A DNA stretch of 48,732 bases from a virus (Duplodnaviria; Heunggongvirae; Uroviricota; Caudoviricetes): the IMG/VR virus record IMGVR_UViG_2541047965_000007, positions 1-48,732 of that record; one strand, written 5' to 3'. Below, piece by piece: positions 1-48,732 of this stretch; the stretch's first letter is position 1; each line of letters begins with the position of its first letter. Both the position numbers and the translations under genes were made by a program. Below the pieces are notes generated by a model. It saw only the letters and a program-made list of their open reading frames with translations, did no database searches and was not told the origin of the DNA.

Positions 1-483
1 ATGACGAAGAAAAAAGCACATAAACCTGGTTCAGCGACCATCGCGCTTAACAAGCGCGCCCGTCACGAATACTTTATCGAAGAAGAGTTCGAAGCGGGAC
101 TTGCCCTGCAAGGCTGGGAGGTTAAATCCCTGCGCGCAGGAAAAGCCAATATCAGCGACAGCTATGTCCTTCTGCGCGACGGAGAGGCATTTCTGTTTGG
201 CGCTAACATCACGCCAATGGCTGTGGCCTCCACGCATGTGGTGTGCGATCCTACCCGTACCCGCAAGTTACTTCTCAACCAGCGCGAACTGGACTCATTG
301 TACGGTCGCGTCAATCGAGAAGGCTATACCGTAGTGGCGCTCTCCCTGTACTGGAAAAATGCCTGGTGCAAAGTGAAAATCGGCGTCGCCAAAGGTAAGA
401 AACAGCACGATAAACGTTCAGATATCAAAGAACGCGAATGGCAGGTGGATAAAGCGCGTATCATGAAAAACGCCCACCGTTAA
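1..483 (+). CDS. smpB: SsrA-binding protein SmpB
   Basis: 160-aa ORF; sequence recognised as SmpB and located immediately upstream of the tmRNA gene, the conserved arrangement. Confidence 0.95.
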
Positions 484-696
484 ACCTATATAAGCGATAC
501 TAATCAAATCCTCACCGCGCCTCCCTATCCGGTGGCGCGAATGAACATCTTATCGACTGTCAAATCTGACACAGATGTAGCCATCCCATTGCTTAATCGA
601 AAAAAATCATACTATGCAGGCGCTAATTCCAGGATGATAACGCCTTTTGGGCTAGTCATGCGGCTCATAAATCTGGTATACTTACCGTTACACATT

Positions 697-1059
697 GGGG
701 CTGATTCTGGATTCGACGGGATTTGCGAAACCCAAGGTGCATGCCGAGGGGCGGTTGGCCTCGTAAAAAGCCGCAAAAAATAGTCGCAAACGACGAAAAC
801 TACGCTTTAGCAGCTTAATAACCTGCTTAGAGCCCTCTCTCCCTAGCCTCCGCTCTTAGGACGGGGATCAAGAGAGGTCAAACCCAAAAGAGATCGCGTG
901 GAAGCCCTGCCTGGGGTTGAAGCGTTAAAACTTAATCAGGCTAGTTTGTTAGTGGCGTGTCCGTCCGCAGCTGGCAAGCGAATGTAAAGACTGACTAAGC
1001 ATGTAGTACCGAGGATGTAGGAATTTCGGACGCGGGTTCAACTCCCGCCAGCTCCACCA
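697..1059 (+). ncRNA. ssrA: tmRNA (SsrA), about 363 nt, with internal tag reading frame ANDENYALAA-stop at 786..818
   Basis: Starts GGGGCTGATTCTGGATTCGACGGG and ends tRNA-like GGTTCAACTCCCGCCAGCTCCACCA; tag peptide frame gcaaacgacgaaaactacgctttagcagcttaa read directly. Confidence 0.95.
1015..1059. repeat. att core copy 1 (45 bp, the 3' end of intact ssrA)
   Basis: atgtaggaatttcggacgcgggttcaactcccgccagctccacca is repeated exactly at 34600..34644. Confidence 0.85.
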
Positions 1060-1182
1060 AATAAATCAAGGGGTTACGTGAAAGCGTGGCCCCTTTTTCT
1101 TTGGTAGTGGCGGCAAAATGGCGACAGACTTTTGCGTCCATCTTGCCTGTCGCCATCTTGAAATCATGCAAAGAGGTTTCAC

Positions 1183-1665
1183 ATGGAAGAACTTCACTTT
1201 GTTTACATCAATGCAAATGGTCGTATCGGTGTTCACTCTATACAGAGCATCAGTTATAGCGAAAATCATATACAGGGCATTTGTAAGAACACCGATCGAA
1301 TAAAAACCTTCCGAAAAGACCGCATTCTTAAACAGTACGATTCACCAGAACAAGCCATTCAGGAGTGCGCGTCATTCCTCCCCGAAAACTACTCACATCT
1401 CACCAAGCAGTCTGGTCCGAAAAAAAATACATTCGATGTATGTTTCACCGGATTTAAGAAAGCAGATAAAGAAAGATTGGTTGATAAGGCGAATGAACAA
1501 GGATTAACGGTAAGAACCTCTGTAACCCAAAGCCTTCAGATGCTCTGTTGCGGTTACAATGCAGGCCCATCAAAAGTATCGGCAGCCCGGATGAAAGGCA
1601 CAATCATCATAGATGAGCCTGGCTTTATACATTTTCTTGAAACGGGTGAGATCCCAGATGAATAA
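1183..1665 (+). CDS. hypothetical small protein; C-terminal BRCT-like region, N-terminal R-x-F-R-x-D-R-I motif reminiscent of WYL domains; prophage-end cargo
   Basis: 160-aa ORF with SD aaagagg 7 nt upstream; AT-richer than neighbours; lies between the att core and ogr where P2 has no gene. Domain assignment is by eye only. Confidence 0.5.
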   Translation: MEELHFVYINANGRIGVHSIQSISYSENHIQGICKNTDRIKTFRKDRILKQYDSPEQAIQECASFLPENYSHLTKQSGPKKNTFDVCFTGFKKADKERLVDKANEQGLTVRTSVTQSLQMLCCGYNAGPSKVSAARMKGTIIIDEPGFIHFLETGEIPDE

Positions 1666-1691
1666 AAACCTGCCGTAGCAGGTTCTCTTTC

Positions 1692-1910
1692 TCAAAAATT
1701 CATATGCCCCTGACCACCTGGCAATGGATGTGGAGGAGCAGTAGCAATCAGTGCGGGTGTCACAATAAACCGGACCACTGTTTCATGGGTAACAAAAGTG
1801 CTCCCGCAGTTAATATTTTGGCACTGGCAGTAACGCTCTTTGGTGCTTTCAGTTACTTGAAAACTGCTCCTTGTGTGTGCCGCATGACCACACTTTGGAC
1901 AATTCATCAT
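1692..1910 (-). CDS. ogr: Ogr-type zinc-finger late-gene activator (start taken at internal Met; the ORF track extends to 1955)
   Basis: CPKCGHAAHTRSS ... CQCQNINCGSTF Cys4 pattern typical of P2 Ogr / 186 B / P4 Delta; sits next to gene D as in P2. Confidence 0.8.
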   Translation of the reverse strand: MMNCPKCGHAAHTRSSFQVTESTKERYCQCQNINCGSTFVTHETVVRFIVTPALIATAPPHPLPGGQGHMNF

Positions 1911-1978
1911 ATCCAGATCCCTACCTTTGCTATCAGAATCATTGTAATGATACACAAAATATCAATATTGAGAACACT

Positions 1979-3079
1979 TTATTCCATTTCAAGATCATCA
2001 ATCTTCACTTCGAGTTCAATACTGGTTGTAAAACCGTTATCCGGGCTGACGGTATGTGTCAGAGTCGTAATGGTCCATTCCGCATCATCTATCGGCTGTT
2101 TAAAACCACTGACCTTCACAGGCATTTCCGTGTAGAGATCTGCCCGCCCTTCCGCCAGTTGTAGCGAGAATGACGCAACGCCACGTTGCAGGCGTTCCCA
2201 CTGCATTTTCGCTGCCCGTTCAGCGTTGCTCCGGTTGGCATAAGTGCGATTAAGTACCAGCACGTTTTCATCCGTCCCCACCAGGTAATCGCCCTGCTTC
2301 GCTTCCGGCTCTTTCTTCTGCTTCTTAGTCCTGCGCTTACGCTTCACCGTAGTGCTTTCTTTCTTCGCGGGTTCGCGGGTATGCAACCAGCTGGCAAGTA
2401 CCCCCGTGTAAGCTCCGCGATCTGCCAGGGTAAAGCGGTGACTGTCGCCGTCCTTACGTGTGATAGTAATCACCGGCAGTGGTTTACCGCTGGCGCTTTT
2501 GCCCTGTCCCTGCCGGATGAATAACAGATTGCCATTTTTCACCGATGCAATGGCACCGTACTGGCGCGCCAGCCGCATCAAAAAACTGCCGTCACTCTCA
2601 TTAGTCTGGTCTATATGCTCCACGGGCTTATCCGACAGGTCTTTACCCAGTGCCATCTTCAGCTTGTGCCGCGCGGCTATTTCCTTCACCACTTCCCCGA
2701 TGGTGGTGTTATGCCACGATTTTTCACGGCGGGTATTCAGCGTTTCCCGAAAATCAGCACTTCGCGCCCGGATAGTCAGGCGGTCCGGTGCGCCAGTGTG
2801 TTCAATCTCGTCCACCGTGAATGCCCCTTTCGGGAAAAGCGGCTGCCCCTTCCAGCCCAGCGCCAGCGTAATGACCGCACCACGGCGCGGCAGCACGATT
2901 TTTCCGTCGGCGTCGTCCAGCTCCAGATCAAGCTGGTCCGCTTCAAAGCCCCGGTTATCCGTCAGCGTAAGCCCCATCAGGCGTTTGTCCAGCACAGTGG
3001 TGATATCCTTCCCCTCAATACTGATGCTGAATGCGGGAGTTTTGTTGCCTTTGTTAAGCAGTTCAGAGCTGAAATTCAC
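1979..3079 (-). CDS. D: tail protein gpD
   Basis: 366-aa ORF; size and position (ogr-D-U-T) match P2. Confidence 0.85.
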   Translation of the reverse strand: MNFSSELLNKGNKTPAFSISIEGKDITTVLDKRLMGLTLTDNRGFEADQLDLELDDADGKIVLPRRGAVITLALGWKGQPLFPKGAFTVDEIEHTGAPDRLTIRARSADFRETLNTRREKSWHNTTIGEVVKEIAARHKLKMALGKDLSDKPVEHIDQTNESDGSFLMRLARQYGAIASVKNGNLLFIRQGQGKSASGKPLPVITITRKDGDSHRFTLADRGAYTGVLASWLHTREPAKKESTTVKRKRRTKKQKKEPEAKQGDYLVGTDENVLVLNRTYANRSNAERAAKMQWERLQRGVASFSLQLAEGRADLYTEMPVKVSGFKQPIDDAEWTITTLTHTVSPDNGFTTSIELEVKIDDLEME

Positions 3080-3561
3080 GACAGCAGCCCTCCCACCGTT
3101 TTACTGATATCGCTTAAGGCAGACGTTGCCGTATCCTGCAAATTATTCAGCTGCGCACTGAGATCACCGAACATATCGGACAGGGATTCATCCACCCGTT
3201 TGAGCGACAGGGTAAACTCAATCCGGCGCGGCATACCATCGCGGAAAAACTCCGTTTTAGTCTGATTCAGTCCCTCAATCACATACATGCCGTAAATCGT
3301 GCCGCTGCCTTCAATCAGGGGCCATGCTTTTCCCTGTTCTGCCATCTGCTCCAGAGCCAGCAACGACAGCCTGCCGCCCGTTATCTCCGGCATAAGAACA
3401 CCAGAAAGCGTCAGCATGTCGTTGTCCGGTCCCAGAAACTGCGTGGACGGACGACGGTTTACCCGGCTGTTTGCCGCATGTCGCCAGCTGCGTTGATACT
3501 GCAGTTCCTGATACGGAACGGTGCGCAGCATAAACACGTACAATCCCAGCACCATCATCAT
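3076..3561 (-). CDS. U: tail protein gpU
   Basis: 161-aa ORF, start overlaps stop of T and end overlaps start of D; P2 synteny. Confidence 0.8.
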   Translation of the reverse strand: MMMVLGLYVFMLRTVPYQELQYQRSWRHAANSRVNRRPSTQFLGPDNDMLTLSGVLMPEITGGRLSLLALEQMAEQGKAWPLIEGSGTIYGMYVIEGLNQTKTEFFRDGMPRRIEFTLSLKRVDESLSDMFGDLSAQLNNLQDTATSALSDISKTVGGLLS

Positions 3562-6500
3562 GCGTCGTATCCCCCCTGATCGCTGTAGTTACTCCTGGCT
3601 TTTGCCTTCAGCCTGCGTTCACGTTCATCAAGCTGGCGTGCCACCTCCCGCGCAATATCCTGCGCACTTTGTCCTGGCTGCGTCTGAATGATGATCTGCG
3701 TCGGTGCCTCAATCCGGTGAACGGGCGGCACAGTGGCTGCACGACTCACCATCGCTTCGTCGCCTTTCGCGGGAAGTGCCAAAGGATGCAACGGTGGAAG
3801 CTCTGCAGGCGCGGCAGCAACGCCCATCATTCCGGCAACAACGGCAGCCAGTGCAGCTGTATTTCTCCGGCTGGTCACATTTGCCGGGCCGTTAACAATT
3901 TCCGGCCCGTTTTCACCGACGATGCCAAACTGCCCACGCGGGATATAGCCGCCGCTGTCATACATCCCCGCAAAGCCATATCCCCATGACGGAAAACCCC
4001 CCGATGGCATCATCACTTTACCGTCTGCATTCACCGTCGCAGGTTGCTGACGCGTCACTCTTTCCGGCAATTTCGCCTTTGCAGCCTCTTTACTGACAAT
4101 GCCGAGTTTCTCCAGCAACCAGGAAACGCCGGATTTCAGGGAGTCCAGCGGATGCATGACCATATTCAGCCCTTCCGCCAGTGCCTCCCCGAATCGCCGC
4201 CCCATTGCCGCTGCACTCTGCAGTTCGGCAGAGGTCGACTTAACGGGCGTCAGCAGATCAGTAAACCAGCCCCACAGCGCCTGTACTTTGTCGCCAATCC
4301 ACTGGAACACGGGCTTAAGCGGTTCGAATGCTGCACTGACGGGACCTGCCGCCGCTTTGAATCCTTCCACCACGCCACCAAGAAATGCGGTGATGGGTTG
4401 CCAGTATTTCCAGACAACCAGCGCCACGCCCGCCAGTGCAGTAACCACAAGACCTATCGGACTGAGCAGAGCACCTAACAGACCAGATACGGCATACAGG
4501 GCAACGCGCAGCATCGCCAGTGGACCAGATGCCAGTACTCGCAGCACCGTGCCTGCGGAGGCCAGTCCACCGCGCAGTACCGCCAGAGGATTCATAAACA
4601 TCACAGCAACAGCACGTAAACCGGATAATCCAGACCGCAAAAGTGCAACCGGCGCACCTGCTACAGTTTTCAGGACATTTCCCGTCAGTGATGCCGTGCG
4701 GCGCAAAGACGACAACGGCGCAGTAAGTAAACCTGCGGCGTTGCCCGATGAAGCAAGCCCGCGTCGCAGCAGTGCAAGTGGTGCGCCAGCCAACCAGGAC
4801 AACGCGCTGCTGGTTCGCGTTACTGCTGCCGTAACGGAAGGTAACGTTTTGATACCCAGCACAGAGAACCCCAGACGGATGACTGCCAGCGGCCCCAGCA
4901 CAGCAGCCAACACCACAGCCAGGGTGCCGAGGCCCACAGTAACAGCAGCCACAACCGCGGCTACTTTCATCAGTGTGCCCGTCAGTTCAGGGTTAGCTTC
5001 CACCCAGCGACGCAACGCCCCCGTGATGCTTTTCACCGTGTACAGAATATCCATCAGCGGCTGGCGCAGCGTTTCGCCCAGGCTGCTGAAGGTGTTCTGC
5101 GCTCCGGTTTTGACCAACAACCACTGCGCAGAAAGTGAGTCCTTGTTAATGTCGGATTCTTTCTGCATCGAACCGAGCGCATCATTGCCCGCTGTCAGTT
5201 TTAGCTGGCGCTGCAGTTCCGGCAGGTTGTTTGCCAATTTCGCCGCATCATCGCCAAACTCTTTACCAAACAACATGGTCATGGCAGACAGGCGCTTATC
5301 CTGCGGCAGTGCGTTCACCTTCTCCAGTACGCGCTGGATAGTTCCCATCGCATCCTTCGTCATCTGCTTTTCAATCACTTCAGGATTGAGTTTCAGCAGA
5401 TTCATTCCTTCAAAGAAACTCTTGCTTTGCATGGTCGCAATGGACAATTCACGCACCATCGCGTTGGCAGCACTGGCAGCGACCTCCGGCGCAGCACCCA
5501 GTGTCAGGAAGGTGGAACCCAGCGCCGCCGCTTTACGATAATCCAGACGATCAGCCACACCGCCCAGGCGTTGCATGACATCAATGATGTCTGCCCCTTT
5601 CGACATAGCGTTATCATCCAGATAGTTCAGCGCATCACCGAGCTGTTCAATATTGCGGGTTGGTATTTTGTAGAGCTGGGCGATTTTCCCCAGACTTTCT
5701 GACAGTTCATCCGCTGGCAGCTCAAAGGCTGTTGCCGCCTTTGCTGCCGTACTGGCGAAGGCCAGCAGGTCACGTTTCTGGTCCTCCCAGCTGTCGTCAG
5801 GGTTTGCCACATTCATGCGCGCACCACCTTCAACCAGTGCGGCGAAGTCCACAGCACCGTTTTCCATTGGCAGCTGTTCACTGGCAGCTTTGATGGCATC
5901 CTGCATTTCGTAAAAACGCGCAGTGCGGTTGCCATTATCGTCACGCAGACCATTGACCTGCTTTGCCACACCTTTCATGGCATCTTCCATGCTGGTATAG
6001 CTTTTTACCGCCGCCATCACTGGCGCGCCCATTGCCAGCCCTGCAGCCGTGGTGGTGGCTCCGGCTCCTGCGATGCGATCGCGCACTTCAAGCCGTCTTG
6101 AGTATTGTTCTCTGGCAGCGTTCATCCGTGCCTGTTGTTCACCCAGACGTTTAAGTGCTTTTTTCTGGCCCTCCAGTGCCTGACGAGTTTCTTCGGCATT
6201 TTTCTTAAGTTCTCGCTGGGCACTACTGAGTTGTCTGGTATCAATCCCTGATTCTTTAAGTGCCTGACGTTGTCTCTGGACCGCCCCCAACAAGCCGTTA
6301 TAGGTCTGCTGAAGTTCCTGTACTCGTGTTTTGGCCTGACTGAATAACTTTGCCTGCGCGGCGGTTGGCCTGTTAGTGGCAGCAAATTGTGTGGCGAGTT
6401 TTGCCGCCTCTTCGCGGGCTGCGTTCAGGTTGTTGGCTGTTATGGCTAGTTGCGAGCGCGTCTTGCGAAATTCATCAATTCTGCCAGCCTGCTTATTCAG

Positions 6501-6635
6501 TTCTTTGAGGCTGTTTCGGGTATTCTGAATTGCGCCAGCCAGCTCTTTCGAACTGGCCTGTGCAGCACGGAATGGGCGGGTGAGTTTGTCAACCGCATTA
6601 AGAATGACCTGCAGGCGCAGGTTATTATCACTCAT
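3558..6635 (-). CDS. T: tail tape measure protein gpT
   Basis: 1025-aa ORF, Ala/Gly/Leu-rich with coiled-coil N-terminal half; follows E/E' as in P2. Confidence 0.85.
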   Translation of the reverse strand: MSDNNLRLQVILNAVDKLTRPFRAAQASSKELAGAIQNTRNSLKELNKQAGRIDEFRKTRSQLAITANNLNAAREEAAKLATQFAATNRPTAAQAKLFSQAKTRVQELQQTYNGLLGAVQRQRQALKESGIDTRQLSSAQRELKKNAEETRQALEGQKKALKRLGEQQARMNAAREQYSRRLEVRDRIAGAGATTTAAGLAMGAPVMAAVKSYTSMEDAMKGVAKQVNGLRDDNGNRTARFYEMQDAIKAASEQLPMENGAVDFAALVEGGARMNVANPDDSWEDQKRDLLAFASTAAKAATAFELPADELSESLGKIAQLYKIPTRNIEQLGDALNYLDDNAMSKGADIIDVMQRLGGVADRLDYRKAAALGSTFLTLGAAPEVAASAANAMVRELSIATMQSKSFFEGMNLLKLNPEVIEKQMTKDAMGTIQRVLEKVNALPQDKRLSAMTMLFGKEFGDDAAKLANNLPELQRQLKLTAGNDALGSMQKESDINKDSLSAQWLLVKTGAQNTFSSLGETLRQPLMDILYTVKSITGALRRWVEANPELTGTLMKVAAVVAAVTVGLGTLAVVLAAVLGPLAVIRLGFSVLGIKTLPSVTAAVTRTSSALSWLAGAPLALLRRGLASSGNAAGLLTAPLSSLRRTASLTGNVLKTVAGAPVALLRSGLSGLRAVAVMFMNPLAVLRGGLASAGTVLRVLASGPLAMLRVALYAVSGLLGALLSPIGLVVTALAGVALVVWKYWQPITAFLGGVVEGFKAAAGPVSAAFEPLKPVFQWIGDKVQALWGWFTDLLTPVKSTSAELQSAAAMGRRFGEALAEGLNMVMHPLDSLKSGVSWLLEKLGIVSKEAAKAKLPERVTRQQPATVNADGKVMMPSGGFPSWGYGFAGMYDSGGYIPRGQFGIVGENGPEIVNGPANVTSRRNTAALAAVVAGMMGVAAAPAELPPLHPLALPAKGDEAMVSRAATVPPVHRIEAPTQIIIQTQPGQSAQDIAREVARQLDERERRLKAKARSNYSDQGGYDA

Positions 6636-7064
6636 CGTTGGCCCCGCTTCTCTGAATCGCTTTATACCGCCATTCCAGCACTTCGGTCAGCGGCATAACG
6701 TCAGTAACGGATGGCGGCCAGTGAAAGATGGTGGCGATATCAGCCACCAGATCGTCAACCGTCAGGCTGTCGGTAAACCGGCAAGCACCGACTTCTTCAA
6801 CAAAAAAGTGACAACCTCAACCGACATGGCAGTGAGATCTGCCGGGTCCATCTCTGCAATTTCCTGTGCAGTCAGTGCCGGACTGGAGATGCGGGGGATC
6901 ACGGTCATCATCGCGTTCACATCCATATCCATAATGGCCTGCAGGCGTGTACCGCGCAGCGCACCGGACTGCGGTTTACGCAGCACAATTTCGGTGATTT
7001 CTGTTTTACCGCGCTTGATGGGGGTATCCAGTTGAATAGTCTTTTCAGTCTGCTTATCGCTCAT
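6628..7064 (-). CDS. E: tail assembly chaperone gpE (6762..7064) and its -1 frameshift extension gpE+E' (to 6628)
   Basis: 100-aa E ORF; slippery T_TTT_TTG at 6801..6807 in E frame; the -1 frame is open for 60 further codons and stops at a TGA overlapping the T start codon. Confidence 0.75.
6801..6807 (-). other. programmed -1 frameshift slippery heptamer T_TTT_TTG
   Basis: Forward caaaaaa; on the minus strand the E codons ACT TTT TTG place the heptamer in the X_XXY_YYZ register. Confidence 0.7.
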
Positions 7065-7118
7065 TTTGCTGTCCTGTAAATTGGGTTCTGGCGCGGTATC
7101 CCGCGCCGTTCAGATACA

Positions 7119-7634
7119 TCAGAGGCCGAGGGCGTTGCGGTGCGCTTCCATCAGGTCCACACCGTCCACAATTTCCACCATGTTGATAAGGTCCACTTCA
7201 TAGAGCACCTCACCATTTATAGTCAGCTTCGCGTAGCTGTTGGTACTGGTCACTTTGGTGGTGTTGCTTTCGCCCGTCTTCCACTCGCCGGAATCCACTT
7301 CTTTGTGACGTCCACGCACCACAAGCTCCACGGCCTGCACTTCCCCGGTATCGTCACGCTGGATAGAGCCGGTAAAGCGCAACTGGATACCATCCACCGT
7401 GGCTTTGCCCATCTGCTTAAACAGCAGCAGTTCAGTACCACCAATGGAAAATTCCGTATCCAGTGCGCCGTCATCCAGCCCCAGATCCACATCCACTGCA
7501 CCCGGCATTCCGCCGCCGCGATACTTCTCATATTTGCGGGTAAATTTCGGCAGCGTCAGCGACTCAACGATCCCCTGCCAGTTGTTCCCGTCATTAAACA
7601 GGTTCAGGTGTTTTAATTTGCGTGGTAAAGCCAT
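7119..7634 (-). CDS. FII: tail tube protein gpFII
   Basis: 171-aa ORF directly downstream of the sheath gene; P2 synteny and size. Confidence 0.85.
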   Translation of the reverse strand: MALPRKLKHLNLFNDGNNWQGIVESLTLPKFTRKYEKYRGGGMPGAVDVDLGLDDGALDTEFSIGGTELLLFKQMGKATVDGIQLRFTGSIQRDDTGEVQAVELVVRGRHKEVDSGEWKTGESNTTKVTSTNSYAKLTINGEVLYEVDLINMVEIVDGVDLMEAHRNALGL

Positions 7635-7643
7635 GTTGTCCCC

Positions 7644-8816
7644 TTACGCGCTGACCTGGCTGGAGAAATTAACCAGGTACTGATCGGTGATGCGCTGACG
7701 CAGCATCAGGTTTTCAAGTGGCGGCACTGGCGTGTAGTCGTAGTCGATGGTGAGTTTTCCGGCTTTCAGCGTGTCTTTGTCGTTCACCGACTCATCCAGC
7801 CAGCAATCACCACCAATGAGATAGCCCTGACTGACCAGGCTGCGCATTTTGGCGCGGATACCCTCGATAATGTCGCGGGCCAGCGACGGATTCAGCGGTT
7901 TATCCACCGCCCACATGTGCGCTTCTGCCATCGTGTCCGTCAGCACCTGCGCCGTGCGGGTGTAGTTTTCGAAGGCAAAGAGCGGGTCATCACTCAGGCA
8001 GCGGGAACCCCAGAAGCGAAAACCGTCTTTGCGGATAAGGGTGGTGACGTCGTTCTGGTTCAGCAGTCCCGCATCGGTTGCCGGGTCCTGCAGATCCCAG
8101 AACACATCAGCAGAAATTCCGGTGACACCGTTAACGCCCACGTTGGACAGGCTTTTGTGCCATCCGGTCTGCTCGTCAATTTTGGCGCGCAGACCAAGCG
8201 CACGGGCGGTGGCATAAGCCGTTGCTTCGGCATTCAGCACCGTGTCCCAGCCAGTAAAGTCAGGCCAGATCAGCATCCCTTCGCGCTGGCTGAAGTTTTC
8301 ACGGTAAGTGATCGCCTCCTGTACCGTCTTGCAGCCATACGCTGACAGGTAAGCAAATCCACGCAGGCTTTGCGCCACGCTCAGCAACTCAGTAGCTACC
8401 GCCTTGGTGTCGTGGCCTGGCACGCCGAGAATGCGCGGTTTAACGCCGAGCTGAGCCTGTGCAGATAACAGGGCTTTCATACCTGTTTTTTTACCTTCAG
8501 CAGTCACTGCGCCGATGATATTGGTCGTGGTTTCGTCTTCCGTTTCACCCTGCGGCACACGCACAACAACGGTCACGGGTTTTGCCTGGTCAGCGATGGC
8601 ATCCAGCGAACGAGCCAGCGTGCCTGACTCACCCGCTTTACCGCTGGCAGTCAGCACATCAGTGATCAGCACGGGTTTATTAAGAGGAAACATTTTTGCA
8701 TCGGCATCATCGCCCGTGCAGACCATACCCACGATGGCGGTGCTCACCGTGGTAATGGATCGGGTGCCTTCGTTGACTTCAACAACGCGCACCCCGTGGT
8801 GGTAATCCTGAGCCAT
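7644..8816 (-). CDS. FI: tail sheath protein gpFI
   Basis: 390-aa ORF; P2 synteny and size. Confidence 0.9.
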
Positions 8817-8958
8817 AGTGGCGAACCTCCTGATTGGATTAGGCTTCGCCCTATGTTGAAGTGATTGTGCCTGACAAACAGCTAAGCGCAGTTGTATCGT
8901 TATTCATACAAAATGACGGTATTTGTCTGCTTTCAGGGATAATCAACATAATGCTGAT

Positions 8959-9531
8959 TCAGGGGGATTCATTGCTCTTATTTGCCGGAAATTTTCTATA
9001 AATTGTGGAAACACCCACATCAAAAATCAGTGCAATACGCTGTCTTGATTCTCCGGCCTCGAGTAAACGTCCAATCTGTGCCCACTGTTCGGTGGTCAAC
9101 TTAGGACGGCGTCCACCTACTCTGCCTTTAGCACGAGCTGCAGCCAGCCCCGCCCTGGTACGTTCAACTATCAGTTCGCGTTCCATTTCAGCCAGGGCCC
9201 CCATGACATGAAAAAAGAAACGGCCCATTGGGGTGCTGGTATCAATACTGTCAGTCAGGCTTCGGAAATTCACGCCACGCTGGCGCAGCTCTTCTATCAG
9301 CGTAACAAGATGCCGCATACTGCGCCCCAGTCTGTCCAGCTTCCAGACAACCAGCGTGTCTCCTGCCGATAGTGTCCTGAGCAGCTTTTTCAGCCCCGGT
9401 CTGTCGGACTTGGTGCCACTGATTTTATCCTCAAAAATCCGCTCACATCCCGCACAGTTCAGTGCATTGCGTTGCAAATCGGTGTTCTGGTCATTTGTTG
9501 ACACGCGTACATAGCCAATAAGCATGATCAT
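8959..9531 (-). CDS. serine DNA invertase, Hin/Gin/Cin/Pin family (likely start at Met3, 9525)
   Basis: Near-identical over long stretches to Hin-type invertases: GYVRVSTNDQNTDLQRNAL, TLVVWKLDRLGRS, MGRFFFHVMGALAEMERELIVERT, C-terminal HTH. Confidence 0.9.
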   Translation of the reverse strand: MIMLIGYVRVSTNDQNTDLQRNALNCAGCERIFEDKISGTKSDRPGLKKLLRTLSAGDTLVVWKLDRLGRSMRHLVTLIEELRQRGVNFRSLTDSIDTSTPMGRFFFHVMGALAEMERELIVERTRAGLAAARAKGRVGGRRPKLTTEQWAQIGRLLEAGESRQRIALIFDVGVSTIYRKFPANKSNESP

Positions 9532-9552
9532 CCCCCTGAATAAAAACCGGAG

Positions 9553-10074
9553 ATGATGCCAGTTAGCCGTTATCTCTGCATTTTCATAAACGTTGGTTTG
9601 GGAGAAGGCTCTGCATTACCTGTTGGTGTGCCTGTTCCATGGCCTTCAGCCACACCGCCAACAGGCTGGCTGAAATGCAACGGTGCGGCTTTTTCTGCTG
9701 AAGAATACCCGGAACTGGCAAAGGCTTATCCGACAAATAAATTGCCTGATTTACGTGGTGAGTTTATTCGTGGCTGGGATGACGGGCGCGGTATTGATGC
9801 AGGACGTGTTTTATTGAGCATTCAGACAGGGATGCTGGAAAAACACCGCCATATTGTTGTTGCCAATGATGGTTACGACACAAAAGATGAATGGGAACTG
9901 GCTACGATTTTCAAAAAGACATACACACAAGGACGGGGACTTGATGCCACAAATACAGGAGGGAGTCTGATCCCATCACCGACACTTCATTCACGAGGGA
10001 GTATCGGTAATACTGGCGGGAGTGAAACCCGTCCACGAAATATTGCATTTAACTATATCGTGAGGGCTGCATAA
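9553..10074 (+). CDS. alternative tail-fibre C-terminal cassette (silent in this orientation; would fuse to H constant region after inversion)
   Basis: ORF reads in frame through the crossover site (VGLGEGS...), with no plausible independent promoter or SD. Confidence 0.65.
   Translation: MMPVSRYLCIFINVGLGEGSALPVGVPVPWPSATPPTGWLKCNGAAFSAEEYPELAKAYPTNKLPDLRGEFIRGWDDGRGIDAGRVLLSIQTGMLEKHRHIVVANDGYDTKDEWELATIFKKTYTQGRGLDATNTGGSLIPSPTLHSRGSIGNTGGSETRPRNIAFNYIVRAA
9581..9606. repeat. 26-bp invertase crossover site, left
   Basis: ttttcataaacgttggtttgggagaa; its reverse complement shares its first 14 nt (ttctcccaaaccaa) with the site at 11423..11448; resembles hix/gix/cix sites with a central AA. 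Confidence 0.7.
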
Positions 10075-10676
10075 TGGATAACGCCGTATTAAATAGCGAG
10101 CTTATTGCCACGAAGGCGGGGAATATTACCGTCTATAACTATGATGGTAAAACTCGGGAATATATTTCTACTTCAAATGAATATCTTGCCATTGGTGTCG
10201 GTATCCCTGCATATTCCTGTCTGGATGAACCTGGTATACATAAGGCGGGTTATGCTATCTGCCGTTCGATGGATTTAAACTCATGGGAATATGTGCCAGA
10301 CCATCGCGGTGAAATCGTCTATAACACCGAAACGGGAGACGCCAAAGAAATCACAGCTCCGGGTGATTATCCTGAAAATACAACCACTATCGCCCCGTTA
10401 ACGCCATTCGATAAATGGGATGGTAAGAAATGGGTGACCGATACTGAGGCACAGCATAGCGCCGCAGTAGACGCGGCAGAAGTACAGCGTCAGTCACTGA
10501 TTAATACTGCAATGGCTTCCATTAGTCTGATTCAACTTAAATTGCAGGCCGGGCGGAAGCTGATGCAGGCAGAGACCACCCGACTTAACACTGTGCTGGA
10601 TTACATTGACGCGGTGACGGCAACAGATACCAGCACAGCGCCGGATGTCATCTGGCCTGAACTGCCGGAGGCGTAG
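10074..10676 (+). CDS. tail-fibre assembly chaperone (partner of alternative cassette)
   Basis: 200-aa ORF whose ATG overlaps the cassette stop; C-terminal WPELPE motif typical of tail-fibre assembly proteins. Confidence 0.7.
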   Translation: MDNAVLNSELIATKAGNITVYNYDGKTREYISTSNEYLAIGVGIPAYSCLDEPGIHKAGYAICRSMDLNSWEYVPDHRGEIVYNTETGDAKEITAPGDYPENTTTIAPLTPFDKWDGKKWVTDTEAQHSAAVDAAEVQRQSLINTAMASISLIQLKLQAGRKLMQAETTRLNTVLDYIDAVTATDTSTAPDVIWPELPEA

Positions 10677-11085
10677 GCCATTCAATATCTGGCACACTGG
10701 AGGTATCAACCAGCTCCAGTGCGTCCAGGTAATCCAGCCACAAATTATATTGCGCCAGTTCCTCGTCTTTCAGACGACCAATAGCGGCTTTACCGGGCCA
10801 TTGTTTACTGTTCATGTATTCGTTGGCCTGATTAAGCAATAATTGCCTTTCTGATTCTGCCTGTTGAATAAGTTCTTCATGTGATGGTGGAGGTATTAGT
10901 GCCCATGTGGGTAATCCATTCTCTCCTGCAACACGAATTTTGCCATCTGGGGGCGTATTTATTGCAAATTCATTATAAACATCATCACTGACAGCCAGAG
11001 CATCATCTGGCCATGAATTTGCATTAATGTAATCATCCTTAAGTGCAGGATTCACAAAAATGTTTAAAGATGGACTATAAAACAT
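10648..11085 (-). CDS. G: tail-fibre assembly chaperone gpG-like (expressed orientation)
   Basis: 145-aa ORF directly after H; C-terminal IEWPTPP motif; converges on and overlaps the alternative chaperone gene. Confidence 0.75.
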   Translation of the reverse strand: MFYSPSLNIFVNPALKDDYINANSWPDDALAVSDDVYNEFAINTPPDGKIRVAGENGLPTWALIPPPSHEELIQQAESERQLLLNQANEYMNSKQWPGKAAIGRLKDEELAQYNLWLDYLDALELVDTSSVPDIEWPTPPAVQAR

Positions 11086-11086
11086 A

Positions 11087-12484
11087 TTACACCCCTATAG
11101 CGATATAACGACCTAATACAGCGTTTGCAGCAGTCGCTATGCTTGAAAAACCGCGGAACTGATTTGATGTAATTGCAGAAGCCGACAGGATTCCTGCGCC
11201 TGAAGGTGTATGCCCCACATGACTAACTATCATTCCATAACATGCTGACGGAAAGGCAAAAGGAAAATCATTAAGATATCCGTCATCTTCACCACCAGAC
11301 CCACCAAATCTCGCCTGCCCCCACTGAATAATCAGTGTTCTCCGGGAACCTGAAATAATTAACGGAATCGTTACATACCCATTCAGACCAATGACACCCG
11401 ATGCAGTGCCAGCCAGAGATAATTCTCCCAAACCAAGGTATGTGAGAAGACCAGCTACATCCTTTCCACTCAAATTAGTCAGCGTATTGTCCAGCGGTTG
11501 TTTACCTGCCAGTGCATTAAGCATTGTCGTGGCAAAGTTCGGGTCATTCCCCAGCGCCGCCGCCAGTTCGTTCAGTGTATCCAGTGCCGCAGGTGCAGAA
11601 CCCACCATTGCTGCAATCGCTGATTTCACAAAAGCTGTAGTGGCAATCTGTGTATTGTTGACCGACTGTGCCGCAGTAGGTGCTGTTGGCGTTCCGGTGA
11701 GTGCCGGACTCGACAGCGGTGCTTTTAGTGCCAGCGCATTGTTAATGGTGGTACTGAATTTCGGGTCATTGTTAATGGCTGCGGCAATTTCTTTCAGTGT
11801 GTCCAGCGTGGCTGGCGCACCGTTAATCAGAGCAGTAATAGCGGCCTGAACAAACGCGGTGGTCGCAATCTGCGTGGTGTTATTCCCCTCCGCTGGCGTT
11901 GGCGCTTTGGGTGTTCCGGTCAATGTCGGGCTTTCTTTGGGTGCATACTGTGAATGCGGGTCCGGTGCGGCAAGATGTTTTGCCATCTTATCATCCACGA
12001 ACACCTTCAGCTCCAGTACCTTGTCATCCACATACTTGCGGGTTGCCAGCACGACGGCAGGGTCGATTTTCAGGGTGATATTGTCCGTGCTGCTGGTAAT
12101 CAGCACCATGCGCACGGTCTGGGTGCGCCCGCTGCCTTCAGCCAGTTGCGGCTTATAGCTTTCCGGGCAGTTGCCTACGGCAATCAATGCCCCGGACTCA
12201 TCAAACAGACCCACTTCACGTATCCACCAACCACCCTCATTTTCAGGGATCACCTGTTCAGCAATAATCTGGCTGCTGTTCTGCGGGTCGATATAGAGCA
12301 TATTCAGCGCAGCCCGGCGTTTCTCATTTACCAGTGCCGTCTGCTTTGCGTCCGGCGTCGGCAATGCTCCGCCGCCATCGCCCACCGCCATATGGGTAAT
12401 TTTTAGCGGCACACCGAGCGCGGCGGCGCTGGCAAGTTTCGCCGCGCCAATATCCGTCAGCAGGGTATAAAATTTTGTGCTCAT
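11087..12484 (-). CDS. H: tail-fibre protein gpH (constant N-terminal region plus currently selected variable C-terminus)
   Basis: 465-aa ORF with repeated fibre-like segments; position between I and G as in P2. Confidence 0.85.
   Translation of the reverse strand: MSTKFYTLLTDIGAAKLASAAALGVPLKITHMAVGDGGGALPTPDAKQTALVNEKRRAALNMLYIDPQNSSQIIAEQVIPENEGGWWIREVGLFDESGALIAVGNCPESYKPQLAEGSGRTQTVRMVLITSSTDNITLKIDPAVVLATRKYVDDKVLELKVFVDDKMAKHLAAPDPHSQYAPKESPTLTGTPKAPTPAEGNNTTQIATTAFVQAAITALINGAPATLDTLKEIAAAINNDPKFSTTINNALALKAPLSSPALTGTPTAPTAAQSVNNTQIATTAFVKSAIAAMVGSAPAALDTLNELAAALGNDPNFATTMLNALAGKQPLDNTLTNLSGKDVAGLLTYLGLGELSLAGTASGVIGLNGYVTIPLIISGSRRTLIIQWGQARFGGSGGEDDGYLNDFPFAFPSACYGMIVSHVGHTPSGAGILSASAITSNQFRGFSSIATAANAVLGRYIAIGV
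11423..11448. repeat. 26-bp invertase crossover site, right, inside tail-fibre gene H
   Basis: ttctcccaaaccaaggtatgtgagaa, inverted relative to the 9581..9606 site; encodes LGLGE in H, and the same peptide is encoded at the other site in the alternative cassette. Confidence 0.7.
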
Positions 12485-13086
12485 GGATTCACTCTCATTG
12501 TGTCAATAACATGGACCGCCCCGCCTTCATGCGCGGTGCCGCCGGAAATAATTGTTTCGTTGATATACGGATAGATCGTGATTTCTTCGCCAAGATAACT
12601 GGCGGCTCCCACCCAATGCGGACCGCTGGTCTGCAGATTGATGGACATGCCGATCATGTGACGGCTACATGGTTTGGCATCGCTTATCAGTCGCTCAAGT
12701 TCCAGATAGGTATCTTCAGTGATGCCCTGGTCCTGCACACCAATGTCCAGACGAAACGTGCCCGGTGTTTCTCCGGTCTGCCACCACTCAATAATGCGGA
12801 TCAGGAAGCCGAACGGCTCCACCACCCGCCGTACGGCACTGGTGGTTCCTTTGTGCTGATGAATATAAAAAGCATCCTTCACTACCTGGCGTTTGACGCT
12901 TTCTGTCCAGCCCTCGTCCCAGCGATCCACAGAGAACGCCCAGGCGAGATAAGGCAGGAAACTGACCGGACAGGTTGCCGGATTCCACAAGTCACGCAGT
13001 GACACCTGCAGATCAGAAATCCCGCTACAGGTTTGCGCCAGTCGGCGCTCCAGTGGCGTTGAACCCGGTGGCAGCAGACTATTCAT
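12481..13086 (-). CDS. I: baseplate protein gpI
   Basis: 201-aa ORF; P2 synteny. Confidence 0.8.
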   Translation of the reverse strand: MNSLLPPGSTPLERRLAQTCSGISDLQVSLRDLWNPATCPVSFLPYLAWAFSVDRWDEGWTESVKRQVVKDAFYIHQHKGTTSAVRRVVEPFGFLIRIIEWWQTGETPGTFRLDIGVQDQGITEDTYLELERLISDAKPCSRHMIGMSINLQTSGPHWVGAASYLGEEITIYPYINETIISGGTAHEGGAVHVIDTMRVNP

Positions 13087-14026
13087 CCGTTCCCCCGTTG
13101 GTCACGCTCCACTGAGTACATGATGCCGCCTGCGTTTTGTTCAGGACCACATCAGCCAGCGGTGAAGCCAGCTCCACACGTTGAACACCCTCAACATGCA
13201 GCGCGGCAAAAATAGCACTACGGCGAATATCCCGACCGAGCCGCGTCTGACTGGCGATGTACCTCTGCAGGCTGACTTTTGCCGCTGCCATTACCGGCTC
13301 TGCTTCCGGTCCCGGATAAAGAAAAATGGTAGCTTCCACACGGTACGGGATGATTTCTGCGCTGCGAACCGTCAGACGGTCAGCCACCGGGCGGACATTC
13401 TCACTGTTCAGGGCTTTCTCCACCACATCCAGCAAGTCTTTTTCTGCTGTTCCGTCGCCTTCACGACTCAGGACAGTCAGTACCACCTCTGCAGGTGCCG
13501 GACTGGTTGCACTGGCATCCGCCACCCGACCGTCGGCGCTTCGGGCATGAAATTCATAAGCGGCAGTTGGCCCCGCAACAGAAAGCCCTTCAAAGGCTGC
13601 GGGCACACGCAGGCGTAACGCTTCATCGCTTTCCATCACAGCCGCAACGGGTGGCACAGCGTCATTATCAGCAGGCGTCACCGTCAGGCGTTTCACGTTG
13701 TAGTTGGCAGCGAGCTGGTCAAGATCGCCGCCCATCGCGTATGCCACCATCACAGCCTGCGCGGCTTCGTTAATGCGCTGGCGCAGAAGCAACTCACGGT
13801 AAGCGTTCTCCTGCAGCAATTTGGTGACGGGTTCAGATTCCAGTTCCAGCGTGCGGATCACGGCTTCCTGCTCATCTTTCGGATGAAGCGCAACAAATTC
13901 GGCCTTGCGTTCGGCAAGCAGCGTCTCAAAGTCCGGCACATCGACAATCTGCGGCGCAGGCAACTGCGAAAGGTCAATCACTGCCATTCTCTGCTCCTGT
14001 TGATACGGAAAGGGAAACAGGCACAC
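13079..14026 (-). CDS. J: baseplate protein gpJ
   Basis: 315-aa ORF; P2 synteny. Confidence 0.85.
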   Translation of the reverse strand: MCLFPFPYQQEQRMAVIDLSQLPAPQIVDVPDFETLLAERKAEFVALHPKDEQEAVIRTLELESEPVTKLLQENAYRELLLRQRINEAAQAVMVAYAMGGDLDQLAANYNVKRLTVTPADNDAVPPVAAVMESDEALRLRVPAAFEGLSVAGPTAAYEFHARSADGRVADASATSPAPAEVVLTVLSREGDGTAEKDLLDVVEKALNSENVRPVADRLTVRSAEIIPYRVEATIFLYPGPEAEPVMAAAKVSLQRYIASQTRLGRDIRRSAIFAALHVEGVQRVELASPLADVVLNKTQAASCTQWSVTNGGTDE

Positions 14027-14333
14027 CGTTATTACGCCGCCCGGTCAGCCCCACCACCATTGAACCGTCAAAATTGCTTTTAATGGTGATGGAATCCAGC
14101 GTCAGCCGTGGCTCCCAGCGACTCAGCGCCACATACACTGCCGACATGACCTGCAGGCGTAATGCCGGATTTTGTGGCTGGTCTATCAGTGTCGACAGCA
14201 GGGAACCATATTCACGACGGGCAATGCGGCTACCCTGCGGTGTCAGTAGAATGTCCCGCACCGACTGACGCAGATGGTCAATATCAGTAATGGCTTTACC
14301 GCTGGTATTGTTCATCCCGATATAAAGCGTCAT
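13974..14333 (-). CDS. W: baseplate protein gpW (start uncertain)
   Basis: 119-aa ORF between V and J; P2 synteny. Confidence 0.75.
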   Translation of the reverse strand: MTLYIGMNNTSGKAITDIDHLRQSVRDILLTPQGSRIARREYGSLLSTLIDQPQNPALRLQVMSAVYVALSRWEPRLTLDSITIKSNFDGSMVVGLTGRRNNGVPVSLSVSTGAENGSD

Positions 14334-14908
14334 ACCGGGCCTCCGGTTGTATCGCCGCCTTTCAGGACGCCAGTATGCTGATGCGCATCAACCACGATCC
14401 CGTTAGAACTCATCGCTCCGCCGCCCTGGGTAACGCCACCATTGATCACCACTTCGCTGTTAATGCGCGTGCGGTCAGCCTCCAGTACAAACTCACTGGT
14501 TTTCATGGTGATGTTGTCAGCGGCTTCAATGACCATTGATTTGATGCCCCTGACATACCAGCGCCCGGTGGCGGGTTCGTATTCAAACCAGCCACCGTCA
14601 GGATGTTCTGTCACGCAGGCGTCCGCCGACGTCGACGGTGGTGCGAACTGATTCGAATAGACAGCGGGCAGCGCAAAGGCGGTTTCCAGATTGCCGCCCA
14701 GACTCAGCAGCACCACCTGCTCACCTTCCGATGGTCGCCACCATGTGCGGGCATTCCCGGCACGCAGCGTCAGCCAGCTAATCCAGTTGGTTTCAAGCTC
14801 GCCCGTTTTCACCCGGCAAAGCCAGTTTTCCCTGTCCACTTCGGTGACTACCCCTGTGCGAATCAGGTTGGTGATAAGGCGCATGATTTCGGTTAATTGT
14901 GCGTTCAT
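14330..14908 (-). CDS. V: baseplate spike gpV
   Basis: 192-aa ORF; P2 synteny. Confidence 0.8.
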   Translation of the reverse strand: MNAQLTEIMRLITNLIRTGVVTEVDRENWLCRVKTGELETNWISWLTLRAGNARTWWRPSEGEQVVLLSLGGNLETAFALPAVYSNQFAPPSTSADACVTEHPDGGWFEYEPATGRWYVRGIKSMVIEAADNITMKTSEFVLEADRTRINSEVVINGGVTQGGGAMSSNGIVVDAHQHTGVLKGGDTTGGPV

Positions 14909-14976
14909 AGGGAAAGGTTGCCATCAGGGGAAGAAAGGCGGCAGTGCTGCAACTTGTATCAGTGCTGATACAAAGA

Positions 14977-15423
14977 TCACCCCGCCAGCCATTGCAGAAT
15001 CATGTCGCGGGTCATTGCCTCAACATCATCATTTACACCCAGCAGGCGGCGCTCTGCGTAACGGACCTCCGGTCCTTTGCGACTGACGCGATCACGCAGG
15101 CCGTAATGGTGAACACGGGCAATACGCTGCACCTTGCCTTCAAACTGTACGCTGGCAGAGTCGGCGCTGGCGGCAGTTTTCAGGTATTTTGTGGTGCGCA
15201 GCTTTGCAAACATCTGACGTTTGATGCGCCCCTTCTTGCTGCGTGCTGTTACCCTGCGCGGTTCATAACTGCTGCCATCTGGATTGCGCTGCATCCTGAT
15301 ATTCTGCTGCTGTGTCCGGCGCAGTTCCTGCGCCAGCTGGCGCATCATGCGGCTTCTCGTGGCTGGTTCCAGATTCGCCAGCAAGGCACTCAGCCAGTCG
15401 TCCACCTTCTGCAGTTCAGCCAC
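14977..15423 (-). CDS. S: tail completion protein gpS
   Basis: 148-aa ORF; P2 synteny. Confidence 0.75.
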   Translation of the reverse strand: MAELQKVDDWLSALLANLEPATRSRMMRQLAQELRRTQQQNIRMQRNPDGSSYEPRRVTARSKKGRIKRQMFAKLRTTKYLKTAASADSASVQFEGKVQRIARVHHYGLRDRVSRKGPEVRYAERRLLGVNDDVEAMTRDMILQWLAG

Positions 15424-15868
15424 GTTTCACCGTCCACATTTCTTCAGGTGCATCAGGTTCCGCTATAGCTTCAACGCTCGACACACTGCCGTCAGTGCTG
15501 ACCAGCACACGCTCCGTCAGTTGCAGGTTCAGGCTGATATCACAGACATCGTTGCGCAGAATATCCACCTCAAAGGTGAATAGCTTTTCCCGTAACGCCG
15601 GGTTATTGATGGCATCGGGCTGGTTATCCCTCAGCCACAGCAAAACCGGGGCCATCAGCAGATTCTGGTCGCCGCTGAAATCCTCAATCACCGCGTTCAG
15701 GGTGTAACGGTACTCCCACGACATGGAGCTGGCCCCCGTGGCAACCAGCGAACCGTTATCCACAAACAGATGCAGTTTGTCCGGGTTATTGCGGACATAA
15801 GGCACCGCTTTATTGAGGGCGTGGCGCAGGGATTGTGGTTTGTTCACTGTTTCGCTCCTGACACGCAA
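15416..15868 (-). CDS. R: tail completion protein gpR
   Basis: 150-aa ORF; P2 synteny. Confidence 0.75.
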   Translation of the reverse strand: MRVRSETVNKPQSLRHALNKAVPYVRNNPDKLHLFVDNGSLVATGASSMSWEYRYTLNAVIEDFSGDQNLLMAPVLLWLRDNQPDAINNPALREKLFTFEVDILRNDVCDISLNLQLTERVLVSTDGSVSSVEAIAEPDAPEEMWTVKRG

Positions 15869-16100
15869 TAATCATGTCCACTTTGTCTGCACAGACCGCC
15901 CAGGCGGCCTCCGTTTCATCCAGCAACGCGTTCAGATCACCGTTAGTGCGCGGCGTTGCCTGATCCAGCCGACACGGCGTCACTCGCGGACAACCACTGA
16001 CGGTAAGCCGTACCTCCGGTGAGTGCCGGACGTTCCCGCAGCCGGATAATGTCAGCAGGCAAAGGAGTATCAGCCCAGCGGCGTAAATCCTCGTTCTCAC
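15810..16100 (-). CDS. lysC: o-spanin LysC (Rz1-like lipoprotein), nested out of frame in the 3' part of lysB
   Basis: 96-aa ORF with signal peptide and lipobox LTLSGC, Pro-rich; embedded in lysB as in P2. Confidence 0.7.
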   Translation of the reverse strand: MRTRIYAAGLILLCLLTLSGCGNVRHSPEVRLTVSGCPRVTPCRLDQATPRTNGDLNALLDETEAAWAVCADKVDMIIACQERNSEQTTIPAPRPQ

Positions 16101-16371
16101 GTTTCAGTTCCTCGATTCGGTGTTGTCGTTGTCTCAGCAGCGCGCTGGTCTGTTCTGCTTCGGCATAGAGCCGCGCCTGCTCCCGGTTATTGGTTTCAGT
16201 CAGAATGGACAGGCTGATAAGCTGGCTGTTGCTCTTTGCCAGTGCCTGGCTTTTGCTATGCAGCTCGTCTGCCTGCGTGCTGATGGTCTGGCTGGCATCA
16301 GCCAGCCGCCACGTCTGCCAGCCCAGCGCCGCCAGTAATAACGCCAGCACAACCAGCAGCAACCGGTTCAT
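15943..16371 (-). CDS. lysB: i-spanin LysB (Rz-like)
   Basis: 142-aa ORF with N-terminal TM helix and coiled-coil periplasmic part. Confidence 0.7.
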   Translation of the reverse strand: MNRLLLVVLALLLAALGWQTWRLADASQTISTQADELHSKSQALAKSNSQLISLSILTETNNREQARLYAEAEQTSALLRQRQHRIEELKRENEDLRRWADTPLPADIIRLRERPALTGGTAYRQWLSASDAVSAGSGNAAH

Positions 16372-16745
16372 GCTGATACCTGTTGCACAATCTGATTACG
16401 GGTCATCCAGAAGGCAATAACGGTCAGCAGATAAAAGACCAGGGTAATAGCCCACCCCGTCCAGGCGAGACTGACGACAATCAGCAATCGCATCACCCAG
16501 CTGATAAATACGTTTTCTTTTCGGGTAATTGTCTTCAGCAAAGATGCCCTCAACTCCTGCCAGAGCGGGCCATTCTTAATTAACGCAGCCAGTGCTACCG
16601 GAATTACCGCCCATGTCAGCAAACAGGCTATCCAAACGCCGGACGCTGCCAGTACCGGAAAAATCCCCTGCGGATACACCATTGCTTCGATTAACAGCGC
16701 CATCCATAACATCAGAAACAGCCCGCTGATTAATTTCTTTTTCAT
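16368..16745 (-). CDS. lysA: LysA-like multi-pass membrane protein (start at internal MKKK)
   Basis: Several hydrophobic helices; position K-lysA-lysB as in P2. Confidence 0.65.
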   Translation of the reverse strand: MKKKLISGLFLMLWMALLIEAMVYPQGIFPVLAASGVWIACLLTWAVIPVALAALIKNGPLWQELRASLLKTITRKENVFISWVMRLLIVVSLAWTGWAITLVFYLLTVIAFWMTRNQIVQQVSA

Positions 16746-16746
16746 T

Positions 16747-17259
16747 TCAGTTTGCTCCCTGTAAGCACCAGGCCATCTCCCGCGCACGGCGGTTATCCAG
16801 CCCCTGATTAAACACACCTTTCACATAAACCCAGCGCGGCAACTGTCGGCACGCATCCGCCCAGCGCCGCTGATTGAGTAATTTCACCAGCGTGGAGCTG
16901 CAGGCATTACCTGTCCCCACGTTGAAGGCAAATGACACCACCGCGTCATACACTTTCTGCGGTGGCTGTTGCTTCACACACCTTTCCAGTGACCGCTCCA
17001 CACGCAGCACGTTGGAGATAAGCCCTTCTGCTGCCTGTCGTTCCGTAATGGTTTTGCCGGGAATGACGCCCGACGTATTACCAATGCCATCGGTCCAGAC
17101 ACCCGCGCTGCACTGATACGGCTGCAGACGACAGCCTTCGTAATCGGCAATCAGTTTCAGCCCCTCCACGGAGGTGTGAAGCTGCTGAAAACCCGGCAGC
17201 GTGGCAGCAATAGCCAGCACGGCCCCGACAAGGCAGCGTTTAACGATTGATGGATTCAT
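16747..17259 (-). CDS. K: endolysin gpK
   Basis: 170-aa ORF with signal-like N-terminus; position between Y and lysA as in P2. Confidence 0.8.
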   Translation of the reverse strand: MNPSIVKRCLVGAVLAIAATLPGFQQLHTSVEGLKLIADYEGCRLQPYQCSAGVWTDGIGNTSGVIPGKTITERQAAEGLISNVLRVERSLERCVKQQPPQKVYDAVVSFAFNVGTGNACSSTLVKLLNQRRWADACRQLPRWVYVKGVFNQGLDNRRAREMAWCLQGAN

Positions 17260-17455
17260 AATCCTCCCGCGAGATCTGTCCGTCGCGCAGAAGCTGGTAG
17301 GCTTTGTGTTTGTAGTACCAGTTGATAGCCAGCATCAGCACACCGATCATCAGGCCGCCCAGCGTTGAGGCATCCTTGATGGACAAATCGCCCAGCCAGG
17401 CCAGCACGACGGCGATGCAATACGTGATAAAGGCGCTGATTCGCTCAAGCGTCAT
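17240..17455 (-). CDS. Y: holin gpY
   Basis: 71-aa ORF with two hydrophobic helices immediately upstream of the endolysin. Confidence 0.7.
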   Translation of the reverse strand: MTLERISAFITYCIAVVLAWLGDLSIKDASTLGGLMIGVLMLAINWYYKHKAYQLLRDGQISREDYESINR

Positions 17456-17458
17456 AAT

Positions 17459-17662
17459 TCAGTCCCATAGCTGGACGGTCTGCACGGTGGTGGTTGTCGG
17501 AATGTCCGGCAGCTCCACCTGCAGCCCGTGAGGTAAAAAGGGGCCGTATTCGGCAAGCCCCGGATTTGCCTTCAGTACCTGCTCCGTGACACCCTGCGTG
17601 CGCCCGTAATGACGCCAGCAAAGCGCGTCCACCGTGTCATACTGATGCGCACGCACTTTCAT
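17459..17662 (-). CDS. X: tail protein gpX
   Basis: 67-aa ORF between L and Y; P2 synteny and size. Confidence 0.7.
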   Translation of the reverse strand: MKVRAHQYDTVDALCWRHYGRTQGVTEQVLKANPGLAEYGPFLPHGLQVELPDIPTTTTVQTVQLWD

Positions 17663-18189
17663 CAGATAAGCTCCACTGTGCAGTGCGGCGCATCCTGCAC
17701 CCGGCTGATGGCCCAGCGGGCGTCACGCCACAAATCACCGCTGGATTCCGCCAGTTCCTCGCCTCGCTTCACACCGGATGCCGTGGCGTCATAGTCCTGG
17801 TATCGTTCGTTGAGCATGGCGCGTGCCCAGCAGTAAACCGCGTTGAAATAGTGCTGAATGCGCTCACTTTTGCCGTCCAGCTGTTCCGCCGGAACCTCAG
17901 CCAGCGACACATATCCCAGCATCTGCTGACGTCTGCGAAACTCATACAGCTCTGCGTTGACCTCCGAAATTGCCGACAGGGCAACCTGCTTTAAACGCGG
18001 CTGCGTCACCGTGCCGTCAGTGCGCATCACGCTGCGAAACTCCGACAGGTCCACATCAGGCCAGAACGGCGTATTTCTGATGATTTCCGCCTGTTCCGGT
18101 GCCTGTTCTGGCGCAACAAACTTCATGCTGCTTTCTCCTGAAATAGAGGGCGGTGGACGGGGTTTTGATGTGGCAGTGCCTTTCGCCAC
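17662..18189 (-). CDS. L: head completion protein gpL
   Basis: 175-aa ORF; P2 synteny. Confidence 0.8.
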   Translation of the reverse strand: MAKGTATSKPRPPPSISGESSMKFVAPEQAPEQAEIIRNTPFWPDVDLSEFRSVMRTDGTVTQPRLKQVALSAISEVNAELYEFRRRQQMLGYVSLAEVPAEQLDGKSERIQHYFNAVYCWARAMLNERYQDYDATASGVKRGEELAESSGDLWRDARWAISRVQDAPHCTVELI

Positions 18190-18221
18190 CCCGTGCCGCC
18201 CGTGCGCGGGGGCACGTTCTG

Positions 18222-18872
18222 TCAGCGGCTGTCATTGCGCAGTCTGCGCTCCAGCTGCTGTTTGTCTTTTTTCACGCCACAGCGGGGATCGAGCTGTAAC
18301 GCATGGTTGAGATGATTAAGGGCGGAAGCCGGATTGCTTTCACTCAGGACAGCGCCAATCGCTTTATGCAGACGCGCCCGTGACTGGTCCGGCATATCCA
18401 GACCGTCTGTCAGCTCCAGCGTCTGCAGCAACAGATCGGCATCAAAGCCGGTGGCGGCAAGCATTGCGCTCTGCGCCGCGTCTGCCATTTCCTCTGCCAG
18501 CACGGTCTGCACATTGCGGTTACCCAGTGGCATCACCCAGCCATGACGCAGGGCATGACGCCCGATCTCCAGCGCCCCGGCATAATCTCCGGCATCAATG
18601 CGCCACAGCATCACGTACATCAGCACGTCATCCTGTTGAGTGCCTCCGGCAGCCAGGACGCCCTCTGCCCAGGCGGCGTACTTCGGCAGCAGCTCCACCT
18701 TGATTTCCGCTTTTTTCACCGTGGACTGAACGCCCTTGAGACGGCGTCGGTCTTCCGCCAGTTGCAGCAGCATCAGGTCATAGCCCGACGCGTGGCGAAC
18801 ACTGCCGCCCTCACGGGCGGCCTGTTCAGCCTGAACGCGCAGGCGATGCTGCCGTGCGGGACTCAGGCTCAT
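18222..18872 (-). CDS. M: terminase small subunit gpM
   Basis: 216-aa ORF after N; P2 synteny. Confidence 0.8.
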   Translation of the reverse strand: MSLSPARQHRLRVQAEQAAREGGSVRHASGYDLMLLQLAEDRRRLKGVQSTVKKAEIKVELLPKYAAWAEGVLAAGGTQQDDVLMYVMLWRIDAGDYAGALEIGRHALRHGWVMPLGNRNVQTVLAEEMADAAQSAMLAATGFDADLLLQTLELTDGLDMPDQSRARLHKAIGAVLSESNPASALNHLNHALQLDPRCGVKKDKQQLERRLRNDSR

Positions 18873-18875
18873 GGA

Positions 18876-19934
18876 TTACGCTCCGGTTTCGGCTGCGGCG
18901 GCGCTGAAATCACCAATCTGGATGTTTTCCACCAGTGCGGCGCAGCGGTAGTCCTCAACCACATAGGCTTCGTTAACGGATTCAAAGTTTTCAATCCGGT
19001 CACGTTTCGGGTTGTCGATAACTGAACGGCGGCGGGTGTCTTCCTGCCAATAGATGGACAGGTTATCCAGACGGGTGATCAGCAGCGCATTCGGCGGGAA
19101 GAACGGCGCACGCACGGCCTGCAGGCCACCCATGCGTTTCTGACTGATGATCATATCGGCAGCCAGTTTTTCACTGTTTTCCTGCTCTTTGTTGACCAGC
19201 GGGAAATACTTGTCAGACAGCAGTTCACGACCGCAAATCACCACCAGATCGTCATCGTCCTGATAGACCACGTCGATAAGCTCGTTAACGGCATCCATCA
19301 CCACGGCGTCCAGGTTGGCATATTCGCCACCTTTCCCGACTTTCACCGCACCCGGTGTGGTTTCACCGCCCGTGGTGGTGCTGCCCATGACGTGATCCGG
19401 TGCATCCTCACGGATTTTCTGCAGCCAGCCTTTATTCACATCCTGCAGTAGCGGGTTTTCGCTACGGTTGGAGGTTTTCGCACGCTTCACGCCGTTAAAG
19501 CCGATCATGATGCGGTCCAGTGCCTGACGTTTCACGATGGCGTCACGGATACGCACCTGAAAATCCTGAAACTTCGCCCACAGGTCCAGCTTCGCGTAGG
19601 TCAGTACCGTGTCAAAGTTGGTCTGCTCGCATTTATATTCCACATCGACCATCAGCGTCGGATCGACAGGTTCACGCTCTTTCGCGGTGGTATCAGTGGT
19701 TCCGGCAATGGTGCTGCCAACTCCCAACCCCAGCAGCTGACCGGACTGCTCAGTCACTGGCGTGACGTTAATCAGCGTCAGGAAAGCGGCGGACTGCTGG
19801 ATCTGGTCTTCCAATGTCTGCTGCACGGACGGCTCTACGGTGAACTTGCTGGACAGTTCTTCAACTGCCACACCGTTCAGACGCGCCAGTTGCTGCAGGT
19901 AAGCGTTAAAAGCAAAGCGGGTATTCTTCTTCAT
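18876..19934 (-). CDS. N: major capsid protein gpN
   Basis: 352-aa ORF; P2 synteny and size. Confidence 0.9.
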   Translation of the reverse strand: MKKNTRFAFNAYLQQLARLNGVAVEELSSKFTVEPSVQQTLEDQIQQSAAFLTLINVTPVTEQSGQLLGLGVGSTIAGTTDTTAKEREPVDPTLMVDVEYKCEQTNFDTVLTYAKLDLWAKFQDFQVRIRDAIVKRQALDRIMIGFNGVKRAKTSNRSENPLLQDVNKGWLQKIREDAPDHVMGSTTTGGETTPGAVKVGKGGEYANLDAVVMDAVNELIDVVYQDDDDLVVICGRELLSDKYFPLVNKEQENSEKLAADMIISQKRMGGLQAVRAPFFPPNALLITRLDNLSIYWQEDTRRRSVIDNPKRDRIENFESVNEAYVVEDYRCAALVENIQIGDFSAAAAETGA

Positions 19935-19950
19935 CAGGTTTTGTGCTCCA

Positions 19951-20784
19951 TCAGCAATTGGTCAGAGTGTCAGCGGGGGCGTTACCGCCTGTTGCACGCT
20001 GGCGGTAGTCCTGCCGGCTGTCTTCATGACTCAGCTTGTCCACCAGTTCGTTAAAGGCGGTCTGCTGTGCCTGCAGGGCAGTCTCCAGCTCAGACAGGCG
20101 TTCTTCCTGCTCAGACAGGGATTTTTCGGTGCGTGCGCTCAGGTTCTGCTGCTCAGTGGCGACCAGCTCCACGGCCTTATGCACATCAGAGAACCGGGCG
20201 TCATCGGACTGCTCTTTTTTGGTAAACAGCGCCGTGACGCGGGCAAACAGGGACGGTTTGTCATCCTGGATTTCTTCCAGTTCGATAATCGTTTCCTCTG
20301 CTGCGGTAAAAAGATTGGCGGGATTCTGCTTGCGGTTTGCCAGCGGGTTATGGGCTGCACTGGCGCTGAATGTCAGCATTTCAGTGCCCAGACTGGCGGG
20401 ATCATCAGTGGCAGCCAGGCCAACCAGGTAGGCTTTGCCCGTATCAGCAAACTTCGGGCTGACTTCCATAGAGGTGAATAATTTCTGGCCTTTTTTCACC
20501 AGTTCCACCAGGGACTCCGTTGGCTCAACGTCGGCATACAGCGCCATCTTGCCTGCCAGCGGACCTTCCGTGATTTCTTCAGCAAACAGCGCCGTCACCT
20601 TGCCGTAGCGGTTAAAGGTGCTGTCCGGCAGATAAGACTTGATGTGCTCAAGGTTAATCAGCGCGGTATACACCGCCGGGTTGTAGCTGGCTGCCATCTG
20701 CTCCAGCCATTCACGCTGGATTTCGCGTCCGTCGGTGGTGGCACCTTCCACCCCGATGCGAAAACGCTTTGCTTTCACTGTCAT
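19951..20784 (-). CDS. O: capsid scaffold protein gpO
   Basis: 277-aa ORF with coiled-coil C-terminal half; divergent from P as in P2. Confidence 0.85.
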   Translation of the reverse strand: MTVKAKRFRIGVEGATTDGREIQREWLEQMAASYNPAVYTALINLEHIKSYLPDSTFNRYGKVTALFAEEITEGPLAGKMALYADVEPTESLVELVKKGQKLFTSMEVSPKFADTGKAYLVGLAATDDPASLGTEMLTFSASAAHNPLANRKQNPANLFTAAEETIIELEEIQDDKPSLFARVTALFTKKEQSDDARFSDVHKAVELVATEQQNLSARTEKSLSEQEERLSELETALQAQQTAFNELVDKLSHEDSRQDYRQRATGGNAPADTLTNC

Positions 20785-20926
20785 GAGCCGTGCTCCGTTA
20801 GAAAAAACTTACTGGAGCCTTATGGTTGCGGTGATGGGGGCAGTGAAACAATGCGCGGTATTTGTACCGACAACCACACAAACCGCAGGCGGGGAAAGCC
20901 GTCATTCAAGGCTGTAGGTTTGTGCC

Positions 20927-22693
20927 ATGAACACCACACTGACACCCGCAGATCTCGATCCCCGTCGGCAGGCCATGCTGCTGTACTTTCAGGGATACCG
21001 CGTAGCCCGCATTGCTGAAATGCTGGGCGAGAAAGTTGCAACCGTTCACAGCTGGAAAAAACGCGACAAGTGGGGTGACTATGGTCCGCTGGATCAGATG
21101 CAGCTCACCACCGCCGCACGCTATTGCCAGCTCATTATGAAGGAGCACAAAGAAGGGAAAGATTTCAAAGAGATTGACCTGCTGGCGCGCCAGTCTGAGC
21201 GCCACGCGCGGATCGGCAAGTTTAACAATGGCGGCAACGAAGCCGACTTAAACCCTAACGTCGCCAACCGCAACAAAGGCCCGCGCCGTCAGCCGGAAAA
21301 GAATGTTTTCACCGATGAACAGATTGAGAAGCTGGAAGAAATCTTCCATTCCTCCATGTTCAACTACCAGCGCCACTGGTGGGAAGCCGGAAAAACCAAT
21401 CGCATCCGCAACCTGCTGAAGTCTCGCCAGATCGGCGCGACCTTTTACTTTGCCCGTGAAGCCCTGATTGACGCCCTGCTGACCGGGCGTAACCAGATTT
21501 TCCTTTCTGCCAGCAAGGCTCAGGCCCACGTCTTTAAACAGTACATCATCGACTTTGCCAAAGAAGTGGAGGTGGAGCTGAAAGGCGATCCGATGGTGCT
21601 TCCTAACGGGGCCACGCTTTACTTCCTCGGCACCAATGCCCGCACTGCCCAGAGTTACCACGGCAACCTGTATCTGGATGAATATTTCTGGATACCGAAA
21701 TTCCAGGAGCTGCGCAAAGTGGCTTCCGGTATGGCTATTCACAAAAAATGGCGACAAACCTATTTTTCCACGCCATCCAGTCTGACCCACAGTGCTTATC
21801 CGTTCTGGTCCGGTGCGCTGTTCAACCGTGGGCGCAACAAAGCCGATAAGGTGGACATCGACCTGTCCCACAGCAATCTGGCCCCCGGCCTGCTGTGCGC
21901 AGACGGGCAATACCGCCAGATAGTCACCGTGGAAGATGCAGTGCGCGGCGGCTGTAACCTTTTCGACCTCGATCAGTTGCGCATGGAGTACAGCCCGGAC
22001 GAATACCAGAACCTGCTGATGTGCGAGTTTGTGGACGATCTCGCGTCCGTGTTTCCGCTCAGCGAGCTGCAGGCGTGCATGGTGGACAGCTGGGAAGTCT
22101 GGACCGACTTTCATGCACTGGCCCTGCGCCCGTTTGGCTGGCGCGAAGTGTGGATCGGTTATGACCCGGCAAAAGGTACGCAGAACGGCGACAGCGCCGG
22201 ATGCGTGGTGGTGGCACCGCCAGCCGTGCCGGGCGGTAAGTTCCGCATTCTTGAGCGTCACCAGTGGCGCGGGATGGACTTCCGCGCCCAGGCTGACGCC
22301 ATCAAAAAACTGACCGAACAGTACAACGTGACCTATATCGGTATCGACTCAACCGGCGTTGGTCACGGGGTTTATGAGAACGTGAAAGCGTTCTTTCCTG
22401 CCGTCCGGGAGTTTGTCTACAACCCCAATGTTAAAAACGCCCTGGTACTCAAGGCCTACGACATTATCAGCCACCGTCGTCTGGAGTTTGACGCCGGGCA
22501 CACCGACATTGCGCAGTCATTCATGGCAATCCGTCGCGCCACCACCGCCAGCGGCAACCGCCCGACCTATGAAGCCAGCCGCAGCGAAGAAGCCAGCCAC
22601 GCCGATCTGGCCTGGGCAACAATGCACGCACTGTTTAACGAACCACTGCAGGGCGAGTCCGCCAATACCAGTAATATTGTGGAGATTTTTTGA
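20927..22693 (+). CDS. P: terminase large subunit gpP
   Basis: 588-aa ORF; size and divergent position match P2 gpP. Confidence 0.9.
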   Translation: MNTTLTPADLDPRRQAMLLYFQGYRVARIAEMLGEKVATVHSWKKRDKWGDYGPLDQMQLTTAARYCQLIMKEHKEGKDFKEIDLLARQSERHARIGKFNNGGNEADLNPNVANRNKGPRRQPEKNVFTDEQIEKLEEIFHSSMFNYQRHWWEAGKTNRIRNLLKSRQIGATFYFAREALIDALLTGRNQIFLSASKAQAHVFKQYIIDFAKEVEVELKGDPMVLPNGATLYFLGTNARTAQSYHGNLYLDEYFWIPKFQELRKVASGMAIHKKWRQTYFSTPSSLTHSAYPFWSGALFNRGRNKADKVDIDLSHSNLAPGLLCADGQYRQIVTVEDAVRGGCNLFDLDQLRMEYSPDEYQNLLMCEFVDDLASVFPLSELQACMVDSWEVWTDFHALALRPFGWREVWIGYDPAKGTQNGDSAGCVVVAPPAVPGGKFRILERHQWRGMDFRAQADAIKKLTEQYNVTYIGIDSTGVGHGVYENVKAFFPAVREFVYNPNVKNALVLKAYDIISHRRLEFDAGHTDIAQSFMAIRRATTASGNRPTYEASRSEEASHADLAWATMHALFNEPLQGESANTSNIVEIF

Positions 22694-23721
22694 TGAAAGA
22701 ACATATCGCGCCAGGCGAAACCGTAACTGCAGAAGAAACTAAAAAACCCGTTGCGGAGGCTTTCAGCTTCGGCGATCCCATTCCAGTACTGGACCGCCGC
22801 GAACTGCTGGACTATGTGGAATGCGTACAGACAGATCGCTGGTATGAGCCGCCAGTGAGTTTTGACGGACTGGCGCGAACCTTCCGCGCTGCCGTACATC
22901 ATAGCTCCCCGATTGCAGTAAAGTGCAACATTCTGACCAGTACCTACATCCCTCATCCGCTGCTCAGCCAGCAGGCTTTTTCACGTTTTGTGCAGGACTA
23001 TCTGGTATTTGGTAATGCCTACCTGGAGAAACGCACGAACCGCTTCGGTGAAGTTATCGCCCTTGAACCGGCCCTGGCAAAATACACCCGACGCGGGTTA
23101 GACCTGGAAACCTACTGGTTTGTGCAATACGGTATGACAACACAGCCGTATCAGTTCACGAAAGGCAGCATCTTTCATCTGATGGAACCGGACATCAACC
23201 AGGAGGTCTACGGCCTGCCCGGTTATCTTTCTGCCATTCCGTCAGCCCTGCTCAACGAGTCCGCCACGCTGTTCCGCCGAAAGTATTACATTAACGGCAG
23301 CCATGCAGGCTTCATCATGTACATGACCGATGCCGCGCAGAATCAGGAGGATGTGAACAACCTCCGCAACGCGATGAAAAGCGCCAAAGGTCCAGGCAAC
23401 TTCCGCAACCTGTTTATGTACTCACCTAACGGCAAAAAAGACGGGCTTCAGATCATCCCATTGTCAGAAGTCGCGGCGAAGGATGAATTTCTTAACATCA
23501 AGAACGTGAGTCGGGATGACATGATGGCAGCGCACCGCGTGCCGCCGCAAATGATGGGGATTATGCCGAATAATGTTGGGGGGTTTGGGGATGTCGAAAA
23601 GGCGAGTCATGTATTTGTTCGTAACGAGTTAATTCCATTACAAAAAAGGCTAATTGAATTAAATGAATGGCTTAATGACGAAATTATTCGTTTTGACGAA
23701 TATAAATTAGGCAATACTTGA
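22690..23721 (+). CDS. Q: portal protein gpQ
   Basis: 343-aa ORF whose ATG overlaps the P stop; P2 synteny and size. Confidence 0.9.
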   Translation: MMKEHIAPGETVTAEETKKPVAEAFSFGDPIPVLDRRELLDYVECVQTDRWYEPPVSFDGLARTFRAAVHHSSPIAVKCNILTSTYIPHPLLSQQAFSRFVQDYLVFGNAYLEKRTNRFGEVIALEPALAKYTRRGLDLETYWFVQYGMTTQPYQFTKGSIFHLMEPDINQEVYGLPGYLSAIPSALLNESATLFRRKYYINGSHAGFIMYMTDAAQNQEDVNNLRNAMKSAKGPGNFRNLFMYSPNGKKDGLQIIPLSEVAAKDEFLNIKNVSRDDMMAAHRVPPQMMGIMPNNVGGFGDVEKASHVFVRNELIPLQKRLIELNEWLNDEIIRFDEYKLGNT

Positions 23722-23758
23722 TTAAAGCCTGTTTAAACTGGCTGTCGGAACAGCCAGT

Positions 23759-24607
23759 TTAAACACCGGCACCAATGAAACCGCCATATGAATCTTCTTC
23801 AAGGCTGATGTATTCTACCCTCCATTGATCCATCCGCCTCAATGCATACAGGGAGAAATGAGTATCAGCAACAGCTATGCACGTATTCAATTCTATAAGT
23901 TCTGAATGCCCCAAGGTTGGATCACCATAAAACTTATAAAACAAAGCCTTTAGATCAGAACATGTTTGTTCAGCCGCTCTTCTGGCATCGGGGCCACCTT
24001 CAGTTGCATCATAAACAACATTGATAGAAAGCTCATATGGTATGCCTTCCTCAAGATCGTTAAATCTTTCTTCGCCCAAATCGAAAAAAACTCCGATCAA
24101 ATGCTCTGCGTTTGTGGCGATAATATCCGCAACTTCTTTTTCGAAAATAAACTTTTTATCCTCGTCGTAAGCCCGCAAGCGCTCTTCAAACGAGTTAGGA
24201 AACGCTGGACGACCATACTTAGCAGCTAACCATTGCTTAAGAGCTTGTTTCTCTTCTGTGCTAATGGAGAATGCTGGATCGTTTTCCTCACAACAGAAAG
24301 CTTCTTTAGGAATGATGACTTTCCTTTCATGCCGGAGCTCTACTGCATTCTTCTTCGCACTTTCTGGGTTTTCAAAACATAGATCGAGTATTCTCGGATG
24401 CTTAGCTCTTTTCATCCTGCTTGACCCCTTTTTCAAGGGGCCAAACATCAGTTCCACGTTTTTTTCTGAATTACTCTGTAAATCACAATCATGCGTTATA
24501 ACTACAACTTTATGGTTCGTTTCATCAGGCTGCAGAATTCCAAGTGAAACGGCATCATCATGTTTAAGTACATGCCCCTGACGCCATGATGTTCCTCGTA
24601 CCAACAT
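23759..24607 (-). CDS. hypothetical cargo protein (282 aa), no domain recognised
   Basis: Last gene of a three-gene minus-strand module between Q and cos; AT-richer than the phage core. Confidence 0.6.
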   Translation of the reverse strand: MLVRGTSWRQGHVLKHDDAVSLGILQPDETNHKVVVITHDCDLQSNSEKNVELMFGPLKKGSSRMKRAKHPRILDLCFENPESAKKNAVELRHERKVIIPKEAFCCEENDPAFSISTEEKQALKQWLAAKYGRPAFPNSFEERLRAYDEDKKFIFEKEVADIIATNAEHLIGVFFDLGEERFNDLEEGIPYELSINVVYDATEGGPDARRAAEQTCSDLKALFYKFYGDPTLGHSELIELNTCIAVADTHFSLYALRRMDQWRVEYISLEEDSYGGFIGAGV

Positions 24608-24616
24608 AAATGTGAT

Positions 24617-25279
24617 TTATTCCTCTACCGTTCCAGGAATTGAAATAGATGACTTCCAATCATCTGTCGGTTTCGCCTTGCTTGCTAAGTAATTGGCCGA
24701 TTCAGCAGCAGCATTCATCGCTTTAGCTTCATCAATCAATACCTGAACTGCCCTATTCCAATCCTCACCTTCTTTTACTACGTCCATTAATGACTTACCA
24801 TTAAATGCTTTCATTTTCACCAATAGCTTCGCATCATGGAGTCCAGCTTTGGAAAAAGAGTCAGCGACATTACTAAGGTTGGTAATGAATTGCACTTTTG
24901 AAGCATCATCAGGCTGGTTCTCCCCTGACAACCATTTATAGAGAGCCTGCCGAGTTATCCCCAAATCCTTTGCCAGTTCTGACATTGATGGAGACAGCAC
25001 TTCTCGAATATTAGCTAAATGTTGGGCAACATTCCTGACATCAACCTCAGGAGAAATTGCAGGCGTGTACGTTGATTCTATGGAATCAAATGCAAACTGA
25101 ACCCTTGGCTGAACATACTGACGCCATTGCTTATAAGCATTTACAGGGTATGAAGCCCCCGTACCAACTAATAGTAAAGATGCGGCGACAGCAACAACAC
25201 CTGATACACATGAGCTTGACTGCAAATTTGGAGAATATCGATCTACAGAGCCTATGCTTCCGGTGGGAATTGCATACAT
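24617..25279 (-). CDS. hypothetical protein with N-terminal hydrophobic segment and XRE-type helix-turn-helix (start at internal Met)
   Basis: SD ggaggtga 8 nt upstream of ATG at 25279; hydrophobic VSGVVAVAASLLLVGTG; HTH-like MSELAKDLGITRQALYKWLSG. Confidence 0.6.
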   Translation of the reverse strand: MYAIPTGSIGSVDRYSPNLQSSSCVSGVVAVAASLLLVGTGASYPVNAYKQWRQYVQPRVQFAFDSIESTYTPAISPEVDVRNVAQHLANIREVLSPSMSELAKDLGITRQALYKWLSGENQPDDASKVQFITNLSNVADSFSKAGLHDAKLLVKMKAFNGKSLMDVVKEGEDWNRAVQVLIDEAKAMNAAAESANYLASKAKPTDDWKSSISIPGTVEE

Positions 25280-25298
25280 TTTAGTCACCTCCGTTGTT

Positions 25299-26108
25299 TC
25301 AGTGCCATTTAGTACGGGCAAAATCTGAAACCATGCCTTCAAATGCTTCTTTAACTTTACTATGCAACGAAAGAATCTGTTTTTCAATTAACTGCAAATC
25401 AGTTGACATGTTGCCTTCAACATAATGATCTGTATCAATTATTGCGTGCATACGATGCTCTGTGTTACTAAATCTCGGCAACGGCAGTAAACCATTAGGA
25501 ATCATATCTGGCGGAAAACCTAGCTGACCATTCATCTTATGTATTCGTGAAACCATAAATCCATTAGGGATCAATGGCTCAACACATGTCTGATATACGG
25601 ACTCTTGTATAGACTGTATTGGCGTCCATCCGAAATCAACACCATGAAGTTCCTTTACAAGATACTGCTCAATTGTTTCGCTTTTCTCAGGAAACACAGC
25701 ATCCAAATATCGAAGCCCAATCCGACTTAACAGCGATGGCTTAGCAAATTCTAGAACTTTGCTCAGACCAAGTATCAATGACGAGATGAAAGATACATGG
25801 TTATCATAATATGTTGTATGGAACGTAATGAAATCGTTGCCTAAAACAAAACCAGATCTTCTATCTGCATCAATCATCAACCAACTTGTCACAGGCTCAA
25901 ATGAATGTACCGGTGGCTCATTGGGGTTTTTTATTTCAAATTTCAACTGAGTTGTATTGGAAACCTCAAATAAAGGAAATCCCTCAACTCTTAGCGCATC
26001 TTGTATGTCTGGAACATACTTACTCATTGCAGCTATTGGAGTAAACTTTACCTGTACCAATGCATAGTAAACGGGCGCATTGGACATACGTTCGCTGTTA
26101 GTACTCAT
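25299..26108 (-). CDS. hypothetical cargo protein (269 aa)
   Basis: First gene of the module; N-terminus MSNAPVYYALVQVKF reminds me of a conserved-hypothetical family seen in defence islands, but this is unverified. Confidence 0.6.
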   Translation of the reverse strand: MSTNSERMSNAPVYYALVQVKFTPIAAMSKYVPDIQDALRVEGFPLFEVSNTTQLKFEIKNPNEPPVHSFEPVTSWLMIDADRRSGFVLGNDFITFHTTYYDNHVSFISSLILGLSKVLEFAKPSLLSRIGLRYLDAVFPEKSETIEQYLVKELHGVDFGWTPIQSIQESVYQTCVEPLIPNGFMVSRIHKMNGQLGFPPDMIPNGLLPLPRFSNTEHRMHAIIDTDHYVEGNMSTDLQLIEKQILSLHSKVKEAFEGMVSDFARTKWH

Positions 26109-26248
26109 GCCGCCCTCCTTGAAATTGTTTCATCTCATATCTCTTTATCTTACTAACTGTAGTTTACACATAGGTTGACACTTTCTCCATCATTAAGTTC
26201 ACTATGACATCAATAGCCAAAACTCTTACGTAATCGCTTCGGCGCGCG

Positions 26249-26267
26249 CTCGTATCCCCGCCACGCC
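26249..26267. other. cos-like sequence of the P2/186-like prophage
   Basis: ctcgtatccccgccacgcc followed by gcccgcttt; homologous in sequence and context to the satellite cos at 39596..39614. Confidence 0.6.
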
Positions 26268-26310
26268 TGCCCGCTTTATGTAGTGGTTTTCATGCACCTG
26301 CATGATCTAC

Positions 26311-26336
26311 GCAAAAGCCCGCCAGTTCTGGCGGGC
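26311..26336 (-). terminator. intrinsic terminator downstream of the LexA-controlled operon
   Basis: Minus strand GCCCGCCA-GAAC-TGGCGGGC followed by TTTTGC. Confidence 0.6.
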
Positions 26337-26471
26337 CTTAGCAAAAACGATCCTCAAACGATCATGCGATCTCATGCGGCATAGACATGCACTACAGAGC
26401 TAACGCCTCGCAAGGGCTCGTTGTTCAACCTTGCTGACGCCAGAAGCAAGTTCAGACGCCAGCAACGTTTC

Positions 26472-26705
26472 TTAATGCAGCCAGCTGTCGTCTTCCCACA
26501 CCTTCTGCATAATTTTCATCACTTGTTTTCTTTCTTCGTCCAGTTGCAGTCCGGTTAGTTCCACACCGTTAGAGCTACCTTTGCGAATGCGAATTACCGT
26601 TTTGGGATACAGGGGGCGCAGATTGCGGTAAAGCTCGGATTCAAGGGCGTCCAGGGTAGACTGGCTAATCTTCTGCTCTTTATCGATCATTATTTCAATG
26701 CGCAT
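26472..26705 (-). CDS. DinI-family protein (77 aa, start at MRIEIMIDK)
   Basis: Sequence pattern of DinI (MRIE..., ...WEDDSW); SD gaggtga 5 nt upstream of ATG at 26705. Confidence 0.8.
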   Translation of the reverse strand: MRIEIMIDKEQKISQSTLDALESELYRNLRPLYPKTVIRIRKGSSNGVELTGLQLDEERKQVMKIMQKVWEDDSWLH

Positions 26706-26715
26706 AAAAGTCACC

Positions 26716-26904
26716 TCAGCTGATGACATCCATTGAGCGGTTGTATTCGTGGGTTCTGATTTTTGCCATGAGTTCATCAGTCAATTCAGAAACCCACTGC
26801 AGAGCCAGCCCCTTCTCTTCATCACTACACTCACTAGCCGCTACAAGCTTAAGAAAAAAATCAATGCGCTGGAGCTTCAAAGACTCCAAAAAATAGTCCT
26901 GCAT
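26716..26904 (-). CDS. small SOS-controlled protein (62 aa) at the position of 186 tum
   Basis: SD taggagg upstream of ATG at 26904, about 45 bp downstream of a consensus LexA box. Confidence 0.55.
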   Translation of the reverse strand: MQDYFLESLKLQRIDFFLKLVAASECSDEEKGLALQWVSELTDELMAKIRTHEYNRSMDVIS

Positions 26905-26947
26905 CTTTCCTCCTATGACACCACACGCAATACTGTATGTATAACCA

Positions 26948-26963
26948 CTGTTTATATTTACAG
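26948..26963. promoter_or_regulatory. LexA box (SOS operator)
   Basis: CTGTTTATATTTACAG matches CTGT-N8-ACAG with AT-rich spacer; a weaker overlapping half-site CTGTATGTATAA lies just upstream. Confidence 0.8.
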
Positions 26964-27057
26964 TATATAATAATCTTACTGATGTAAAACGTTTTTTTAC
27001 GTTCATCAGCCTGATATGCCTGGTATTATTAAGAGCACGAATTGTTAATCCGCGTAA

Positions 27058-29472
27058 TTAATACAGGTTCCGCCACTGATCATCTTCCTGCAAACGCTGG
27101 TTCCGATAGAAGATACGCAGGCCTGCTCCTGACGGAATACTGCCTCCGCGAAGGAGTAAATCGACCTCTTTCTCGCTGCCATCAAATCCTCTGGACTTCA
27201 GCTCATACACGAGCTGCAGTCGCTGATGGTCTGTAATTCGCTGTTTGTAGTCTTTACGCCGTTTCGGTTTCACCAGGCGTAACCTTGCTGCCAGTTCCCG
27301 GCGCTCTTTTTTGCTCATACTGTGCAGGTAATCGTGCAACTCCTTGTCATCCATGCTGGTAATGTCCGTTCTGGGGTCCCCATCAGCTGATTTATCTTTC
27401 TCCTGTTGGTTCAAATTTTCAGCAAGGGGACAGTTATTGCCACGAGTCCAAGGGGCGCAAGCGCCCTGGTCGGCTGCCGCCTCCTGAACGTCAACGGCCT
27501 TACGAACCATTTTCCACTTCACTGCATGAGTGCAGATCTTGCCCTCTGCAATGGGTGACCAGATGCCATAAATACGAATACCGTGATCGCCATAGGCGGT
27601 TGGCTCTTCGTTTATTTCATAAGCGGTTCTGATGAGGTGATATTTGCGGGGAACCAGTACGCCGCCCTGCTTCATGATGTAGGTGGCAAAACAACCAGCA
27701 TCAGCAGCAGCCAGGATGGCATCAAGGCGCGGGTTATCCAGTACCGGCGCACCTGCTTTTTTGTCACCCTGTTGCCTTGCCGCCTGACCAGCCAGCAATC
27801 GCAGTTCACGGTAAGCCTGACGCCCCGGAATGCCAAAGAAGCGGAATTGCTGAACACGATGCAGAGACGCCCAGGCATTAACGTATTCAGCGTTATCACG
27901 CAGGGATTTACCCGTTTCCTTACTGATCTCGCCAGCCAGACCACGCCCGTCAATATTCTTACTGATATATTTCGCAATGTAGCTTGTCGGCGTTCCTTTG
28001 CGCGGGTTTATCAGCTCAGACTTAAAGCGTGGCCCCGTGTTATTGCCCAGCTCCTCGCGGTCTTCACGGATGGCAAACTTACGCAACAATGCAGTAATGG
28101 CGCGGCGGTCTTTTTTGCGCATGAAACACAACAGGTGCCAGTGAACTGTGCCGTCATGATGCGGCTCAGCCACCCGCACGCCATACCAGCGCAACCCGGC
28201 TTTGTGCATAGCCTTACGAAATGCAGCAAACATGCCGACCAGATAATCGCTGCTTTGTCTTACTGTCGCGTTGGTCCAGGTCGGGTTTGGCCTGCCGTTA
28301 TTTAGCGTGGAATGGAAACGTGACGGACAGGTGATGGTGTAGAAAACGGCGCAGTCACCACGCATTTCCGCAATAAGCTCCAGGCCTTTAACACAGGCCA
28401 TCATCTCGTTGCGGCGATGCGCCGGGTTGCTGCTGCTGGCGTTTACCACATCCTCCATGTTCAGCGTGTCGCCGTCTTCGTTCACCAGTTCATGAGAACG
28501 GAAAAACTCCAGCGACTTACGGCGCTGCTCACGTTTATGCATCACGGCTTCATAGCTGACATAGGGAGATGCTTTTTTGCTGACCAGGCAGACAGCACGC
28601 AACTGCTCTTCCCGCCATTCGCAACGCATCTTCCATAATTTCCGATACCACCAGTCGGCGCACAGCATACGCGCCAGCGAACCCGGAATGAGTTCATAAG
28701 GCACAGGTTTGCGGCGGTTTCTTTTCCGGCGGAGTTGCTCAAACGCAGGCGGTATGACATCCAGTCGCAGGGTTTCTGCAGCCACCTTTTCCCATGTCTT
28801 GCGGATTTCTTCTGGCTTAACATCATCGGAGGCGTACAAATCACCACAAGCGGCATCAAGACACATGCTCATATGCGCAGCGACAAGGGTAGACAGGCGT
28901 TTCACCTGATCCTGACTCATTTCAGGCAGGATCAGCAGACCGTCCAGCCCTTCATGGCTTGCCATAAAACGAAAAGATGCAGATAGCTGGCTGTCGCGTA
29001 CATGCTCCAGTCGTTCCAGACATGGCTTAATCGTCTCACGTAAATAGCGGGAATAAGCCTTTGGCCTGCCCAGGCTACTGAAATATTCAATACGTTGCAT
29101 CAGCGGCTTGCTGATATGGGAAGGCTGGGCGTTGACGTCAGCCAGAATGACCATGACTGGATTAAAACGCTGCTGCTCATGCGCCATCTTTGCCCGGCTA
29201 ATGAGCTTATCCTGCTCCATTTTACGTTGGACAGGATCACGGGATTCATTAAAGAAATAACGCTCCCAGACCTGATCACTCAGTGCCTCGCGGCGCAGTT
29301 GTTCCTGCTCGTTATCGGTAGCGTACAGAGTGATCAGGTTTGAAAGCGCAGAAACCGGCGCAACTTCCGCCGGGTCCAGATAAGGGTTAATGGCCTTTTT
29401 CGGGCTGTTCCATGAGAATGCTGCGGCGACCTCGTTAAAGCCGCTGCAGTTGTTCATATCAGCATGGCTCAT
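27058..29472 (-). CDS. A: rolling-circle replication initiator gpA
   Basis: 804-aa ORF with HUH-like [11 protein letters not shown] and catalytic-Tyr region YIAKYISK; P2 gpA position. Confidence 0.9.
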
Positions 29473-30398
29473 GCACGCACTCCGTACACGGCAGAACTAT
29501 CCACGCCACGCGAAGGATCAAATCCCACCCAGCAGCGCGGCCCGGAAACAGCGATGATTTCTGTTGCAGATTTACTCTCACCAGCTGCTACACCGATGCT
29601 GCGTTTTGCCTTGATGTAGTGGTGAGTAAAATTGCGATACAGCGAACGGATCAGGGATGTATCACTGTTAGAAACAATGACCGGATGTCCTTCTGATGAC
29701 CGATGTTCAAGAACGGATGCCAGGTGATACTGGTCATCTTCAGTGAAACCATCAGTGTGATAGCCGGAAAACGTACCGTCATACGGCGGATCGCAATACA
29801 CCACATCCCCCACCTGCAGCATCGCCAGCGTTTCATCAAAGCTTGCGCAGATAAACGTTGCACGCTGGGCTTTCTCTGCAAATGCGCGAATTTCTTTTTC
29901 AGGGAAATACGGATTTTTATAATTACCGTACGGAATGTTGAAATGCCCGCTCTTGTTATAGCGACATAATCCACGGTAACCATGACGATTGAGATACAGG
30001 AAATATACCGCTTTCATGAAATCAGTAATTTCAGTGGAGTAATTAAACTCCTGCCTTATGTTGTAATAAGCCACCTCCCTGTTTGCGATCTCAAATAAAA
30101 CTCTGGCGCGAGATATAAACGATTCACAATCAGCGGCAACCTTTTTATAGAGGTTGATTAAATCAGGATTAATATCCGCAACCAGATAGCTGGGGTAATC
30201 CGTCTCCATCATCACAGCACAGGAACCCGCGAAAGGTTCAACCAGTCGCGGGCCAGCAGGAAGGTGTTTTTTCAGTTCGGACATAATGGCGGTTTTATTT
30301 CCCGCCCATTTCAGGATGGTGCTCATACAGCACCTCCTGCAATAACATATCCTAAAGCTTCTAATGGGGTTAATGGGCGAATTGATAGCATCACCCAT
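29469..30398 (-). CDS. DNA N6-adenine methyltransferase (Dam-like)
   Basis: 309-aa ORF with DPPY motif ([11 protein letters not shown]). Confidence 0.8.
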
Positions 30399-30625
30399 TG
30401 TTCTGAAACTGCCATGACGTCATTAACCGGAAGCACATGAGAGATAACAGCGGCCCATTCCCTACCCGTAAATACGCCATGCTTCCATTCGCAGAGAGAA
30501 AGAACATCACCAACTTTATAGCCACGATCGTCTTTACGAAGTTCAGCCGTCTTTTGACCTGCAACCACAGCGTTGAAATACTTAGGTGCAATTTTTAATT
30601 GATGGATACGCACTGCCCTTGTCAT
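30323..30625 (-). CDS. hypothetical protein (start at internal Met)
   Basis: ORF in the early operon; start chosen so that it abuts the upstream gene. Confidence 0.5.
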
Positions 30626-30849
30626 ACAGCACCTCCGTTGTAGTGCTTGCCTTTCAGCTCTGCGATTTCCTGACAGGTAATGCAAAGCTGCACACCCGGA
30701 ATGGCGCGGCGTCGTGCTGGCGGAATTGGCGCTTCACATTCAATGCAAAGTACGCGGGACACGCCCGGCGTTTTGGTACGGGCAGCACGGATATGGCGCT
30801 GGCGTTCTTCTTCAACGCGCTGCTGTACGAGATCCATTGCATCAGCCAT
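30622..30849 (-). CDS. TraR/DksA-type C4 zinc-finger protein
   Basis: 75-aa ORF with CIECEAPIP ... CITCQ. Confidence 0.7.
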
Positions 30850-31088
30850 TAGTGGACCTCCTGCGCTTCGTTCTGGATTGCTTCAGCGGTCACACGCAGC
30901 AGTTCTGCTGCTTCGACGTGGTTTAGCTGGCGGGATGTAATATGACACGCAAGGCTATCAAGGCGGGCAGCCATTGCCTCAGCCCTTGCCCGACGTTCTT
31001 CCAGACGAGCCTCTGTCAGTAAAATATTAAGTCCTGCGTCATCCGGTCCGCTTTTAGTCGAGAGGGTTTCAATATTACGCATAATCAA
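30849..31088 (-). CDS. hypothetical early-operon protein
   Basis: 79-aa ORF, start/stop overlap with neighbours. Confidence 0.5.
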   Translation of the reverse strand: MIMRNIETLSTKSGPDDAGLNILLTEARLEERRARAEAMAARLDSLACHITSRQLNHVEAAELLRVTAEAIQNEAQEVH

Positions 31089-31149
31089 TTCTCCTGAATT
31101 TAGATAAAGAAATGCCCGGCGGGTTTACGCCATGAATTTCATTAATTGG

Positions 31150-31491
31150 TTAATTCGGCATGGCTAGCCGTCTGGGAAATAAGCTCACCACTGCACGAAG
31201 ATGATTCATTACTTTAATCAACTCCCGCTTTTCGTCAGTGGTCAGTTCATTAATGCTGATGCTATGACGTTCAGCTGGAATTTTTGCTATAAAGAATATA
31301 GCAGCCAGTGCCCGTTTATTTCGTTCATAATTAACATCCCGTGGATCACGTATATCTTTAATAAACCGCTCAAGCTCTGACTCAATATTCAGGCCAAATA
31401 CTTTCGCCCTTAATTCCGCAATATGATTAAGTCCATTCAGGCGTTCACCTGGGCTTAATGGAACAGTCGCCGCAGCGCCATTAATTGCCAT
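31150..31491 (-). CDS. hypothetical early-operon protein
   Basis: 113-aa ORF. Confidence 0.5.
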   Translation of the reverse strand: MAINGAAATVPLSPGERLNGLNHIAELRAKVFGLNIESELERFIKDIRDPRDVNYERNKRALAAIFFIAKIPAERHSISINELTTDEKRELIKVMNHLRAVVSLFPRRLAMPN

Positions 31492-31513
31492 AATTCATAT
31501 CCCCAAAACGCAA

Positions 31514-31738
31514 CTATCGCTCTTTGTTCTTACGGTAACGCTCAAGAGGAGATATATTTTTTCGTATCATCTCTTTAACCTGCTCTCCCCGTAAAAACGT
31601 CCCATCCTTTAGCGTGAAAAAGTAACTGCCATCGCCCGACAACGACGGATAACAACAGAGCAAATCATCTTCAGGTACTGAATAACTCTCCCCTCTGTAA
31701 CGAAACTGATAAACCACTTCACTTTCCGCTGCATACAT
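31514..31738 (-). CDS. hypothetical early-operon protein
   Basis: 74-aa ORF; overlaps an alternative-frame ORF (31609..31935). Confidence 0.45.
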   Translation of the reverse strand: MYAAESEVVYQFRYRGESYSVPEDDLLCCYPSLSGDGSYFFTLKDGTFLRGEQVKEMIRKNISPLERYRKNKER

Positions 31739-31912
31739 TTTGACTTTCTCCGTTTCCCCGTGGTCAATTCAGACAGCAATTCATCTTGTGAACGGCACGG
31801 ATGCCAGCGTTTACCATCCTCACCTATGATCCAGCCGTGACCGTAGTGCATTGCCGGGCTTTGTTTTACCAGCAGCGATGCAAATGATGGTTCTTTCGTC
31901 AGCATAAGCACC

Positions 31913-32422
31913 TCACAGCAAACCGAATGAAGCACCGAGGCCAGTCACGGTATCAACTGCACTCGCCATCGCAGGATTAGCCTGTAAACGGGCCTGTAAT
32001 GAAACAGCCGCCAGCGCCATCAATCGTGTTACAGAGTTAATGCTGCTGATAGCATCACGACGACCTGCACTGGTTTTTACATCGCCAGATACCGCACCTG
32101 CAGCAACACGCCCGATCTCTGCGGTTGCACTCATGACGTAATGTGGCAGTTTCTCTTTTGCCACCTCATTAATTGGTACGCATGGCAGGCAGTGAATCTG
32201 TGCCAGAAAGCCATCTACCAGCGTTGAATCTTCAGTCAGATCGGTGAGCAACCAGATTTCTGGCGCTGTGAGCTGATGCGGTTGATCTGGGTTGAGTTTG
32301 TTTCGCAGTGTCTGAACATTCATTCCTGCACGTTCTGCCAGCTTCGCCATATTGTGGCGTAGTGCAAAAGCTCTACAGGCTTCATCAAAATGCGGATGTT
32401 TGGAAATCTTGTAATCAAACAT
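31913..32422 (-). CDS. cII: CII-like lysogeny-establishment regulator (186 type)
   Basis: 169-aa ORF (the length I recall for 186 CII), recognised sequence pattern, position after apl. Confidence 0.8.
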   Translation of the reverse strand: MFDYKISKHPHFDEACRAFALRHNMAKLAERAGMNVQTLRNKLNPDQPHQLTAPEIWLLTDLTEDSTLVDGFLAQIHCLPCVPINEVAKEKLPHYVMSATAEIGRVAAGAVSGDVKTSAGRRDAISSINSVTRLMALAAVSLQARLQANPAMASAVDTVTGLGASFGLL

Positions 32423-32454
32423 GCTGCCCCCTTAGAAAGTTCTCATAATTGAAC

Positions 32455-32703
32455 TTAGCCACCAACGATGACATTAAAATTGAAATTGGATTGGCCCATG
32501 TTTTTCCTGACTTGTTCCTTTTTGTACTCAAGGTAACGTATACATACTCTGTCTTTCGGTTTTTCCTTTTTTTCCAAGAATTTAGCGAGCTTACCATTAT
32601 GAATCATTTGATATACCGAACCGCGAGAGCGGCCTTCCCATTCCGCGAACTCTGCAGGTGTTGCCATCACTTTTGGTACACGAATTGAAATGTCGTTGCT
32701 CAT
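32455..32703 (-). CDS. apl: Apl/Cox-like excisionase-repressor
   Basis: 82-aa HTH protein, first gene of the rightward (lytic) operon, divergent from cI. Confidence 0.6.
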   Translation of the reverse strand: MSNDISIRVPKVMATPAEFAEWEGRSRGSVYQMIHNGKLAKFLEKKEKPKDRVCIRYLEYKKEQVRKNMGQSNFNFNVIVGG

Positions 32704-32822
32704 AGTGCAGTATCTCTCGATTAAGGTTTGGTTTATGTCGTTTTATCTTGTTTTATTAGATTCAATATTTGATACATCGAGATACTACGATCCAATATTT
32801 GATACGTCAATAGGATTAAGAA
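32704..32822. promoter_or_regulatory. lysis-lysogeny switch region (divergent promoters, putative operators)
   Basis: Intergenic between apl and cI; direct repeats ttcaatatttgatacatcga (32761..32780) and tccaatatttgatacgtcaa (32791..32810) spaced 30 bp. Confidence 0.5.
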
Positions 32823-33455
32823 ATGATACAAGTAAAAGCTGGCGAGAATACAGGGGGAAGAGAGGCTATCCATAGACTAATGGCAGCCTATGATTTCAAG
32901 TCCAGACAGCAACTTTGCGATCACTTAGGCGCATCAAAAAGCACTATGGCAAACAGATACTTAAGAGATAGCTTTCCCGCAGAGTGGGTGATTCAGTGCG
33001 CCTTGGAAACAGGAGTTTCTTTACTGTGGCTAACCACCGGACAAGGCGAGCCAGGTTCAAACATTGACCCTAAAAAAAATATCAATTCTGTGAACTTCAG
33101 CAGGGTTAAACCTCTTTCTGAGCTTGTATCTCCTGAAATTGACAAGGCAACTCTCAACGGTGGTTTATTGGTCGATGCTGGAAAAGCAATCATTGATAGC
33201 AGCATACTCCCCTCAGACTCAAGCAACCTGCTGCTGGTGAGTACTTCTGGTGATTCTTATTTAATAGATCGCAACCAAACACCACCAGTAAATGGTACGT
33301 GGTTAGTGGACATCGACGGGATAAAGAGCATTGTAAAATTGACACGACTCCCGGGAAACAGATTAGTAGTGCATCAGGATGATTCATCGTTTGAGTGCGA
33401 ACTGGATGATATTGAGGTAATAGGTCGCGCACTGAAAATCATTAAGAGCCTTTGA
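32823..33455 (+). CDS. cI: CI immunity repressor (possible true start at Met20, 32880)
   Basis: N-terminal HTH, C-terminal domain; located between the switch and int as in 186. Confidence 0.75.
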   Translation: MIQVKAGENTGGREAIHRLMAAYDFKSRQQLCDHLGASKSTMANRYLRDSFPAEWVIQCALETGVSLLWLTTGQGEPGSNIDPKKNINSVNFSRVKPLSELVSPEIDKATLNGGLLVDAGKAIIDSSILPSDSSNLLLVSTSGDSYLIDRNQTPPVNGTWLVDIDGIKSIVKLTRLPGNRLVVHQDDSSFECELDDIEVIGRALKIIKSL

Positions 33456-33456
33456 T

Positions 33457-34482
33457 ATGACCATCAGAAAACAGCCGAACGGAAAGTGGTTATGTGAATG
33501 CTACCCAAACGGGAGAGATGGCAAACGCGTACGCAAACAATTTGCGACGAAAGGCGAAGCCATTGCGTTTGAGAATTTCACCATGGATGAGGTAAACAAG
33601 AAACCTTGGCTGGGAGAAAAGGAAGATCGGCGACAACTGTCAGAAGTGATTGAGCAATGGTATTCCCTGTACGGTCAGACACTCGCTGACCCTAAGCGAT
33701 TAATGGCTAAGTTAAAAATCATTTGTAATGGACTTGGCGATCCCATCGCTTCTGAATTGACAGCAGGTGATTTCACAAAGTACCGGGAAGCCAGATTAAA
33801 AGGTGAGGTCAAAAACGAAGATGGCGTGCTCATGTCACCGGTTAAGCCCAGAACGGTGAACCTTGAACAGCGTAACCTATCCTCAGTTTTTGGCACACTG
33901 AAAAAGCTGGGACATTGGTCTGCACCCAACCCCCTCGCCGGTCTGCCAACTTTCAAAATTGCAGAAGGTGAACTGGCGTTCCTTGCTGCTGATGAAATCA
34001 AACGCCTGCTTGACGCATGTGCTGAATCTCAAAGTCCCAGTCTGCTAATGATTGCCAAGATTTGCCTGGCTACCGGGGCAAGATGGAGCGAAGCCGAAAA
34101 CCTGCAAGGTAATCAGATATCAAAGTATCGAATTACCTATACCAAAACAAAAGGAAAGAAAAACCGAACGGTTCCTATTTCTCAGGAACTGTATGAAGAA
34201 TTACCCAAAAACAGAGGAAAGTTATTCACACCATGCCGAAAGGCTTTTGAGCGTGCGGTAAAACGGGCTGGAATTGAACTACCTGAAGGTCAATGTACCC
34301 ACGTTCTGCGCCACACTTTCGCCAGCCACTTTATGATGAACGGCGGAAACATTTTGGTATTGAGGGATATTTTAGGACACGCTGATATTAAAATGACCAT
34401 GATTTATGCCCATTTTGCACCGGATCATCTGGAAGATGCCGTTACCAAAAATCCACTTCATAACCTCAACTGGCATCGCTAA
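33457..34482 (+). CDS. int: tyrosine integrase (P2/186 type)
   Basis: 341-aa ORF with C-terminal HxxR...Y catalytic region (VLRHTFASHF ... MIYAHF); adjacent to att core. Confidence 0.9.
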   Translation: MTIRKQPNGKWLCECYPNGRDGKRVRKQFATKGEAIAFENFTMDEVNKKPWLGEKEDRRQLSEVIEQWYSLYGQTLADPKRLMAKLKIICNGLGDPIASELTAGDFTKYREARLKGEVKNEDGVLMSPVKPRTVNLEQRNLSSVFGTLKKLGHWSAPNPLAGLPTFKIAEGELAFLAADEIKRLLDACAESQSPSLLMIAKICLATGARWSEAENLQGNQISKYRITYTKTKGKKNRTVPISQELYEELPKNRGKLFTPCRKAFERAVKRAGIELPEGQCTHVLRHTFASHFMMNGGNILVLRDILGHADIKMTMIYAHFAPDHLEDAVTKNPLHNLNWHR

Positions 34483-34599
34483 TAAATGGCGGCATTTTGG
34501 CGGCAGAACACTAAAAACAAGTAAAACAAGCAAATACAGATTAACACTAACATTATGATTTAAAATAAAAAAATATGATTTTGTTAGTATAAAAATGGT

Positions 34600-34644
34600 A
34601 TGTAGGAATTTCGGACGCGGGTTCAACTCCCGCCAGCTCCACCA
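34600..34644. repeat. att core copy 2 (45-bp duplicate of the ssrA 3' end)
   Basis: Exact copy of 1015..1059; junction between prophage and satellite. Confidence 0.85.
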
Positions 34645-34677
34645 CTTGCTCTTCCGGATACGTCCGGAGAAATCCTG

Positions 34678-34714
34678 AAAGCCCGCATGGCACAAGCTTT
34701 GCGGGCTTTTTTGT
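34678..34714 (+). terminator. intrinsic terminator downstream of the second att core
   Basis: GCCCGCA ... TGCGGGC hairpin followed by TTTTTT. Confidence 0.5.
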
Positions 34715-34755
34715 GTCTACCGTTGTCCGAGGATATCCAGCTAAATCCAGTGATT

Positions 34756-34809
34756 ATTGGTATACGTTTAGGTATACGGTAGGATATATACCTAAACGCG
34801 TATACCAAT
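34756..34809. repeat. inverted repeat immediately upstream of intA (putative Int arm-type or operator sites)
   Basis: attggtatacgtttaggtatac and its near-perfect inverted copy; a third direct copy at 46977..46999. Confidence 0.6.
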
Positions 34810-34828
34810 TCATGAAGGAGCGGCCAAA

Positions 34829-36037
34829 GTGGCAAGAACGACACGCCCCCTGACCAACACAGAAGTTCTGCGCGCTAAAGCGTTAGAAAAGGATCTAACG
34901 TTGCATGATGGCGATGGTCTTTTTCTGCTCGTTAAAACGAACGGTAAGAAGTTATGGCGTTTCCGTTATCAACGTCCAGCAACAAAACAGCGAACAATGA
35001 TGGGGCTAGGTGCCTTCCCCACCCTTTCACTTGCTGACGCCCGACGGTTAAGAGCGAATTACCTTTCCTTGTTAGCCAACGGAATTGACCCGCAAATTCA
35101 AGCTGAAATTGCAGTGGAACAGCAGCAAATCGCACTGGACAGTATTTTTTCAACCGTCGCCGCTAACTGGTTCCAGCTTAAAAGCAAAAGCGTTACCCCT
35201 GATTACGCGAAAGACATTTGGCGTTCACTAGAAAAAGATGTATTCCCTGCCATCGGTGAGATCCCAGTTCAGCAAATCAAAGCCCGAATGCTTGTTGAAG
35301 CCCTAGAGCCTATCAAAGCACGTGGGGCACTAGAGACGGTACGTCGTCTGGTGCAGCGTATTAATGAGATAATGATTTACGCCGTAAACACAGGTCTGAT
35401 TGATACCAATCCAGCATCAGGTATTGGGATGGCCTTTGAGAAACCTAAAAAGCAAAACATGCCGACGCTCCGGCCAGAAGAATTACCGAAGCTGATGCGT
35501 TCTTTGATTATGTCTAATCTGTCTGTTCCGACACGTTGTCTTATTGAGTGGCAACTACTGACCCTTGTACGCCCTTCTGAAGCCTCTGGTACTCGGTGGG
35601 CAGAGATCAATCTCGATGCAAAGCTCTGGACGATTCCAGCCGAACGGATGAAGGCCAAACGTGAGCACATTGTTCCTCTATCTCCTCAGGCATTAGAAAT
35701 TCTGGAAGTGATGAAACCAATCAGTGCTCATCGTGAACATGTTTTTCCGAGCAGAAATGACCCAAAGCAAGCAATGAATAGCCAGACTGCAAATGCTGCT
35801 TTAAAGAGAATTGGATATGGTGGTAAATTAGTAGCTCATGGTTTACGGGCAATTGCTAGTACATGTATGAATGAAGCAGAATTTAATCCTGATGTGATTG
35901 AAGCTGCATTAGCTCATATTGAAAGTAATGATGTTAGAAAAGCCTATAACCGCTCAACCTATCTAGAGCATCGAAAAGAATTGATGAACTGGTGGGGTAT
36001 GCATTGCACTTCTGCAAAAAATGGGATTGTTAGATAG
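34829..36037 (+). CDS. intA: P4-type tyrosine integrase (GTG start)
   Basis: 402-aa ORF recognised as P4/CP4-57-type integrase; SD aaggag 7 nt upstream of GTG. Confidence 0.9.
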   Translation: MARTTRPLTNTEVLRAKALEKDLTLHDGDGLFLLVKTNGKKLWRFRYQRPATKQRTMMGLGAFPTLSLADARRLRANYLSLLANGIDPQIQAEIAVEQQQIALDSIFSTVAANWFQLKSKSVTPDYAKDIWRSLEKDVFPAIGEIPVQQIKARMLVEALEPIKARGALETVRRLVQRINEIMIYAVNTGLIDTNPASGIGMAFEKPKKQNMPTLRPEELPKLMRSLIMSNLSVPTRCLIEWQLLTLVRPSEASGTRWAEINLDAKLWTIPAERMKAKREHIVPLSPQALEILEVMKPISAHREHVFPSRNDPKQAMNSQTANAALKRIGYGGKLVAHGLRAIASTCMNEAEFNPDVIEAALAHIESNDVRKAYNRSTYLEHRKELMNWWGMHCTSAKNGIVR

Positions 36038-36078
36038 CAGCATCTTTTTGACTCAATTCTACATAAATGGAGTAATAA

Positions 36079-36441
36079 ATGGATCTTAGTTTCTTTAAGA
36101 GCAGCTTGAAATACAATGCAACAGCAACGATTTTCTGTGTTTTTGCATTATATTTATCAATGCCTATTTTCGAAAATGTTAATTTCATATCGAGCCATCC
36201 AATTATCGTCTCAGTACTATTTACTTTACTTGTAAATTCTTTACTTTTAATAATTTACTGGACATCCCATACAAAAAAAACAAATTCAAAGTCGGGTGTA
36301 AAAGGAAACAAAATAATCGGAAACAAGGCAAAAAACATTAACATACTTTCCAATGGAGAAATAACTAAAAACATCGTCAGTAATAATGATAGTAATGGTG
36401 ACATTAATATTGGGCAGGTCTTCAAAAATGGAAAAAAATGA
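36079..36441 (+). CDS. small membrane protein with two TM helices and Asn/Lys-rich repeats; probably the N-terminal part of a frameshifted gene
   Basis: SD ggag upstream; hydrophobic ATATIFCVFALYLSMPIF and IIVSVLFTLLVNSLLLIIYW; ends at TGA right after an A7 tract. Confidence 0.55.
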   Translation: MDLSFFKSSLKYNATATIFCVFALYLSMPIFENVNFISSHPIIVSVLFTLLVNSLLLIIYWTSHTKKTNSKSGVKGNKIIGNKAKNINILSNGEITKNIVSNNDSNGDINIGQVFKNGKK

Positions 36442-37009
36442 AAGCCTAGTCATTTCTGATAATGAAATAACTAATAATAATCCTGGGAGAGATCTGAACA
36501 TTGGGACACACATAAGTTTCAATGAGGTTAAGAATCGGAGCAATGCATTAGCAAATTTATTAGAACGTTCTAAAAAACTTTGTGAAACAGATCAAGAATA
36601 TAAATACATGCTCGAAGAGTTACAAGAGTATCTTCAGCCCCGTCCAGGTCGAAAAATCATAGGGTTAGAAGGAAAACTAAAAGAAGGCAATCGACTTGAT
36701 TTGTTAGAAGATGCAGCTTATTTAGAAAATAAGTTTGCAAGACGAGTTAGCAAGCATCAGTTTTCCATATCAGAAGAAATCATTTACTGTCATTGCTTAA
36801 GTAAAATAAACTCATCTTTTTCACAATATGTCAAACCACTGTTTAAAAACACAGTAAACACTGCTATAATTGACAGAGTCATTTATGACAGAATAGTTGA
36901 ACCTCTTTATGAAGAAGTGTCTGAAGTTAGTACCGCTATTTCTAGCGAATTAATTAGAGGCATGATTTTCTTCTTAACGGGTAAATGTCACTTACGGTGG
37001 GTTGGTTAA
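36428..37009 (+). CDS. hypothetical helical protein; probably the C-terminal part of the same frameshifted gene
   Basis: Begins with a repeat (SDNEITNNN...DLNIG) homologous to the end of the upstream ORF but in the +1 frame; stop overlaps next start (TAATG). Confidence 0.55.
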   Translation: MEKNESLVISDNEITNNNPGRDLNIGTHISFNEVKNRSNALANLLERSKKLCETDQEYKYMLEELQEYLQPRPGRKIIGLEGKLKEGNRLDLLEDAAYLENKFARRVSKHQFSISEEIIYCHCLSKINSSFSQYVKPLFKNTVNTAIIDRVIYDRIVEPLYEEVSEVSTAISSELIRGMIFFLTGKCHLRWVG

Positions 37010-37500
37010 TGATTATTTATCATCCATTTAAAGATGCAAACCATTGCTCATATCGTATTATAAGCTTGCTATATAAAAACAATAACAAGATTAGGGATGA
37101 GCACCTTAATTTTATGGATTTCTATTACCTTTTCCCTTGTCAAATAAAGAACATTGATGGATGGCCGCGTTCAAATTCGAAACTTGCACGCCGAATTTCT
37201 ACTATAGAGGACACTTATGAAACAATTGAAAATCCTCGTAGAATTTTCTTTGAATTAAATATAATACGTAGAAACACCTTAGCACATTTATTTTCGAAGG
37301 GCATTCTATCCTTGATAGATGAATATATCCACCTGAATATTGAAAGAATACCAACATCCCTGATTAATACGCTTGAAGCTGACACCTTTAGAGCCACCTT
37401 CGAATTTACTACCATTGCTAACGAAATACCCAAACTAGCAATCAAAGGTAAAAAAGGCCTTAAAGCAAAAACTAATTTAATGGAATATCGTTATGATTAA
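37009..37500 (+). CDS. hypothetical small protein (163 aa), middle component of the cargo operon
   Basis: Translationally coupled on both sides (TAATG at 37007..37011; ATGATTAA at 37493..37500). Confidence 0.6.
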   Translation: MIIYHPFKDANHCSYRIISLLYKNNNKIRDEHLNFMDFYYLFPCQIKNIDGWPRSNSKLARRISTIEDTYETIENPRRIFFELNIIRRNTLAHLFSKGILSLIDEYIHLNIERIPTSLINTLEADTFRATFEFTTIANEIPKLAIKGKKGLKAKTNLMEYRYD

Positions 37501-39412
37501 AAAACCGTCATATCTCAAGTTAAATAGATTAGTCATAACTAAGGCTGGTAAACAGTTATATGACGAAAAATTTCACGATGGTATAAACATAATCAGAGGG
37601 GAGCACTCTGTAGGAAAATCAACAATTTTAGATATGATTTTTTATATTTTAGGCGGAGAATTAAAAAAAGACGACTGGAAATATCCAGCCGATAAATGCT
37701 CGAATGTTAATGCAGAGATTACAATTAATGACCGCATTATTACCTTAACCAGGCCAGTGGATCCTAGTGGCGCAGCTCCTCATATTAAAATCTATGAAGG
37801 AGAGTATGATAAGGCAATGAAAGATGCAGATGGCTGGCTAGACTATGGCTCAAGGAGAAGCAATGAGCGATTAAGCTTCTCAGAAATGATGTTTGAACTT
37901 TTCGATTGGGGACAATATAAATCTGACAGCCATCAAAATTTAACCATGCATCAAATAATGCGACTCATTTATTTAAGTCAATCATCAGATTCTAACAGAA
38001 TATTTCGCAAAGAGTCTACTCGCTCTGACAATGAAAATACCAGGACAGCTATCGCTGAGTTTCTTTTCGGTCTCGATGATTTGGAAACTCACTCAGTTCG
38101 TCAAAATTTATTGAAGTATGAGAGAGATTATGAAAATACCGGAACAGAATTAAGAGCATATTTCGAGCTTTTAGGAAATGACTCTAATCTAACTGTTGAT
38201 ATAATTAACGAATTATTGAATGAAAAATACACTGAACTATCCAAAATAGACTCAAAGAAAGAAATTTTATTGCGTTCAACAGATAATATTGATGGTAACA
38301 ATGAATATAACCTAGCTATCGAACGCAATGACATCCTTTTAAAAATACAATCACTAACAAACAAAATATCACTTAAAAACAATGAGTTACATTCAATAAA
38401 GACCGAAATCCAGGACTGTTTGCTTTTTGGAAAAAATTTAGCATATCGTTTAAAATCTTTGAATGAATCACAAGAAACATATAAAGGCTTAGGTCGAATT
38501 TCTTTTGAATACTGCCCTTGTTGCTTAACACCAATATCAGAACACGATAACACTGATAGTGGTTGCGCACTTTGCAAATCAACAGTCAACAATTCCTCAT
38601 TAGAGGAAAAATATATTGAATCACTGAACGAACTGCAATATCAACAGCGTCAAAATAATAAAATTATAGAAAAACTATATAGTTCAGCAGAATATATAGA
38701 GGGCTATATTAAAGAGCTTCAAAAAGAGCTTGAAAGCTTACACAATAGATTGTTTGAAATCAATTTAGTCTCAAATTATCGAGAATTGGCTATAACTTCA
38801 ATCGTAGAAGAAAGAACTGCAAAATTAATTGAAATCAACTCCCTGCAAGATAAAATTGATTCAATAGCTAAAGTTGACGACTTAAAATCAAAACGTGAAG
38901 ACATCGCAAAGCAAATGGAAAAATTTCGTTCACGAATAACCGCTCTTGAAGCAAAAAACAAGCGCAGAAAAGAATATGTTTACTCAAAACTATCTGAATT
39001 TTCCACTTTTATTCTTGAAGGAGACTCGGGGAATGAAGAGCTATTTAAAACAGCAACTCAACTTTCCTCAGAGATTGACTTTGCAAAAGATCGCTGGCTT
39101 TTGAATGAACGGGTAAATTACTCAGATAGTTCAAACGTTGTCAAAAAAGCAGCTCTACATTTAGCATTTCTTATTTTTTCAATCGTTGATTCAGCTTGCC
39201 GATATCCTCGTTTTTCCATTATGGACTTCGAATGCGGGGATATAAATGAAGCTCGAAGCCATAACCTTCAAAAATTAATCACTACAAGCCTTAGTAACTT
39301 TAAAGGTTTTCAGCTTATTATGACTACATCTAAAATTGATTCATCTTTGAACAACAACACTTACGGGGTTGGTCGTTATTATGACAAAAATGACTACATT
39401 TTGAAGATTTGA
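37493..39412 (+). CDS. Rad50/SbcC/SMC-like ABC ATPase with coiled coil and Cys4 cluster
   Basis: Walker A GEHSVGKST at 37598..37624 in an SMC-head-like N-terminus; long Glu/Lys/Leu-rich middle; CPCC-x16-CALC at 38513..38575; C-terminal FSIMDFE Walker-B-like motif. Confidence 0.75.
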   Translation: MIKKPSYLKLNRLVITKAGKQLYDEKFHDGINIIRGEHSVGKSTILDMIFYILGGELKKDDWKYPADKCSNVNAEITINDRIITLTRPVDPSGAAPHIKIYEGEYDKAMKDADGWLDYGSRRSNERLSFSEMMFELFDWGQYKSDSHQNLTMHQIMRLIYLSQSSDSNRIFRKESTRSDNENTRTAIAEFLFGLDDLETHSVRQNLLKYERDYENTGTELRAYFELLGNDSNLTVDIINELLNEKYTELSKIDSKKEILLRSTDNIDGNNEYNLAIERNDILLKIQSLTNKISLKNNELHSIKTEIQDCLLFGKNLAYRLKSLNESQETYKGLGRISFEYCPCCLTPISEHDNTDSGCALCKSTVNNSSLEEKYIESLNELQYQQRQNNKIIEKLYSSAEYIEGYIKELQKELESLHNRLFEINLVSNYRELAITSIVEERTAKLIEINSLQDKIDSIAKVDDLKSKREDIAKQMEKFRSRITALEAKNKRRKEYVYSKLSEFSTFILEGDSGNEELFKTATQLSSEIDFAKDRWLLNERVNYSDSSNVVKKAALHLAFLIFSIVDSACRYPRFSIMDFECGDINEARSHNLQKLITTSLSNFKGFQLIMTTSKIDSSLNNNTYGVGRYYDKNDYILKI

Positions 39413-39464
39413 CAATACCGTTTACCCACATTGTCATTTAACGTAGTTATCTTCACAAATCTAA

Positions 39465-39500
39465 GTTGCTAATTTATTAATAATTAGCAACCTTTTTATT
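39465..39500 (+). terminator. intrinsic terminator of the cargo operon
   Basis: gttgctaatt-tattaat-aattagcaac hairpin followed by cttttt. Confidence 0.6.
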
Positions 39501-39595
39501 GTCACAAAACGTTTTACATTCATATGAGGCTGTTTCGATAAATTAGTTTTAAACACCTCTGTATAATAAATATGCGTATATCCACTCAGCGCGCA

Positions 39596-39614
39596 GTGCT
39601 TTCCCCGCCTCGCC
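39596..39614. other. P2/P4-type cos (19-nt cohesive-end sequence)
   Basis: gtgctttccccgcctcgcc is the reverse complement of GGCGAGGCGGGGAAAGCAC, which I recall as the P2/P4 cohesive end. Confidence 0.8.
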
Positions 39615-39778
39615 CGCCCGCTTTGCGGGGCGGTTTTAATGCAGTTTCACTGACACGCTCAGGCCGCGCCGGGAATGGCGCGGTCTGCAGAAAATGAGGC
39701 AAGAAAACGCATGCAAAGCCATGCACCTTATCGATGCATGGCTTTTTTCAGTAAAAACGGGCGGATTTTCGGGGAGTT

Positions 39779-40351
39779 TTACACAGACTGATGTGATGCC
39801 AGTTGCGCACTTTTACGCGAAAAAATCATGTTCTGCGCAGGAGTGAATTTTTCACGGCTGTCATCCACCGAAGCCGCGTCAGGCCTGAATCCGATGGTCG
39901 TTAAAATGTCGCTATCCTGTGCGGAATAATTAATTTTTTCACCCTTCGCAAGCCAGGACAGGAGGGCTTCACGCAGGGCATCTGTGGCACGCTGTATGGC
40001 ACAGTTTCGGGCAATGGCCGTCAGCTCACTGTAGCCCATCAGCTCCGGTGCCAGTGCCGCCGCCAGTGCTGTGCCGTGCTGCTGCATAAAATCATTCAGC
40101 CGGTCGCGGATGCTGATGTGCTGAACGGCTTCATGCGAACGAATATAACGACCGGCGGCCTGATTCACCTGCCATTTTCTGACTTCGATAATATTGCGTA
40201 ATTCGTCCAGGCGACTGACGTTTCTGCCTTCTCCTGACAGAAGCCGCAGATATTCCTGTTCGGCCGCAGCCAGCTCATTTTTGCGTTGCAGCCATGCTGC
40301 TTTGTTATTCTGACAGGTGTCAAAGGCCTGCTGTAAGGCTGTGCTTTCCAT
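39779..40351 (-). CDS. psu: polarity suppression protein Psu (capsid decoration)
   Basis: 190-aa ORF recognised as Psu; gene order psu-delta-sid. Confidence 0.85.
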   Translation of the reverse strand: MESTALQQAFDTCQNNKAAWLQRKNELAAAEQEYLRLLSGEGRNVSRLDELRNIIEVRKWQVNQAAGRYIRSHEAVQHISIRDRLNDFMQQHGTALAAALAPELMGYSELTAIARNCAIQRATDALREALLSWLAKGEKINYSAQDSDILTTIGFRPDAASVDDSREKFTPAQNMIFSRKSAQLASHQSV

Positions 40352-40424
40352 CGTTATCTCTTTCTCATCATGCTGAAGAATAAAAATACGGTGTGCGGCG
40401 ACGGCCGGTGTTAACCGGCAGCCC

Positions 40425-40925
40425 TCATTCCAGACGCAGCGAATATGATTGTGTTTTTAAGCGTACTGGCGGCAGTTCCTGTTTTTCATGCAGGCGTTCT
40501 GCCAGTTCGTCCGGTGTGACCGGGCGGACAATGAAGCGGTTGATGGTCTGAAGCGTTTTAAACACCAGACCACAGCCCGGATCCGTGCACACATAAAAAC
40601 GCTCGGTGACTTCCTGAGAAAGACGCCGCGATGTTCTTGACAGTGCAAGGCCTTTACATCTCCGACAACAATATCCGGTAACAAGCATTCTTTTCGGGCG
40701 TTTCATGCTACCGGAGGCTGACGTCAGTGAATCGCGGTATCTCTGTTTGCCTGAAATGTATTCCATTCCTGAATCTTTACAGTCAGAGAAAAAGCTTTCA
40801 CTCGCTTCAAATGTCGCAGAGCAATAAATATTCCGGCACTGTGCAATCATTATCTTGGAGCCATCGTCCATGAAATGTGCGCGACGGGTGTGAGCAACAT
40901 GTCCACACGACGGGCAGTAAATCAT
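40425..40925 (-). CDS. delta: Delta late-gene transactivator (tandem Ogr-like zinc fingers)
   Basis: 166-aa ORF with two Ogr-type Cys4 modules (CPSCGHVAHTR ... CRNIYC and CCRRC ... CTDPGC). Confidence 0.85.
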   Translation of the reverse strand: MIYCPSCGHVAHTRRAHFMDDGSKIMIAQCRNIYCSATFEASESFFSDCKDSGMEYISGKQRYRDSLTSASGSMKRPKRMLVTGYCCRRCKGLALSRTSRRLSQEVTERFYVCTDPGCGLVFKTLQTINRFIVRPVTPDELAERLHEKQELPPVRLKTQSYSLRLE

Positions 40926-41674
40926 GACAGCAGTCCTCTGGCCTTAAGCTCTGCTCCCTGCTGGTCTATTTTGTCCTGCCACACCTTGCGCTGTGCCGGT
41001 GTGCCTGCCACCTCATAATCCATGTGCGGGAGTGTTGCCGCTGACAGTCCGGTCAGCCGGAGAACCGGCTCGCCGGTGAGGCTGATTTGCATCTGTTTTA
41101 TTTTCTGTTCCAGCGATGATTTCACCTGCTGCATGACAGCTTTATCGGGTGCGACGTAGCCCTGATGCCCGGTGGTGTTGGCGAGCGGATTTTCCTGTAC
41201 CAGAATGCTCAGATGCATTGCCCGGACAAGCGCCTCACAGGTTTCATTCAGGGCGTGTTCCAGCTCATGCTCTGCATACAGACTCAGAAGGTGATGATGT
41301 GCCTTCCGGTAGGCGGTGGCCGTGCTGTCACACGCCCCTTTCAGGCGTTCGCGTTCAAAATTCAGCACCACGGCCAGATTGTCATATTCCTGTACCAGCT
41401 CCCGGCGTGCCACGCGCTCAATGTGGCGCTGTTTCAGCTCGTCGCTCAGGACACCACCGGCTGCACGAAAGGCCGTGCGCCAGTCGTCAGCGTCGTTTCC
41501 GTCGGCCTGCGTCAGCGCATTTTTTTCCTGCTCTACCCGTTCAATGGCCGTGACGGTCTCATCCATCAGGCGGGCGTTCTCAAGGTGGGCGGCTCTGGCC
41601 TTTTCCAGTTGTGCCAGTGCGGGTTGCAGATATTCAGGGATGGTGTTGTCAGACATTTTCCGGCTCCTCGTCAC
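40922..41674 (-). CDS. sid: capsid size determination protein Sid
   Basis: 250-aa helical ORF upstream of delta; P4 synteny. Confidence 0.8.
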   Translation of the reverse strand: MTRSRKMSDNTIPEYLQPALAQLEKARAAHLENARLMDETVTAIERVEQEKNALTQADGNDADDWRTAFRAAGGVLSDELKQRHIERVARRELVQEYDNLAVVLNFERERLKGACDSTATAYRKAHHHLLSLYAEHELEHALNETCEALVRAMHLSILVQENPLANTTGHQGYVAPDKAVMQQVKSSLEQKIKQMQISLTGEPVLRLTGLSAATLPHMDYEVAGTPAQRKVWQDKIDQQGAELKARGLLS

Positions 41675-41821
41675 TTCAGGTTAAGAAAATTGTGACGTAC
41701 ACCGGACAACAACACGACGCATTGCAGATGTGCCAGCCCTGACACAGGAGACTCATCCTCAGACCGGCAAGCCAGGAAAAGGTCGCAGGAAAAACCGGCT
41801 TACTGTTTGTTTTTTATATTT

Positions 41822-41940
41822 TACTGTTCACCTCTGTTCACCATAAGAAAAAAGATAAGTAATACAGTAAGTTAAAGGGTGAACAATCGCAGTAATGACT
41901 GTTCACCGTCTGTTCACCACTGTTCACCACTGTTCACCCG
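41822..41940. repeat. cluster of TGTTCACC iterons (P4 ori-type alpha-binding sites)
   Basis: At least six copies of tgttcacc in both orientations (ctgttcacctctgttcacc ... gtgaacaatcgc ... ctgttcaccgtctgttcaccactgttcaccactgttcaccc). Confidence 0.7.
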
Positions 41941-42217
41941 TTGATGGGCTTTTTGTGCTGTTTATTACTGTTTGTTTTTATTAATTCGCCGGGAATGAAT
42001 AAGAAAAAACGATTTGTATTTCACTATAATTTTTTCCAGCTCCTTCCAGAGCGTTTTAAAGCTATCTGGCGCTAATGTACAAAAAATACACAACCATTGT
42101 AAGGCTGCCGGAACAAATCCCCCCTGTTGCGTCTGCTGAAAATATTCACAAAATAAAGCGCTACCCGAAGCCGGACGGACTTATCCGGTGCTGTATGGAC
42201 ATTAACGAGGTAGCCCG

Positions 42218-42484
42218 ATGCAAGCTGTTTTTTCTTCCCCGTCTCCCGCCCCTGTGACGCCACTGATGCCGCTGCCGGACATCACGCAGGAGCGTTTTTT
42301 ACGTCTGCCGGAAGTGATGCACCTGTGCGGCCTGTCACGCTCGACCATCTACGAACTCATCCGTAAGGGGGAATTTCCGCCGCAGGTGAGTCTTGGCGGT
42401 AAAAATGTGGCCTGGCTGCACTCTGAAGTCACCGCATGGATGGCCGGGCGCATTGCCGGACGCAAACGGGGGTACGACGCATGA
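42218..42484 (+). CDS. AlpA/Vis-type prophage regulatory DNA-binding protein
   Basis: 88-aa ORF with [25 protein letters not shown] and C-terminal W-rich tail. Confidence 0.75.
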
Positions 42485-43027
42485 TGATGCCCGCTCTGCA
42501 AAAAGTCCCTTTTTCTGGCTTGCCTTTTTCCGGCATTTGCGGATATAGTTTTTCCGCTGCCGCAAAATCGGCAGCCGGGCGTAGGAACCCGAGTTACTTC
42601 AAGGCGACATATGACGCGCCATGCGTCTTTTTTTACGTCGTTGCTTCGGCACACCTGTTTTTCTGGCTGTGGTTTTTAAACCGTAGCCTCTGTCAGATAA
42701 TGGTGGTCCGGGCGGGGCAGCCTTCGGGCTGGCCGGTTTCCTTGAAGGCCGGTATTCCTACCCCCGTCCGGGCTACCACCCATGAGCGTAGGAACTCCAG
42801 TGGTAGCTGTAACTGTTACTTCAAGGAGACTGCCATCATGGCTACAACCCTTACCCCCTCACACCCTGAATTTGTCTTTGTGTTTGCTGCTGTCCGTCGC
42901 GCAGACCGTCATCCCCGTATCTGTATGCTTCGCACCGTCGCCGGTGATGAACGCAGTGCCCGCCGTTCCCTTGTCCGTGACTATGTGCTCTCCCTTGCTG
43001 CCCGTCTGCCGGTGATGGGGGTGTCCC

Positions 43028-43315
43028 GTGCGTAATAAAAAAGCCCCTCAGACCGTCTCAGCGCGTCATGACGCCCGTGAACACCTCAGCATTGAGGCTT
43101 ACCATAAGCTCAACCGCGCCAGCGCCGTATCCCAGTTTGTTGGGGGTGATTTGATTCACCGTGAACTCTCCGGCCTGCATCAGCTCTACATTCCGCATAT
43201 TTTCAGCTACCTGAATGAAGATATTGATTTTGTGCTGAATGAGCTGAAAGCCAAAGGCCTGTGCCGCGATTTTCTCGCCCAGCAGAAAGACCGGGGAGAC
43301 AAGACGCATGTTTGA
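43028..43315 (+). CDS. small protein at the position of P4 epsilon
   Basis: 95-aa ORF in the operon leading to alpha. Confidence 0.5.
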
Positions 43316-43763
43316 TTTTCCCCAGCCCGGTGAGATTTTCCGTTCTGCCGGTTTTCCCGATGTGGCCGTGGTCGGCATTCTGGAAGACGGTATTCCGTGG
43401 GAAATGCCGTACCGCTGCCCGGAAATTGTCTGGAACCCGTACCGCCGTAAATTCAGTATCCTTGTGCGTATCCTCGCCGACGGGCGCACCACAGACATCC
43501 CGCTGGGGCGTTTTCTGCGGGAATTTACCTGTGACCGTCCTGACCTGTTTAAACGCAGCCCCGTAAACCGGCATGCGGTACTGAAAGAAATGGCCGGAGA
43601 CCCGGAATTACAGAAATGGCGGGAGAAATATCTGGATATTTACCCACAGGACCCTGTTCCGGTCAGCCGGGCGGCACCGATGGCGCGGGAATGGCGGGAA
43701 ATTCCCCGCACGGAGCCTGACCCGGAAATCACCCCGGATAACAGTTACCGCAATTATCTGTAA
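43308..43763 (+). CDS. P4 orf151-like protein
   Basis: 151-aa ORF; order 95-151-106-alpha matches my recollection of P4. Confidence 0.6.
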   Translation: MFDFPQPGEIFRSAGFPDVAVVGILEDGIPWEMPYRCPEIVWNPYRRKFSILVRILADGRTTDIPLGRFLREFTCDRPDLFKRSPVNRHAVLKEMAGDPELQKWREKYLDIYPQDPVPVSRAAPMAREWREIPRTEPDPEITPDNSYRNYL

Positions 43764-43898
43764 TTAAAAAACGACACCCGAAAAATTAAATGTGCGTATT
43801 CGCGCAGGGATACGCACGTCTTCAGGAGACGCAGATATGCCTTATCAGTTAATGCAACCGGCACGGAATGCAGTCATCTGTCACAGGGAGGAAAACAA

Positions 43899-44219
43899 AT
43901 GAAAACACCCTTACCGCCCGTCTTACGCGCTGCCCTTTACCGTCGCGCTGTCGCCTGTGCCTGGCTGACCGTGTGCGAACGTCAGCACCGCTACCCGCAT
44001 CTCACCCTTGAGTCACTGGAGGCGGCCATCGCCGCTGAGCTGGAAGGCTTTTATCTGCGCCAGCACGGTGAGGAAAAAGGGCGTCAGATAGCCTGTGCCC
44101 TGCTGGAAGATTTAATGGAATCCGGCCCCCTGAAGGCCGCGCCGTCGCTGTCCTTTCTCGGGCTGGTTGTGATGGATGAACTCTGTGCCCGTCACATAAA
44201 AGCGCCGGTACTGCACTGA
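43899..44219 (+). CDS. P4 orf106-like protein
   Basis: 106-aa ORF directly upstream of alpha. Confidence 0.6.
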
Positions 44220-44233
44220 AGGAGAACAACACC

Positions 44234-46567
44234 ATGAAAATGAACGTAACCGCCACCGTCAGCCATGCGCTCGGCCACTGGCCGCGTATTCTCCCGGCGC
44301 TGGGGATTCAGGTGCTGAAAAACCGTCATCAGCCCTGTCCGGTCTGTGGCGGGAGTGACCGCTTCCGTTTTGATGACAGGGAGGGGCGCGGCACCTGGTA
44401 CTGCAATCAGTGTGGTGCCGGTGACGGCCTGAAACTGGTTGAAAAGGTGTTTGGTGTCTCCCCGTCCGACGCGGCCACAAAGGTGGCTGCCGTGACCGGC
44501 AGCCTGCCCCCGGCTGACCCGGCAGTGACGGCTGCCGCCGTTGCTGAAACAGACGCTGCCCGGAAGAACGCTGCCGCACTGGCACAAACCCTGATGGCAA
44601 AAACCCGTCCCGGAACCGGTAACGCCTACCTGACCCGCAAGGGCTTTCCCGACCGGGAATGCCGGATGCTGACCGGCACACACAGAGCCGGTGGCGTGAG
44701 CTGGCGCGCCGGTGACCTTGTGGTGCCACTGTATGACGACAGCGGCGAACTGGTTAACCTTCAGTTAATCAGTGCTGACGGCCGTAAGCGCACCCTGAAA
44801 GGCGGACAGGTCAGGGGCACCTGTCACACCCTTGAAGGACAGAATCAGGCCGGAAAACGTCTGTGGATAGCGGAGGGATACGCGACCGCACTTACCGTAC
44901 ATCACCTGACCGGTGAAACGGTGATGGTGGCGCTTTCTTCCGTGAACCTCCTTTCTCTGGCCAGCCTTGCCCGGCAGAAGCATCCGGCCTGTCAGATTGT
45001 CCTTGCCGCAGACCGTGACCTCAGCGGTGACGGCCAGAAAAAAGCCGCCGCAGCCGCAGATGCGTGTGAGGGCGTTGTTGCCCTGCCGCCGGTCTTCGGT
45101 GACTGGAATGATGCCTTCACGCAGTACGGCGGGGAGGCCACCCGTAAGGCCATTTACGATGCCATCCGGCCACCGGCTGAAAGCCCGTTCGACACCATGA
45201 GCGAAGCAGAGTTTTCCGCCATGAGTACCAGCGAAAAGGCCATGCGTATCTATGAGCATTACGGTGAGGCGCTCGCGGTCGATGCCAACGGCCAGCTTCT
45301 GTCCCGCTATGAAAATGGTGTCTGGAAGGTGCTGCCGCCACAGGACTTTGCCCGGGATGTGGCCGGGCTGTTTCAGCGTCTGCGCGCGCCGTTCTCCTCC
45401 GGGAAGGTGGCCTCCGTGGTGGACACCCTGAAGCTGATTATTCCGCAGCAGGAAGCCCCCTCCCGCCGCCTGATTGGCTTTCGTAACGGTGTGCTCGACA
45501 CACAGAACGGCACGTTCCACCCGCACAGTCCGTCACACTGGATGCGTACCCTGTGCGATGTGGATTTCACCCCACCGGTGGAAGGGGAAACGCTGGAAAC
45601 CCACGCCCCCGCGTTCTGGCGCTGGCTTGACCGTGCCGCCGGTGGCCGTGCGGAAAAACGCGACGTGATTCTGGCCGCACTGTTTATGGTGCTGGCAAAC
45701 CGCTACGACTGGCAGCTCTTTCTGGAGGTGACCGGTCCCGGCGGCAGCGGCAAAAGTATCATGGCCGAAATAGCCACCCTGCTGGCCGGTGAGGATAACG
45801 CCACGTCGGCCACCATCGAGACGCTGGAATCCCCGCGTGAACGTGCCGCGTTAACTGGCTTCTCACTGATACGCCTGCCGGACCAGGAAAAATGGAGCGG
45901 CGACGGAGCCGGACTCAAGGCCATCACCGGCGGCGATGCAGTGTCCGTTGACCCGAAATACCGGGATGCGTACTCCACGCACATCCCGGCGGTGATTCTG
46001 GCCGTGAACAATAACCCGATGCGCTTCACCGACCGCAGCGGCGGCGTGTCACGCCGGCGGGTGATTATTCACTTCCCGGAACAGATAGCCCCGCAGGAGC
46101 GCGACCCGCAGCTTAAGGACAAAATCACCCGCGAGCTGGCGGTCATCGTGCGTCACCTGATGCAGAAGTTCAGCGACCCGATGCTCGCCCGGTCACTGCT
46201 TCAGTCCCAGCAGAACTCAGACGAGGCGCTGAACATCAAACGGGATGCCGACCCGACGTTTGATTTTATCGGCTATCTGGAAACCCTGCCGCAGACCAGC
46301 GGCATGTATATGGGGAACGCCAGTATCATCCCGCGCAATTACCGTAAATACCTCTATCACGCCTATCTGGCCTACATGGAGGCAAACGGCTACCGGAATG
46401 TACTCAGTCTGAAAATGTTCGGGCTGGGGCTGCCGGTGATGCTGAAGGAATACGGACTGAATTACGAGAAGCGCCATACCAAACAGGGGATACAGACCAA
46501 CCTGACACTGAAAGAGGAAAGCTACGGCGACTGGCTGCCAAAATGTGACGACCCTGCAACAACCTGA
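44234..46567 (+). CDS. alpha: alpha primase-helicase
   Basis: 777-aa ORF; N-terminal zinc ribbon CPVCGGSDRFRFDD ... CNQCG, Walker A GPGGSGKS. Confidence 0.9.
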   Translation: MKMNVTATVSHALGHWPRILPALGIQVLKNRHQPCPVCGGSDRFRFDDREGRGTWYCNQCGAGDGLKLVEKVFGVSPSDAATKVAAVTGSLPPADPAVTAAAVAETDAARKNAAALAQTLMAKTRPGTGNAYLTRKGFPDRECRMLTGTHRAGGVSWRAGDLVVPLYDDSGELVNLQLISADGRKRTLKGGQVRGTCHTLEGQNQAGKRLWIAEGYATALTVHHLTGETVMVALSSVNLLSLASLARQKHPACQIVLAADRDLSGDGQKKAAAAADACEGVVALPPVFGDWNDAFTQYGGEATRKAIYDAIRPPAESPFDTMSEAEFSAMSTSEKAMRIYEHYGEALAVDANGQLLSRYENGVWKVLPPQDFARDVAGLFQRLRAPFSSGKVASVVDTLKLIIPQQEAPSRRLIGFRNGVLDTQNGTFHPHSPSHWMRTLCDVDFTPPVEGETLETHAPAFWRWLDRAAGGRAEKRDVILAALFMVLANRYDWQLFLEVTGPGGSGKSIMAEIATLLAGEDNATSATIETLESPRERAALTGFSLIRLPDQEKWSGDGAGLKAITGGDAVSVDPKYRDAYSTHIPAVILAVNNNPMRFTDRSGGVSRRRVIIHFPEQIAPQERDPQLKDKITRELAVIVRHLMQKFSDPMLARSLLQSQQNSDEALNIKRDADPTFDFIGYLETLPQTSGMYMGNASIIPRNYRKYLYHAYLAYMEANGYRNVLSLKMFGLGLPVMLKEYGLNYEKRHTKQGIQTNLTLKEESYGDWLPKCDDPATT

Positions 46568-46574
46568 CCCACCT

Positions 46575-46600
46575 GACCGGCATCTGCCGGTCTTTTTTTA
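46575..46600 (+). terminator. intrinsic terminator after alpha
   Basis: accggc-atct-gccggt hairpin followed by ttttttt. Confidence 0.6.
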
Positions 46601-46613
46601 TCCCGACATCCCC

Positions 46614-46920
46614 CGAAGGTGAACAATCCACTGTTCACCCTTCACCGTATATTCACCCGTTATCACACTGAAATTAAAAGAGAAAAATGAAAGGTGAACA
46701 GTGTGAACAATCAAATCAAAAAAAACTTTTTTCTCCCTGTGCGATTTTCGGTGCAGGGAATTAATCACCGGTATGAGTCACACCGGCAGAATGCCGGAGG
46801 TGAAGAATCGAATGTTCACCCTTCACCCATTATTCACCACCTATCCAACTGAAATAAAAGGAGAAAACAGAAAGGTGAACAGTGTGAACAGTTCTTTCGA
46901 AAAAAAATTTTTTTCCTGTA
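46614..46920. repeat. crr-like region: two roughly 120-bp direct repeats each carrying TGTTCACC-type iterons
   Basis: Unit 1 from about 46614 and unit 2 from about 46797 share gtgaa(c/g)aatc ... tgttcacccttcacc ... ttcacc ... aaaggtgaacagtgtgaaca ... aaaaaaa-ttttt. Confidence 0.75.
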
Positions 46921-46976
46921 CGATATAGCATCAATCCAAGTAAAAATGCGCTTTCATTTCACATTAACTTACAGCC

Positions 46977-46999
46977 ATTGGTATACGATTAGGTATACG
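46977..46999. repeat. third copy of the intA-upstream 23-bp arm sequence
   Basis: attggtatacgattaggtatacg differs at one position from 34756..34778. Confidence 0.6.
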
Positions 47000-47042
47000 C
47001 ACAAAAACTGAATTAAACAAAATCATTAAAAATCAAAGCAAT

Positions 47043-47060
47043 ACAATATTTATTCAAACT
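47043..47060. repeat. degenerate att-core-like sequence (possible right junction of the satellite)
   Basis: ttcaaactccgccagccc resembles ttcaactcccgccagctcc of the ssrA core with indels. Confidence 0.4.
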
Positions 47061-47198
47061 CCGCCAGCCCAAATAATGATTGGACGGTGTAAGGACTACA
47101 CCAACAAAAACAGGAAGTTATAAGTCTCAGCAGGACACCGACCAGACGGTGAGGAGACAAAAAAGGATACGCAACGGAGTCGCGACTCCCTATGACAT

Positions 47199-47226
47199 TA
47201 AAGCCCGCTGATGCGGGCTTTTTTAT
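47199..47226 (+). terminator. intrinsic terminator
   Basis: aagcccgc-tgat-gcgggctt hairpin followed by ttttttatt. Confidence 0.6.
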
Positions 47227-47615
47227 TGGTCCTGACCCGCCCTGAATAGAATTCATCCAATTACAGTCCAGACATATACAGTATCCCTCAGCTCAGTATC
47301 AGCTTCTCGACAAATGGTCACTGTTATTTACCCGTTGCCAGAAAGAGAATAATTTGCCCCCATAGCCAGCCTTCCCGGAATCTGTATATTCATTAATATT
47401 GTTATCGATTCCATCAAGTAACATAGGTTGGATGCGATTGATCTTACTCACATTAGTCGACACGGAACTCAGTAAGTTGAACTCTGAAAAAGCAGTTTAA
47501 ATAGCATTTAAACAAATGCCACCAGTTCGAAAAAGAGTATAAGCACACTTAATATATTGTTTTAATTATTCATTTCCTTTCAACCCAATTCTTATCCCTC
47601 ACATTATTTGTTATT

Positions 47616-47637
47616 AATTTGTTGTTTTTGATCACAA
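47616..47637. promoter_or_regulatory. possible CRP-like site in the csiD upstream region
   Basis: ttgtt-N6-tcaca about 120 bp upstream of the csiD ATG; only the right half-site is consensus. Confidence 0.3.
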
Positions 47638-47655
47638 TAAGAAAACAATATGTAA

Positions 47656-48732
<1,077 letters not shown>

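What the first reader, a model, noticed from the sequence alone, without database searches (positions are those of the whole stretch)
36079..39500. AT-rich operon in the satellite int-cos hotspot built around a Rad50/SMC-like ATPase: candidate undescribed defence module
Seen in sequence: three to four same-strand ORFs packed between the P4-type integrase and cos/psu, with overlapping stop/start codons (TAATG at 37007..37011, ATGATTAA at 37493..37500), a terminator hairpin at 39465..39500, and base composition much more AT-rich than the rest of the satellite. The last ORF (639 aa) has a Walker A (GEHSVGKST) in an N-terminus that looks like SMC/Rad50/SbcC/RecF heads, a long heptad-like Glu/Lys/Leu-rich middle, a CPCC-x16-CALC cluster roughly at its centre (zinc-hook-like) and a C-terminal FSIMDFE Walker-B-like motif; no canonical LSGG signature was seen by eye. 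Established knowledge: the int-to-cos/psu interval of P4-like satellites is a recognised hotspot for variable anti-phage systems, and SMC-like ATPases with small partners define Lamassu/ABC-3C-type systems. Inference: the gene order (variable first component, small middle protein, SMC-like ATPase) resembles Lamassu, but the first component here has no recognisable nuclease, hydrolase or Sir2 fold and is instead a two-helix membrane protein with Asn/Lys-rich repeats, so this may be an undescribed variant or a distinct system.
Basis: partly seen in the sequence, partly recalled or inferred. Interest (0 to 1): 0.85.

Follow-up and report, generated by a model that had tools for sequence, protein, structure and literature searches.

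The report
Lamassu defence operon with split membrane effector
This AT-rich four-gene operon in a P4-like satellite is a Lamassu (ABC-3C) anti-phage system with no enzyme effector; instead a separate small membrane protein and a short adaptor protein share a matching amyloid-signalling-like motif, an arrangement I could not find described.

Summary
The sequence features are real.

**Family.** The operon belongs to the Lamassu/ABC-3C family:
- ORF2 is a Pfam CTD9 protein, the LmuA C-terminal domain.
- ORF3 is Pfam MC5, the LmuC middle component.
- The 639-aa ATPase matches PADLOC LmuB models, and its AlphaFold model matches solved LmuB chains best.

**The "frameshift".** The ORF1/ORF2 boundary is not a lesion. 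In 30 of 30 loci from several phyla, a small membrane or hydrophobic protein is encoded separately, directly upstream of a short CTD9 protein.

**New observation.** The last ~20-25 residues of the small protein mirror the disordered first ~25-35 residues of the CTD9 protein. The motif changes class between lineages, but the two partners change together. This is the gene-pair signature of amyloid signalling, as in Bab/Agp and Bell/NLR BASS pairs.

**Likely mechanism (inferred).** LmuB2-LmuC senses DNA ends and frees the CTD9 adaptor. The adaptor oligomerises, and its N-terminal motifs nucleate assembly of the membrane protein. The membrane is damaged and infection aborts.

**Novelty.** A new variant of a known kind. 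Rousset 2022 listed this cassette as four hypothetical proteins. I could not read Krishnan 2020.

The parts
36079..36441 (+). Gene 1: 120-aa small inner-membrane protein, the candidate cell-killing effector. TM1 spans residues 14-31 (nt 36118-36171) and TM2 residues 41-61 (nt 36199-36261). A basic cytoplasmic linker and an N/G/I-rich C-terminal tail follow.
   Evidence: ORF. Hydropathy and charge distribution are +7 after TM2 and -1 in the loop. No Pfam, NCBIfam, PADLOC or PHROG family matched. Orthologues of 56-124 aa lie upstream of short CTD9 genes in 30/30 loci. Close homologues occur in Salmonella and Leclercia.
36346..36423 (+). Tail motif of gene 1 (residues 90-115, LSNGEITKNIVSNNDSNGDINIGQVF). 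It is the effector-side half of the matched motif pair.
   Evidence: Local alignment to the gene 2 head scores 45, against a shuffle mean of 26.4 (sd 4.4). The gapped alignment is shown.
36428..36441 (+). 14-nt overlap between gene 1 and gene 2 (ATGGAAAAAAATGA; gene 2 is in the +1 frame). It is a conserved gene boundary, not a frameshift lesion.
   Evidence: Sequence. The same split occurs with other junctions: GATGCTAAATAA without an A-run in L005, a 1-nt overlap in L011, 2-5 nt gaps in L007, L009 and L014, and a 29-nt spacer in P. aeruginosa L034.
36428..37009 (+). Gene 2: 193-aa short LmuA, consisting of a disordered N-terminal motif followed by a CTD9 helical domain. No effector domain is present.
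36449..36520 (+). Head motif of gene 2 (residues 8-31, VISDNEITNNNPGRDLNIGTHISF). It is the adaptor-side half of the matched motif pair.
   Evidence: It falls within the low-pLDDT segment of the model.
37009..37500 (+). Gene 3: 163-aa middle component, equivalent to LmuC (MC5 type).
   Evidence: Pfam MC5 PF20291 E=2e-28, 99.7 bits against a 25-bit cut-off. PGAP names it 'ABC-three component system middle component 5'. It is present in all related loci.
37493..39412 (+). Gene 4: 639-aa LmuB-type SMC/Rad50-like ABC ATPase. Landmarks: Walker A at nt 37598-37624; four-Cys hook region at nt 38513-38575; signature-like SxSS at nt 39119-39142; deviant Walker B (D578-F-E580) at nt 39212-39232.
   Evidence: PADLOC LmuB models match at E=7.1e-36, 1.4e-34 and 6.7e-34. 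The AF2 model has pLDDT 85.3, with split heads and a long antiparallel coiled coil. Top Foldseek PDB hits are LmuB chains 9a6c_A, 9hqu_A/B, 9uxh_F, 9hqx, 9nyg_B and 9ux7_A (E 1e-16 to 2e-12), ahead of Rad50 at 4.7e-10. G41, K42, C341, P342, C344, C358, C361, S546, D578 and E580 are invariant in 45 homologues.
39465..39500 (+). Intrinsic-terminator-like hairpin plus T-run that closes the operon.
   Evidence: 10-bp stem, loop of 7, then CTTTTTATTG.
34829..36037 (+). P4-type integrase, the left boundary of the satellite hotspot.
   Evidence: ORF. The identical locus is annotated.
39779..40351 (-). psu (polarity suppression protein), the right boundary of the hotspot.
   Evidence: ORF. The annotation is 'phage polarity suppression protein' at the equivalent position (offset 27039).

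Best explanation
This is a Lamassu-family (ABC-3C, CTD9/MC5 subtype) abortive-infection system carried as cargo in the int-psu hotspot of a P4-like satellite. Its effector is split off.

Shown here:
- Gene 4 is an LmuB-type SMC-like ATPase.
- Gene 3 is the LmuC-type middle component.
- Gene 2 is an LmuA reduced to its C-terminal docking and oligomerisation domain (CTD9), plus a ~35-residue disordered N-terminal motif.
- Gene 1 is a separate small inner-membrane protein whose cytoplasmic C-terminal tail carries the same motif.

Inferred from published Lamassu structures:
- An LmuB dimer with LmuC sequesters one CTD9 protein.
- Recognition of phage or plasmid DNA ends, together with ATP-driven head engagement, liberates the CTD9 protein.
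- The freed CTD9 domains oligomerise.

Inferred by analogy with amyloid-signalling gene pairs (Bab/Agp, Bell/NLR, HET-S/NWD2):
- Oligomerisation brings the N-terminal motifs together into a beta-rich nucleus.
- The nucleus recruits and templates the matching tails of many copies of the membrane protein.
- The clustered transmembrane hairpins permeabilise or depolarise the inner membrane, and the cell dies before phage are released.
For: **Family assignment**
- Pfam CTD9 and MC5 score above curated cut-offs.
- PADLOC LmuB models match at E=7e-36.
- Foldseek places solved LmuB chains first, at 1e-16 to 2e-12, ahead of Rad50, SMC and JetC.
- The gene order is LmuA, LmuC, LmuB, with overlapping stop and start codons.

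**Split effector is conserved**
- In 30 of 30 loci with a short CTD9 gene and readable upstream DNA, a 56-124-aa ORF lies immediately upstream. It has 1-2 N-terminal TM helices, or in one Bacteroidota clade a hydrophobic N-terminal helix.
- These loci come from Enterobacterales, Pseudomonas, marine Gammaproteobacteria, Geobacteraceae, Desulfobacterales, Bacteroidota and Ignavibacteria. MC5 follows in 27 of the 28 loci screened for it, and in L034 and L037, and the ~630-aa ATPase wherever the contig reaches.
- Junction geometries differ between loci, and no TM-CTD9 fusion was seen.
- Of the top 150 of 593 CTD9 clusters (50% identity), 137 are the short form.

**Matched motif**
- The effector's last 40 aa were aligned locally to the CTD9 protein's first 45 aa (BLOSUM62, gap penalties 14/4). 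The score is at least 40 in 27 of 29 loci, with z of 4-11 against shuffles.
- Pairs drawn from different clades average 22.3 (sd 5.3). The tail against its own CTD9 body averages 21.7.
- At least six motif classes co-vary between partners. One example is KNIHIEYDDSTHNGNNTF* against QNINIKYSGSTHRGDNNF. Another is VEKQINIQTNTGNI against VDKQVNVNQLNGNI.
- Identical residues share the same codon only about half the time, and nucleotide identity is 45-76%. The similarity is therefore not a recent DNA duplication.
- Within-clade pairing exceeds cross-pairing modestly in clade E (p=0.005) and clade A (p=0.047).

**Amyloid-signalling hallmarks**
- The genes are adjacent, and the motif is C-terminal on the effector and N-terminal on the sensor side.
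- The motif is ~20-25 aa with 35-80% identity between partners, comparable to the 43-56% reported for tested BASS pairs.
- N, Q, G, D and I are enriched and L and P depleted. This resembles the BASS bias.
- The motif is disordered in the monomer model.

**Precedent and mechanism**
- Bab/Agp is an E. coli anti-phage pair that uses a shared BASS11 motif and a small hydrophobic-helix effector.
- The Lamassu LmuA CTD is a sequestered oligomerisation domain that is liberated on DNA-end sensing. CTD9-type LmuA proteins are predicted to form cyclic oligomers.

**Topology**
- The charge distribution places the tail in the cytoplasm, where the CTD9 protein is.
Against: - No experiment was done: no phage phenotype, no toxicity data, and no evidence of physical interaction or fibril formation.
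- No multimer structure prediction was available, so a cross-beta or beta-solenoid fold for the motif is not shown.
- The motif could mediate an ordinary stoichiometric beta-strand interaction rather than templating.
- K is enriched in the tails, unlike BASS motifs.
- Two loci, L004 and L011, score below 40.
- Fine-scale co-variation within clades is weak. It is not significant in clade F, and a tail's own head is rarely its single best match.
- The small proteins match no known pore-forming family.
- The Walker B motif is deviant (D-F-E). This is also reported for characterised LmuB proteins.
- Krishnan et al. 2020, which defined CTD9 and MC5, could not be read. The architecture may already be noted there.
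Confidence: 0.6

Rival explanations
1. Membrane tether, not effector. The matched motifs form a constitutive, stoichiometric beta-strand contact that anchors the Lamassu complex to the inner membrane, for example near sites of DNA injection. The small protein would then be a localisation or sensing subunit. Killing or interference would be done some other way, or the membrane protein would be gated without any templating or amplification.
For: The motif pairing and conserved adjacency are equally compatible with a simple heterodimeric contact. The basic, K-rich tails are unlike classical BASS motifs. Nothing here shows fibril or solenoid formation.
Against: None of the four proteins carries another candidate toxic domain. 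The canonical relatives in the same CTD9/MC5 subfamily place a protease or lipase exactly where the motif sits. By position, therefore, the motif stands in for an effector. The strict maintenance of two polypeptides, with no fusions among 137 short forms, fits one-to-many signalling better than a 1:1 tether.
Confidence: 0.2
2. Evolutionary relic. An ancestral TM-repeat-CTD9 protein with internal tandem repeats was split, and the similar sequences on either side of the break are leftovers with no pairing function.
For: In the window, removing one A from the A7 run at 36432-36438 fuses the two ORFs in frame, and the repeat reads through.
Against: The split is present in all 30 loci with unrelated junction sequences, and no fused form was found. 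The motif has diverged into at least six classes while both halves stayed matched. Codon usage at identical residues differs about half the time. A neutral relic would have decayed independently on the two sides.
Confidence: 0.1
3. Degenerate Lamassu. The effector gene is frameshifted or lost and the cassette is non-functional cargo. This is implied by the first reader's 'frameshift to be repaired'.
For: There is an A7 homopolymer at the junction and a +1 frame relation. No enzymatic effector is present.
Against: The architecture is conserved from E. coli to Bacteroidota, with intact ORFs and conserved catalytic and hook residues. Two E. coli lineages at different integration sites keep it at 99.8% identity or more. 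The A-run is absent in L005 and in other loci.
Confidence: 0.03
4. Housekeeping Rad50/SbcC/RecN-type repair ATPase with accessory genes.
For: There are weak P-loop matches to Rad50, SMC_N and RecN.
Against: The cassette is present in only 9 of 5426 complete E. coli genomes, always inside a P4-like satellite. Elsewhere it lies next to integrases, toxin-antitoxin genes or other defence genes. It is strongly AT-rich relative to its host. LmuB chains are closer structurally than Rad50.
Confidence: 0.01

Closest known systems
Type II Lamassu / ABC-3C (LmuACB; V. cholerae DdmABC; Salmonella enterica LmuACB, PDB 9hqu/9hqx)
   Different: The characterised systems fuse a Cap4 nuclease to a CTD7 or CTD12 domain and use MC3. 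Here the CTD is CTD9 and the middle component is MC5. The LmuA N-terminus is a ~35-residue disordered motif rather than an enzyme. A fourth gene encodes a small membrane protein carrying the same motif. The hook region has four invariant Cys (CPxC, 13 residues, CxxC) per protomer.
CTD9/MC5 Lamassu with fused enzymatic LmuA (Vibrio/Photobacterium 388-aa and Desulfotalea 389-aa trypsin-like-CTD9; Brucella 399-aa alpha/beta-hydrolase-CTD9)
   Same: The CTD9, MC5 and ATPase families are the same. The E. coli ATPase is 42-45% identical to the ATPases of the Desulfotalea, Vibrio and Photobacterium loci that encode fused protease-CTD9 proteins.
   Different: Those are three-gene systems with a covalently attached protease or lipase. 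The window's system is four genes, and the effector is attached only through a shared short motif.
Bab/Agp amyloid-signalling anti-phage system of E. coli (BASS11; bioRxiv 10.1101/2024.11.07.622273)
   Same: The two genes are adjacent and sit in a prophage or defence hotspot. A ~110-aa effector has an N-terminal hydrophobic helix and a C-terminal ~25-aa motif. The partner carries the same motif at its extreme N-terminus. The outcome is membrane-directed abortive infection.
   Different: [quoted passage not shown] Here the motif-bearing partner is the releasable adaptor of an SMC-type DNA-end sensor. The motif sequence differs. The E. coli effector is a two-helix integral membrane hairpin rather than a Bell-like soluble helical domain. 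Amyloid formation is demonstrated there and only inferred here.
Bell/NLR BASS pairs in filamentous bacteria, and fungal HET-S/NWD2
   Same: The effector C-terminus and the receptor N-terminus share a 20-25-aa N/Q/G-rich motif encoded by adjacent genes. The receptor oligomerises on activation. The pair-detection criterion (local score of at least 40 over at least 15 aa) is met here.
   Different: The receptors are STAND NTPases (NB-ARC or NACHT), not an ABC/SMC complex. They were reported mainly in multicellular Actinobacteria and Cyanobacteria, whereas this family is in unicellular Proteobacteria and Bacteroidota. Membership of BASS1-11 was not tested.
Homotypic effector-associated domain (EAD) coupling in NTPase conflict systems (Kaur, Burroughs, Iyer, Aravind 2020; recalled from memory, not read here)
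   Same: The logic is the same: a sensor or adaptor and a stand-alone effector each carry the same adaptor module and are encoded side by side.
   Different: EADs are folded Death-like helical domains. Here the shared element is a short disordered N/G-rich peptide.

Membership tests
Lamassu / ABC-3C | LmuB: SMC/Rad50-like ABC ATPase with split heads, a long coiled coil and a central Cys hook | tested here: met
   PADLOC LmuB E=7.1e-36. AF2 model with pLDDT 85.3. Foldseek top hits are LmuB chains 9a6c_A, 9hqu, 9uxh, 9hqx, 9nyg and 9ux7. Walker A and CPxC...CxxC are invariant.
Lamassu / ABC-3C | Middle component (LmuC/MC) encoded between LmuA and LmuB | tested here: met
   Pfam MC5 PF20291, 99.7 bits against a 25-bit cut-off. 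The position is 37009-37500, overlapping both neighbours.
Lamassu / ABC-3C | Effector component carries a family-specific C-terminal domain (CTD1-12) that docks to LmuB/LmuC | tested here: met
Lamassu / ABC-3C | N-terminal enzymatic effector domain (nuclease, Sir2, protease, hydrolase and others) fused to the CTD | tested here: not met
   Only ~78 residues precede the CTD9 match. Residues 1-37 are disordered, and no domain hit was found. 137 of the top 150 CTD9 clusters share this short form.
Lamassu / ABC-3C | Anti-phage or anti-plasmid abortive-infection phenotype dependent on ATPase and effector | not testable with these tools
   No experiment was possible. Rousset 2022 lists the cassette among P4 hotspot loci as four hypothetical proteins.
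Amyloid-signalling gene pairs (BASS/FASS; Bab/Agp) | Adjacent genes in which the effector C-terminus and the sensor-side N-terminus share a ~20-25-aa motif (local score of at least 40 over at least 15 aa) | tested here: met
   The window scores 45 (z 4.3). The score is at least 40 in 27 of 29 loci. Between-clade controls average 22.3±5.3. The motif class co-varies between partners.
Amyloid-signalling gene pairs (BASS/FASS; Bab/Agp) | Composition typical of beta-arch formers (N, Q, G, V, I enriched; P, L, K depleted) | tested here: inconclusive
   N is enriched 2.8-3.8x, with G, Q, D and I also enriched; L is at 0.2-0.4x and P at 0.2-0.7x. But K is enriched 2.3x in tails and V is not enriched there (reference bias).
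Amyloid-signalling gene pairs (BASS/FASS; Bab/Agp) | Effector has a membrane-targeting cell-death domain (HeLo/Hell/Bell-like N-terminal hydrophobic helix) | tested here: inconclusive
   One or two TM helices are predicted in most loci. One Bacteroidota clade has a 118-aa protein starting MDILTLASTALILAKPF, which resembles Bell or Hell N-termini. No profile match to any known family was found.
Amyloid-signalling gene pairs (BASS/FASS; Bab/Agp) | Motif forms cross-beta fibrils and templates its partner (ThT or Congo red binding, ssNMR, prion-like propagation) | not testable with these tools
   Only indirect support: the motif segment is disordered in the monomer model.
Amyloid-signalling gene pairs (BASS/FASS; Bab/Agp) | Motif-bearing sensor oligomerises on activation | not tested
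   Inferred from published LmuA CTD oligomerisation, and from AF3 predictions of cyclic oligomers for CTD9-type LmuA.
P4-satellite int-psu anti-phage hotspot cargo | Variable cassette between the P4-type integrase and psu/cos | tested here: met
   The exact protein set is listed in Rousset 2022 Table S1A. The cassette occurs in 9 of 5426 complete E. coli genomes, at two integration sites.
Frameshifted pseudogene | Intact single-ORF orthologues exist and the break is lineage-specific | tested here: not met
   No fused orthologue was found among the hits. The split is present in 30 of 30 loci, with differing junctions.

The most novel reading that the evidence does not exclude
A large, cross-phylum branch of Lamassu has replaced the covalently fused enzyme effector with prion-like signal relay. 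This branch accounts for most of the 593 CTD9 clusters at 50% identity and includes the cassette on E. coli P4 satellites. In this reading, the adaptor released from an SMC-type DNA-end sensor oligomerises. It then nucleates an amyloid or beta-solenoid fold that templates many copies of a small membrane protein into a lethal pore. This would extend amyloid signalling beyond NLR and TGP sensors to SMC-family immunity, and into ordinary unicellular bacteria. It would also add an amplification step to the Lamassu 'liberation and oligomerisation' switch.
Probability: 0.4. Interest if true: 0.85.

Novelty: new variant of a known kind. Interest (0 to 1): 0.7.

Why it matters
Lamassu is found in about 10% of prokaryotic genomes. 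Its mechanism was solved only for nuclease effectors that are fused to the oligomerisation domain. How non-nuclease effectors are switched on is an open question, stated as such in the structural papers.

This locus points to a concrete and testable answer for one large subfamily. The oligomerising CTD carries a short motif that is matched on a separate membrane protein. The same logic has just been demonstrated for the Bab/Agp amyloid-signalling system in E. coli.

If the inference holds, it links two recent lines of work: SMC-like DNA-end sensing and amyloid signalling in cell death. It would also show that such signalling is common in unicellular Proteobacteria and Bacteroidota.

There are practical consequences. 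Annotation pipelines miss these systems: the PADLOC library has no model for three of the four proteins, and Rousset 2022 listed the cassette as four hypothetical proteins. The apparent frameshift should not be 'repaired' when the operon is cloned.

Tried and rejected
1. **Frameshift lesion.** Rejected. Orthologues in Pantoea, Proteus, Ewingella, Pseudomonas, marine Gammaproteobacteria, Deltaproteobacteria and Bacteroidota all keep two genes.
2. **Programmed +1 frameshift or transcriptional slippage at the A7 run.** Rejected as a general mechanism. The A-run is absent in L005, L011, L007, L009 and others, and gene 2 always has its own start codon.
3. **PDB sequence searches.** Searches with the ATPase and the CTD9 profile gave only weak Rad50 P-loop hits or nothing.
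5. **Family searches on the small membrane proteins.** Pfam, NCBIfam, PADLOC and PHROGs found no family.
6. **Reading Krishnan et al. 2020.** The paper is not held under its DOI or as PMC7544218. I therefore could not check whether the TM partner or the shared motif is mentioned there.
7. **Literature searches.** 'amyloid' plus 'Lamassu', 'LmuA' plus 'transmembrane', and the six RefSeq accessions turned up no paper describing this architecture.
8. **Fine-scale within-clade co-variation.** Support is only modest: clade E p=0.005, clade A p=0.047, clade F not significant.
9. **Look-up of P0258.** Not on record.
10. **Multimer prediction of motif peptides.** Not available in this tool set.

Full report
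**1. What is in the sequence**

Four same-strand ORFs fill 36079-39412:

| Gene | Coordinates | Length |
|---|---|---|
| 1 | 36079-36441 | 120 aa |
| 2 | 36428-37009 | 193 aa |
| 3 | 37009-37500 | 163 aa |
| 4 | 37493-39412 | 639 aa |

- The gene 2 and gene 3 starts are those used by PGAP in identical loci. The longest ORFs start at 36386 and 36985.
- A terminator-like hairpin lies at 39465-39491.
- GC falls to 0.30-0.36, against 0.43-0.65 in the flanks.
- The operon lies between a P4-type integrase (34829-36037) and psu (39779-40351, minus strand).
- The same DNA, at 99.8% identity or more, occurs in 9 of 5426 complete E. coli genomes, always in a P4-like satellite. It sits at ssrA in one lineage and next to pepT in another.

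Two corrections apply. The Cys cluster is CPCC, 13 residues, then CALC, not 16 residues. The ORF1/ORF2 junction is not a lesion (section 3).

**2. Family**

- Gene 2 matches Pfam CTD9, "C-terminal domain 9 of ABC-3C systems" (E=1.5e-31, 109.7 bits, cut-off 27.9).
- Gene 3 matches Pfam MC5, "ABC-3C middle component 5" (E=2e-28).
- The ATPase matches several PADLOC LmuB models (best E=7.1e-36), but no PADLOC model matches the other three proteins.
- PGAP already names genes 2 and 3 as ABC-three component system proteins.
- An AlphaFold2 model of the ATPase was built from 45 homologues (pLDDT 85.3). It shows split heads and a long antiparallel coiled coil.
- The best Foldseek matches to that model in the PDB are LmuB chains. 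They include YydD-YydB 9a6c, Salmonella LmuACB 9hqu and 9hqx, type II Lamassu 9uxh, and 9nyg and 9ux7 (E 1e-16 to 2e-12). Rad50 follows at 4.7e-10, then SMC, JetC and MukB.
- Across 45 homologues the following are invariant: G41 and K42 (Walker A), C341-P342-x-C344 and C358-x-x-C361, S546 (in a YSDSS signature-like motif) and D578-x-E580 (a deviant Walker B). A naturally deviant Walker B is also reported for characterised LmuB.
- The AlphaFold2 model of gene 2 (62 sequences, pLDDT 78.9) has a disordered head (residues 1-37, pLDDT <50) and a seven-helix bundle (residues 40-193).

The operon is therefore a Lamassu/ABC-3C system of the CTD9/MC5 subtype. It is not a system outside known families.

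**3. The "frameshift" is a conserved gene boundary**

Deleting one A from the A7 run (36432-36438) would fuse ORF1 and ORF2, and a repeat appears to read through. A database search with the artificially fused protein, however, returned only two kinds of protein:
- stand-alone ~190-aa CTD9 proteins, from 92% down to 34% identity;
- 366-396-aa proteins from Vibrio and Photobacterium, in which a trypsin-like domain (GFSGSP) precedes CTD9.

Neighbourhoods were examined in these genomes:
- Pantoea, Proteus terrae, Ewingella and Pseudomonas aeruginosa;
- marine Gammaproteobacteria;
- a Geobacteraceae MAG and a Desulfobacterales MAG;
- many Bacteroidota and an Ignavibacteria MAG.

In 30 of 30 loci with readable upstream DNA, a separate 56-124-aa ORF lies immediately upstream of the short CTD9 gene. 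MC5 follows in 27 of the 28 loci screened for it, and in L034 and L037, and a ~630-aa ATPase follows wherever the contig reaches.

The junctions differ:
- a 14-nt overlap with an A-run in E. coli and Proteus, and a 14-nt overlap with a shorter, interrupted A-run in Pantoea;
- an 11-nt overlap without an A-run in L005;
- a 1-nt overlap in L011 and in the Pedobacter-type clade;
- 2-6-nt gaps in many loci;
- a 29-nt spacer in P. aeruginosa.

This rules out both a lesion and a generally conserved programmed frameshift.

A profile search of 1.84 billion cluster representatives found 593 CTD9 clusters. Of the best 150, 137 are the short form and only 8 are long forms. None of the hits has a transmembrane N-terminus fused to CTD9.

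**4. The matched motif**

The upstream proteins have one or two N-terminal hydrophobic helices. In the window these are residues 14-31 and 41-61. The net charge is +7 after TM2 and -1 in the loop, so both termini are predicted to be cytoplasmic.

The last ~20-25 residues of each upstream protein resemble the first ~25-35 residues of the adjacent CTD9 protein:

| Locus | Effector tail | CTD9 head |
|---|---|---|
| window | LSNGEITKNIVSNNDSNGDINIG | ISDNEITNNNPGRDLNIG |
| L009 | KNIHIEYDDSTHNGNNTF* | QNINIKYSGSTHRGDNNF |
| L016 | GNNNIQAGRDV | GNNNYQAGRDI |
| L017 | TQIGNKVGGDQAGRD | TQIGNRAGNDIVGRD |
| Bacteroidota clade E | VSGNTSVGGDFVGRDKN* | VSDTSIGGKFTGRDDN |
| Bacteroidota clade F | VEKQINIQTNTGNI | VDKQVNVNQLNGNI |
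| P. aeruginosa | NKVGGDFTIGE* | NSVGGDLIIGG |

I applied the pair criterion of Dyrka et al. (local alignment, BLOSUM62, gap penalties 14/4, score at least 40 over at least 15 aa):
- 27 of 29 scored loci pass. The window scores 45, and z against composition-preserving shuffles is mostly 4-11.
- Tails paired with heads from other clades average 22.3±5.3.
- Tails against their own CTD9 body average 21.7.

Within pairs, amino-acid identity is 35-80% and nucleotide identity only 45-76%. Identical residues use the same codon about half the time. The likeness is therefore maintained at the protein level and is not a recent duplication.

Within clades, own-partner scores exceed cross-partner scores modestly: clade E p=0.005, clade A p=0.047, clade F not significant.

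Heads and tails are enriched in N (2.8-3.8x), G, Q, D and I, and depleted in L and P. This resembles the bias reported for BASS motifs, although K is enriched in the tails.

Among the 137 short CTD9 representatives, the commonest head is V-T-Q-x-G/N-N-T-V-G-G-D-x-A-G-R-D-I.

**5. Mechanism**

*Shown.* The four-gene architecture, its family membership, the absence of any enzymatic effector, and the conserved, co-varying motif pair.

*From the literature.*
- In Lamassu, an LmuB dimer with LmuC sequesters one LmuA through its C-terminal oligomerisation domain.
- DNA-end binding and ATP-driven head engagement liberate LmuA.
- Liberated LmuA oligomerises through the CTD and thereby activates its N-terminal effector.
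- CTD9-type LmuA proteins are predicted to form cyclic oligomers.
- In amyloid signalling, receptor oligomerisation brings N-terminal motifs together into a cross-beta nucleus. The nucleus templates the same motif at the C-terminus of a membrane-targeting effector encoded next door.
- This has been demonstrated for the E. coli anti-phage pair Bab/Agp and proposed for Bell/NLR pairs.

*Inferred.* Here the CTD9 protein is the releasable adaptor. Its oligomerisation nucleates the motif, which recruits and templates the tails of the small membrane protein. Clustering of the transmembrane hairpins breaches the inner membrane and causes abortive infection.

My confidence is about 0.9 for Lamassu membership and about 0.8 that the motifs couple genes 1 and 2 functionally. 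It is about 0.45 that the coupling is amyloid-like templating rather than a simple contact. It is 0.6 for the explanation as a whole.

**6. Rivals**

- A constitutive membrane tether or localisation subunit (0.2).
- A functionless relic of gene fission (0.1). This is contradicted by co-variation across classes and by the lack of fusions.
- A degenerate, frameshifted Lamassu (0.03).
- A housekeeping repair ATPase (0.01). This is contradicted by rarity, mobile-element context and base composition.

**7. Novelty**

The components CTD9, MC5 and LmuB are known, and the cassette is catalogued. Rousset et al. 2022, Table S1A, lists WP_000365953 + WP_000414193 + WP_000587908 + WP_000592542, and also the window's own variant WP_021576392/3/4. 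Both appear only as "hypothetical + hypothetical + hypothetical + hypothetical".

The accessible reviews and structural papers describe LmuA effectors only as enzymes fused to the CTD. Searches combining amyloid signalling with Lamassu, LmuA with transmembrane, or the protein accessions found nothing relevant.

The paper that defined CTD9 and MC5 (Krishnan et al. 2020) could not be read. Prior mention of the small membrane partner cannot be excluded.

I rate the finding a new variant of a known kind, with interest 0.7.

**8. Context noted in passing**

The window carries ssrA (697-1059), then a 33.5-kb P2-like prophage bounded by a 45-nt ssrA repeat (1015-1059 and 34600-34644), then the P4-like satellite. 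Helper and satellite therefore lie in tandem.

Noticed in passing
window 697-34644: ssrA (tmRNA, 697-1059) is followed by a ~33.5-kb P2-like prophage. The prophage encodes a P2-family capsid, GPO scaffold, gpP terminase, portal, gpA, a 186-type CI repressor, and an integrase at 33457-34482. It is bounded by a perfect 45-nt repeat of the ssrA 3' end (1015-1059 and 34600-34644). The P4-like satellite starts right after the second copy, so a helper-type phage and its satellite are integrated in tandem at one att site.
   Followed up: partly
window 23759-26108 (minus strand): Between the portal gene (gpQ) and gpA lies the P2 hotspot described by Rousset 2022. It holds three ORFs of 282, 256 and 269 aa. 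None has a Pfam or PADLOC family apart from a weak HTH match in the middle one. This is possibly uncharacterised hotspot cargo of the prophage.
   Followed up: partly
window 38513-38575 (ATPase residues 341-361): The hook region has four invariant cysteines per protomer (CPxC, 13 residues, CxxC) in all 45 homologues. Rad50 has a single CxxC. This suggests an intramolecular zinc knuckle, or a different hook geometry from Rad50 and the characterised LmuB proteins. The AF2 model is least confident here (pLDDT ~49-66).
   Followed up: partly
L024-L028, L030 (Pedobacter, Flavobacterium and other Bacteroidota); e.g. L026:3627-3983: In this clade the upstream partner is a 118-aa protein with no classical TM segment. 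It begins MDILTLASTALILAKPFLEKT, which is reminiscent of the N-terminal hydrophobic helix of Bell, Hell or HeLo cell-death domains. It ends in the matched motif VEKQINIQxNTGNIxM. No profile hit supports homology.
   Followed up: partly
window 36410-36430: The codons for the conserved I-G-Q of the tail motif (ATTGGGCAGG) lie ~10 nt upstream of the gene 2 ATG and resemble a Shine-Dalgarno sequence. The same holds in Pantoea, Proteus and L005. This suggests translational coupling of gene 2 to gene 1.
   Followed up: no
window 46613-46913: Two copies of a 120-nt direct repeat (81% identical, 181 nt apart) lie beyond the satellite's primase gene. They may be a replication or cis-acting region of the P4-like element.
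   Followed up: no
window 39614-39633: A second, GC-rich terminator-like hairpin (CCGCCCGCTTTGCGGGGCGG followed by a T-run) sits between the operon and psu, in the cos-proximal region.
   Followed up: no
L005:4287-5503; L007:2709-3437: In some related loci the adjacent integrase is broken into two or three ORFs while the four-gene Lamassu cassette stays intact. The cassette may therefore outlive the mobility of its carrier element.
   Followed up: no
L009:3815-4621 and L010:254-541: A TPR-repeat protein is encoded directly upstream of the four-gene cassette in the marine gammaproteobacterial loci. Whether it is an accessory component is unknown.
   Followed up: no
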